From Vicugna vicugna (lineage: Eukaryota), in the NCBI GenBank assembly GCA_013265495.1, contig MU061814.1, forward strand, positions 6,017,684 through 6,081,683: DNA of 64,000 nt, read 5' to 3'. The notes beneath the pieces are model-generated. The model ran no database searches and was not told the DNA's origin. It worked only from the letters and a program-made list of their open reading frames with translations. This document shows positions 1 through 64,000 of this stretch, piece by piece (the first letter of the stretch is position 1; every line of letters begins with the position of its first letter). The position numbers were made by a program, and so were the translations under genes.

Positions 1-248
1 GCCACGTGGATGTCTGGGGTAGGGGTAGGCTGACCTCTCTGGAAGTGACCTCGGCATCCCCACCCACCTTGGGGGTCCTGGGGAAGCTCCTCTGGGTCTG
101 CATCCTGCTCCTGGGACCCCCGAAGGAGGGCCCCAGCCATGCGCTCAGCTCCCTGCTCAGGCAGGCCCCGGGATCAGACTGTGGGAGAGACGCACCAGGG
201 CTGCTGGGGGGCCCGGGGGCCGTGGCCTCACTCTCTCAGCCCCCGCAG

Positions 249-7460
<7,212 letters not shown>

Positions 7461-7857
7461 ACGTGGAGACCCTCTGGGCGCAGCAGGGTCTGCAGAAGCT
7501 GCGGCTACCCCTGCCTTGGGCACAGCTTGGATACTTGCCTGTTGGCTAGGGGTGGGCCAGGCTTGACAGCACAAACCCCTTGGCCAAGAGCCCACCTGAC
7601 AGGCCAGTCCAGTGTCTGTGGGGACCCCAGAGACGGCCCCAGGGTCTGGGCCCCGGGTGAGAAGCCTTGAAGCCACCTTGCGTTCTGGGGAGGGTCCACT
7701 AGAAGGTGCTTCCTCAGAACCTCCCAGGCTGCCCCGCTGGCTTGTGGGTGGAGCCCCAGGAGCTTTGCTGCTGAGCTAAAGAGGAGGAAGGAGGGGAGCC
7801 CTGCCCCTCCTCTTTGGGGGACCTTCTAGGGACCTGCTGTTAGTCAGGGGCAGGGCT

Positions 7858-7863
7858 AATAAA
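7858..7863 (+). terminator. RTEL1 polyadenylation signal AATAAA
   Basis: Canonical hexamer ~400 nt after the RTEL1 stop and upstream of the TNFRSF6B start. Confidence 0.8.
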
Positions 7864-8272
7864 GCTGCTGGCACTACTGGGATGGGGTCTGCGTGGCCTA
7901 GGCAGGGTGGTGGGTTTGAGGGTGCCGGGAAGGATGGGATGGATGTCTTGGCAGTCTCCCTCCCACCTGGTTTCAGTGGCAGGTGTCTCCAGGGGCTTTG
8001 TCCCAGTTTGTCCGTAGGCGGGGTGCTGCTCCCCCCTTCCACCCTCCCACTGCCAGGCCTGGGAAGGGGGCCATGAGCTGCCCATGGTGCTTAGGGGCCC
8101 TCACAGGACCACCCTTCCCCTGGGCTCTGGGGAGGTGGGGGCCAGAACTGGGTCAAAGCCTAGGCCCCTGGTCGCTGACGTCTCCCCTTGGCGGGCAGGG
8201 GAGGGGCTCCCGTGGAGGCGCAGCCAGGCCGGCCCTTACACGACCTGGAGGCCCCGTTGCTCCAGCGAGACC

Positions 8273-9743
8273 ATGAGGGGCCCTCCTTGGTCGCTGCCAT
8301 CCCTGCCGCTGGCTCTCGCAGCCCACGGGGCGGCAGGGGACACGCCCACCTACCCGTGGCGGGACCTGGAGGCAGGGGAGTGGCTGGTGTGCAGCCAGTG
8401 ACCCCCAGGCACCTTCAAGCAGCAGCCTGAAGACCGGGACAGCCCCACGACGTGCGGCGCGTGCCCGCCCCGCCACTAACATAATTTTGGAACTACGGGG
8501 AGCGCCGCCACTACTGCAACGTCATCTGCATGGAGCGTGGGGAGGCGGCGTGGCCGTGCAGGGCCACCCATAACCACGCCTGCCGCTGTCGCCCCGGCTT
8601 CTTCGCACACGGCAGCTTCTGCCTGGAGCACACAACCTGCCTGCCCGGCGTCGGCATGGCTGCCCCGCTGGGTGCGGGTGCGTGGGGCCGCCGTGCCAAG
8701 ACCTCAGCTGAGTGAGGACGACCCCGGCTCTCCTGACCCCGTAATCTGTCCTCGTCCTCAAGCACCCGCAGCCAGAGCACGCAGTGCCAGCCGTGTCCCT
8801 GGGCACTTTCTCAGCCAGTAGCTCGAGCTTGGAGCAGTGCCAGCTGCACCGCAACTGCACAGCCTGGGTCCAGCCTTCAACGTGCCGGACTCCTCCTCCC
8901 ACGAGTCCCTGTGCACCAACTGCATGAGCTTCCCACTCGGCTCCAGCAAGCTGGGGGCGCCGGGTGAGCCGGAATGGGGTGTGGAGCCCCAGCTGTTGGG
9001 TCCGAGGCCAGCCCTGGAGCGTGAGGCCTTGGCTGGCTCCCGGGAAGGGCTTCCAGAAGCCATGTGGGTTCAAAGGGCACCAGAGCCCCACGGAGCCAAC
9101 CTCGGAGAGCTCTGGGGCGGTGGGGGTGGCCCAGGGAATGCACCTTGCAGAGGGTTTTAGCGCTGGTGGGTGATGCCATTTCCCGCCGACATCGGGAAAC
9201 AGGCTCAGAGGGTTTAAAGGCCTTCCACGAGGTCAGGGTGGTGAAAGGGGCCGAGCCCCTTAGCGTCCCATCTCGTCCCTGGCGTTGACCCACGAGCCCC
9301 GCCCCCAGCCCGCCTCCCTGCTGCCGGAAGTTCCGCGGCTGCGGTGGACCCGCCACCACAGCTCAAGCCTCGCCCACTTGTTAGCCCACAGGGGTTCGTT
9401 CCTCCTTTGTTCTGTCCTCACCACCCCCTGCCCACAGAGCCTAGCGAGGACCTGACTGAGCCCCCACCTCGCCACACCCTCCTACAGGGACCAGGGAGTG
9501 CGAGCGGGCCCTTGTCGACTTCGTGGCTTTCCAGGATCTCTCCGCCCAGAGGCTCCTGTGGCTGCAGCAGGTCCTGACCAGCCTAGGCACGGAGCCCGCC
9601 AACGCCACTGCCGCCAGTGGCGAGGGCAGGCCGCACGGCCCTGCGGCTGAGACTGGCGGCAGCTCACGGAGCTCCGTGAAGCGCCGGCCAGGCTGCCCGG
9701 GCTGGAGCGCAGCATCCACGGGCGCTTCCTCCAGGCGCCCTGA
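8273..9743 (+). pseudogene. TNFRSF6B: Decoy receptor 3 (DcR3) unitary pseudogene, three recognisable exons (~8273-8671, ~8762-8963, 9488-9743)
   Basis: Homology: TPTYPWRD, PPGTF, RDSPTTCG, CRCRPGFFAH, QCQPCP, ECERALVDFVAFQD, ARLPGLERSI. Syntenic position between RTEL1 and ARFRP1. Lesions: TGA at a Cys codon (8399-8401); 1-nt deletion plus TAA (8477-8484); exon 2 acceptor AG>AA (8760-8761); 1-nt deletions near 8800 and 8865-8878; two frameshifts and a ~14-codon deletion in exon 3. Confidence 0.92.
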
Positions 9744-9757
9744 GCGCCCTCCCGTCA

Positions 9758-9763
9758 TTTATT
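9758..9763 (-). terminator. Candidate distal ARFRP1 poly(A) signal (AATAAA on - strand)
   Basis: TTTATT on + strand, 15 nt after the TNFRSF6B stop. Confidence 0.6.
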
Positions 9764-10595
9764 CACTCCCGGCCTGGGCCCCCCAGCCGTACCAAAGGAG
9801 GCTTCTGACCTGGTTCCTGGGTCACTTTAGTTTTTATAAAGCGGATTTGTCAGAGTGTGGCGTCTGACCGGCCACAGTGGGCACACCTGGTGGGGAAAGA
9901 CTGGGCAGCCTACCTGAGTGTCCAGCTCTCTCAGGCTGGCCCCACCCCCATCTGACAGACTTCAATGGACAGTGGGTGGCAGCTGTGGGGCGCGGTGGGG
10001 TCCCTGAGGCCCGCTCTGCGATCCCCCATTGCCTGCTCAGCAGGCAGAGCCTTATGGAGGGTGGGCGGCCAAGCCCAGGGGCTCCCACTGCAGAACAGAT
10101 GGCAACCCAGAGCAGTGGGCAGCAGCCAGCAGGCCCTGGGCACCAGAACTCCCACTCAGCCCGGCACTCTCGTGAACTCTGCCCACTTCAAACAGCAGGG
10201 ATTTCCTAGGAAGGGACAGCCAAGGCCTCCTGGGAGGCCAAGGGGTCCCACTGGCTTTCTGGGAAATGAGGCTTTTCCCTCTGGGGCAGGTTCAGAAAAC
10301 GGCTTGACCCACCCACCCAGGGGGACTCTCAGCCTTACCCTTGTTCTGGGAGCCCTCCCTCCACCAGCCCTGGAGCCCCCTGCCTGACCCCCAGGAAGGG
10401 CCCCAGTGAGAGGCAGGGTCACAGCCTTCCCATGAGTCATCCCACCTGCAGCTGGCCTCCACCCCTAGCCCTGACTCGTCCCTTCCTCAACAACTCCCAG
10501 GCCCCACCAGGGAGAGCAGTCTGGGGGGCCTGACCTTCAGAGACAAAGCTACCAGGTCTCCAGAGGAACAATGGACAGGAGCCACTCCAGCTGTC

Positions 10596-10601
10596 TTTAT
10601 T
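10596..10601 (-). terminator. Candidate proximal ARFRP1 poly(A) signal (AATAAA on - strand)
   Basis: TTTATT on + strand, ~950 nt downstream of the ARFRP1 stop. Confidence 0.6.
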
Positions 10602-11557
10602 TTGCCCATGGCTCGGCTCACTGGGTGTTGCCAGCCCCCATGGGGGCTGTGGGGAGGGTCCTCACCTGGGGGGGCCCCTGCTCCTGGGCATAGGCCTGGA
10701 AAGGGATTTCTAGCTGCCTTACTCCAGACCCGAGGGGCACACCACCCCTCACCCCCAGCTAGGAACGCACCCGAGCTGGTGACCACAGTCATCCTAGACT
10801 GGTGGCAGGCTCAGAGGGGGCACCCACTCCCACCATGACCACATAGCTTCCCCTCCTGGCTGGGGATCAGAACAAGGTGGCTGGACCAGTGTAAGGGGCA
10901 CACTGCCTCCCAGGCAGATCTCCCCTGCCCCGTCCTGAGGCTGCGTCACAACCCACAGCCCTACTGGCTTGCAGGGACGAGGGCCAGGTCTCCCTTGAGG
11001 TTAACACCAGGCCTCCAGCCCACTGCCAGGATCAGAGGGGAAAGAGGCTGAGGACAGTCATGACCCCACCAGCTTCCTCCACAGGCATGATACCCAGAGC
11101 CACCCTGCAAGCCACAGAGGGCCCCACCACCCTGGAAAACCCTATTTCCAAGCAGGGTCCCATAAGGCCCCACCGGGCACCAGGCATGCTGGCCTGCTGG
11201 GGCAGCAGCTCCAAAAGGAGAGTTGGCCTGCCAAGGCCTTACCCCAGGGCCTGCAACCTGGGCCTTGGGGGGGGGGCATTGGTGGTGTCCAGGCCTGATG
11301 TGGCCGCGGGCCCCAGTGAGAGTCGGGTGAGGGTCCTGTGTGGCACTGGCCTGGCTTACTGCCCCGGCCCCCCTGGGAGAAGCCCTTGGATGCCTACACT
11401 TATCTGGACACAGAGAGAAGTTTGTCTTAGAGAAGAAACAAAGCAAATGAAAACCAAAGGGCACAGCAAACCCAGCCCCAGGATCAGCAGTGCAGAGCCA
11501 GCAGAACTCCTCTAGCACGCAGGGATGCACGGTGGGCACCAGGGGTCACCGGCGTCC

Positions 11558-14500
11558 TTACGTGATGTCCCGCTGCCGCGGCGGCCGGTGCAGATTCCGC
11601 ACGACGCACTTTACCATCCACTCGATGCCCTCGCGCACCCCCTTGCTGTGGAGACAGTGGGCATGAGACAGGGCCGGCCTGGGCCCCAGCCCACAGGGTG
11701 AGGGTCCCACTCACCCTGTGAGGGCTGAGCAGGCCTGGGTCAGGCAGTCACGCCTGCCGATCTTGGAGGTGCAGTCGCTGAACGCAGTCTTGATGTCAGG
11801 GATGGAGAGGCAAGTCTGGAGGAGGCAAAGCCGTGAGAAGCAGGGCCCCGCAGCCAGACCCCAGCCCCAGGGCAGTGCCTAGAGCTGCCTGGCTGGACAT
11901 GGGGGCCGAAGAAGGGTGTGAAGCAGTGGGGGCCCTGGGGCTACTCCACCTAGGAGGGGTCTGAGGGAAATGAGGGGTGGACAAGATGCACGTGGTCTGA
12001 GGTGCACCCCAGCTGTCACGCCACAGGAGCCCCAGGAACCAGCTGCCCAGTGGTCCCAGGGGTGACACTGGCACAGCTGCCATCTCAGGGGCAGCAGACA
12101 GCTCAGGGTCAGTGCCGACTCCCACCCTGGGTCCTCTGGCATTTCCTTCCCAGAGCTTGCAGCTGAGTCCACCACTGAAGGCAGACAGAGCGCGACTATC
12201 TCCAGCGGATGGATGGCGTGGGGCAGACGGGCTTGGGGCGTCTGAGGGAGACAGCAGCCCTCCCTGAACAGACCCCCATCCTCCAGGGGCACTCACCTCA
12301 ACGTCCTGCTTGTTGGCCAGCACGAGGATGGGGACGCCGTCCAGTGCCTCACTCGTGACCATCTTCTCTGGGGCGGGCAGACAGGCGGCAGTGAGCACCC
12401 ACTGTCCACCTCTGCCCAGAGGTCCCCACCTCCCTGCCAACCTGTCTACAGCACAGACGTGCTCTCGGCCACAGCTCTCCTGACCTGCATCTGGCCAGCC
12501 TCCCCTTACGCCCAGCTCTGAACATGTGGGATGTGCAGCCTGGACCCAACCACTCCACTCCCCCACTGCCTGGCTGACCGCACCCACCAAACGCGTGCTT
12601 GGACTCTGACAGTCTCTCCTCATCCGTGGAGTCGATGACGTAGATGACGCCGTGGCACTCCGCGTAGTACTGGGCAGGAGCAGAAGCAGGTGCTGAGCCA
12701 CAGGCAGGGGCAGCCCCTGACTGGAAGACCCTGCTGGGGTGCTTCCTGGGGGTGGGGAGGTAGGCAGAGTGGTGACGTGGCCCCAGACCCCTTGGACTTG
12801 GGGAGGCCCCCCCCCGCCCACTTCCTAGGTGCTGTGGCCAAAGCCCACTTCAGTGTCTGCTCCTGACAACCATTCACAATCGCTGGCCTGACGGGGCCCA
12901 GACCAGGGAGTCTCTATGCAGACCCGGGGGTCGGGGGAGTACACGAACAGGGCCTCGTGCCTGCTCAGATGGCAAGCCTGACCAGCATCCACTGGTGAGC
13001 CAGGGAGAGGCCATCGAGGGGCAAGGCTAGATATTCAAAGCAGCTCTGTCCCCTGCACAGGAGGCGGCATCAGCGAGCTCCGAGGCTTGCAGGCTGGACT
13101 GGAGCCGGGGTCTGGGGGGTGGGGGGGTGCTGGGCCTCCTGACAGCAAGGGCGACGGAGGGGACCCCACCAGAACCACCGGAGCCCACCTTGTGGGGAGA
13201 GTTACAGGGGGTGGCATGGAGCAGGGGCACAGGGACAGGGAGTCTGCCTTCTGTCCTGATCGGAAAGAGCACGGAGTGGGGGAGAGTATAGCTCAGTGGT
13301 AGAGAGCGCACTTCGCATGCACGAGGTTCTGGGTTCAATTCCCAGCACCTCCATTAAAAAAATAAACCTAATCTCCCCCCCCAACAAAAAGAAAAGAGCG
13401 CTGCATCGTGTCTCGTGGAGCATGTAACTGCATCCTTGCGGCTCTGCCCCGGCTCCCTGCCCACTGTGAGCCCTGGGACCCGAACACCCCGTATGCGCCA
13501 CAGGACACGACACTGTGTTGGGCACCCCGACTCCAGGATGAGACAAGCTTCTGTTCTCCGGCCAGCCTGCTGGGTGATGTGAGGGCCGCGGGCTGGCCTT
13601 GCTGCTGAGATCCGGGAGTGGCAGCCCGACAGCCGAGGCCTCGGTGCAGGAAGGGACAGCGTGGGAATCACCGTGCGGCTCTGGGGGCGGCAGAGGACAC
13701 CAACCCGTGCGCAACGGGGCCCTGGCAGACAGGTGTTGGATCCACCACCACAACCGCTGGACATAAGGTGACAGCCCAGCTGTGGCGGCAGTGACAGGAG
13801 CCACACACCTGGGGCTGATGTGAGCAGAACCAGGAGCGCAAGGGGCTGCCCCAATCCCACGGCACCTGCTCCACCCAGACCCCAGTGGTGACATCACCTG
13901 AGGCTGCACGGGGTCCCACACAACCGGTGGAAAAAGATGAGCCCAGGCGTGGCCTCTGGGTGGGCATGTGCTGGAGGTCACCCAGGTGTGGCCTGAGGCT
14001 GGCGCACACACAGACCCGTAAGTGGCAGCACACAGGATGAGGCTGTGAGGTGGACGCAAGGAAGTGGGCTCGGGGAGTGAAGGTCCAGCACATGTCTGCC
14101 TGGGACAAAGCGACTCAGCTGGCCCATACGGTGGCATGGTGGATGGCGCGGGGCCAGGGACGGCCTCAGGACACAGCATCTGGGAACCAGGCAGGGAGCA
14201 GGAGCTCCCCTCTCCACCCCTCCTGGGGACTCACAGGGGACTCTTGCCGCCTGTCCCTACAGCTCTAGGCTCTGCAGTATTGGGGTTGGGGTGTGGTCAC
14301 CCCATCACACCCACTCACCAGGGACACTACAGGAGACCTGCTAAGTCGCAAACCCTGGCTGACTCCTGAGCAGGTCAGGCAACTCTCGCCCAGGGGCCAG
14401 TGGAGCCTCCATCCTGGCACAGGTATCTGACCCCACTGGCAAGAGGCTGGGCACCCACTGCGCTCCACGGCCGGGGAGCGTATGAGAAACCCAGGGACCC

Positions 14501-16574
14501 CCAGTGAAGGCGAGCTCAGTGACCAGGGCTTAGCTCCTTGAGATGAAGTCATGCCACCTACAGACGTGAAAGCTGAGGACTCGACCAGGCACCAAGCTTG
14601 GGAGGAGCCAATCCCCAACGCAGAGCCTGAGTGCAGCGGGCACCTGTTACCTCGCTGCCTAGCAGGGCCCACTCTGACCCACAAAGAACCACCTTTCCAC
14701 ACCACAGCTGCTTAGGGCAGCCCACCGTGGTGACTTGCCCGGAGGATGGGAGTCTCGGCCAGCTCGGCCTGACAGGAGGCAGCCACCTGAGATGACCGCG
14801 GCCCGCCCAGTCCCGCATCCTCCCCACACACTTCCCGGTGCTGACCTCAACACATCCTACACCCTGGTCTCTGTCACCGTATCTGCTCCTGGGACCCTGG
14901 CCTGTGACAGGATGTCAGGACCTCTGTGCCTCCCCACCTGGGTATATGGCTTGAACAAGCAGCCCCTGGCTTGGCTCTGCCTTGGTCCGACTTAAATGGC
15001 CACAGAGAGCTTGTCAGTGACTGGCCACAGGACAGAACCTGTTCTCGTGACCGAAAGTCAGGGCAGGAGGGGACAGTTTGGGGGGAATGAGGAAAAAGTG
15101 ACTGGGTGCTGCTGCTGGGGTCAAACCAGAAAACAGGGCCTGTGCACCGGGCCCCAACAAGTGTTGGGGCGGGCACATCCGTGCCCCCGGCCCTGGGCTG
15201 CACCAAACCCACCAAGCCAACCCACTGGGAAGGGGCGGGGAAGAGGCTGGCTCTTCTCTCACTACTGGACCCCACTGCCTGGCACAGGCTGAGCTAAAGA
15301 CGGGCTCCAGTCTTAGGGTGTGTGGGGAAGAGCCCCATGCTGAGGTCTCAGAAATGCCTATGTCCAAAGAGGAGGCAGCTGCTGTGGGCCTTGGAAGACA
15401 TCCTCCCCTGAGAGGAAGAGGCGACCCACAAGGACAGGTCCTAAGCCAGGACTGAGGGAAGAGGACCCAGTGGGAGAGGCTCAGGCCCGCTGCTGAAGCT
15501 GAGCGCCAAGGAGGCGTGTGTCTCCCGCATGTCTGCTCCCTGGCTGTCCTTTAGCCTCATCCCGTGCTAAGTAGCAACAAAACTTCCAAGCCAAAAGGAA
15601 CCAAGTGTGTCCCGCTCCTGGGGGAGCAACTCAAGAGCTGGAACAGCCCTGGGGAGGGGAAAAGGCGGCTCAGGAACCAAGTCGGTGACGGAAGTTGCTG
15701 ACAGGAAGGAAAGAAGGTAAGTCCAAGGTCTGAGGAAAGGGAGAAGGAAACCCAGGTGCCACCTGGAGAGAAATGGTGCAAGGGGTGGGCTGGGAGCCCA
15801 CAGGGCATCCACCCCAGTTACCTTGTCCCACAAAGACTGCAGCTCCTCCTGCCCTCCTAAGTCCCAGAACATGAGGCGAGCCTTTCCCACGTCCACAGTG
15901 CCGACTAGGGAAGAGAGAAAAACAGGTGAGGCTGTGGCCCTGGTCCCTGCACGCCACCTCCCAGCTCTCCTGGGGAGGAGCAGGCCACTCCCGCACCCCT
16001 CCACACTGGGGCCAAGGGGAGCCGGAGCAGTGCGTCACAGACAGGGTTCTGGCCGCCTGTCTGCTGGCCTGCAGGCATCACAGCACTCTCGGGGGCCTGT
16101 CCCCCAAACCCACAGCCCCAAGACCCTCCCTTACTGTTCAGACCCACGGTGGTGGTGATTTTGGACAGACTCATCCCCTTGTAGTTCTTGTTAAACCGGG
16201 TTTTTGACTGCTCCAGGAAGGTCTGAGGGGAGAAGGAGAGAGAGGCATGAGGCAGGAACCGGAATACTTTGCAAGACTGTTTCTCAAATATCCCTCCTTG
16301 GGGCTATTCCTTTAAAACAAAGCAAAACAGGACAACATTCTGCTTTTACAGCAGCTGGTGGTAACTGTCTCACGGCCTTATATGGGGTTTAGGTCCTGTC
16401 TGGGTGGAGAACGTGCAGCTAAAGGTGTAAAGCCAAAACGACCACTGCGGGGAGCGGGTGCTGGCAGGAACAGGCACCTACCGTCTTGCCGGCATTGTCC
16501 AGGCCCAGGATCAGGATGCAGTACTCGTCCTTCTGGAACATGTACTTGTACAGGCCTGACAGCAGCGTGTACAT
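11558..16574 (-). CDS. ARFRP1: ADP-ribosylation factor-related protein 1 (201 aa, complete)
   Basis: Coding exons in transcription order: 16574-16482, 16222-16135, 15904-15822, 12669-12588, 12367-12297, 11815-11715, 11645-11558. Total 606 nt, all GT-AG. MYTLLSGLYKYMFQKDEY, GLDNAGKT (P-loop), WDLGGQ, NKQD, ending RPPRQRDIT*. Confidence 0.98.
13278..13395 (+). mobile_element. tRNA-derived SINE, Vic-1-like (camelid family)
   Basis: GGGGGAGAGTATAGCTCAGTGGTAGAG start; A box 13289-13299; B box GGTTCAATTCC 13332-13342; then the CTCCATTAAAAAAATAAACCTAATCTCCCCC tail and an A-rich end. Possible degenerate target-site duplication beginning AAAGAGC. Family name from recalled consensus. Confidence 0.8.
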
Positions 16575-16589
16575 CCTGCCTGGGCACCC

Positions 16590-17640
16590 GACACCAGGAG
16601 TGGGCGATCCGGCCCGCACCCGCCTCCCAGCTTCCCCCAGGTGGCCAGCGGGGCCGTCTGGAGCCCGGCTTGGCCCGCCGCCCCTCCGCCGCCGCCGCAA
16701 CTGCTCCCGGCGCCCGCGCCCCCGCTCCCCGACCCGGGGCTGCGGCCGGGCTTCGCTCCGCTCCGGCCTACCTCGCCCGCCCGCCCGGCCGAGCCGCCGA
16801 GCCCCCGAGCCGCCGCGCCGCCGCGGGTCTAACCCGCCGACCCCACGCCGACCCTGCGCTGACCTCGCGCGCCGCCCGACGGGACGCGGGCCGGCCGCCC
16901 GGGAAGGGGCGGGGCCGTCCCGGCGGCCCCCGCGCCGGGCACTTCCGCCGCCGGCGGTGGCGCTCGGGCGGAAGTGCTTAGGGGCTGCGAGGGCGGAAGC
17001 GGGGCGCTGGGCCGCTGCGGCCGGTGAGGCCGCCGGGCGGTGTGTGGCGGCGGCCGCGAGACCACGCGGAGGAGGACCCGGCCGGGGACGCGACGGGGCC
17101 CGGGTCCGAGGTGACCGGCGGAGCGGGGACGGGCGGCGCGGGTCGCGGAGGGTGGCCGGGCCCGGGGCCCCGGCCCGAGACTCGGAGAATCCGGAGGAGC
17201 CTGACAGCAGCTCCCGGGACGCCCGAGAAGGGAGCCGCGGCCGTGGGGCAGTGGCCAGGGGCCGGCTCTGGCTCCTCCGCTCGGAGCTGGAGACCCCTTC
17301 GGCCCAAACCGGGAGAGCGGGCCCTTCGCGGCTCCGCAGGCTGTCCGCCGAGGGCGGCAGTCGGCGCAGCGCTCGGTGCCGGCCTTGCGGGGTGGCCGGT
17401 CCTGAGCTCGTCTGGCTGCTTTCCCCCGCAGCGCTGGTCCCCACCCAGGGACCCGCCCCTGCCCGCCGCGAGAAAGCAGCCCCCTCCTTGCAGGATGGAC
17501 GAGGAGAGCCTGCAGACCGCCCTCCGCACCTACGACGCGCAGCTGCAGCAGGTGGAGCTGGCCCTGGGCGCCGGCCTGGATCCCTCCGAGCTGGCGGACC
17601 TGCGCCAGCTGCAGGGGGACCTGAAGGAGCTGATCCAGCT
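16590..17640. promoter_or_regulatory. CpG island / bidirectional ARFRP1-ZGPAT promoter
   Basis: Very high CpG density between head-to-head ATGs (16574 on -, 17495 on +). GC boxes; ETS motifs at 16941-16947 (-), 16969-16975 (+) and ~16994-16999. Likely non-coding first-exon donors at 16864/16863 (-, GTCAGC) and 17110/17111 (+, GTGACC). Confidence 0.9.
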
Positions 17641-20600
17641 CACCGAGGCCAGCCTGGTGTCTGTCAGGAAGAGCAAGCTGCTGGCCACACTGGATGGAGA
17701 GCGCCCAGCCCGGGAAGATGCTGATTGCTTGGCTTTCCAGAAGGCCGTTGCTGAGGGAGCCGAGGTGCCAGGAGCCCCTGGGGCAGAGCTGGAGACGGTT
17801 CCTAAGGCAGAGACAGGGCCTGGACCCACCGAGCCTGAGCAGGAGGAGGAAGAGGGGGAGGACGAGGAGGACGGGGCAGAGCTGAGCGGCAGGAAGGTGA
17901 ACGCCCCCTACTACAGTTCATGGGGCACCCTGGAGTATCACAACGCTATGATCGTGGGCACCGAAGAGGCAGAGGACGGCTCCCCCGGCGTCCGGGTGCT
18001 CTATCTCTACCCCACGCACAAGTCCCTGAAGCCCTGCCCCTTCTTCCTGGAGGGGAAGTGCCGCTTCAAGGAGAACTGCAGGTAAAGCCTGGGGTCCTGG
18101 GCCCCTGTGGGGGGTAGGGGGCTTACAGATGAGACCAGGGCACGGCTGGCCCTCTGTGCTGTGTGTCGTCCGTCTCTGCCCAGCAGGGTACTGACAAGAA
18201 GAGAGTTTTGGGGGCCAGGGGATTCCTACAGCAGTGTCCTTGTTAAGAGGTTTACTCGGATTTTCCCAGGTAGAGCAAGTGTAGGAAGGCTTGTTGAAAA
18301 GAATGGACGCCACCCACCCCTACCATCATCAGTTGTACTGTTCAGATTGAAACATCTACAATTTACTTTTGTTATAGAAACTTTGTTATAGAAACTGCTG
18401 AACAGACAGGACGTTACAGAGTTGCGTGCTGACTTCCCACCATCCCATCTAGCTTCATTGTTTGTTAACAATTTGCACGTCTTGTGTCATCTTCCTGCCC
18501 CTGGATGGTTTTAAAGCAAGTTTTAGAAATTGCTGGGGTTTTCACCTATAAATACTTCAGGGTGCACAAGTAATCTAACTGATCAACATAGTCATTGTCA
18601 CACATAGCAAATTTAACGATAACACCTTGTTTATATTCAGGTTTTCACAGTGGTTGTGATGATGTTTTCCTTGAGCACATAACTTTAATTTTGTTTCTTT
18701 TTACTTTAACTTTGCAAAGAATATCTATGAAGATTTGTAAAATTTTTCTTTTCTAGCCAGTAGTCCAGGGTAACTGTCTCAAGTTCTTTGGTTGTCTTAT
18801 TTTTTTGTTTTGTTTTGTTTTGTTTCTTGACAACCAGGAAGTTTGTCTTATTTCTTTGTAGGTTCTTGCAGGGCCCAGAGTCTTACTTGGCGCATTTCTC
18901 CCTTTCTCCTTTTTTTGTAAGTTTTGAAGAAATGCAGCGCACCTGCAGAAAAGTCCGTAGTTCATAAGCCTGCTTGAGTTCCCACAGAGTGGACGTACCC
19001 GTGTCACCAGCAAACAGATCAAGGAACAGAGGCGTAGGCCCTTCCATCTTTTCTGCCACTGGTCCCTCTGGAGGGTCCCCCCGCGTCCCTGCGCAGGGTC
19101 CCATATGAGGGTGAGCGCTGCCGTGTCTATGTGCTGCTTCCTCTGGGCAGGCGCTGTTCCGAGAGTTTCCTACACACTAACTCAGGTGAGCAGCAGCCCT
19201 GCCAGGCAGGTCCTGCACCCCTCGGTTGCCCAGGTCACAGGGGCAGCCAGGCTCTGCAGCGCTCCCAGCCACTACGCTCAGGGGCTGCTTGCTCTGTCCA
19301 CCTCAGGCTGGACCAGTGCCGCCTGCAGACCTCCACATCACCACACCCCAGTCTCATAATTGTTTTCTTCATTTGCTTTGGGTTTTTAGAAGTGAAATAA
19401 CACAGATAATGTTGAAGCACACTGTGACCCACCACTCTGTCCCCTCCCCTGCTGGGAGGCTCGGCATCACAGCGTTGGTGCCTCTCTCTCTAGTGCACGT
19501 TAGTTCTGTGTGAACATGTGTGTCTGTAAATAGAACACGTTTGTGCTTTATTTTCTAAATAAACAGTATCACCCTAGGCTTCATTTTGCAACTTGTGTTT
19601 CTCACTAAGCATGTTGGTGGGAGAAGGCCCTGTTGGTATCTATAGAACTTTTAACTACTGTGTAATTTTTCTTCACGTGAGTACACCACACTTTATATAT
19701 CCTGTCTCCTGACGTTGTCCAGTTTTTATTGCAGACAATGTGCTGTGAACATTGTACTACGTGTCTTTTTTCATACACAGTGGGGTGAGAGTTTCCCTGA
19801 GGTGTGAGGCATGGAGGGCACGTGCCTCTCTGTTCCTGCCTGGCAGGCAGTGTCCAGGCCCTGGTCTTCGCCAGGGCCACCCGCGCTTGCCTTCTGTGAC
19901 TCACAGCTTCCTGCCCATTGAAAGCTGGGGAAGTGTTCTTGATTCAACTTGTATTTTGTCGGTCATTGCTGAGATTGGGAATTCTCTCATGCACTGGCTC
20001 TAACTTAATCTCCATGTATCAGTATTCATATAAAACAGATATAAAACAGAGATGACCATCATCTTTCGCAGCTGTTAGGAGAATGGAATGCATTAATATG
20101 CATTAATTAAAAAATTTTGAACAGTACCTAATATGTAGTAAGGACACAAGAGACTTAAAATTTTTATCTTGTTGTCGTAAATTAAAATCACATGCAGGAA
20201 GTACAGGTGTATCATGGGAATCATTGTAACACCCTAGTACTCACCGCTCAGATCAGAACTACAAATTTGCCAGTTACCCCGGAAGTTCTCCCTGTGTCTC
20301 AGCCTACATGCAGCTCTCCCCTCCTTGTCTCCCTCCTCCAGAAACCACCACTGTCCAGACTTTTCTGGTGGTCGCCTCCTTATGTTCTGTACGGTCTGTC
20401 ACTGGGGCCACAGGCATGAACATTGTAGTCTGACTCGCTCACGTTCTAACCCTGCTGTGCCTGCATCTGGCCGTGCACACCCTCTGCCCGCCGCCCTTGG
20501 ACCCCAGTCTCGCTGTTGAAGACCAGACCCTCTGACCGTCGGCCCAGCCGGCAGTGGGATCCAGGGACTCGGGGCACTGTTCTTTACTAAGGAAGCGCCT

Positions 20601-23600
20601 GATGTCTCCTTGTTCTTCTGTGGTGTTGGCTGCCAGTGATGCCCGACGCCTACATCCAGTGATTCGGTGCAGGTTGCCAAAAGAGATCTTTCAATTCTGT
20701 CAGTTGGGTTTAATTTACTTGCTGGAATGTGGTAGAGAGACACCTCTCCTCACCTCCGACCTGGCTACTTAGTGGTACGGCTCACATAGAGAAGGCAGGA
20801 CCATGCCGAGCTCTTCTGTCTTGTTCACTTGGCCTCCCAGATAATGAATTGGTTCTCTTTAATCCTGAGAAGGTGATGAATTCGCTTTTAAAACAATGTT
20901 CAATGGCCTTACGGACTCATGGATTTAAGTATATTTGATTTTCAGTCACTGAGATTCTGATCTTTGTTGAAACTCAAATTGTCCCACCCTTGGCTCCTTT
21001 TGGCCCAGGAGTCAGGACTCCACACTCATCCCTGCTCTTCCTACTTCAAGCCCAAACGTGGCCAAGTCTCCCAGAGGCCCTTGCTTCTTCCAACAGGAGG
21101 CGGTATTTCAAGACCCATGACGGGCCCTGGGACGCACTCTTGCTGGGCAGCCCCCATTCTGGGTCTTTGCAGCAGATAGAGCCAGGAGATGGAGGTGGAC
21201 ACACGGATTTACACTGACTGTATCTGTACACATACTAGGTACTTGTTATTAAGGACGGAATACCTTGTGAATTCATCATCTTTTCTGAGCCACACCTGTG
21301 TTTCCTTCTCTACCTCAAGGACACAAGAGGATGGGCTCCAAACGTCCCACAATTAGTTTTACCCCATTTTACATACATGATGCTCTCAGAATCACAACAC
21401 TCATTTTTTATCTGTGATGACTGAAAACTGTTGAAAACGTTTTTACACACGCTACCCGCATGCTTCCTGCTGTCTGCACTAGACCCGCACCATCTCCCTT
21501 TTACTCTCAGCCTTCGTCCCAGAAGAAACCTTGCTCTGTGTGCTCAACCTCGCTCCATCTGTCAGGGTCTTTCTGGTCGTTGTGGGCGTCTGAGGCCACG
21601 GGAGGCCTGGCACGTTACTTACGTTCTGTTTGTCTTTGCTTGAAGAGCAGTTTCACAGAATATGAGAGTCTTGGCTCATGTTCTTTCTTTGAACATTTTA
21701 TATAACTTACTCCATTCTGACATAAAGCATTGTTGAAAAGTTTAATTTTTCCCACATAAATCGGGGCTCTGATAAGGGTCTAGCTTCCAGCAGGGCTGAT
21801 TGGCCAGGGCCCCGTGTTGAGACGTGACTGGTCACATGTGTGGGCTGAGTTCCGGCTCTCATCTCGTCTGTGGGGCCACACGGTCAGTTTATCCTGGGAC
21901 GCACTGTTTTGACGCCTGGCTCTGTGGTGAGTCTCGAGGTCAGGATGTGCATAGTCTTCTAACGCTTTCCCTTCCTCTCAAGGTGGTTTTGGGTATTAGG
22001 GACCCATTGTAATTCCGTATCAGTTTTAAAGCATTTTGTTTCTGTGTAAAAGATGGCAGGAATCGCACTGGGTCTGCAGATACAATGCCAATTCTAATTC
22101 ACGAGCCCAGGTTGTCCTTCCAGTCACGCTGGTCGTCTTCAGCTTCTCAGCGACGCTCTGCAGCCTCACCCTTGGGCGGGGGAGTTTGTGGGGCTCTTCC
22201 TCGCTTTGATGCCGTTGTGAACGAAGCTGTCGGTTTCACTCCTAGCGTGGTCCTTGGTGATGTGTTGCAGCAGAGCTGATTTTTGCATGTCAGTCTTGTA
22301 TCCTGCAGTGTTGCCAGATTCATTTGTTAGCTCTGAGGGGACTTTCTGTGGGTCATTTTGGGTTTTCTATATACACAGCCATGTCACTGACAGATAGAGG
22401 TTATTTTGCTGCTCCCTCTCCTGTTTGGCTGCTTTTGTTTCTTTCTCATGCTTGATTGCTCTGCCCAGAACTCCCAGTACCGTGTCGCACAGAAGTGGAG
22501 AGCGGGCATCCTCGCCTGCCCCTCATCGTGGGGAAGCACCCCGTCTTTCACTGCTGAGCAGGAGGCGAGCTGTGGGCTTCCCAGACATGCTGCTTATCCA
22601 GTTGAGGAAGTTCCCTTCTCCCCCTGGTTGGCTGAGTGTTTTTATCATGAAAGGGTGTTGGGTTTTTCCAAATGTCTTTCCCTCATCAGTCAACGCGCCC
22701 CTGGGTTTTCCCTTCATTCTGTTTATGCGCTTTATTTCATTGAGTGAAGGTCACGTGTTGAACCACCCTTGCATTCCTGGGATGAACCACACTTAGCTGT
22801 GCTAAATGCCTGTTCTCAGGTTCAAGTTTTTACTTATTCTGGAGTGGATTTTTGTGAACGTTGTGAGGTAGATGACTGAGTGGTGTGTTTTGGGGTGGGG
22901 TTTTTTTTGGTATGGGAAACCAGTTTAGTTTTTTTGTGATGAAATCTGCAGCCCATCCCTTCCTGCCTCATTTGTGATGCTCGCTCTGTCCTGAGTGAGG
23001 TTGGCTGTGTGCAGAGCTCTCCAGGGTGTGCCTGTCATTCCATTGGTCAGTCTTCCCCTCTCCTGGATTCACGTTCATTTTATGGGTGTGCCATTCACTG
23101 CTCCCCACAGTTGGGAATCTAGGTTATTTCCAAGTATCTCACATTTGGTTAACGTCCTTGTGGCTAAATCTGTGCGTACTTTCATTATTATTTGTTTAGA
23201 AGCATCTCGTGGAAGCCCTTCTGGGTTGAGGAAGGTACAAACTGTGGGGCCCTCATCTTACTGAGGACTCATGCAGGCATTTGGCTGGTGGTGTCTCAGG
23301 GTATGTGTGTGTCAAGGGCGTATTTGGCCAATGCACCTGGCGGGTAGGCCTCTGCTCCTTGGTTGAGCAGGGCTTTTCAACTGCAGTGTCCACCCAGTCC
23401 AGGTGGGGCCCGGTCTGGCAGCTGCTGGTGCCACTCAGTCATTGGCAGTGCCCTGGCCGCCTGAGGACAGGCAGGTGTGGGAAGGAGCTGCCCAGAGTCC
23501 GGCCCCGGCAGGCCTCCGAGGCTGTCTTTGTCCGCCCCGGGACATGATGGAGGTACCTTCTGTTTTCCCTCTTGTCACTGCTAGGGCAGCCATGGCCCCG

Positions 23601-26460
23601 CTGGCTCTGGGCGGGGGGCCGTGCCGTCCTGGCTGCTCCTGTGGGGTCAGAGCAGTTTCCTCTCTGCAGCGGCGGCACTCAGGGGCTGTGGGTGGCTTTT
23701 CATGTCTTTATTTGGCAGAGTTAAGGCTGCAGCCCTCTGTCCCCGCCCCTCCTCCTCCCCTCCTTCCTCCTCTCTCCCAATTTGCATGTTGATTTCACCG
23801 TTTCACTGATGTCTAGACATCAGGGCCGCGCTGGTACAGCCAGGTCCTCCTGGTCAGCTGGGGAGGACCGAGTCCTGTGAGCACATGCCCCGCCTTGCTC
23901 ACTCATGGTGTCCAGGCCCTGTGTCTGGCAGAGAAACAAGGGGTGCTCTCCTCACAGGGGGGGCTTCCAGCCACACTCTCCCAGGCAGTCCCGCAAAGGA
24001 GCTTGTCCTGGGGGCACCCAGTCCGTCCTGAGAGTGAGAGCTCAAGCACAGGGAGGGAATACACATATGCGTGTGTGTGTGCCTGTGGTGTGCACACATG
24101 TACGTGTGTGCGTGTGTGTGCATGCACATGTGTGTGTGTAACTGTCCTTCCCTCCAGGGCAGCGCCCAGGCAGGTAGACTTGATTCTCCTGGGCCCGCGC
24201 GGCCCTGGTGGGCCATGTCTGAGTCTGCACCCTGCGGCCCTCTCCGCAGGTTCTCCCATGGGCAGGTGGTCTCTGTGGAGGAGTTGCGCCCCTTTCAAGA
24301 CCCAGACCTGAGCTCTCTGCAGGCCGGCTCTGCCTGTCTGGCCAAGCAGCAGGACGGCCTCTGGTACCCAGCACGGATCACTGGTGAGGCTGCCCAGGGC
24401 CTCCCTGACAGGGCCCTTCCTGGGAAGCCCTCTCCATGCGTCACACGCATTGGTCCTGTGTGACCACCCCTTTGGTTGGGCATTGGGACTCCACGCCTTG
24501 GCCAGGAGGAGTGAGACCACCCTTGGCCTCGGCCCCACCCTATTCCTAGCTCCCGTTGTGGCTCTTGTCATGTGTTGAGGCCACTGACCCAGCTGTCTTG
24601 GTGCCCCTACAGATGTGGATAGCGGCTACTACACAGTCAAGTTTGACTCTCTGCTGTTGAAGGAGACCGTGGTGGAGGGGGACAGCATCCTGCCCCCACT
24701 GCGCACGGAGCCCACAGGGTCCTCTGACTCAGACAGCAGCGATGCAGACGACCCCAGCTATGCTAGAGGTATGGCTGCGGCTCGGCCTGGGAGCAGGACG
24801 GCGGGGGCGGGCAGCGTGGGCAGCAGCCACCCCAAGAGACTCCTCCTGGTCAGGAAGAGGATGCATATCAAAGGGGGCGCTGGGTGTGGAAGCCCCCCAG
24901 AGGGGCTGGAGCTGATGAACAAGTGTGGGGCAGGTCTAGGGTAGGTCCAGAGACTCACGGACACAAAAATGCAGCCCTCATCTTCAAGAAGCACGTCAGC
25001 AATTACAGTCCCACAGGAGCCACTGGAGGGGCAGGGAAGAGAGGGATGCCTGGTGCGCATGAAGGAGCAGCTCCTTCCAGTGGCTCCCTTCAGGGCCCAG
25101 GTGCCTGGTGGATGGAGGAGGAGCTGCGTTCAGACAGCTGGAAAGGGAGAATTTCAGGAGGAGGATTGGCTGGCAGTGTCTGGCCCTCCTGAGGGGAGGT
25201 CCCTGTGGGACCTGTGATGTAAGCCAACAAGTGGAGGGGAGCGGAGCCCACTTCCTGGGAAGGTGGGTCAGGAGAAGGGCCGTGCAGGATGGGGCCACCA
25301 TGTGACCAGGTTGTGGCCCAGAAGCATGGAGAGGGCCAGGCTCTGCCACAAGCCCTGCCCATTGCTGTCACCACCACAGCCCTGGGTCACCGGCAGGGAG
25401 CCAGAGGCACAAGGCATCGCAGCCCTAGCCCAGAGCTGAGCTCTTGGGCTAACCCTGGCCAGAGCCCCGCATGCTTTGGACCTGTCTGGGTCAAGCCACT
25501 GCCCTTTGATTGCGTAGTGGTGGAACCCAGCGCTGCTGACCCCGGGACCTGCAGCTCCGCCTTCGCTGGCTGGGAGGTGCACACACGAGGCATTGGCTCC
25601 AGACTCCTCGCCAAGATGGGCTATGAGTTTGGCAAGGGTAAGTGTGTCCTGCACCAGGGAGATGAGGGGGCTCCCGCAGCTCAGCCCGGGTTCCAGCAGC
25701 AGTGCCAGCCCCGTGTCCCCTCAGGTCTGGGCCGACACTCGGAGGGCCGGGTGGAGCCCATCCATGCCGTGGTGCTGCCGCGAGGGAAGTCGCTGGACCA
25801 GTGTGCGGAGATCCTGCAGAGGAGGACCCGGGCCAGCAAGGCCAGCACCAGCAGGCCCCCAAAATGCCGGGGGAGAGGGGTTGGACCTGGGGGTCACCCA
25901 CCCCCTCGGAGCGTGTTCGACTTCCTGAACGAGAAACTTCGGGGCAGGGCCCCCGGGGCCCTGGAGGCAGGGGCCGCGCCCGCAGGGAGGAGGAGCGGCA
26001 AAGAGGTGTACCATGCCAGCAAGAGCACCAAGCGGGCCCTGAGCCTGCGGCTCCTCCAGACCGAGGAGAAGATTGAGCAGACCCAGCGAGTCATCCGGGG
26101 TATCCAGGAGGCCCTCGCCCGCAACACCGGCCGGTACGTGCGGGCCTGGGCTCAGGGCAGGCCCTGGCGTGGGTACCCCGCCCACCATTCACGTGCAAGC
26201 TGGCCCTGAGCAAGGGTGGCCGGTCTGGGGGCGCTGTGGGTTGGAGGATGATGGGAGAGGCCTGGACGGGGGCTGGGCTGCCACGTGCAGAACCCAGGCT
26301 GAATGGCAGGCCCCTCTCTAGGCACAGCGTGACGGTGGCCCAGCTGCAGGAGAAGTTGGCAGGCGCCCAGCGGCAGCTGGGGCAGCTCCAGGCCCAGGAG
26401 GCAGGCCTGCAGCGGGAACAGAGGAAGGCAGACACCCACAAGAAGATGACCGAGTTCTAG
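17495..26460 (+). CDS. ZGPAT: Zinc finger CCCH-type with G-patch domain protein (514 aa, complete)
   Basis: Exons 17495-18081, 24250-24383, 24613-24768, 25518-25637, 25725-26133, 26322-26460. Total 1545 nt, GT-AG. MDEESLQTAL start; CCCH finger CPFFLEGKCRFKENCRFSH; Tudor-like region; G-patch GIGSRLLAKMGYEFGKGLG; ends HKKMTEF*. Confidence 0.97.
18370..23250 (-). mobile_element. Patchwork of old L1 (L1M-type) fragments in ZGPAT intron 2, antisense to the gene
   Basis: AT-rich blocks resembling reverse-complement L1 3' ends (~18400-18700, 19390-19800, 20150-20400, 20880-20960) and ORF2 (~21780-22880, e.g. GGTGGTTTTGGGTATTAGGGACCCATTGTAATTCCGTATCAG). Boundaries approximate. Confidence 0.65.
24058..24140. 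repeat. Imperfect (TG/CA)n alternating purine-pyrimidine tract
   Basis: ACACATATGCGTGTGTGTGTGCC...GCATGCACATGTGTGTGTGTA. Confidence 0.85.
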
Positions 26461-26717
26461 GGCTCCCACGCGCCACACTCACAGAGCCTAGGGGCCCTGG
26501 CCCCACTGTCCTCTGCAAGACCAGCCGTCACCCAGCGACTCAGACGCCACCAGTAGAGGGGCCAGTCCAGCCCAGGCTAGACCCCACGGCTGGCCTTCCT
26601 GCCAGCCCAGGGCGCGTGGACACTGCTGAGGGGCGCTGGGGCTGGGGTTGCTTTTCAACACGAACTTGCCCCTTGAGCCCACCTGCCAGTGTCTTCAGGA
26701 GTCCGCTCAGGATGGAC

Positions 26718-26723
26718 ATTAAA
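26718..26723 (+). terminator. ZGPAT poly(A) signal, ATTAAA variant
   Basis: ATTAAA ~260 nt after the stop, followed by a GT-rich stretch. Confidence 0.65.
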
Positions 26724-28246
26724 GTGATGTTGCTGTAGTATCTCACTGGAAGCTTGGCTGGCTGTGGGGTCTTTCTGGAGAGGAGGGGTCTTTGCACCAG
26801 GACTCAGGTCGGGACTGGAGGGGTCCTGAATGAGGCAGAGGGCCCAGGAGGACTGGCATTCTCACTGCCCTCCCAGAAAGGGCTGTGCTAGCAGCTCTGA
26901 GGCAGATCAGAGCCTGAGGTGCCCCCCTTGTAGCCTGAACCACAGATGGGTGGAGCCGCTGCTGCCACGGTGGGAGGAGACCGGGCAGGCCCCGGGGGTG
27001 TTGGCAGCCCAAGAGCCTGGGTTCAGCCCCAGGGCTGGGCGGCCACAAGACCACCCAGTTCCCGTGCTGTGCCTGGTGTGCCCACCTCATCGTGGGTGGA
27101 GACAACCTACGGCCAGCTCTCAGGACAGTGCTGGCTCACAGCGCACCCCCACCCGGTACTGCTGAGACCCCAGGCGGGGCCGCGGCAGGTGGCTGAGGCT
27201 GCAGCGCGGGGCTGAGTGGCTGTGTGGGGAGACGCAGCCTGACGCACAGGCAGGAAGTGAGGTGGGAGCTGGGCTGAGGGCTGCACAAAGGCACCACGCC
27301 TCAAGGTGCCCAGGCTGCCTGCTGCCCCAGACAGCGGAGGAGGCGTGCGCCTCGGCCTTGGTAAGTGTCTGCTCTGGTCTCCAGCCTGGCCAGGGCCCCA
27401 GGCCGCTTAGTGCCTTCCTCGGGCAGCTGAGGACTGGGGTCTGGGAGGATTGGGCCCTACCAGGTCAGGTCACTGGGGCCTGGGTCCTCCCTGGGTCTGG
27501 GCAGACTGGCCTCCACCTCCGAAACACCCCATCCCCTGGCTCTGTGCTGCTGGACTACAAGACCATGCTGGTTGTGGGGTAGACGCCCTCTCCCCTCAAG
27601 CAGCTCTGTAAGACGCCAGGAAGCAGACGTCCAGTGGCAGAGACAGTTGGAGCGGTGAATGGAGAGGTGGGGTGGGGCAGGCAATGCCCAGAGCAGCCCT
27701 TCCTCCCCCTCTACCGGCTTTCCAGCCCCTCAGGGGCCAGCGTCTGTAGCGGACAGCTAGGGGGCGTACCTGAGACAGGAGCCATGCCTGGGCAGGACGT
27801 GGCTGCAGGTGAGTGTGGCTCATGGCTTGCAAGCCTACGGTGTGGCCTCAGGGCCTCCCTGGCTCTCAGGTTTGGGCTGCAGTGACCACAGCAGGGCTTT
27901 GGCCAGGTCACAGCTGCCCTGCCCCTCCTCACTGGCCATGCTTGGCCATCACCTGCTCATCCTCACCAACTCAAGTGCCCAGGGGCCAGGCAGAGCATAC
28001 CTCACACTCACCAGGAGTCCCCAGGCAGAGGTGGGAAGGTAGGCACCTGGGCTGTGTCCCCTCAGCCTCTGTAGGAAGGAGGGGTGCTGAGCCTTGGGGG
28101 TTTCCTGTGTGCTGAGTCAGCGCCCAAGGGGGAGGGAACCGCCCAGCAGCTGGAGTCGCAGGAGTGGGCCTGTCAGGGAGGTACCCAGTCCCTTAGCCCC
28201 CAGCCCTCTTGTCTTCTGCCTCCAGGCCTGTCCACGGCTTTGCAGG

Positions 28247-29505
28247 ATGAGGCCACAGGTGCCCTTGGCCCCTCCTGCCCTCTGGGTCCTAGGGTGCCTC
28301 ACCTTCCTGCTCTGGCTGTGGGTGCTGTGCTCAGCCTGCCACAGGTATGTCCACCCCTGGCCTTGGTGGGGCCTGGCTCAGCTCTGCAGCCAGAAGGGGT
28401 GGGGCTCCAGGCCGGCCTAGCACCAGCTCTGTATACATGCCTCCCTGTGGGCCTCGGACCAGGGGCCGATGCCCTTGACCCGCGTGTCTGCCTCACTGGC
28501 CTGATGACCCTCTTGCCCCCAGGAAGCGGGTGCCAAGGCAGCTGTCCAGGCTGCAGGACAGTGTGATGCCAGTGGAAGGGGTGAGTGCCAGGCTGTCCCC
28601 AGGGCCAGGGTGGGGCCAGCAGGGCACCAGCCAGTCTTCCTCACCCCCAGTCACTGATGAGACGGCCCTACCACCACTCCCTCAGCAAGTCGGACACCAG
28701 ACTGCATGAGCTGCACCGCAGCCGGCCCTGCAACAGAGGTGAGCCAGTGGGAGAGCCGGGCCTGGCAGTGGGCAGGCATCCCCTGACCCTGAGTGATCTC
28801 TTCCCTGACCCCAGCCCCAGCCCCACGGCCCGCCAGCATGGATCTCCTGTGCCCGCAATGGCCAGAGGTGTCCAGAGGCACCAACAGGCCCCCAGCAGCC
28901 TTCTCACACCTGGAGCTGCCCCTGGCTGCGCCCTCCACCAGCCCCGAGGCCACCTATTCCAATGTGGGGCTGGCTGCGATCCCCCGGGCCAGCCTGGCAG
29001 TCAGCCCTGGGGTGTGGACAGGGTCATGGCTGACCAGCAGCTGTGCCAGGCCTGGGCCTGCGGCCAGACCCGTGGTGGCTGAGTATGCTTGCATCCAGAA
29101 GTTCAAGGGAACAGATCGGGGTCCCCAAGGCCTGGAGCTGGGGAAGGCTGAGCTGACCCCAGCCACTCAGGTATAGTGAAGGATGTGAGGCAGGGTGGGT
29201 TGGACTGAGCAGGTCCTTGGCAGAACGGATGGTGCTGACCCCTCCCCGGGTTGGCTTCCTCTCTCCAGGTAGACCTCCTGTACTCCAGGGTCAGCAAGCC
29301 TAAAAGGAGGGACCCAGGACCTGCCACATGCCAGCCCAACCCCAATGGAGGGGGAGCAGTTCTGGCTCTGAGAGGTGACTCGGCCTACGAGGTCCTTCCA
29401 CTCAGGGGTCTGGGTGTGGACAAGAGCCTCCTGGAAAACGTGTATGAGAGCATCCAGGAGATGGGGGCTTCTGTGCACCTGGAGCCCTCTAGCTCGAGCT
29501 CCTAG
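28247..29505 (+). CDS. LIME1: Lck-interacting transmembrane adaptor 1 (276 aa, complete)
   Basis: Exons 28247-28344, 28523-28580, 28651-28738, 28821-29170, 29269-29505. Total 831 nt. TM helix [21 protein letters not shown] palmitoylation motif, [12 protein letters not shown], tyrosine motifs YSNV, YACI, YSRV, YEVL, YESI. Confidence 0.95.
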
Positions 29506-29698
29506 CGGGAGAGGACATATGCAGGGCATGGAGCCCCCTGCTTCCTGTCTAAACACCCAAGTACCATGGTCCTTCCTCCAGAGTGGCGTGCCACCCTTCA
29601 CTTCCCCCACAGTCTCCTCCCACACACAGCTGACAGCACAAATTCCAGATCGCAGGGCTGCCAGCCTGTGGGGTCCCTGGGGTCCAGGGCAGCCTCTC

Positions 29699-29704
29699 AA
29701 TAAA
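29699..29704 (+). terminator. LIME1 poly(A) signal AATAAA
   Basis: Canonical hexamer ~190 nt after the LIME1 stop. Confidence 0.8.
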
Positions 29705-29989
29705 CCCCCAGCTCAGGCGCCGAACACAGCCTTGCCTCACCGCCTGCTCTTCTTGAAAGCCTGGGAGGCTGGGCGGGCGGGGAGTGTGGGGAGGTCGGAA
29801 AGTAGTTTAAAACCTCCCCTCTTTCCGCCTGGGGACACCGGCGGGTCGGGCTCAGAAGACCAAGTAGGGAGGGAGGCAAGCCCTGGGGGCTGGTCCCTAG
29901 GCCAGTGGGTCCTCAGGGCAGTGAGCCGGCCCGCCCGGTGGCCGCCCCAGGGTGGGACCTGGACCCGGAATGTCAGGGAGGGCTCCGCC

Positions 29990-31110
29990 ACCCGGCCCCT
30001 GGAGTTACATAAGGGGTGGGGGAGGTGGGCGGCCGTGCGTTAAAGAGTAACCTGCTCCTGGGAAGCCCGCCAAGGAGACGCGGCCCCCTCCCAGATCCCG
30101 CAGCTCGCGTAGCAGCACCCCGCGAGGAAGCCGGCCCGCCGGACGCCACGGCCTGCCGGCGCCGGGCTCGGGAGGGGGCGGGGCGTTGAGCGGGCGGGCG
30201 CGGGCCGCACCTCTTCCCCGGCCGGCGCGGGAGCGACCAGCGCGGGAGCAGACGGACGGGGCGGGGCCGGGCCGGGCCGCGGGGCAGGCCAATGGGCACG
30301 CGGGGGCGGGGCGGGGCAAAATCCGGGCAGCGAGGCGCGGGCGGCGGCCGATCCAGGGCGGGGGTCGGCGGCCCGGCCAGCCCGGCCCGGCCCGGCCCGG
30401 GGCCGCGTCCCGAGTGTCCGCCCTCGCCGCTGCAGCCTTGGTGCCCGGCCGGCCGGCCATGGAGGCCGAGCGTCCCCCGGCGCCCGGCCCGGGCTGCGGG
30501 GGTCCCCCTCCCCGCGCCGCCGGCCGGGACCCCGCGGCCACGCTCGTGTCGGTGCCCGCGCCGCCGCAGGTACCGGGCGCGGGGCACCGGCAAAGTTCCC
30601 GCTGCGAAGATGGCGCCGGGCTGCACGAACTTTGGGCCCCCGGGCGGGGCGAGCGAGGGCGGCACGTCTTCGCGCGTGTCCGTGGGGCCGGCGGGGCTGG
30701 GCCGGCGCCCGGAGCGCTTCCCGCCGCCGCAGCCGGGGGCGGGGCCGGAGGCGGGGCCGCACCGGCCACAGCCGGTTTCGGGGCGGGCGCCCGCGAGTTG
30801 GGGTGGCGGCGGGGTTGGGGACCCGGCCGCTGTCCCGGCTGAGCCGCCCGCGTCCGCAGGGCCCTGCTGTGGAGTTCGCGCTGCCTCAGGAGCCGGAGCC
30901 GCGGGCCGCGGACCTCGGGGCCCCGGGGGCGGGGGCGGGGGCTGCGGGGCCCCGGGCGCCTTTGGCGCACGTCCCGGTGCCAGTGCATAGGTGAGCCGGG
31001 GCCCGCGAGCCGGGCCGAGGGGGGCGTGTGCACACGTGCGCCCGCGTGTGCAGGGGTGGTGGGTGGGGCACGGGCAGGAGCCTTCCCGACCCCACCCCCG
31101 TAGAGGGCCT
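29990..31110. promoter_or_regulatory. CpG island / SLC2A4RG promoter and first exons
   Basis: Extreme GC and CpG density, multiple GGGGCGGGG boxes, CCAAT at 30289-30293. Confidence 0.88.
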
Positions 31111-33552
31111 CGGTGGAGGGCAGGTCAGGGTCCTGACCTGGGTTTCTGCTCCCACCTCCCAACTCTTCAGCCTTGGAGGAGTTGATCAGAAATGACCAAC
31201 GTGTTAGTAGGCCTCGTTCCCCCCAAACCATGGGGGCGAGTGCGCAGAACTAGGAGAGAGCGGTTGTCTGTGTCTGTGCAGAAGAGGCTGCGGGCCGGTG
31301 TGGAAGCGACTATCCAGGAATCCCGGGCCCCTGGTGGCCATCTCCCCGGCCCTGCAAGCTGTGAAACCCTCCAGGATGCCTGACACCCGCGCTGACTGCG
31401 CAGGCAGGGGCGGGCTCTGGTCTGGCCGGCGGGGGCCTGGGGCCCGGCTTGTGCTTGGAGCCCAGTCTCCCCTGGCTGCTGCTGACTGCTGGCTGCTCCC
31501 GCCCTCCCAGGCCTGGCACTAGGCCCACAGCTGCTGTTGCACAACCCTGGTTAATGTGTGATTGGGGGAGGGCTGGACCTGGCCTGGGCTGGCCCCACCA
31601 GCGGGGCCTCAGACCCCTGTCCAGCACCAGGGTCTGAAGACACCACCTGGAAAAAGCCCAGGCTGCAGAGAAGTCAGGCTGAGGGAGTACCCCTGCCCAG
31701 GCCAGTTCTTGGTGGTTCCTGGAGATTTGGGGCTTGGCCACCTGAGCTGGGGGTGGGTCTGGGCCTCCTGCCCAGCTCCTGGAGTGAGGGAGTCTGGTAC
31801 ACACACGTGCCCAGGCCTGCACGTGTACTGGGCCATGGGAGGGGCCTGAAGTACTTCCTGGGCCCCACCTGCACCCCGGCCCGCATCTCCTCCAGAGCCC
31901 CCCGAGGAAAGGCCCAGCCCGATGAGGTCATGGCTGCTGCAGCCCTCACAAGCCTGTCCACCAGCCCCCTCCTGCTGGGGGCCCCAGCTGTAGCCTTCAG
32001 CACAGGTGAGACTTAGAAGCCTGGCTTGGGGTGGGGGTGGTGGCAGGGCCCTGGACCACTGTCCCTCCAGTACCCTACAAGCCTCCAAGCCCCTGTGCAG
32101 TAAGCAGAGGCCCCCTATCCTGGAACACCATCTTCTAAATGCATCTCTTGAGGCCTAAAATGTACCTCAGGACCCCCTCTGCCCCTCACCGAGGCCCAAG
32201 CTGCAGTGCCCAGGCCCGTAGGCCTCTGTGATCTGTCCATCTCCTGGCTGGCTAGGTGTCTGCCCACACGGGACTGTTCTGTTTTTCCTTCCATGTGCTG
32301 GAGAGGCTAGTCAGCTCCTACTGTAGCCAACTCCTGACCACTGCCTCTTCCAAGAGGTCCTTTCCCACCAAGCTCACCTGAGAACAGGTGAACAGGTGGA
32401 GGCTCCGAGTTAAGGGCCTCGAAGCCAGTTTCTGCAAAGCAGCCTGAGCCCACCGGAAGTGCCAGCAGTGGCACTGGTATGTCCCTGCAGAGCCCAGCTT
32501 GGAGCCCTGGAAGGAGGCCCTGGTGCGGCCACTGAGCAGCTGCAGCAGTGGGGACTGGGGCTGGGACGTGGCCAGTGACCAGTCCTCTCCATCTACACCG
32601 TCGCCCCCGCTGCCTCCTGAGGCAGCCCACTTCCTGTTCGGGGAGCCCGCCCTGAGGAAGAGGAAGGTGAGCCTGAGGACAGCCCACTGGGCAGGATGGA
32701 CACAGGTGTCCAAGCCTGACCCCTGGTCATTGTCACCCAGAGCTCGCTGCAGGTCCTGTTCCAGTGTCTGTGGAAGCGCTGCGGGAAGGTGCTGAGCACG
32801 GCCTCTGGGATGCAGAGACACATCCGCCTGGTGCACCTGGGGTGCGGTGGGGCCGGCGGTGGGGGGTGGGGGGGCGGCCAGGCTGGGTTCCGCTTCAGCT
32901 CCACCCACCGCGCCCCCAGCAGGCGGCAGGCCGAGCCCGAGCAGAGTGATGGTGAGGAGGACTTCTACTACACAGAGCTGGACGTCGGCATGGACTCGCT
33001 GACCGAGGGGCTGTTCAGCCTGACCCCGGGGTCCCCCACGGCCTCCATACCACCCTCCTTCCCCCGCCTGGAGCTGCTGGAGCCCCCGGAGCCCCCAGCC
33101 CTGCCCACTCTGCTGCACCCACTGGCCCTGCCCCCACCCCCAGTGCTGAGCTCTGCAGCATCCCCCCAGGTGTGCCACAGTGACCATGCCTACCAGGTAG
33201 GTGAGGCCACTGGCAGCTGCTGGGTCCGGGTCTTGGGGTGCTCCGGAGGAGTGTGAGGCCACAGCTGTGTCTCCTCTCAGGGCTGCCAGGCACCCACCCT
33301 GCTGGAGCCACAGCCCACCCCAGCCCTGCCCGCCAAGCTTGGTGCCAGTCTAAGGTGCGTGTATGTAGAGGGGCTGGGGCAGGCACCAGGCAGGGAGGGT
33401 CCCAGCCCAGCAGCACCCATGGCCTCATGTGTCCCCCCAGGAAGCCCCGAGGTGATGCCAAGAAGTGCCGGAAGGTGTACGGCATGGACCGTCGGGACCT
33501 GTGGTGCACAGCCTGCCGCTGGAAGAAGGCCTGCCAGCGCTTCCTGGACTGA
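30459..33552 (+). CDS. SLC2A4RG: SLC2A4 regulator (GEF/HDBP1; C2H2 finger plus C-clamp/CR3 domain), 363 aa
   Basis: Exons 30459-30569, 30860-30990, 31896-32005, 32491-32666, 32741-32841, 32920-33196, 33281-33354, 33441-33552. Total 1092 nt. [80 protein letters not shown]. Confidence 0.95.
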
Positions 33553-33916
33553 GCCCCCCCACACCGAGGCCTTTCCTAGCTGCAGGGTTTTCTAACTAGG
33601 GGGGCCCCCACCATTCAAAGTGCCTCTGAAGAAACCAGCCTTTTGCACTAAAGCCAAACCTCACAGCTGTCCCCTTGGCCCAGGATCCCCAGGGGTGGCC
33701 GCCCCTGCCTGTCGGCCCTGGACTTGTCAGGGGTGTGATGAGCCCAGCTTTGTGGCCACGTGGGGCCCAGTCCTCAATGCACTTTGAGGGGGTGTTGGGG
33801 AGGGGGCTCCCCCACCTGCACTTAACCTGACCATTTGAGGGCCTGGGATGGACATTTGTACCGTGTTTTCAAAGCTCAGGTGTCTCAAGTCTGGGCCGAA
33901 CCAGGCGAGAAGTAAA

Positions 33917-33922
33917 ATTAAA
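33917..33922 (+). terminator. SLC2A4RG poly(A) signal ATTAAA (AGTAAA adjacent at 33911-33916)
   Basis: Variant hexamer followed by a T/G-rich tract. Confidence 0.65.
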
Positions 33923-34142
33923 GATTTGGGGTTTTTCCAAAAGCCGTTTCTGCCTCCTGGGTTGGGGAGGACATGGAACTGGGGTCCTGCCATGGGCAGG
34001 AGCAGTGGGTGGGCAGGCAGGAGGCCAGCAACCAGGCTGCCTGGGGGTGGGGGTCACTGGCCACCTGGACCCAGGTGAGGCTGGAGGAGGGGACACTGTC
34101 TGAAACACACAAGAGGCATCTACTCAAGCAGCAATTTCCCAA

Positions 34143-34148
34143 TTTATT
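34143..34148 (-). terminator. ZBTB46 distal poly(A) signal AATAAA
   Basis: TTTATT on + strand at the end of the AT-rich ZBTB46 3' UTR; a second TTTATT at 34995-35000. Confidence 0.7.
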
Positions 34149-36388
34149 GAAAGTGATCGCTTTGTAAGAATGTCTAACTAATCCCGTCACAGAAAGGCCC
34201 AGAGTGCGCCCAGGCAGACAAGAAATCTCAAGACCACTAGGCGAAGTGCTGTTCACCTGTCAGCGGCACAGGGAGCAGACAGCAGAGCTGTGACACCCCA
34301 TCGACTGATTACGAGAAACTCCCCCAAGTAATAAACACATCTCCAGCACAAACACAGGTTTGTAATAATTAATAAAAATCGGTATAGTATAGATTATCCC
34401 CAGAAAAAAGTCAACAGTCTTCAAACACTGCCTGTTTTTTGTCTGTTTTGTCTTTGTTGACAGGTTGAAAGCATGTTGAAAAAATAAATATTTAAGAGAA
34501 GCACACAGCGCCCTCACTACACGTAGTTCTAAAAAGGGCCGCACACGGAACACAACATAGGGTCTAAAAAACAGAAACACCATTAAGTATGGCTTTCTTA
34601 AGAGTTGCACATGTCACAGAATAAGCGAAAATAATATTATCTTTCATCATATTGCAAAAAGTTCCAGTTTTTGCATTTTCTCAGGGTTTTCTTTTTAAAA
34701 GGAAGATGTGCAAAGTTGGAAGCAGTAGCTGTGTCTTCAGCAGAGGCCCCTATCGAGTCCTGGCAGTGTTGTGACTGTCCCCCAGACCAGAGTCCAAACC
34801 TACAGCCTGGTCAGGATCCAGAGTTTGATACACAAGTCTTGGTTTCCCAGCCCCCCACCCCACCCACAAAGACCCTGCCACCTGACGGACCGTGTTCCAC
34901 GGCGTTGCCAATGCCAAGTACAGACACACACAAACAGAGAAGTACAAAATGTGAAATGTAATCTGCACGTCTTTTTCCTGTTCATAAAAAAATATTTATT
35001 AGTTTAAACATTGATTTGGGGGGAAAAATCACGTAAAAACACCATTACACGTTTTTTCCCTCCGTGCCTCCCGAGAGGCTATGTGTTCGTCTCATCTCTG
35101 AAATTCAGCACTGAGTTTACCGCACACGAGAACAAGCAACACTGGGGGCTCGGGGGCAGGAAGTGGGACCCTCAGTTTTCCTGGAAAGAACTGTTTCAGG
35201 GGAGAAAATGCCCCGGTGGCACTGACGGCAACACCCCGGAAAGGGGACAGGGCAGCAGGGGTGGTCCCGCACGGGGAGCGAGCAGGGCGGAGAGCGGGAG
35301 TCCTGAGTGCGGGCGGAGGTGGCCCGGGTCGTGGGCAGGACGGCCTGAGAGGTGGGCCCGGGACCAACCCAGAGACACTTGGTAGCGAAGGTCGGTTTCC
35401 AAATGCGTTTTATAAGAAAGGAAGTCTGTTTATAAAAGGGTTAGGAAGTTGGGGAAAGGGACACGGGTGAGCGCCCTGCTGACAGGCTCAGCCAGGTCTC
35501 CTGTGAAAGGCAGAAGGGGACCGGAGCCCCCAGCACCGGACCCCCCTCCCCCAGCCCCCGCGCCAGCCTTGAAGCTCACAGCTTCCCCAGCTGTGGGGGG
35601 GGGGGGGCGCAGCCCTCGTCTACGGATGGTATTCAAAACAAAAAACAAAGCTGTGACTTCTCCCCTGGGCAAGACTTCAGGTCAGCACCCTTGGCCAGCC
35701 GCCCCCAACCCCAGCAGCCGGGAGGCTGTGCTCCGGTCGCCACCACTGGCCCCAGACGGTCTGCGGGGTTTTCCTTTCTCTGCCTGGAAAACCGCAGGGC
35801 TGACGGCTGTGGGAAACGAGTGGAAAAGCCCAGCGCCACCTGTGGCGCCCCAGCTCAGCACCCAAGGGGTCCTGCAGTGACAGACAGACGGCCCGCGACA
35901 GGAGCAGCGAGCTGGGAGGCACGGAATGTCTGTGTCATGGGCCTGGTCAGGACCCGCGGGAAGGAAGACAGACCGGTCTGGGCCCTGCAACCTGGGAGGG
36001 AGACGTCCTCACAACGCAACGCAGGGCCTTGGCAGCTCAGAAAAGAGCGCTGACAGGTCGCGAGCAAGACCTGGAAACACGCCAAAGAAAAAGACAGCCC
36101 GCAGGCTCCGTCGCGAGGAGGATGACACTGAACAGAACCACTTCACGCGATTACCTGCTACCTTAGGACTCAGGCAGTCTGGTTACCCACGCGGGGAGGG
36201 GCGCGGCAGCGGGACACCCTCCAGTGTTAGCAGCAATGAAGGCAAGCCCGCCGGGAGGGTCAGCAGGACGGGCCTGGGCGGCAGACGGCCCGGGCCCTGA
36301 GAAGTGCACGCAGAACGTGGAGCAGGCCCTGCAGCGGGAGCACCCGGCTCCGCGGCCGCCCCACGGAAGATAGCACCTGGGAGCCCGG

Positions 36389-36442
36389 CCCGCGGTCAGC
36401 AGCTGCCCCGTGGTCAGCAGCTGCCCCGCGTTCAGCACCAGA
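36389..36442. repeat. 18-bp tandem repeat, three copies, in the ZBTB46 3' UTR
   Basis: CCCGCGGTCAGCAGCTGC / CCCGTGGTCAGCAGCTGC / CCCGCGTTCAGCACCAGA. Confidence 0.8.
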
Positions 36443-36893
36443 GCCCGGAGGCAGGGGGGCCGCGGGGCTTTCCGGACACGGGACCTGGACCCGGACCCTG
36501 CAGGGTGGCCGCAGAGCCAGTGGCCTGGGGTGCAGCGGCCGCAGGCAGTGACCAGGCTGCAGAGGCGGAGGGGGAGAGGGGGGAGGGTGGACACGGTGCC
36601 AGGTCTGCAGCTCCCGGACCTGAGCCCCCGGGGACGCACCTGGGAGCCCGGCGGTGTCCACCCATTCCTGGCCTCAGACCACAGTGCGCCGGAGCCCAGA
36701 CCGTGGGCTCCCCCGTTGTCCACCACTCCCACCTGCTGTGGAGACCACACAGCTCCCTGGCTGCCCCCGCACCCCGGCTCCACGCTCGGCTGGAGCCCCA
36801 CTCACTTCTGAACCCACGGGCTGGCATCTGCGCACATCGGGGGTGGGGCACACACGCCAGCGGCGGAGGCAGACAGGAGGCCCCAGCCCCAGC

Positions 36894-39800
36894 CTAGGAG
36901 ATCCAGGTGAAGTCCTTGTCGCCACCCCCTGCGGGGCTGTGGGGCCCCCGTGGCGAGTCCTCGTCCTCCTTGTCATCCCCCAGCAGCGCGTCCTCGTGGG
37001 CCAGGCCCACGTCGTCCTCATCCTCGCCCAGCTCCTCCTCGCCCTCGCCGCGCGGGTCCTCAGGGTCCTCTAGGTACGGCCCATCGCCAGCAAACAGCTC
37101 AGGGGAGCCCTCGGCGCCCCTGCTGTCCAGGGGCCCGGCCCCGCTGCGACCTGCGCAGTCTGCGCACACACCGTGGCGTCGCGAGCCATGCTTGATGCCC
37201 ACGCTGGCGGCCGACATGAACACGCGGCTGCACAGTTTACACACGTACTTCTTGTCCTTGCTGTGGACCTGCGGGGACAGGATGGTCAGTGCCGGGGGAG
37301 GGCGGTCAGTGCAGGCGGACAGCAGGCAACAGGCCTGCTCAGGCCCCTGACTCTGGCTGGGGCCACTGCACACACAGAACTGCAGGTGCCACCAACACTC
37401 ATCCCTGTCCAGAAGGGCATGGGCAGTCGGCGGGCTGTGTCCCTCCCCTCATCGGGGCTGGTCTGTCCAGAGCTCAGGTCTGCTTGAGGGTCATGCTGTC
37501 TCCTCTGCCTCGCTCCCTACATTTCTCTGCAGACGCTGAGCAATGATATCTGAATTCTGCCCTCTGAGGGGAGAAGCCCCCACAGCTGCTGGCTAGGGCC
37601 TGGAGGCCTGAGGGGGCCAGGTGGTTTGGAGGCCGGGTGATGGGAGCCCCAGGACAGCGGTGACCGGGAATGACTCAAGGCACCTGTCTCCTGAGAAATC
37701 CGGGCAGGGCGTCTAGGAGCTGGGCCAAGTGCGGACCTGGGCAGGAGGGCCGGGGGTTCGCCAAGGGGAACCCCGACTGCCACTTCAGTGCTCCTCCTAC
37801 CGCTGTGAACCCGCTTCCTAGAGTGACCAGTGCTGCCTCCCTCCTCTAGGCCCAGAGAACCCCGGCCCAGGGCCTGCGAGGACTGTCCTGGACTAGCCCC
37901 GCCCGCCGCCCACTCACCAGCGTGTGCCGTTTCATGTGCTCGCGCCTGGTGAACTTCTTCCCGCAGATCTCACAGGGGTAGGGCCGCTCGCCGGTGTGGG
38001 AGCGCATGTGCCTCTTGAGGATGCACTGGTGCATGGCCGAGAAGCTGCAGTACGGGCATTTGAACTTCTTCCTGATCACCGCGAACTCGTTGACTGGAAG
38101 ACAGCAGACGGTGTTGAGCCCGGCGCCATGCGCCCGCCACCCCCCACAACCCACTCGGACCCCTGCCCCGGAGCCCAGTCTCTACTCGGGCTTGGGCTTC
38201 CCTGCAGGGCTGATGTCCGGAGCTGCGGGACAGGCCAGGGCCCCAGGCCAGAGGTGACGGCCCCCACTTTCTAAGAACACTTCTCAGGTCAGCCAGCATC
38301 TCCCACATCAGCACCCAAAACACAGAGTCCACACACGGAGTCCCGGCAGGAACGCCAGCACGGACGCGGGCAGGAGCCAGCGGGGCCGCCGCCCCATCCA
38401 CACGTCTCACGCCCGCACGCCCGGACACCCGCGCGCCTGCGCACCCGCACGCCCGCACGTCCACAGGCTGGTGGCTTTACCCAGAGCAGAGCTGCTGCCT
38501 GGTGGACACAGCCCAGCAAGAGGCTGGCCAGCCCCAAAGGCACAGTGAGCCTCTGCCGCAGGGTGTGGGTCATCCCCACTCTCCCTCCCCTCATGAGGGG
38601 AGTTAGAAGTCGGGGTCCCCGGTGTCAGTCCTGCCATGCAAGGCCCCCCACTGGGTACAGAGGCAGCTCACCCCGAGTGACGCCACAGCCACCCCCTCTG
38701 GCGTCGGGGGCATCTGCCCTGTGCCCAGGCCCCAGACCCCCTCACCCCAGGCTCACTGGGGTTTCTGGGAGCAGCCCAAGTACTGGGCAGCATTTCCTCC
38801 CACGGGAGAAGCCTGGGGCAGCCGTCTGGTCTCCGGCGTCTGGGAGCAGCTTCCTGGCGCTCACACCGCCCACAACCTGGACGGCCACAGCGGACATCCG
38901 CCAGCTGTGCAGTGGCACCGGCGCCCAGGGGACAGACCCAGGGTCCCGACGGCCGGGCCAAAGGCAGGCTGGTGGAACCAACCCTAACCAGCAGGAGCGG
39001 GACCCTGATCAGACCCCTGCGAGCATCCAGGCACAGCAGGCTCCAGCCTCCATCACAGCCACCCCGGAGATGCCAAGAGGGAAGCAGATGAGAAAACAAA
39101 GGCCACAGTGTCACGTTGCCCACAGGAGTGGGGAGAGGCTGGGAAGCTGACCAGAAGCTGGCCCTCCTCGCTGGGGGGAGCCCGCCAGTCTGCTGCAAGA
39201 AGACCAGACAGCTTGAGAGCCCTGCACCCCGGACCCCGGGTCACACAGAGGCAGGGACCCTCACCACCATCTCCGTGAAGCGTGCCGCCTGGGCCCCCAC
39301 CCATCCTGCTGCTCGGACCCCCAGCCATGGGCATGTCACCACTGAAATGGCACCAACTGGGCGGCCCAGCACAGTGACCCTGAGCACTGCGGCCTGGACG
39401 CCAGGCCCCTGCACACATGTGAGGCTGCGCCGGCTCTGCAGCTCCATTCCTGAAACACGCCCGCTGGAGTGTGGGAAAAACACCGAGCGGAACATTTTTT
39501 CTGACTCGTTAAACAAGCTGTGCAGCCTCTCCTGAGACATCGTAAAGGGGGTCCATGCATCAAGCAACCAGATTTCTTTATCTTCCAGAACACAGGTCAG
39601 CGAGGCCATCTGTGGGTCTGCCAGGAGCCTGTCTGCTCTCCTGGACCTGAGAGCTCCTTACTCTGGGACCTCCTGCACCCCACAAATGCCAGGCCGTAGC
39701 GGGGACACACCACCCCAGGTGACCCTGTACCTGCTCAGGCCTGACCGCTGCCCCAGCTGAGGCCATCGCGGCCCCAGGACAGGGCTGTGTGGACGGCATC

Positions 39801-42800
39801 ATAGCTGATACGTGGCGCTGCCCTGGGCCCAGCCACCCATCCACCCCCTTCACGGTTTCCGTGCCCAAACGCCTGGGAATGGTCACCAGACACTGTCCTA
39901 AGAGGAGAGGCATTTTGGTACATGCAGGAGCATGTGTGAGCGCGTGTGGCTGGGAGCTGGGGCGGGAGGGCTGGCGCCTCCCGGGGAAGGCACACGAAGC
40001 AGGAGACGGGGACAGTCCTCGTGTCCCATCACACACAGTAACCACGGTCCACCACGTACCATGCTGAGACCACCTTTCAAGCCATGATTTTTATCTGTAG
40101 GTTCTTAAATGTGTGAGTGTGTCATATTTGATTAGACAGAAATCCTACTGTCGAACGTGTACGTTGTCTAGGTTTTCTACCCTGTGAATGATGCTTTGTA
40201 AGGTCCCCACGGGAGAACATCTGCACTCAGAGATAGACCCTGAGTCGCACGCCAAGCAGGCCCGTGCGCCGCTCTCTCAGCCTCCTGAGGGCACGGGGGA
40301 CACAGACCACGGCCACACTGCCAGCAGCACTGCACCCCGCAGACTCAGCCGGCGGGCCGGGGAGGCAACCAGAACGTCCAGCAGCTCTGCCATGGGTGAG
40401 GAGCCAGCCCTCCCCAGGCAGGGCTCCCATGCCCCGACGGAGGGCACCCCCAGCGGGGGGGTCCCGCGGAGGGTGCCGAGCCGGGAAGGAGGGACAGGCA
40501 CCCAGCCCGGCATGTCCAGCGCGGGACCCCCTCTGGGGGCTGGGCCAGGCACCTCCTGCTCTTTGCCTCGTCCCTCGGACCACTGGGCCCACCCGGCTGC
40601 CCATCACCGAGGCCGCACCAGTGCTGCCCGTGCGTCCCCACGGGTTCCCTCAGCATGAGACCTTGATTTTCGTGTCAGCATGAGACCTTGATTTTCGTGT
40701 CATCATGGAGTACAGCAAGGGTGCCACCCATTCTGGGGTGGAAAAGGAGACCAGGGAGGTGAGCTTTTAGGTTATTGTATTTAAAACAGCCTTTCTGAGA
40801 ACACAGTTAGCCACTGCTTCTATTCTGCTTCTATTCACACAGCAATTTAAACTTGAACGCTTATTCTAGCCTGTGTTTAACAACTCAGACCTACATGTTT
40901 AAGAAAGAACTTATCTCTGTACTAAGTTGCTGGGTTTTCCCCTAGAACAACAATTCAGGGTGCACAGACCAGGGTATGATGCGCCATCAGGGACCCCCCT
41001 CCGTCCTGCGCCTCTGGGGCCACCCCGCTGCAGGTGGCCCGCTTAGGACACGCCTTCCGAACTCGCCCCATGATGATGCACTTTGCTGTTTCCTTCATGT
41101 GTTATGAGTCTCTGTTGCTCATCTAACAAATACCACAAACTGGGCAGCTTAAAGCAGCAGAAGCCTATCCTCGTCCAGTCCTGGAGACCAGACGTCTGAG
41201 GTCAAGCTGTCTTGGGGCCGCGCTCCCTCCGGAGGCTCCAGTGGAGGGACCTTCCTGCCTCTTCCAGCTTCTGGGGGCTCCAGGCGTCCCTGGGCTGGTG
41301 GCCGCCTCCCTCCCGTCTCTGCCTCCGTCTCCACGTGGCTTCTCCCTATGTCTGTGTCTCTCCTCTTCTGTCTCTTTTAAGGATATTCATCACTGGATTT
41401 AGGGCCAACTTGGATATTTCAAGATGATCTCATCTTGTGGTCCTTAATTTAATTATGTCTGTAATAGGGTCACATTCACAGGTTCCAGAAGTTAAAACAT
41501 GCGTGTAATCCTCTGGGTGGGAGGCACCATGCTACCTACCGTGAACAGTACCAATTCTCATGAACACTAACAAAGCCTTACAAATTCATAAAGTGAGAGA
41601 GCGATCAAAACAAATGAAAAAGCACAAATGTTAAACTGAAACACTCTCCCCAGTCTGCCCTAAAAACAGAATCCTTTTTGTCTGGAATCAAGCTTCCAGG
41701 GTGAACAGCAACCTTGATAATCAGGAAGCCAAGTGAGAGGCTGGCACTAGTGTATTCAAAACATGAAGCTCAGTCACGCTGGGGTGCAACTTTACAGAAA
41801 TGCATCCGCAAGAACACCGCTCAGCAAAGCCAGCCCAGAGGAAGCAGGCCTCCGCCTCGCACTGCGGGGAAGCAGGGCTGTGGTAAACGTCGCTGGCCAG
41901 TGACGTCCCAGAGCAACTTCATGATCACACCCAGGACTCCAGAAAAGGCTAGAGGACCAAAGGCGGCCGCAGGCTGCCAGTGAGCACAGGGGGCTCTGCA
42001 GGAGGGCATGCGAGCCTTTCAGCCGTAACAGTCCTGGATTTTTATTCTTCCTCTGATTGTAATTTCTCAAGATGCTGCACTTCAAGTGCATTTCAGAAAT
42101 GGACTCAAACACGGACTTTTGCTTTTTCGTTTATAAACTTACAAGGCTACCGCTTTGTTTTGTTAGAATATAGTAAAGCTACGATGAGTCCTGATTATTT
42201 TAAGGAGGTTTTTAACCTTACGTGAAGCGCACAAGCTTCAGGTGTGCAGCTCAATGAGTTTTTACTCTCACACGGACCCAGGGAACCACTATCTGAATGG
42301 GACACGTGGCACCCCTTGCGCCCCGAGGCTGGTCGATGGCCGCCCTGCCCTCCATCACCAGATGCTGGCTCTGCGTCTCGGCCGGGGGTCCTGACCGCTG
42401 GCTGCAGCGTGGCTGGCTCGGCACAGAGGCGGCCTGGGCTTGCTGGCTGCCGGGGGGTCTTCCACGTGCCCAAGGACCACGTGCACGTTCTGCAGCTGAC
42501 GTGCACAGCGGGCCTCAGGCGGCTCTTGCGTGTCTTTTGGGGGACCAGGTTCTCCCTTCTGTTGGATGTGTGCCTGAGAGAGGACTCTATGGGCTCCACA
42601 GACACAGCCAAGGAGGCTTTTCATGGTGGCTGCACCAAAGTACGTTCCCACTGGCCATGCACGAGCCTGTTCCAGTCGGTCGTGGGCAGGAGTGCGGAGG
42701 GGCTGAGACCTGGCTTTCATCAGCATCTCCTGGCCCCTAGTGACCCCGAACCCTGGGTCACTTGGACACCCTCTTCAGTGAAGTGCTTGTCCAAGCTTCT

Positions 42801-45800
42801 GATCATCTGAGCTGCTGAGCCTTTGAACTTTTCAGTTCTATGCATGCTTCTGAATATTCAGATGCGTTTACTGCAGACGCTCCAGGCTGTGAGTGGCCCT
42901 TTCACTCTCATGATGGCGTCTCTCAGCGCAGAAACTAACCACTGTGATGACCTCGTTCGTCAGACTGCTCTCGTCAGTGCTTCTGGGGAGCTGCCTCGGG
43001 AACGTCTGCCTGTCCCCATGACTGCAGAGACCTAGGGAGCTTCTGGAAGACGCTTTCCTTCTACGTTTAGGGTCATGAGCAACACTGTCTTAGTCCCGTC
43101 TGTACTCTGGGGCTTAGACAGCTGGGGCCCCGGAGGGGCTGCCCTCCCCGGGGCACTTCCCGGAGACGGTAAATAGCCTGCCCCGGGGCATAACATACAG
43201 ACCAGCCTCCTCCACCTGCTCCCACTCCGGATCATGGCTCCGGCCCGTCTCCCTGAGGCCAGACAAGCATAATGACACTTTCTCATACCTTTTATTGACA
43301 ATCAGCACTTCCCCCTCTGGCTACTGGTCACCGTGGCAACAGCTGGCTCTACTGACCGTCCGCCATGGCAGCCACCGCCCCCGGCGACCGGCTGTGTTCA
43401 TCCTTCCTGCCGCACGTCCACTTCCTGTCTCACTGGCGTTTGCTCCCTCTCTCCTCCTGCTTCCTTGGGGCTAATCTGCTACTCTTCTCCTCACTTCCTG
43501 ACCATCCCCCAGCTGGAACCTTCCCTCTTTTCTGGAAAGTGCAAGTAGGACTGTAGATGTCCCTTAAACACACTGCAGCTGGGTCCTCCGCGTTTTGACG
43601 TGTTGTGTTTCTATCGTCACCTGGTTCACAGTCTTCCAGCGTCCACTGTGACCTGCTCTGGCGTTGACTGCTGTTGATTTTTAAAAGCTAGTTTCACTGA
43701 GGTCGGAGACCACGCTCTGACTCCATCCTTTGGGGTTTGCTGAGACCTGGGTCATATTCCTGGTAAAGTCAGTCTACCTGGTAAATACTTCCCGTGCATT
43801 TGGACTATTCGACACTCGTTCGGTGCAAACCGTTTGCTTGTGTTGTGACAGGGAGACGCTTCTCCAGAACAGAGACGCAAAACTCCTGAACAAAACAGCA
43901 GCGGAGCCGACCACACAGGGAAAGGACAGCCCTCGTGACCCAGTGGGGTTATTCCAGGAATTCGGGGTTAGTATCTGAAAACTGCCCAAACCTCCTGCAG
44001 CCGCACTGAGCCTGTCGCGGTTCTGAGCCCGAGCGTCCAGCAGGTGAGTCTCCCGCTGAACTGATCCTCGCCACGTGAGGTCCTCGCGACATCAGGGACT
44101 CTTTTTAGGCTAGTGTTTCCTTGGTTTCTCTTGTTTATTTTACTTTTGGTGGGGGAGGTAATTAGTGTTACTTTTTGTTTCCTGAAGGAGGCGCTGGGGA
44201 CTGCACCCTGGGCCTTGTCGTGCTGCGCACGCGCCCCACCACAGAGCTACACCCATCACCTTGGTTTCTCTTCTTCACCTTTTTCCTTTTAACCTTTCTG
44301 TGTTCTTATCTATGAAGCTTGTTACCTACAAACAACAGATTTTCCTTGAAAAACAAGCTGACAGTCTTTTCTTTTTCGTGCACGTTCAGCAGATTTGCAA
44401 CAAAGGGGCTGTTGGTGTAGCTGGGCGACCGTGTCGCTGTGTGTTTTCTGTTTGTCCTTTTGTGGGTTTGGGGCCTTTAACCCTCCTTGCTTGCCTTCTT
44501 TCAAATTGATCAAGTATTGCTCCATTTTTCTGCTCATAAGCCTTTGAACTGCGCGTGATTTTTGTTGCCATTCATTGTGACTTTGCGAAGAAGCAAGAAC
44601 CATCCAACCGCCAGGCTTGCTCACCTCTCCCGTCCTCTGAGCTGCAAGTATCGTGCATACGCTCCTGTTTGTGTCAAAGAACCATAAATGTTGCTTTAAA
44701 CGATCAAGATGTTTTCCAGCGAGGGCTGTGTTTAGTACTTCTTGTCAGCTGGCAGTGAACCCCTCAGTTTGTTTGCTGGTGTGACACTGTCTTCTCGCAG
44801 CCTTGGTCTGTGCACGCTCCTGGGGGGCGTGGGGCCCGGCGTTTCCGCAGCCCCCCAGGGGCGCCCCGCTGCGGCCCAGCTCCCGTGCTTCTGCCGGCAA
44901 GTCAGACCGCCATCTTGGTGCTTTTCCTCTTACCGGCCTTCCGCTCGGCTGCTTCTGCAGTTCTTGTTTTTGTCTGTGGTTTTCAGCCTGGTTCTGGGGC
45001 TGCTCTGCCCTGCTCTTCCTCCTGCTCTGGGGTCACTGGGCTTCTTGAACGTGTGCATCGACGTCTTCCATCGTTTTGGACAGTTCTCAGCTGCTGTCTC
45101 TTCAGATGCTGCTTCTGCTCCAATTTCCCTCTTCTGGGCCTGCGGCCACACGCGTGTCGGACATTTCCACTGTTCCCACATGTGTCTTCTCCTTCTCTGA
45201 GCTTCGGCCTGGACCCTCTGTCTTCCAGCCGCTCGCCCTCTGCTGGCGGTGCCCAGGCTGCTGCTGAACTGCCTCGTGGGTCCTCAGCGTCACACAGGTG
45301 TGTTCAGTCCCAGCAGGCTCACTGGGCTCTTTCTTACAGCCCAGTTCTCTTGAAAGCCTCCCCCTTAACCTCTCTTTCACCACCTCCTTGAATGTGGTGT
45401 AGACATCTCCCGGTTTGACTCCTGGGAGTGGCCCCTCTGGGGTCTCAGCCGGAGGCCTGGGGTGCATCGCCGGGCCCCTCGGCCGGCCCGGGCTCGAACC
45501 CCGCTCAGTGCCCAGTGCCGCACGGTGGCATTAATCTCTGCTCCTTGGGCTTCTTCCTGCAGGACCCTGGCTCTGTGGGCGTCCCAGGAGTCGAGGGGCT
45601 TGTCTGCAGACTTGGGGGCTGCTTCTCTGTGGCTTCTTGCTTTTTGAGATTTTCCCCCTAGGCCCAGACCCCCTGGCTGCCCCAAAGGACACTTCCCACG
45701 CTGCTCTCTGCTCAGCCTCTGTTCCCTGCACCAGCGTTTGGGGAGTGTGCTGGAGAAAAATCCAGGAGCATGTACAGCTGATCTGTCCTCATCCTGCTCC

Positions 45801-48800
45801 CAAGGGCTCAGCCTCCAAGTCCCACCTGCACCGCTGTGTGCCAGGATGGGTGTGTGCATGTGTATACATGCGTGAGCGTGCATATGCATGCATGCGCGTA
45901 TATGCACTGTATGTGTGTGTGTATATGTACTGTGTGGGTGTGTGTATGTGTGTCTATGTGTGTGGGGTTTGGGGGGCCAGTGTCTGAAATAGTTTTTGCC
46001 TGGAGGGTAAACCCAATACAAGCTAGTCATGGTTGAAACTGGAAATTCACAGTTTTTTTTTTCAGGACGTTTTCTTTAAAATAAATTAATGCCCTTCCGT
46101 CAGCACCTCAGTTACGTGCAACCACCGCGCTGACAACGGTCCAGACTGGGCTGTTATACACTTAGAGTGTGCGCTGCATAGTAAGCCAGCGTCCCCGGGC
46201 AAGAAACCCTCACTTCTATACACACATGCCCGACCACGTGCGGCTGGAACCCGAGTTTCTGAGGCCACCCACTCACATGTTGAGAATATGGTAAATATGG
46301 CAAGACGCCTAAACGAATTTGTAGACATGGAGAAAGATTTGCGGCAGTCAACAGATCTCAATAACCAACCATTTATTACTGCAACCCTCTGTGCTCAAGA
46401 AAGGGCAATGTTATGTATGGATGCATTTTTAAAAACTCTTTGAAATCCATTCCTGAGCCACAATATTTCAGTGAGAAATTCGATTAAATATGAGCAATGC
46501 AATACCTCGATGAACTTGCTGAGAACCTTCCGCTGGATGACTGGACACACTTAAGGGAAGTGACATCAGATGTGAGAGTGAGCGCGGGTGGCCATCCAGG
46601 CCGACACGCCTCTCACCTCCCTTCCCCATGGACCACAAACTTCTTTCTTTCTTTTTCTAGGAGCAATTATCTATCTGTCTATTTTAAAAAGAAATTCAAC
46701 TTGTTTAAACTAAAAGAACACCAAAACATTTCACTTATTTCCCCCACTTCTGGAAATCACCGAACTCCCTCCACTGTACCTACGAGCTTGTGTGTGCGTG
46801 TTTCAGATTCACGTACAGGTCACATCACGTGGTATTTGTCGTCCTCTGTCTGACTTGTTTCACTGCGCACGATGCCCCACGGCCCCCGTGCACTCGTCTT
46901 GTCACACGTGGCAGGATGTCATTCTTTTTTATGACTAATATTCCACTGCACCTGAGTGGTGTGTGTATATAAGCGATTTTCTTTATCCATTCATATCTTG
47001 GCTTTTGTAAATAATGCTGCAATGAGCAAATCTATTTCTTTTAGGCATGATGGAAACTTTCTGAAATTTCTTACTTGTTTTTAAAAACTAACATAGCCCT
47101 TCTGCACAGCAGCGCAGGGCCTCTCCATGAGCTGGCCTGCTTGTGGGCCCCAGCCGTGCCACGCCCACCCAGGGAAAGCCCCTCAGGGAACCGAGACAGG
47201 GAAGCGGCCTGGGCTCTGCGCAGCCACCCTGGACGCGCGCTCTCTGAGCCCTAGCAGCCCAACGGTCCTGTGGTGACCAGCGAAAGAGAAGAGGAGAGCC
47301 CCCTCTTCTCAGGAATGACGCTTATGCACAAACCGGCACTTACTGAAACCCACGGGGAAGCGGGCCCCTTGGACATGGGCCACCCAGCGGTCCTTTAACT
47401 CCCAGGGACACCGCTAGGGCGGGGTCACCCTGAGCCTCTCTCAAAACCCAACTTTTCTCTGTCCTCAGAACTCGTTTCATGACAGTAAACGATGGACGGG
47501 GCAGAGGGGCAGCCTGGCTGCACGTGGACCACGGCCTGACCACGGCCCGGCCACGGTCGGGGTGGGGATGGGCCCGCTTGCTGGACCACAGGGAAGCACC
47601 TCTCTGCCACAAACCCATCCGCACGGCTCTGCCTGGGCCCTGAAGCCCACAGGGCCTCAGCTACCTGCAGACGCGGGCCGTGTCTGGTGCAGGCGGACGG
47701 TAGCAAGGACAGGCACCGTTTCTGGGAAGAAGCCCAGCTTTGGTGACTAAAGGGCAGCACACGCCGAGGACACGGACACTGGGCTTCGTCCCCACATCTT
47801 TCCAGAAAGGAACAGGGTCAGAGCTGTCTGGTTCCTCGCCTCCGGGACGGGGGCACAGTGTCCTGCCCCTCCTCTCCTGCCCTGCCCCTACAAGTCGGCA
47901 ACCTTGCACAATGCCGGTGACCCCAAACCTCACCGCCTGGAGGCTGGGGCTGCAGCTGCCCCACCTGCCCAAGGCTGGGCACTGAGAGGCTTTCGCTGGC
48001 CCTGGCTCACGCCGATGCCCGGGCCCGACTGCTGCAGCCCCCCCCCGGCCCTGCCACCACCCGCTGGCCACCTGGACCTGAAGATCAGGCTGCCACAGCA
48101 GACAAGCATGTGCCAATGTCTGCCCCCGTGTGCAGAGTGCCTGTTCCAGCCTGTCTGGCCTCAAAACCACTGGGTCCACAGCGGAGGCGTCTGTCTCCTC
48201 GTGGCTCCTTAGCTGACTCCAGAGCGAAGCCCTGGGCAAGTCCATCCGGGCTGTGAGAGGCGCACCAGCCAAGCGGTGAGCCAGAAAGACCCCGGGCATC
48301 CTGGACGGGACGGCCCCTGGGAACCCCGGGCACTGGCTGGAGCCAACTCCAGAGGAGGCCCGTCGCTTGACCCCGGCCTCCAGGTCCAAGGGGCATCGAT
48401 CTAGAAGGAGAGACAGACGAGTTACAGACTGTCGGGAGCAAAGGGACCAGGAAGACATCAGCACAGACACACATCACCCCTACTCACCGGGTCCCCGTCC
48501 AAGCCCCACAAGGATGACCAGTCACGCGTCTGGAAAGAAGCTCACAGTTAACTCTCCAGAGCAGACACGCAAAAAACAGAACGCCAGCCCCTCCCACCAA
48601 GACCGTCCTGTTCGAAAGGAGTGCGTTTGATTTATTTCTAAATACAATTTATGTGGTTAAGCTCTCCTGGAAGATTTTTGTTTTCTCCAGGGAAACAATC
48701 GAACCTAACAGAACTGCCTTTAAATAAACGCCAGGGACACCGCTAGGGCGGGGTCACCCTGAGCCTCTCTCAAAACCCAACTTTCCTCTGTCCTCAGATC

Positions 48801-51800
48801 TCATTTCATGACAGTAAACGATGGACGGGGCAGAGGGGCAGGCTGGCTGCACGTGGACCACGGCCCCAGCCACGGTCGGGGTGGGGATGGGCCCACCTGC
48901 CAGACCGCAGGGAAGCACCACTCTGCCACAAGCCCACCCACGCTGACCTCAGACGCAGCAAATGGACCTCTGTAGCCACAGTCGGCGACAGTCAGGAACT
49001 CGCAGTGACCCAGCACCGCAGCAGAACCCCTTCGACACCGGCCAGAACGGCTCCGTCTGAGGAGCTAGTTTTCAACCTGCTGCCGTATGAGGCTTCTCGT
49101 TAGCATGGAAATCCCTCAGAAAAATATCTTAATTTAAATATAAAAACACATTTGACTTTGTGTAACATGTTGCCGTGAGGGTGAAGCAACTATCACTGCA
49201 AAGTGGGCGCTTGGGTCACCATGAGTGACACCGGGCTGGGTGGGTGTGGCTGGGGGGGGCCACTACCACAGAGGCTCCACACAGCCCCCGAGCTCGCTCA
49301 GGACACGCGGTGCCCACGGGGACGCATGCAGTGGACGAGTGTCTGGTCCAGGCTGCCCAGCCGGCCGCTCTCACGTCTTACCTGGGTGGGGGGGTGGCTC
49401 CCTGGGCTCCGGCCGGCCGTGCGCCAGAGCGAGCCTCGTGGGCTCTGAGTGGACGAGAGTGGAGGGGCTGGAGGGCGGCGCCTCTGCTCAGACCAGCGTC
49501 CCCCCAGGGTGACTCGGGCTGGCGCCAGGCCCTGGAACACAGGGAACGAGTCTCTCCCATGTGAACGGACACCGGCTGCTGGGCTCTAGAGAGTTCCAGA
49601 AGCACTGCCCCTGCCGGGCCTGCAGTGAGCAGAGCTGCCGTGCGATGCAGCCAGGGTCTCGCTGGGTGAGGGTGCCGGGCACTTTTATCAGCTCGCCACT
49701 CCCAAATGCAGGGTCTCCGTGCGCAGCTTGCGTGCGTGGGGGTCTCTCTCCCAGGAGCAAAACGATCACAACAGGGCGGGCTGGCACAGAAGGTCAGACC
49801 CACACGAGAGTGTGAGGCGCACGCACAGCTGCGCCTCCCGGGAGCCTCATCTGGAAGGTGCTTCAGGTTGTGTATGCCTGGCTATTTACCTGAAAGGCCT
49901 AATGTGTCCATCGATGCCCTTTCACAAGAGATGGTCTAAGACTCCAGGATCAAGGTCTTTGATTCATTGCCAAGCACCACATGGAAACAGTCTTTATACC
50001 AAAATCAAAACAAAACCCAGCTGCAGCTGCTCTCCTGAACGTCGGGGTCAGCCCGCAGAGAACCGTCGAGAACAGCGGAAGGACACTGCTGGCGGCCCCC
50101 GGTCCAGCCAGACCCCACCCGCCGCCACCCGAGGCCTGAGTTCTGGCCCCGAGGAGCTGGTGGGAGCCTCGCACATCCTTCCCGCAAGACAGTCAGGAGG
50201 AACCTTGGCTCCTCCCTGGCAACACCGCCCAGCCGACACGTGCAGGACGTGCGGGGCTTCTGGGAGGCCACGAGGCGGCGCCGCCCTGTGTCCCCACCCC
50301 AGTAACCAGAGTGAGCTGGTTCACCTCCAGTTTATTCCCCTGAAATCAAAGTTACCTGTGTTCTCACAGCATTTTTCAAGGTCTCTTCTGGATTAACACA
50401 CACCCCCAAACACAGCTCAGGGAACAGCCACGCTCTGAGCCACGCACGTGCTTGTCAGTTTCTACTCAGTGACCAGTGACTTTTAGCAGGTAGGAAGCCA
50501 GCCTACTGCTGCAGACGTGATACAAGTAAAAGAACCAAGTTAAGCCGAATCAAAGTGAAAAGTACAAAAGTCCTCTGATGGAGAAGTCGGTTAAAGAGCA
50601 ATGGCCCAGGAACAAGGCCACCTGCGGAACTTGGCTGGCAAGTCAGTGTTGTCAGACCCACAAGAACAGGAAGCTCCAGAAAGGCCCCGTGGGCACTGGC
50701 TGTGGGTTTCTGCTTGGCACTGCCTGTGCATTCGACGATGCTCTTAATTTAAACACCTGCAACCACCACCCCTTTCTTCTGCAAAATTGCAGGCCGGCCA
50801 TACTGGGGCACCACAGGCCCCCCTCGAGAAGACCAGGCAGGCCCTTGGGGACCCTGCGCCCAACAGACCTCACATCGGGGATGAGCCCTACCCGCTTCTC
50901 CAACCATGAGCCACGGTCGTGCTGTCGGTCCGATGGGCACCCCCAAAATTACAAAATGAAGGGCTTGGCTCTGGAAGAAGCTTGTCAACAATCAGCTCCA
51001 GGAGCCTGGGGGTCGGTCAGGAAGCGCCCCCAACCCCCCGAACCCAGTGAGGAGAGAGGGTCACCCACCGTCACAGCACAGGCCCCCGTCTCCTTCCCAG
51101 GGCACTCGGGGGGCTGCCTCCTGGAGCCTGGGCAGCAAGAAGCGGGCAGCAGTATCCTTGCTTTGCCATCAGTAGCACCTGGTCTGGGGCTCTTTTCTTT
51201 CTTTGAACCTGCTTCCATGTCCCCGGCGCACACACCACCCCTGTGCTCCCCAGGCCGCTGGTCGCCTGGGGCTCAGGGGCACGCGTCCCGGCCGGGCAGC
51301 ACCCAGGGGGGCCCCCCCATCGGGGCGCTCACATCAGGCGGGCCCCTAACAACATCTTGAACTGAATGGAAAACTGTGACTCGTCTGGAAACAGTGCTGG
51401 CAGTGGGTGGACGTGGGGAACTCTTGAGGGGCTGACGTCTGTCGCATCTGTTCGCAGAAGCCGAAGTCTGGGAACCGAGCCACACGGAGCAGACTGACTC
51501 AAAGGCATCTCTGACCCTGGACGTGCCACAGGAATCTGGGCCTTGCAGGGCAAGTGTCTGCGGCAGGTGCCTGGAGCGCTGGCCCCATCCTGGCTCCCCG
51601 CGGGCATCTCCCAGCCCCGCCTGCCGCCAGGGACCCACCTGCCACAGGGAGGGTCAACCACACAATCTTGGAAAATAAGGCTTTTTTCTGGGTGTTTCCA
51701 CTCCTCATTTTAGTGTAAGCCCCGAACAGGCAGATAGCTGACGATGTGAGAAGAGCGTGTCCCACAACAACCCATTCCTCCAGCAAGGCCGGCAGCCTCT

Positions 51801-54364
51801 CTGCCCCACCCACCAGGCACTGCCCAGCCACCAGCGAAGGACTCTGCCAACCTCCCAACCCTTTCACGAGGGTGCAACTATCAACAACAGCAACAAAGTG
51901 GGAGGTTTAGAGGATCAAAAGCACGGAGGTTAGAACAGCCTAGAAATGACAAAATACCAAAACCCAGCAGTTCGCTTCCCTGGAGTCACAGATGGACTGA
52001 AAGCACACGAGCTCTGGGCTCCCCGCAAACTGCGGAGGGAGGTGTGCGCAGAGCCTCGGCCACGCCCGGGGCAGGTGTGGCTGCCTGACTGCCATGTCAA
52101 GAGCGAGGGAACACGCAGCATTCAGTGACCCCCCTCAGAGGGGACCACCCGACGGGGTCACCACCCACTCCCGTGACTGCACCTGGTGCCAGGATGGGAT
52201 CTGGGTCTCTGCTGGGTGACGGGGAACCCAGAGGAGTGGAGGCCATCTCTCCTGTGACCCTTGGTGCCACGTCCCAGAGCCCCGCGGTCAGACCGCTGGC
52301 CCGACCAGGTGAAATCAGTGTTTTCGGGCTAGCTGGACCTTGGCCCCACCCAAAGCGCGGTTCCCACACAGACACAGGCCCACTTGGAAGGCAGAGGCTG
52401 CCAGACGCGGGACGGCAGAAGCACCAAGAAATCACCCGCCACAACACAGTGGTTCAGCAACGGAGGGGCCGGTGCCGCCCTCCCGGGGCCTCTGACACAC
52501 AGCTTCACCCAGAACCGAGGGCAGAGACAGGCGGAACGGCTGTCCCAGCCCGCAGGGGAGGCGCTGGAGGCCCCCAACCTCCCCACCCAAGATCCACAAA
52601 GCCTGCCCAGCCAGCGCCTCCCCTGGACAGCCACTGGGTGGACTTGCCTATGCTGAACCCCAGAAGCCACAAACGCCCCAGAACCAGCGCTCTGACTTTA
52701 CCAGACCAGCAAACAGCCAGTGGTTTCTGCTGACAAGCAGCATTCGAGCCAAGAGGGAGTTTATCAGACGCAATTTGCTTACATGTTCCTTGTTCTACAA
52801 ATACTATTTTGATTTAAATTCACAACCATGTGAGTGACGCTATTCCCATTTCTCAGATGCAAACAGTGAGGCCCAAACACGTCTGTTAAAGTGTGTCCAA
52901 CACCAAACAGCCTTGAGCCAGTCGGCCGCCAAGTCCGACCCAGCCTCGCTGCAGCCGCCCCAGCGCTGGCACTCGGGAATAACGAGAATGGAAACACATT
53001 GTCCACTTCCAGTCTTTATTGACCACAAGCAACTTGCATCACAAAACTTCGGATATTTTAGTGGTCGTGAAAACAGAGTCATGAAAACATTGTTTTTAAA
53101 ATTAGAGTAAAAATGAAAGATACACTTTCCAGACCCCCGACACCAAAGACGGTTGCAGGTTCTCCTCTGCTTCCTTCCAGGAAACCACGCCTGGATCCCC
53201 ACTGTCACCCAGGCCCCGCCAGCCACACGCGCTGGGGCTGCAGGGCCTTGGGGTGGCCCCCCAAGCTCTGCATTGAGCCCCCTGCTTTGGGGGTGCGTCC
53301 CCTGGCCCTGAGGAGGAAACGGCCACACCTGCGCTCCTTCACATGCACCAACCCAGCAGAGTGCGTCTCTCTCTGGACAGACAGCCAGACACGGTCAGTA
53401 CCTCCCCCAGGCGCCCAGAACAGGCGGTCTGCAGAGCCCTGAGCCAAGCGGGAGAGGCCCCCTCTCAGGCCGGCACCCGGGGGCCCACGGCCTTCCCGTC
53501 CTGTCTGGAGGAGGCCTGGGCGGCCTGTCGGAGGCTCAGCCACTTCTGAGTTAGTCTGTTATTCGCTTCTGGGCAACTGAAACTCAGCTGGAGACATTTA
53601 AGGTGTAAACACAGCACCCAAATCCTTTTAAAAAACTCAAGTGTATCCAGAACTACCTGCTGGAAACAGCGACTACGCACCCTGCCCAACCCCACCACGC
53701 AAAGTGAATCGGGGCAAAGGCTGGGGCTGGGGGCCAGCAGAGGGCGCCCGCGCCTTCCCTCCTGCCGCCCTGACTTGTGAGGCCTGCCCCGGCCTGTCCC
53801 CGGCCCGTCCCAGTCTCATCCCTGTCCCCAAGCTGTTCCCATCCCAGGCCTGTCACAACCAGAGCACTTCTCAGCTCCACTGGGTGGAGAGTTAGAGGCC
53901 TCGATTTCAAGTGTGAAACGTCCCCCTCCTGGTGCCCCGATAGCCCCACACTGGCTGCCTCCTCTTGGAAGGCAACCTTGACCCACCAACCCACAGGCAC
54001 TCCTGGCCAGACAGAGCCCGGCCCTCCTGTCAACAATCACACAAACCCGAGCGCGAGCGCGAGCGGGGCCTGCACTTACGGGACAGGGAGTGGGCGCCCT
54101 TGGGCAGGTACTCCAGCAGCAGGGAGCCGTCCTCCCCCAGCGCGTCGGCCTTGAGGGACAGCAAGCTGTTCTTACTCATGAGCGCTGCCCGCAGGTTGGC
54201 CACGGCGGTGGCCTGGTGCAGCGCGTCCTCCTTCTCTGGGGTGAGAGGTGGGCCCAGGTAGCCAGCTTCTCCGCCCAGGAGACCCTCGTCCATGTGCGCG
54301 TAGAGCTCCGGCCGCTCCCCGCGGCTGTCCGAGCTGCTGGCTTCGGCGACGGTCAGGTCAGCGC
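36894..54364 (-). CDS. ZBTB46: Zinc finger and BTB domain-containing protein 46, last three coding exons (BTB exon beyond the window end)
   Basis: Exons 54364-54080 (285 nt; [14 protein letters not shown]...HSLS), 38093-37918 (176 nt; [51 protein letters not shown]) and 37268-36894 ([10 protein letters not shown]...DKDFTWIS*). Phases match; GT-AG. Confidence 0.96.
40651..40700. repeat. Perfect 25-bp tandem duplication
   Basis: CAGCATGAGACCTTGATTTTCGTGT twice, followed by partial CATCATG. Confidence 0.95.
41098..41543 (-). mobile_element. MLT1 (ERVL-MaLR) solo LTR, MLT1C-like
   Basis: CTAACAAATACCACAAACTGGGCAGCTTAAAGCAGCAGAAG...GGGTCACATTCACAGGTTCCAG matches the reverse complement of the recalled MLT1 consensus; length ~450 bp. 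Confidence 0.8.
43550..46050 (-). mobile_element. Degraded L1M fragments (ORF2 N-terminal, ORF1 and 5' parts)
   Basis: GTTTTGACGTGTTGTGTTTCT, CTACCTGGTAAATACTTCCCGTGCATTTGG and TTTTGGACAGTTCTCAGCTGCTGTCTCTTCAGATG resemble antisense old L1. Boundaries approximate. Confidence 0.6.
45845..45965. repeat. (TG/TA)n-rich low-complexity tract
   Basis: GTGTGTGCATGTGTATACATGCGTGAGCGTGCATATGCATGC...GTGTGTATGTGTGTC. Confidence 0.85.
46265..46440 (+). mobile_element. Possible TcMar-Tigger transposase fragment
   Basis: Translation [19 protein letters not shown] weakly resembles the recalled Tigger C-terminus (EIVDMAKKV..EGFQDMD). No TIRs identified. Confidence 0.3.
46700..47030 (-). mobile_element. L1 3' end fragment (L1MA/MB-like)
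   Basis: GGTATTTGTCGTCCTCTGTCTGACTTGTTTCACT...TTTTCTTTATCCATTCAT...TTGTAAATAATGCTGCAATGA is a typical antisense L1 3' end. Confidence 0.8.
47402..47621. repeat. Copy 1 of a ~220-bp local direct duplication
   Basis: Aligns by eye with 48731-48940. Confidence 0.95.
48731..48940. repeat. Copy 2 of the ~220-bp local direct duplication
   Basis: Begins CCAGGGACACCGCTAGGGCGGGGTCACC like copy 1; offset 1329 bp. Confidence 0.95.
53734..53747 (+). promoter_or_regulatory. CTCF core motif
   Basis: CCAGCAGAGGGCGC is an exact match to CCASYAGRKGGCRS, preceded by GG. Motif match only. Confidence 0.6.
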
Positions 54365-54699
54365 CTGGGGAGGGAGACACACGTCAGAGAACTCGCAGGG
54401 CCCTTCAGACTCTCCGACCGGCAAATGGGCAGATCTGGGAGAAGCCAGGCCCAGCTGCTCGTGGTGAAGCTGGACCCCGTCCCCCAAGCCGAGGTCCCAG
54501 GACAGTGGAGAAGCCGAGCCAAGGCCTCAGGCTTGCCGTCCAGGACAAGGGGCTCGGCTCCAGTATCCACAGTGTTCCCACCCCTCAGAGGAGGGGCCGC
54601 ACTCAAGGTGGGTCAGTGACCTAAAGCAAGAGCCAGAAAGCCTCCACGACCTCAGCAGGGCCCCGGGTCCTCAGATGTGACACCAGAAGCACAAGCACT

Positions 54700-55625
54700 C
54701 ACACAGGTCGCTTGGACCTTGTCACAATTAAAGCCTCATATGCCTCGACGGACACTGGCGGCAATGTGAGAAAACAGCACGGAGCAGGAGGAACTGTGTG
54801 CAAACCACGCGTCTGGTACGAGGCTCTGTCCAGACTAAGGCAAGAGAAAGACAAATGCCCCAATCAAATTTGGGCAAAGGACTCGAACAGATGTTTGTCC
54901 AAAGCAGATACACAAATGGCCAGTGAGTGATGCTCACCATCACTCGCCGGGGCCGTGCAACCCAGACCACGCGAGCCCGCCTCCGCCCACCCATCCAGAC
55001 TGCCGCCATCGATGAGCCCCGGTAACCAGCGTGGGCAGGATGCGGAGACGGCGGAGCCTCCTACGTGGCGGGTAGGAACGTGCAGAGGCGCAGCCGCTGT
55101 GGAAGAGTCCGGCAGCGCGTCGGAAGGCTGACTGCAGTCACCGCGGCAAGTCCACCTGCAGGAGGACCCTGAGAGCATGTCTGTGCAAGGTCACAGCAGC
55201 GTCGTTCCCGACAGCAAGTGCAGCAGCCGAACAACGATGGATAAGGGGGTGGGTCCCTCCAGGCAGAGGAGTGTTCCTCAGCCACAAAAAGGGGTGACAC
55301 ACTGACACTGTGGGTCGCCTTGAAATCGTTATGTTCAGTGGAAGAAGCCAACACAGACGGACAAAAATTGTATGATTCCACTCAACCAAATGCCGGAAGA
55401 GGCAAATCGAGAAAGGCAGGAGACTGGGAGTGCCAGGGGCTGGGGGAGACAAGGGTCCTGGGGTGAAAGCTGAGGGGTACGAGGTTTCCTTCTGGGCTGA
55501 TGAAAACGTCCTAAGGTCGACCAGGGTGATGGCCGCACAACTCCGTGAATACACTAAAAGCTAGGGAACAGCATGCTCTAAGTGGGTGGATTGTAGGATG
55601 TGTGAATTATATCTCAAATAAGCAG
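54700..55625 (+). mobile_element. L1MB/MC-type ORF2 3' end and 3' UTR, antisense to ZBTB46
   Basis: TGGGCAAAGGACTCGAACAGATGTTTGTCCAAAGCAGATACACAAATGGCCAG; AAATTGTATGATTCCACTC; ends TGTGAATTATATCTCAAATAA. Confidence 0.8.
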
Positions 55626-58600
55626 TAAACTAACGAATAAAGTGTAACTGAAGAGGGGTCTGTGACAGCTCTGCACTCAGGTCCACACGGAGTGTCTGGG
55701 AGGGACCTGGAGCCACCTCTACCGCCTGGGTCACGGAAGTGCCCCCGAACGGGCTGGTGCCAGGCAGACCTGGGGAGCTGCCGCTGGTGAGGGGCCCAGG
55801 GACGTGCACAAAGTCCAGAAATGGGGAAAGCAAGACCCTTCAGGAGACAGAGGGAGACGGGAGAGGAGGGGCATGGGAGGGCGCCGGCCAGCTCAAAAAT
55901 AAAGGTGGTCCCGGCACCAACGGGCACGCGCCTCAGAGCTCAGGGAAGCAGGAGAAACACAGACCCGTCTCACATCACGACGTGGGGATGGGGGCAGAGC
56001 ACACGCCAGGGAGACCCGGGAGGGGTCTGTGAAGCAGAAGAGACGTGGGCCAGACGCACCGAGTGGAGCTCTGACCTTCCCGACACGCGTGGAGTGGGTC
56101 AGGACGAGTGCGGGCCGCACGCCACGAGCACCTGGTCATCACGGGAACACGGACTCAACGCAGAGTCTCTCCACCTCTATGTACTCTTCGCAATTTTTCA
56201 GAATAAAATGCTGGGGGAGTCTTAAAGATGAGGATTTTTTGGATGATCAGGACGTCTGTTAGGGAAGTTCAAACCCCAGACCTCAGCGAGAACCTGTGAA
56301 CGGAACAGCAGTTGTGCTTTGGGGAAAACCGGAAGGAAAGGTCCTCAGGGCCTGGCCTCGCTGTGCCGAGAGGACGAGCCGGCAGGGGCTCCCGGCGGCT
56401 CAGGAGGCAGCGCACTTCGGGGAGGGCCACACAATCGGGGGACCCGCTGCCCCGTGCCGGGTCTCACGCTCGCCAGGCCTCCCTCCGTGGGCTACAAACA
56501 CCCGGATCCAGTCAGTCAGCACGTTAACAGAACTGCCAGCCCCGTCCCAGCTCCTTTCCCCACGGGAACTGGACCCCAGAGATGACTCCCTGTTGTCAGC
56601 ACCCGGGAAGATGAGACAGCGGTCTGAGCTGACTCCTTCGTGGAACTGCCTAGGAGCAGCAGCTTCCCGCGGACGTGGGCGTCCAGGCCCGCCGGCCTCC
56701 GAGGCCAACAGGAGGGCCTCGGTGCTTCTGCAAAGCCCTGGGCTGCCGGCAGGCCTGGCCCCGGTGGAGGGGCCCCGTGAGGCCGCGACTCGGGGAGAAG
56801 TGGCCCAGGTGACAGACGCGCTCAGTGTCTGGAGGTGAGCGGAAGGCGGCAGGCAGGCCCAGGCTCACAAACACAGGACCTGGCACAGCTGAGCCAGGTG
56901 TGCACGGCGAGGCTGCGGGACCCAGGGAGCACGAGCTCCCTGCAGAGACCTGAGGCTTCCTTACAGGTCCCACCTCCAAATACAGCCACACGGGGTCAGA
57001 GAGTCGACGTACAAATTTTGGGGGGACACAAACAGACTTAAAATTCAAAAAACACTGGATTTTAAAACCAAAACTTTAATTAGCTTAGATTAACAATGTA
57101 TGTTCAAAAGCGTGTAAAGAAATGAAGAATTAGCTGAACGAGTCCCGCCACATGTGAAATTCTGAAAGGACGGTTCTGAAGAAGGATGCCTGGGGCCCAT
57201 AACTGAGAACTGCCGTGAAACAGTGAAGCGGTTTCCAGCCACAGCGAAACAAGGGGGTCCAGGAGGGGCTCCTGCTAGTGTGAGCACTGACACAAGATCG
57301 CAGAGCGCAGTCCAAAGGCTCACTGCCGACCACCCTAAAAATGCTAGTGGGTGACGGTCCCCCAGTGCAGTGTGACCAGGGGAGGGACTTCTACAGTTGT
57401 CAATGACAACACTCCCAAATGAGTGTGCCTCAGAAATGTTACCACCATCATGGGAATCAGAACCAGGCACCCCGTGAAGCTGTCAGACCACCTGTGACCA
57501 GGCGATGGCCTAACAAGGAGCTCCCGCGGGCTCCAGAGAAGAGACATCCAGCCCAAGGCAGCTGGCGAGAAAACCCGCGGAGACGTTCCCAGCACCCGTG
57601 ATGCACCTTTTGCGAAGCAAGTGCAGCCAGGTCTGCACTCTCAAGTCCTGGAGTCTTTCCACTGGGCGTCTTGCTCGAAATTCAAGCCCCATTTCTGGAA
57701 GTAACACACAGGGCGCCTCCTGACACAAGGACGACACCATTCAAAAGAAACCTCAAGGGTAGAGTCCATCCTGAGACGAGACCGGGGCGGCTAAGGGTAC
57801 TTAACGATCCTGAAATCATCTCGGCAGAAGAGGCAGGTGGACACCCGTGCACAGGGCGCCCCTCGCTGGCCCCAGTTTGCTCCTGCGTCCACTCTGGTGT
57901 CTGGCTGACAGGCGGCGAGCCTGGTGAGATGGGCTGGGGTGGAGGCTCCGCGCGGGGGGCACGCCCCGGGTACTGTGATGCGGAGGGACAGAGCCAGGCG
58001 CCAGGAGAGTCAGAGGCCAGGCCTTCCCAGGCCCTTCGAGACCAGAGCTTGACTTGAGAAAGAGGGATTTAAGACGACAAAATTCTTCAAAAACAACAGG
58101 AAGTTGAAAGCGTATTCACACTGCAACAAATCCCCGCACAGACGAGTCTGACGTCACGTAGAACCACAAAGCATGCTCCTGCCGGGTTGAAAGCGAAAGC
58201 CACCCCAAGTCCTGGGGCGGGACTCGACCCCCCCACGCAGCGACGGGGCTCACGTTTACAGGTCAAATTCAGGACGCATCTCTGTGCTGCTTGGGGGTGG
58301 ATCCCAGCTGGCGCTGGGAGAGCTGGGCGCTGAGGCTCGGGCCTGAGCTTCGGGAACCACCTCCGGCCACCGTGTGCGTTTAGGACAGGTGGGTCCCTGC
58401 TCCAGGCTGGGGTGGCACTTCCTGAGTGAGGACCTGGGGACCGAGGGACCCTCTGAAAATGTCACATCTCACCTAACACTTTCTATTAACTCTAAACAGT
58501 CATTTGTGGCAAACAGACTCAGTGATAGGACAAAAACTGAACTGACCAGGGACCGGACGAGATGGGCTGGCAGCTCTCAGCGGCTCAGCAGCGCCTCCCT

Positions 58601-59559
58601 CAGGCTGCAGGGTGATGCCGCAGGCGGCATCCTAGGGTGGCTGGACAGGGAGGCCGGCCCCCAACACAAGGGACAAAGTGTGTGCAGGCACTCCATGCCC
58701 GCGCGACAGGAGGACCTGGCCCCACGGACACCCTTGGCCATGTCCCCAGGCTGACCTCTGTTTAATAAAGGAAGCAACCAGATTAAAATGTCAACATGTA
58801 AGTCTAAAGGGCCAGGTGCTAAAGGTACAGACTGACTCTAGAGGGGAAAGGGGATCCTCCTTCCTGCAAGTGACATTTTGAAAAGTTGACTCACTTACAA
58901 TCCTCAGCTGAAAAGCAGAAAAAAGATTATAATTAACATAAGCATAATTTCTAAACAATTCAGCTGGGTGACACAGTGCGAGATGCAAAGCGGGGTAAAA
59001 ACAGACGATGGAACAGGGGGAGAACGGCACAGCCACGAGCTGCAGGGTCCGGGGGCCTGGCTGTCCCAGGAAGCCCCTGGAGTCCCGGCCTGGTGGACAG
59101 CAGGCATGCAGTTTCTAAGATTTCCCCAAATCTCCACTCTCCATTGAGAGCCTTTTTGCAGACGTCACAGCCCTACCAGCCCGGCCTGCCACGTCTCATC
59201 CACAGAACGGGCGGGCACCCCGTCACACCCATGTGCAAGCAGCAACATAGCGGAACCTTCTGGACGAGCGGGAAGTGGAAACCGCAGGCCGAGGCCGTCT
59301 TCCCGGGAGGCTCCTCCCTCCCGAGTTACAGCTCCAACCAGACCTCAGTCCTCACTCTCAGTAGATTTCACAAACAATGCAAAAACCTGTAATTATGCAC
59401 TTTGTCTAAAATTTGCCTTCTTATCTTATGTGCCTGCAATGTGTTCTTAAGTGTCCTGCCTCTTCGTCCAAGTTAAAATCCAGTTTCCTCACTTTCTGTG
59501 ACCATCAGAAAGTTTTCACATCATGTAAAAAATATGCTTTAATTTAGAAATACAGCTAG

Positions 59560-61410
59560 CAAGGTACGTAGACAAACAATAAATACACAGTTAGCAAGGT
59601 AATTCAATGGGCAGATGGTTCTGGAACAACTGGACACCCATGTGCGAAAGGAGACTCTGAGGCTGGCCCCCGCCCCGTGCGAGGCCAGCACGCATCCCAG
59701 GCCTGTGTGTCGCACTACGAGCCATCAGACCTCCGGGGAAAGCCGTGGAGAAGCTTCGTGACCTCAGGCACAGGTGCCTCGCACAAGGCCCAAAAAGCAG
59801 GAACCATGAAAGTTCACAGACTGGACTTCATCAAAATTTATACTCTTCCAAAGACACTGTAGCTTGAAAAAATGAGCCAAAGACAGAAGCTGCTTTCAGA
59901 ACGCACACCCCGTGAAAGACTTGCCACCGAGGCAGGCGAAGGATGCGCCCCTCGGCGGAAGACGCTCCCCGGGAAGGGGCGTCAACGGCAGTTAGGAGGC
60001 GGCCCATCAGAGGCAGGCCCCCAGCCAGCGGGGCCCCAGGAGCACTGGACAGCCAGCCTCTCAGACCTGACACCGCACACAGCCCTGACCCGAGCCCTCT
60101 CAGAGGGAGACAAGGGAACCCTGATAAAGCCTGGAGGAGATGGGCATGAGAACCATAAAGTGACACCTCAGACCCTCCGGGACGGCTGAAGACTTGCAGA
60201 CGAACCGTCTCAGCTGTGTACACGCTCCGGGGAGGAATCCGACAAATCACGGAAAGACGTGTCCTGGGACGTTTATAGCCGTTGGATCACAATAGCCGGA
60301 AATAACCCAAATGTCCATCAACAGGCGCATGAATAAACCGGCTGTGTCACAGCTGGAGGACAGGTACCGTCTGGGACACGATGGCGTGAGGACACCGAGA
60401 CCACACAGCGAAAATCACGGCCGCAGACCCCACAGCTGCGGATGCCGGGGAGGGCGGCCCAGGGCCTCTGGTGGCAGCTGCCCCGGCCGTGGCTGTGCCA
60501 GGGCCACGTCAGGGGACCATGCCACAGTGGTTTCCTGGTTAGGGAGGAGGGAGTCTGACTGGGGAGAGCACAGGACCAGCACGTGGGCTCCCGTGTTACT
60601 TCTTACAAGTGGCGGGTGGTGCGCAATAACCTGAGAACGGACGTCAGCAGACAGGGCGGCCCACACCTGCGGCACCCTCACTCCTAGGCTGGCCTGAGGC
60701 AGGGCGGCACTGAAAGGGGCAGGAGGGGACGCTCCGGGCAGGAACGGTCTCTGTCCTGACGACAGAGGCGTAAGCACTTGTCAGATCTCAACTGCCAGCT
60801 GAGCGGTCAGAATTCAGACGCGTGTGGAGCCACCAGAACCGTCACGCGGGACCCCTGGGGAGGGCCTGGCAGTTTCTCATAAAACTGATGTCACCCCTCC
60901 CTGTGACCCGGCCCCTCCCAGGTACTCACGCAGAAGCAGTGAAAATGTAAATCCACAAAATGGGCCAAAACTGGTCATGGAAGTTTTACTCACAAGAGCA
61001 AAAGCTGGGAGCAGCCCAGATTTTAGCAGACAAGAGGCAAGAAACCAACGGGCAGATCCAACGACGGAGCGCTGCCCACAACCCGCGAGGCGTGAGCACG
61101 GGGCTGGGACCCGGCCTCGAGTGCAGGCGGGCGGCTGTGCTGGGCGGCCGTCCACGCGTCTGCGGTGAGGTGCTGACATCGGCCGCTCTGACACACTGGA
61201 GACGTGGTGGGTTTGGGTGACTCCACGGACACACGTATGACAAAGCGAAACATTAGCAGGTGGGGGATCCCTTCTGTTTGTTCAACTTTTCTCTAAGTGT
61301 GAACGTTTGCCCACTAACACGGTAGGGAGAGAGACAAAAGGGTATTCAAACTGTACACTCAAAATCTGCAGCTTATTGAATGTGTATTATACCTAAAAAA
61401 ACAGGAAAAG
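59560..61410 (+). mobile_element. Old L1M ORF2 and 3' UTR fragments (probably two or more insertions)
   Basis: CTGGAACAACTGGACACCCATGTG, CTGGACTTCATCAAAATTTA, AACCCAAATGTCCATCAACAGG, GGCAGTTTCTCATAAAACT, AAACTGTACACTCAAAAT. Confidence 0.7.
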
Positions 61411-64000
61411 GGAATGGTAATTTTCACCAAACACCCTGTAATGGTCCCCAGTGTCCAGGGTCCTGGAGAACGCGTCCTGACCGGAACGCGTCGGCAGGTG
61501 TGAGGAGGTTGGGGACCCTGAGACGGGAGATCACCCTGACCGTCGGGGTCACTATCCACACATGGGTCCGTCCAAGGGGAAAAGGGAGGTGGGAGATGGC
61601 ACCGGAGCTGGGGACAGAGACGCGGGGCCACGACCCAAGGAAGCAGATCCTGCCCTGGAGTTGCCAGAGGGACCAGTGCCCTGGACCTGGGGTAGCCCCC
61701 GGCCGGGAGAGGACGAGGCTGGGCCGCCTTAAGCCGTGGGTCTGTGCTGATCTGTCACAGCAGCAGCAGCGGGAAGGGAGCCCAGCCCTGCAAACACCAA
61801 AGTCACACGTGCCGTCAGCACGGAAGGCCGGCACGGGGGTCCACGCAGCCAGGCTGCCAGCATCAGGGGAGGCCCCTGGCCCGGGAGGGGCAGGCACGGC
61901 CGGGGCTCGTCCACAGCGGACCACCGAGAGGCCCGCACACAGAGCCCCCAGGAGGCGGCCCCAGCACGGGTCTGGGGGTGTCTGGGGGGATGAGTCACGC
62001 TCTCCTCGCCAGCTGAACGGTTGGGATTTGCCTTTTCTGGTCGTATATTCTGTCTCGGTTTTTTAAAAGTTTGAAAAAAACAGTAGCATAAAAGTTTTCA
62101 AATGAACAGTTAAAAATTACACTCACTACCCCTTTTTAAATCTGTGTAAGTGTAAGCTTGCAAGCTGTGCCTGTGAGTGTACACGTACACACGTATGTAC
62201 ATCAAGTGCCAAATGTGCACATGTCACCTTGAGCGTCTCAACGTGACTGGGCTCGGCGGCCCCACGTGGGGGGCACACGCTCGCTCTCAGGGCTACACTG
62301 CCACTGTGTACACACGGCAGCAGACAAACCTGCTTGGCTACAGAGGACAGAACCCCTCAAGTTCACCTCAAAGCCGGGCTCAGTGAGATGCTGCTACCCT
62401 GCCTCCAGGAGGCAGAGGCCGCACTTCCCAGCTGGGCCCTTTATCTTGAGTAAGCGGTGGGGCCCGTCCTCCAAACCCGGCTGATCCCAGAGCAGAAAGG
62501 GCAAAACAGGACACAGCAGTGCTGCCCACAAAGTGGGCCCCGGCCAACGCCGCCTCCCCTTCTCCCCTCCCCGCCGAGCAGGGAAGGCCCCACCGCCCTT
62601 TGGGGGTCCCGGGCGAGACTAGGCTCTCTGCGTCGCCTCCAGAGGCATCGCTCCTTCTCTCCTGATCCACCCAGACGCCCTCAAGCTCTTCCCTGGCCGT
62701 AGGAGCAACGCAGGGTGTGATTGCGGCGTCCCCCCAGCTCTGCCGGTCAACCGGCCTCAGCTTCCGTCTGGACCAATGAGAGGCCTCAGTCTTCATGAAC
62801 TCAAGTTTTCCAGAAAGTCCAGGGATTTCTGCTTCAGCGAAAAAGACGCTCTGCTGGCCACTCAGCAAGACCAAGGTGGCGAGGATCCTCCGTCCAGGCA
62901 GCAATTCAGAAGTGTGGCCTCAAGCTGGGCCTGGGTGGTCACAGGGGCCCAGGCGAGGGTCCCAGGGCCGCCCCCCCCACCGCCCGGGATGCGCTTCTTG
63001 TCCATCAAGGAGATGGGCCTGCCCCTCCTCCCCCTCCCACCAGGACCCCACCAGTGGTCCGCTCTCTCGCTTCAGGACAAGGTCGGCCTCACCACCTCCC
63101 ATCCCTGTGAGAGTCTCCCCCACATTCCCAACCAAACTTTGGATGAAGACTACTGCTGTGGTGTCGGGGGCACCGGCCAGCCCCCCACAGATGGCAAGGT
63201 GGTCAGCCAGGATGGATTCCAGGCAATTCTGCTGGTTCCTGAAGGAAAACCATCTGGGGGGTACAGCTGAGCACCCACACTTTTCAGGAACCTGCTCTAA
63301 ACCTGAACCTGCTCTGTGGTTCCAACGCATTCTTCAAACCCCAGGACATCAGGGTCCAACCTTACCAAGATCCAGGCACAAACATTTACTTTGCAGAACC
63401 CACACGTTTTATTCTAGCTCCGGACTTTATTTCTGCAGATCCTTTAAGGAACGTGCATGGGACGTGGGGACGGGGCACCTGGGCTCTTCCTGGACCAGCC
63501 CCTGAACTGGAAGCTACAGATCCACTGCATCAAAGGCTCACAGCCGCCCCAGGGTCCAGGACGTGGGTGTGAGGCCGGAGGGACGCCGCGGGCCTGGCCT
63601 GTATCCATAACACGCCTGACATCTTAATGCTGGTTCCCACGGGCGATCATACAAACAGGCTGCAACTTGGAGGTAAATTTCAATGGGTGTTTTCTTGGAA
63701 GCTGCTGGGTTAGCCTGCACTTGGCCGTCTGCTTGGAAAAGTCAATCCAAAACCAACAGGCCCCCAGCCCCCAAGGCCGAGGTGGGAACACAGGGGGACA
63801 GGGCACGGACCCACTGCAGTGCTGGGCATCTGAGCATCTTCCCAAGCACCATGAGTGACCTGCAGGAATTGCCTGACACATTCCTTTGGAAAAGGGTCTT
63901 TTCTCTTATAAATGGGATGAGAATGAAAAAATGCTCTTCTCTAAGATGTAATAAATCTTTAACGAAAGCAAACTGACATCCATTGGGGATCACAATTTAT

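What the first reader, a model, noticed from the sequence alone, without database searches (positions are those of the whole stretch)
8273..9743. Lineage loss of decoy receptor 3 (TNFRSF6B) by at least seven disabling lesions
The lesions are a nonsense codon at the first CRD cysteine, a frameshift plus TAA, loss of further cysteines (~8429, 8506-8508), loss of the exon 2 acceptor, two exon 2 frameshifts, and two exon 3 frameshifts plus a deletion. So many lesions across three exons argue against sequencing error and for an old loss. DcR3 neutralises FasL, LIGHT and TL1A and is known to be missing in mouse and rat. An independent loss in an apparent camelid would alter TNF-family immune control. 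I do not know whether it has been reported.
Basis: partly seen in the sequence, partly recalled or inferred. Interest (0 to 1): 0.75.

Follow-up and report, generated by a model that had tools for sequence, protein, structure and literature searches.

The report
Dead decoy receptor 3 gene, camelids
This New World camelid carries only a broken relic of the gene for decoy receptor 3, a soluble brake on three cell-death and inflammation signals. The oldest breaks are shared with camels, so the whole camel family lost the gene long ago, independently of mice and rats.

Summary
Window 8273-9743 (+) is the three-exon TNFRSF6B (DcR3) gene in its ancestral place, downstream of RTEL1 and upstream of ZGPAT. 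It was aligned base by base with the intact warthog, orca and donkey genes.

- **Lesions found:** two in-frame stops, six frameshifting deletions, a lost intron-1 donor and acceptor, three lost CRD cysteines and a 42-bp deletion.
- **Host:** a Lamini. The window is 99.5% identical to an alpaca assembly and 91% to dromedary and wild Bactrian camel.
- **Age:** seven lesions are shared by Lamini and Camelus: TGA at codon 43, TAA at codon 71, Cys53 loss, acceptor AG>AA, a 1-bp deletion, a 2-bp deletion and the 42-bp deletion. Inactivation therefore predates the split of the family. A rough dN/dS estimate gives about 25-36 Mya.
- **No artefact, no spare copy:** contigs from independent runs and three other assemblies carry the lesions. 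The 2.03-Gb genome has no second copy, only OPG and DR6.
- **Ligands:** the receptor-binding exons of FasL, LIGHT and TL1A are open.

I found no paper reporting this loss. It is a new case of a known kind, since muroid rodents also lack DcR3. This scan has not noted it on other DNA.

The parts
8273..8667 (+). Exon 1 relic: start codon, signal peptide, CRD1-CRD3
   Evidence: Columns of orca exon 1 in the MAFFT alignment. The piece 8485-8667 matches human DcR3 chains at E 1.4e-22.
8399..8401 (+). Nonsense TGA replacing Cys43 (TGC). Shared by window, alpaca, dromedary and C. ferus.
   Evidence: Unchanged in contigs of runs X3, X4, X15 and X18.
8429..8431 (+). Cys53 lost: GAA in Lamini, GGA in Camelus, TGC in outgroups
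8477..8479 (+). 1-bp deletion in the Tyr69 codon (TAC>TA-), which gives an in-frame TAA. Lamini only.
   Evidence: Camelus contigs have the extra C behind 8478.
8482..8484 (+). Gln71 CAG>TAA, a stop in the ancestral frame. Shared by all four camelid sequences.
8506..8508 (+). Cys79>Arg (TGC>CGC). Present in the window and in run contigs X3 and X4. Not in the alpaca assembly or in Camelus.
8663..8666 (+). C-run one base short (frameshift). Seen in the window only and not corroborated.
   Evidence: The alpaca assembly, Camelus and the outgroups have five bases here. X3 and X4 each have one gap that the tool did not list.
8668..8669 (+). Intron-1 donor GT>CT. Lamini only; Camelus keeps GT.
   Evidence: donor1 block; 8667/8668 changes in Camelus contigs.
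8760..8761 (+). Intron-1 acceptor AG>AA. Shared by all four camelid sequences.
   Evidence: acceptor1 block.
8762..8963 (+). Exon 2 relic (CRD3-CRD4)
   Evidence: The intron-2 donor GT is kept.
8794..8795 (+). 1-bp deletion inside the Cys144 codon (TGC>TG-). Shared by all four camelid sequences.
8862..8864 (+). 1-bp deletion in codon 167 (GCC>G-C). Lamini only.
9488..9743 (+). Exon 3 relic (C-terminal, heparin-binding part). Acceptor AG is kept and the ancestral stop TGA sits at 9741-9743.
9584..9585 (+). 2-bp deletion (codon 234). Lamini only; in Camelus this variable stretch stays in frame.
9653..9656 (+). 2-bp deletion across codons 254/255. Shared by all four camelid sequences.
9684..9685 (+). 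Junction of a 42-bp (14-codon) in-frame deletion. Shared by all four camelid sequences.

Best explanation
Window 8273-9743 is a unitary pseudogene of TNFRSF6B (decoy receptor 3) at the ancestral locus of a New World camelid. The gene was inactivated once, in the stem lineage of living Camelidae. It has since decayed neutrally and separately in Lamini and Camelini.

Any translation from the conserved ATG stops after 42 residues, inside CRD1, so no secreted four-CRD decoy can be made. The receptor-binding exons of its three ligands (FasL, LIGHT and TL1A) remain open. Camelids, like muroid rodents, must therefore control these signals without this soluble decoy.

Shown here: the lesions, their sharing between lineages, the absence of a second copy, and relaxed constraint. 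Inferred: absence of the protein, and any effect on immunity.
For: **Identity and place**
- The exon-1 piece matches human DcR3 at E 1.4e-22, well ahead of OPG at 5e-9.
- The RTEL1 HHD domain lies just upstream, and ZGPAT lies downstream.
- In the alpaca, dromedary, warthog, orca and donkey loci the gene sits between RTEL1 (+) and ARFRP1 (-).

**Lesions**
- They were scored against three intact genes whose GT-AG three-exon structure reproduces the annotated proteins.
- Seven lesions are shared by window, alpaca, dromedary and C. ferus.

**Not an artefact**
- Contigs of an independent sample of the same species (X3) and of a sister species (X4) differ by 1 and 4 substitutions, none at a lesion.

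**No spare copy**
- The DNA search finds only the locus itself.
- The protein search finds only this locus plus DR6 and OPG.

**Relaxed constraint**
- Lamini versus Camelus gives omega 0.86. The N:S split of 42:16 is not different from neutral (p 0.65).
- Functional pairs give 0.33-0.42, and the camelid stem 0.55.

**Ligands**
- The TNF-homology exons of TL1A, FasL and LIGHT are open in the same genome.
Against: - Public annotation places a 287-aa (alpaca) and a 289-aa (dromedary) product over exactly this span. I could not see these products. The DNA of both loci holds the stops and frameshifts, so I take them to be models corrected by the annotation pipeline. That is inference.
- Contigs from camel RNA libraries cover the locus, so it may still be transcribed.
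- The run data are Logan contigs, not raw reads.
- One 1-letter gap in each of X3 and X4 was not listed, so it cannot be placed.
- An unassembled second copy cannot be strictly excluded.
- The omega values rest on NG86 with parsimony ancestors and small counts.
Confidence: 0.93

Rival explanations
1. The lesions are sequencing or assembly errors in a GC-rich region, and the gene is really intact.
For: The region is 67% GC. Two window-specific items, the 8663-8666 C-run and 8506, are not seen in an alpaca assembly.
Against: The same stops, splice mutation and deletions occur in three other assemblies of three species and in independent run contigs. Neighbouring genes in the alpaca locus have full-length products.
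Confidence: 0.01
2. This is a dead duplicate, and a working DcR3 copy lies elsewhere in camelid genomes.
For: Assemblies are incomplete: this one has 12,405 contigs.
Against: The relic keeps its introns and sits at the ancestral RTEL1/ARFRP1 position. Whole-genome DNA and protein searches find no other copy, only DR6 and OPG. No camelid appears among the 120 listed of 155 DcR3 proteins found in the public collection.
Confidence: 0.02
3. The coding function is lost, but the locus survives as a transcribed non-coding RNA or as part of RTEL1 read-through transcripts with some regulatory role.
For: Contigs from at least eight camel RNA-seq libraries in two studies hold the Camelus copy. In run X18, one 3.9-kb contig spans both introns unspliced.
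Against: An unspliced contig in an RNA library fits genomic DNA carry-over or pre-mRNA just as well. No splice joints were seen. Sequence divergence in the exons is near neutral.
Confidence: 0.04

Closest known systems
Loss of Tnfrsf6b (DcR3) in muroid rodents: mouse, rat, hamsters, vole
   Same: It is the same gene, lost from a whole mammalian clade while its ligands persist. PMC7498332 lists TNFRSF6B as lost in mouse, rat, Chinese and golden hamster and prairie vole. PMC5477258 states that the mouse genome has no DcR3.
   Different: This is a separate event in a different order, since other artiodactyls keep the gene. A recognisable three-exon relic with datable shared lesions remains at the locus. 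PMC7498332 screened alpaca and Bactrian camel but lists only muroids for this gene.
Intact mammalian DcR3 (human structures 3K51, 3MHD, 4MSV and others)
   Same: It has the same genomic position and the same three exons. It is 66-69% identical at the protein level in surviving stretches, and 16 of 20 conserved cysteine codons are still present.
   Different: It carries two stops, six frameshifts and two dead splice sites. Four cysteine codons are destroyed and 14 codons of the C-terminal part are deleted.
Other unitary pseudogenes noted in this same genome (TRHR2, SSTR4)
   Same: They are the same kind of object: a decayed receptor gene at its ancestral place (earlier notes, not re-tested here).
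   Different: They are different genes. The earlier agents reported those losses as already known or published, whereas I found no report for DcR3.

Membership tests
TNFRSF6B / DcR3 orthologue | Ancestral position between RTEL1 (same strand) and ARFRP1 (opposite strand) | tested here: met
   RTEL1 HHD hit at 6637-6710. The 99.5%-identical alpaca locus and the dromedary, warthog, orca and donkey loci show RTEL1 / this gene / ARFRP1 / ZGPAT.
TNFRSF6B / DcR3 orthologue | Closest to DcR3 rather than to the paralogues OPG or DR6 | tested here: met
   DcR3 at E 1.4e-22, against OPG at 4.9e-9 and DR6 at 4e-3. OPG and DR6 are found elsewhere in the genome.
TNFRSF6B / DcR3 orthologue | Three coding exons with conserved boundaries | tested here: met
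   The exon relics align column for column with orca exons of 397, 204 and 293 nt.
Functional DcR3 protein | Open reading frame encoding a signal peptide plus four CRDs with 20 conserved cysteines | tested here: not met
   Stops at codons 43 and 71, six frameshifts, and four cysteine codons destroyed (43, 53, 79, 144).
Functional DcR3 protein | Canonical GT-AG introns | tested here: not met
   Intron 1 has donor CT and acceptor AA. Intron 2 is intact.
Unitary pseudogene (lineage-wide gene loss) | Disabling lesions shared by diverged members of the lineage | tested here: met
   Seven lesions are shared by Lamini (window, alpaca) and Camelus (dromedary, C. ferus).
Unitary pseudogene (lineage-wide gene loss) | No functional copy elsewhere in the genome | tested here: met
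   for this 2.03-Gb assembly only. Other camelid genomes could not be searched whole.
Unitary pseudogene (lineage-wide gene loss) | Intact orthologue in outgroups | tested here: met
   Warthog, orca and donkey genes translate exactly to their annotated 297-304-aa proteins. Many further mammals are listed.
Unitary pseudogene (lineage-wide gene loss) | Neutral evolution after inactivation | tested here: met
   Lamini versus Camelus omega is 0.86, with an N:S split indistinguishable from neutral (p 0.65). Functional pairs give 0.33-0.42 and depart from neutral at p<2e-4. The method is approximate.
Unitary pseudogene (lineage-wide gene loss) | No protein product | not testable with these tools
   This needs camelid serum or tissue proteomics, or an immunoassay.

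The most novel reading that the evidence does not exclude
Losing the DcR3 decoy in the camelid ancestor, while FasL, LIGHT and TL1A stayed intact, was not a neutral accident. It was part of a lineage-specific rewiring of TNF-family death and inflammation control, and it contributes to the unusual infection tolerance of camelids. Camelids would then be a natural large-animal DcR3 knockout.
Probability: 0.07. Interest if true: 0.7.

Novelty: new member of a known kind. Interest (0 to 1): 0.4.

Why it matters
DcR3 neutralises FasL, LIGHT and TL1A, and it is a biomarker and drug candidate in sepsis, autoimmunity and cancer. Its physiology is hard to study because mice lack the gene (PMC5477258).

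A second, independent and ancient loss in a family of large domestic animals has three consequences:
- The decoy is dispensable in more than one mammalian design.
- It offers a natural knockout to compare with pig, cattle or horse.
- DcR3-based assays or reagents should not be expected to work in camels, llamas or alpacas.

It also exposes an annotation problem. Public gene models over this locus in alpaca and dromedary report a roughly 288-aa product although the DNA cannot encode one. Orthologue tables may therefore hide the loss.

Tried and rejected
- **The search for homologous proteins with the 76-aa exon-1 piece** found no candidates, so it gave no route to gene calls on camel contigs.
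- **Musk-deer DcR3 (P0091)** has no encoding contig on record.
- **Elephantulus locus:** the gene table came back but no DNA.
- **Supplements of PMC7498332** are not held, so I could not see whether alpaca or camel were scored for this gene.
- **Read laying** listed only part of the differences: 72 substitutions and 5 indels were not shown. The Camelus state downstream of 8667 therefore came from the dromedary and C. ferus assemblies, fetched through their ZGPAT proteins.
- **First guess at the host** was Camelus, because the best ZGPAT hit was named C. dromedarius. DNA identity rejected this: 99.5% to alpaca against 91% to Camelus.
- **Pfam on long minus-strand ORFs** expected to hold ARFRP1 exons found nothing. 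ARFRP1 is placed by the alpaca annotation instead.
- **The annotated 287/289-aa products** could not be retrieved. No stored protein carries camelid-specific motifs.
- **N stretches in the C. ferus locus** were left as they are.
- **Structure or complex prediction** was not run, because it would not change the verdict.

Full report
**What is at the coordinates.**
- The three forward frames of 8273-9745 contain DcR3-like pieces that hop between frames and are cut by stops.
- The piece 8485-8667 matches human decoy receptor 3 chains at E 1.4e-22. It is much weaker to OPG (4.9e-9) and DR6, and it touches Pfam TNFR_c6.
- The end of an RTEL1 HHD domain lies upstream on the same strand, at about 6637-6710. 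ZGPAT G-patch exons lie downstream at about 25.7-26.2 kb.
- In warthog, orca, donkey, alpaca and dromedary, the gene at this position sits between RTEL1 (+) and ARFRP1 (-). This is therefore the orthologous, intron-containing locus and not a retrocopy.

**Which animal.**
- A ZGPAT exon is 99% identical to a protein cluster made only of Camelus and Vicugna sequences. The next best hit is 86%.
- At the DNA level, 8123-9893 is 99.55% identical to the Vicugna pacos assembly GCA_048564905.1. It is 91.4% identical to Camelus dromedarius GCA_036321535.1 and 91.5% to C. ferus GCA_000311805.2.
- The window therefore comes from a New World camelid: alpaca or a very close relative. Which of the four Lamini species it is was not resolved.
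- The genome is 2.03 Gb in 12,405 contigs.

**Lesions.**
I recovered the exact GT-AG three-exon structures of the warthog, orca and donkey genes. Each reproduces its annotated protein uniquely. I then aligned the window, alpaca, dromedary and C. ferus to them. The exon relics in the window are 8273-8667, 8762-8963 and 9488-9743.

Shared by all four camelid sequences:
- TGC>TGA at codon 43 (8399-8401);
- Cys53 lost (8429-8431);
- CAG>TAA at codon 71 (8482-8484);
- intron-1 acceptor AG>AA (8760-8761);
- a 1-bp deletion inside the Cys144 codon (after 8795);
- a 2-bp deletion (after 9654);
- a 42-bp in-frame deletion (after 9684).

Lamini only:
- a 1-bp deletion after 8478, which puts TAA in frame;
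- intron-1 donor GT>CT (8668-8669);
- a 1-bp deletion at about 8863;
- a 2-bp deletion at about 9584.

Camelus only:
- a 2-bp deletion at about 8893;
- Cys86>Tyr, in dromedary only.

Window only, compared with the alpaca assembly:
- Cys79>Arg (8506);
- one C missing from the run 8663-8666.

Its one slip is that the nonsense codon replaces the second CRD1 cysteine, not the first.

**Error or real.**
- Contigs assembled from an independent sample of the window's species (X3) cover the whole stretch with one substitution.
- Contigs from a sister species in another study (X4) cover it with four substitutions. None lies at a lesion.
- Each of these contigs has one single-letter gap that the tool did not list. 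The alpaca assembly differs from the window by single-C length changes at 8251 and 8663-8666, so that one lesion stays uncorroborated.
- The shared lesions appear in three further assemblies of three species. Sequencing error is excluded for the finding as a whole.
- These run data are contigs, not raw reads.

**Copy elsewhere.**
- The locus DNA matches only itself in the whole assembly.
- Warthog DcR3 protein finds this locus plus two other places. They are TNFRSF21/DR6 (E 2.5e-123 to its structures) and TNFRSF11B/OPG (E 3.8e-63).
- No camelid appears among the 120 listed of 155 DcR3 proteins found in the public collection, although many other mammals do.

**Age and constraint.**
- Shared lesions place the inactivation before the Camelini-Lamini split.
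- With NG86 counts on the ancestral frame and parsimony ancestors, functional lineages give omega 0.33-0.42. The camelid stem gives 0.55, and Lamini versus Camelus gives 0.86.
- The 42:16 split of non-synonymous to synonymous differences between the two camelid tribes does not differ from the neutral expectation (p 0.65). The functional pairs depart from it at p<2e-4.
- The divergence dates come from my own knowledge, not from a tool: about 55-65 Mya for Tylopoda against other artiodactyls, and about 17-25 Mya for the camelid crown. The usual mixed-branch formula then gives an inactivation about 25-36 Mya. This is a rough figure.

**Consequences.**
- Translation from the conserved ATG ends after 42 residues, so no four-CRD secreted decoy can be produced.
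- The TNF-homology exons of the three DcR3 ligands are open in the same genome: TL1A (E 5e-90), FasL (E 2e-80) and LIGHT (E 2e-78) to their solved structures.
- The decoy alone is therefore gone.
- That this changes immune regulation is inference from the known role of DcR3 (PMC5477258).

**Transcription.**
- Contigs in at least eight camel RNA-seq libraries from two studies hold the Camelus version.
- In X18, one 3.9-kb contig runs unspliced through both introns, and no splice joints were seen.
- This fits DNA carry-over, pre-mRNA or read-through. It does not show a spliced message.

**Novelty.**
- PMC7498332 screened 58 mammals, including alpaca and Bactrian camel, and lists TNFRSF6B as lost only in five muroid rodents.
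- Searches combining TNFRSF6B or DcR3 with camel, alpaca, camelid, gene loss or pseudogene found no report.
- A 2026 review of camelid immunity mentions neither DcR3 nor TNFRSF genes.
- Large orthologue tables that I cannot search may contain the loss.
- Public annotation even gives a 287-aa or 289-aa product at the locus in alpaca and dromedary. The DNA cannot encode this as it stands.
- I rate the finding as a new member of a known kind: a real, old, apparently unreported loss, of moderate interest.

Noticed in passing
L016:779-2250 (alpaca) and L017:662-2115 (dromedary), equivalent to window 8273-9743: The public gene tables give a protein-coding call of 287 and 289 residues, with no Pfam hit, exactly over the pseudogene. 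Both DNAs carry the stops and frameshifts. These are probably pipeline-corrected models that mask the loss.
   Followed up: partly
P0016 (Elephantulus edwardii, GCA_000299155.1, between RTEL1 and ARFRP1): The elephant-shrew DcR3 model is flagged LOW QUALITY. It lacks a signal peptide, reads through intron 1, has five conserved Arg>Cys changes and a scrambled C-terminus, yet keeps all 20 conserved cysteines. Another sengi (Rhynchocyon) has a normal gene. This may be a further decaying copy or a poor assembly; no DNA was available.
   Followed up: partly
window 8236-8242: A TATA-like TTATAGG about 35 nt upstream of the ATG in warthog and orca reads TTATATG in Camelus and TTACACG in the window and alpaca. 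This could be promoter decay.
   Followed up: no
window 8100-9900, runs X15 and X18: Camel RNA-library contigs cover the pseudogene and both introns without splicing. A separate, much deeper contig in X15 begins at 9809 and runs downstream, probably the ARFRP1 3' UTR abutting the relic.
   Followed up: partly
window 6637-6710 (+) and 25727-26158 (+): The RTEL1 HHD-domain end and two ZGPAT exons (G-patch) read open. The flanking genes look intact, so the damage is confined to TNFRSF6B.
   Followed up: partly
L018 (C. ferus GCA_000311805.2), exon 1 region: The wild Bactrian camel assembly has N gaps inside exon 1, and its RTEL1 model runs into the pseudogene region. The gaps were left unfilled.
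   Followed up: no
window 9786 region (3' UTR): Lamini lack about 14-17 bases that Camelus, orca and donkey have just downstream of the stop codon. This accounts for most of the unlisted inserted letters in run X18.
   Followed up: no
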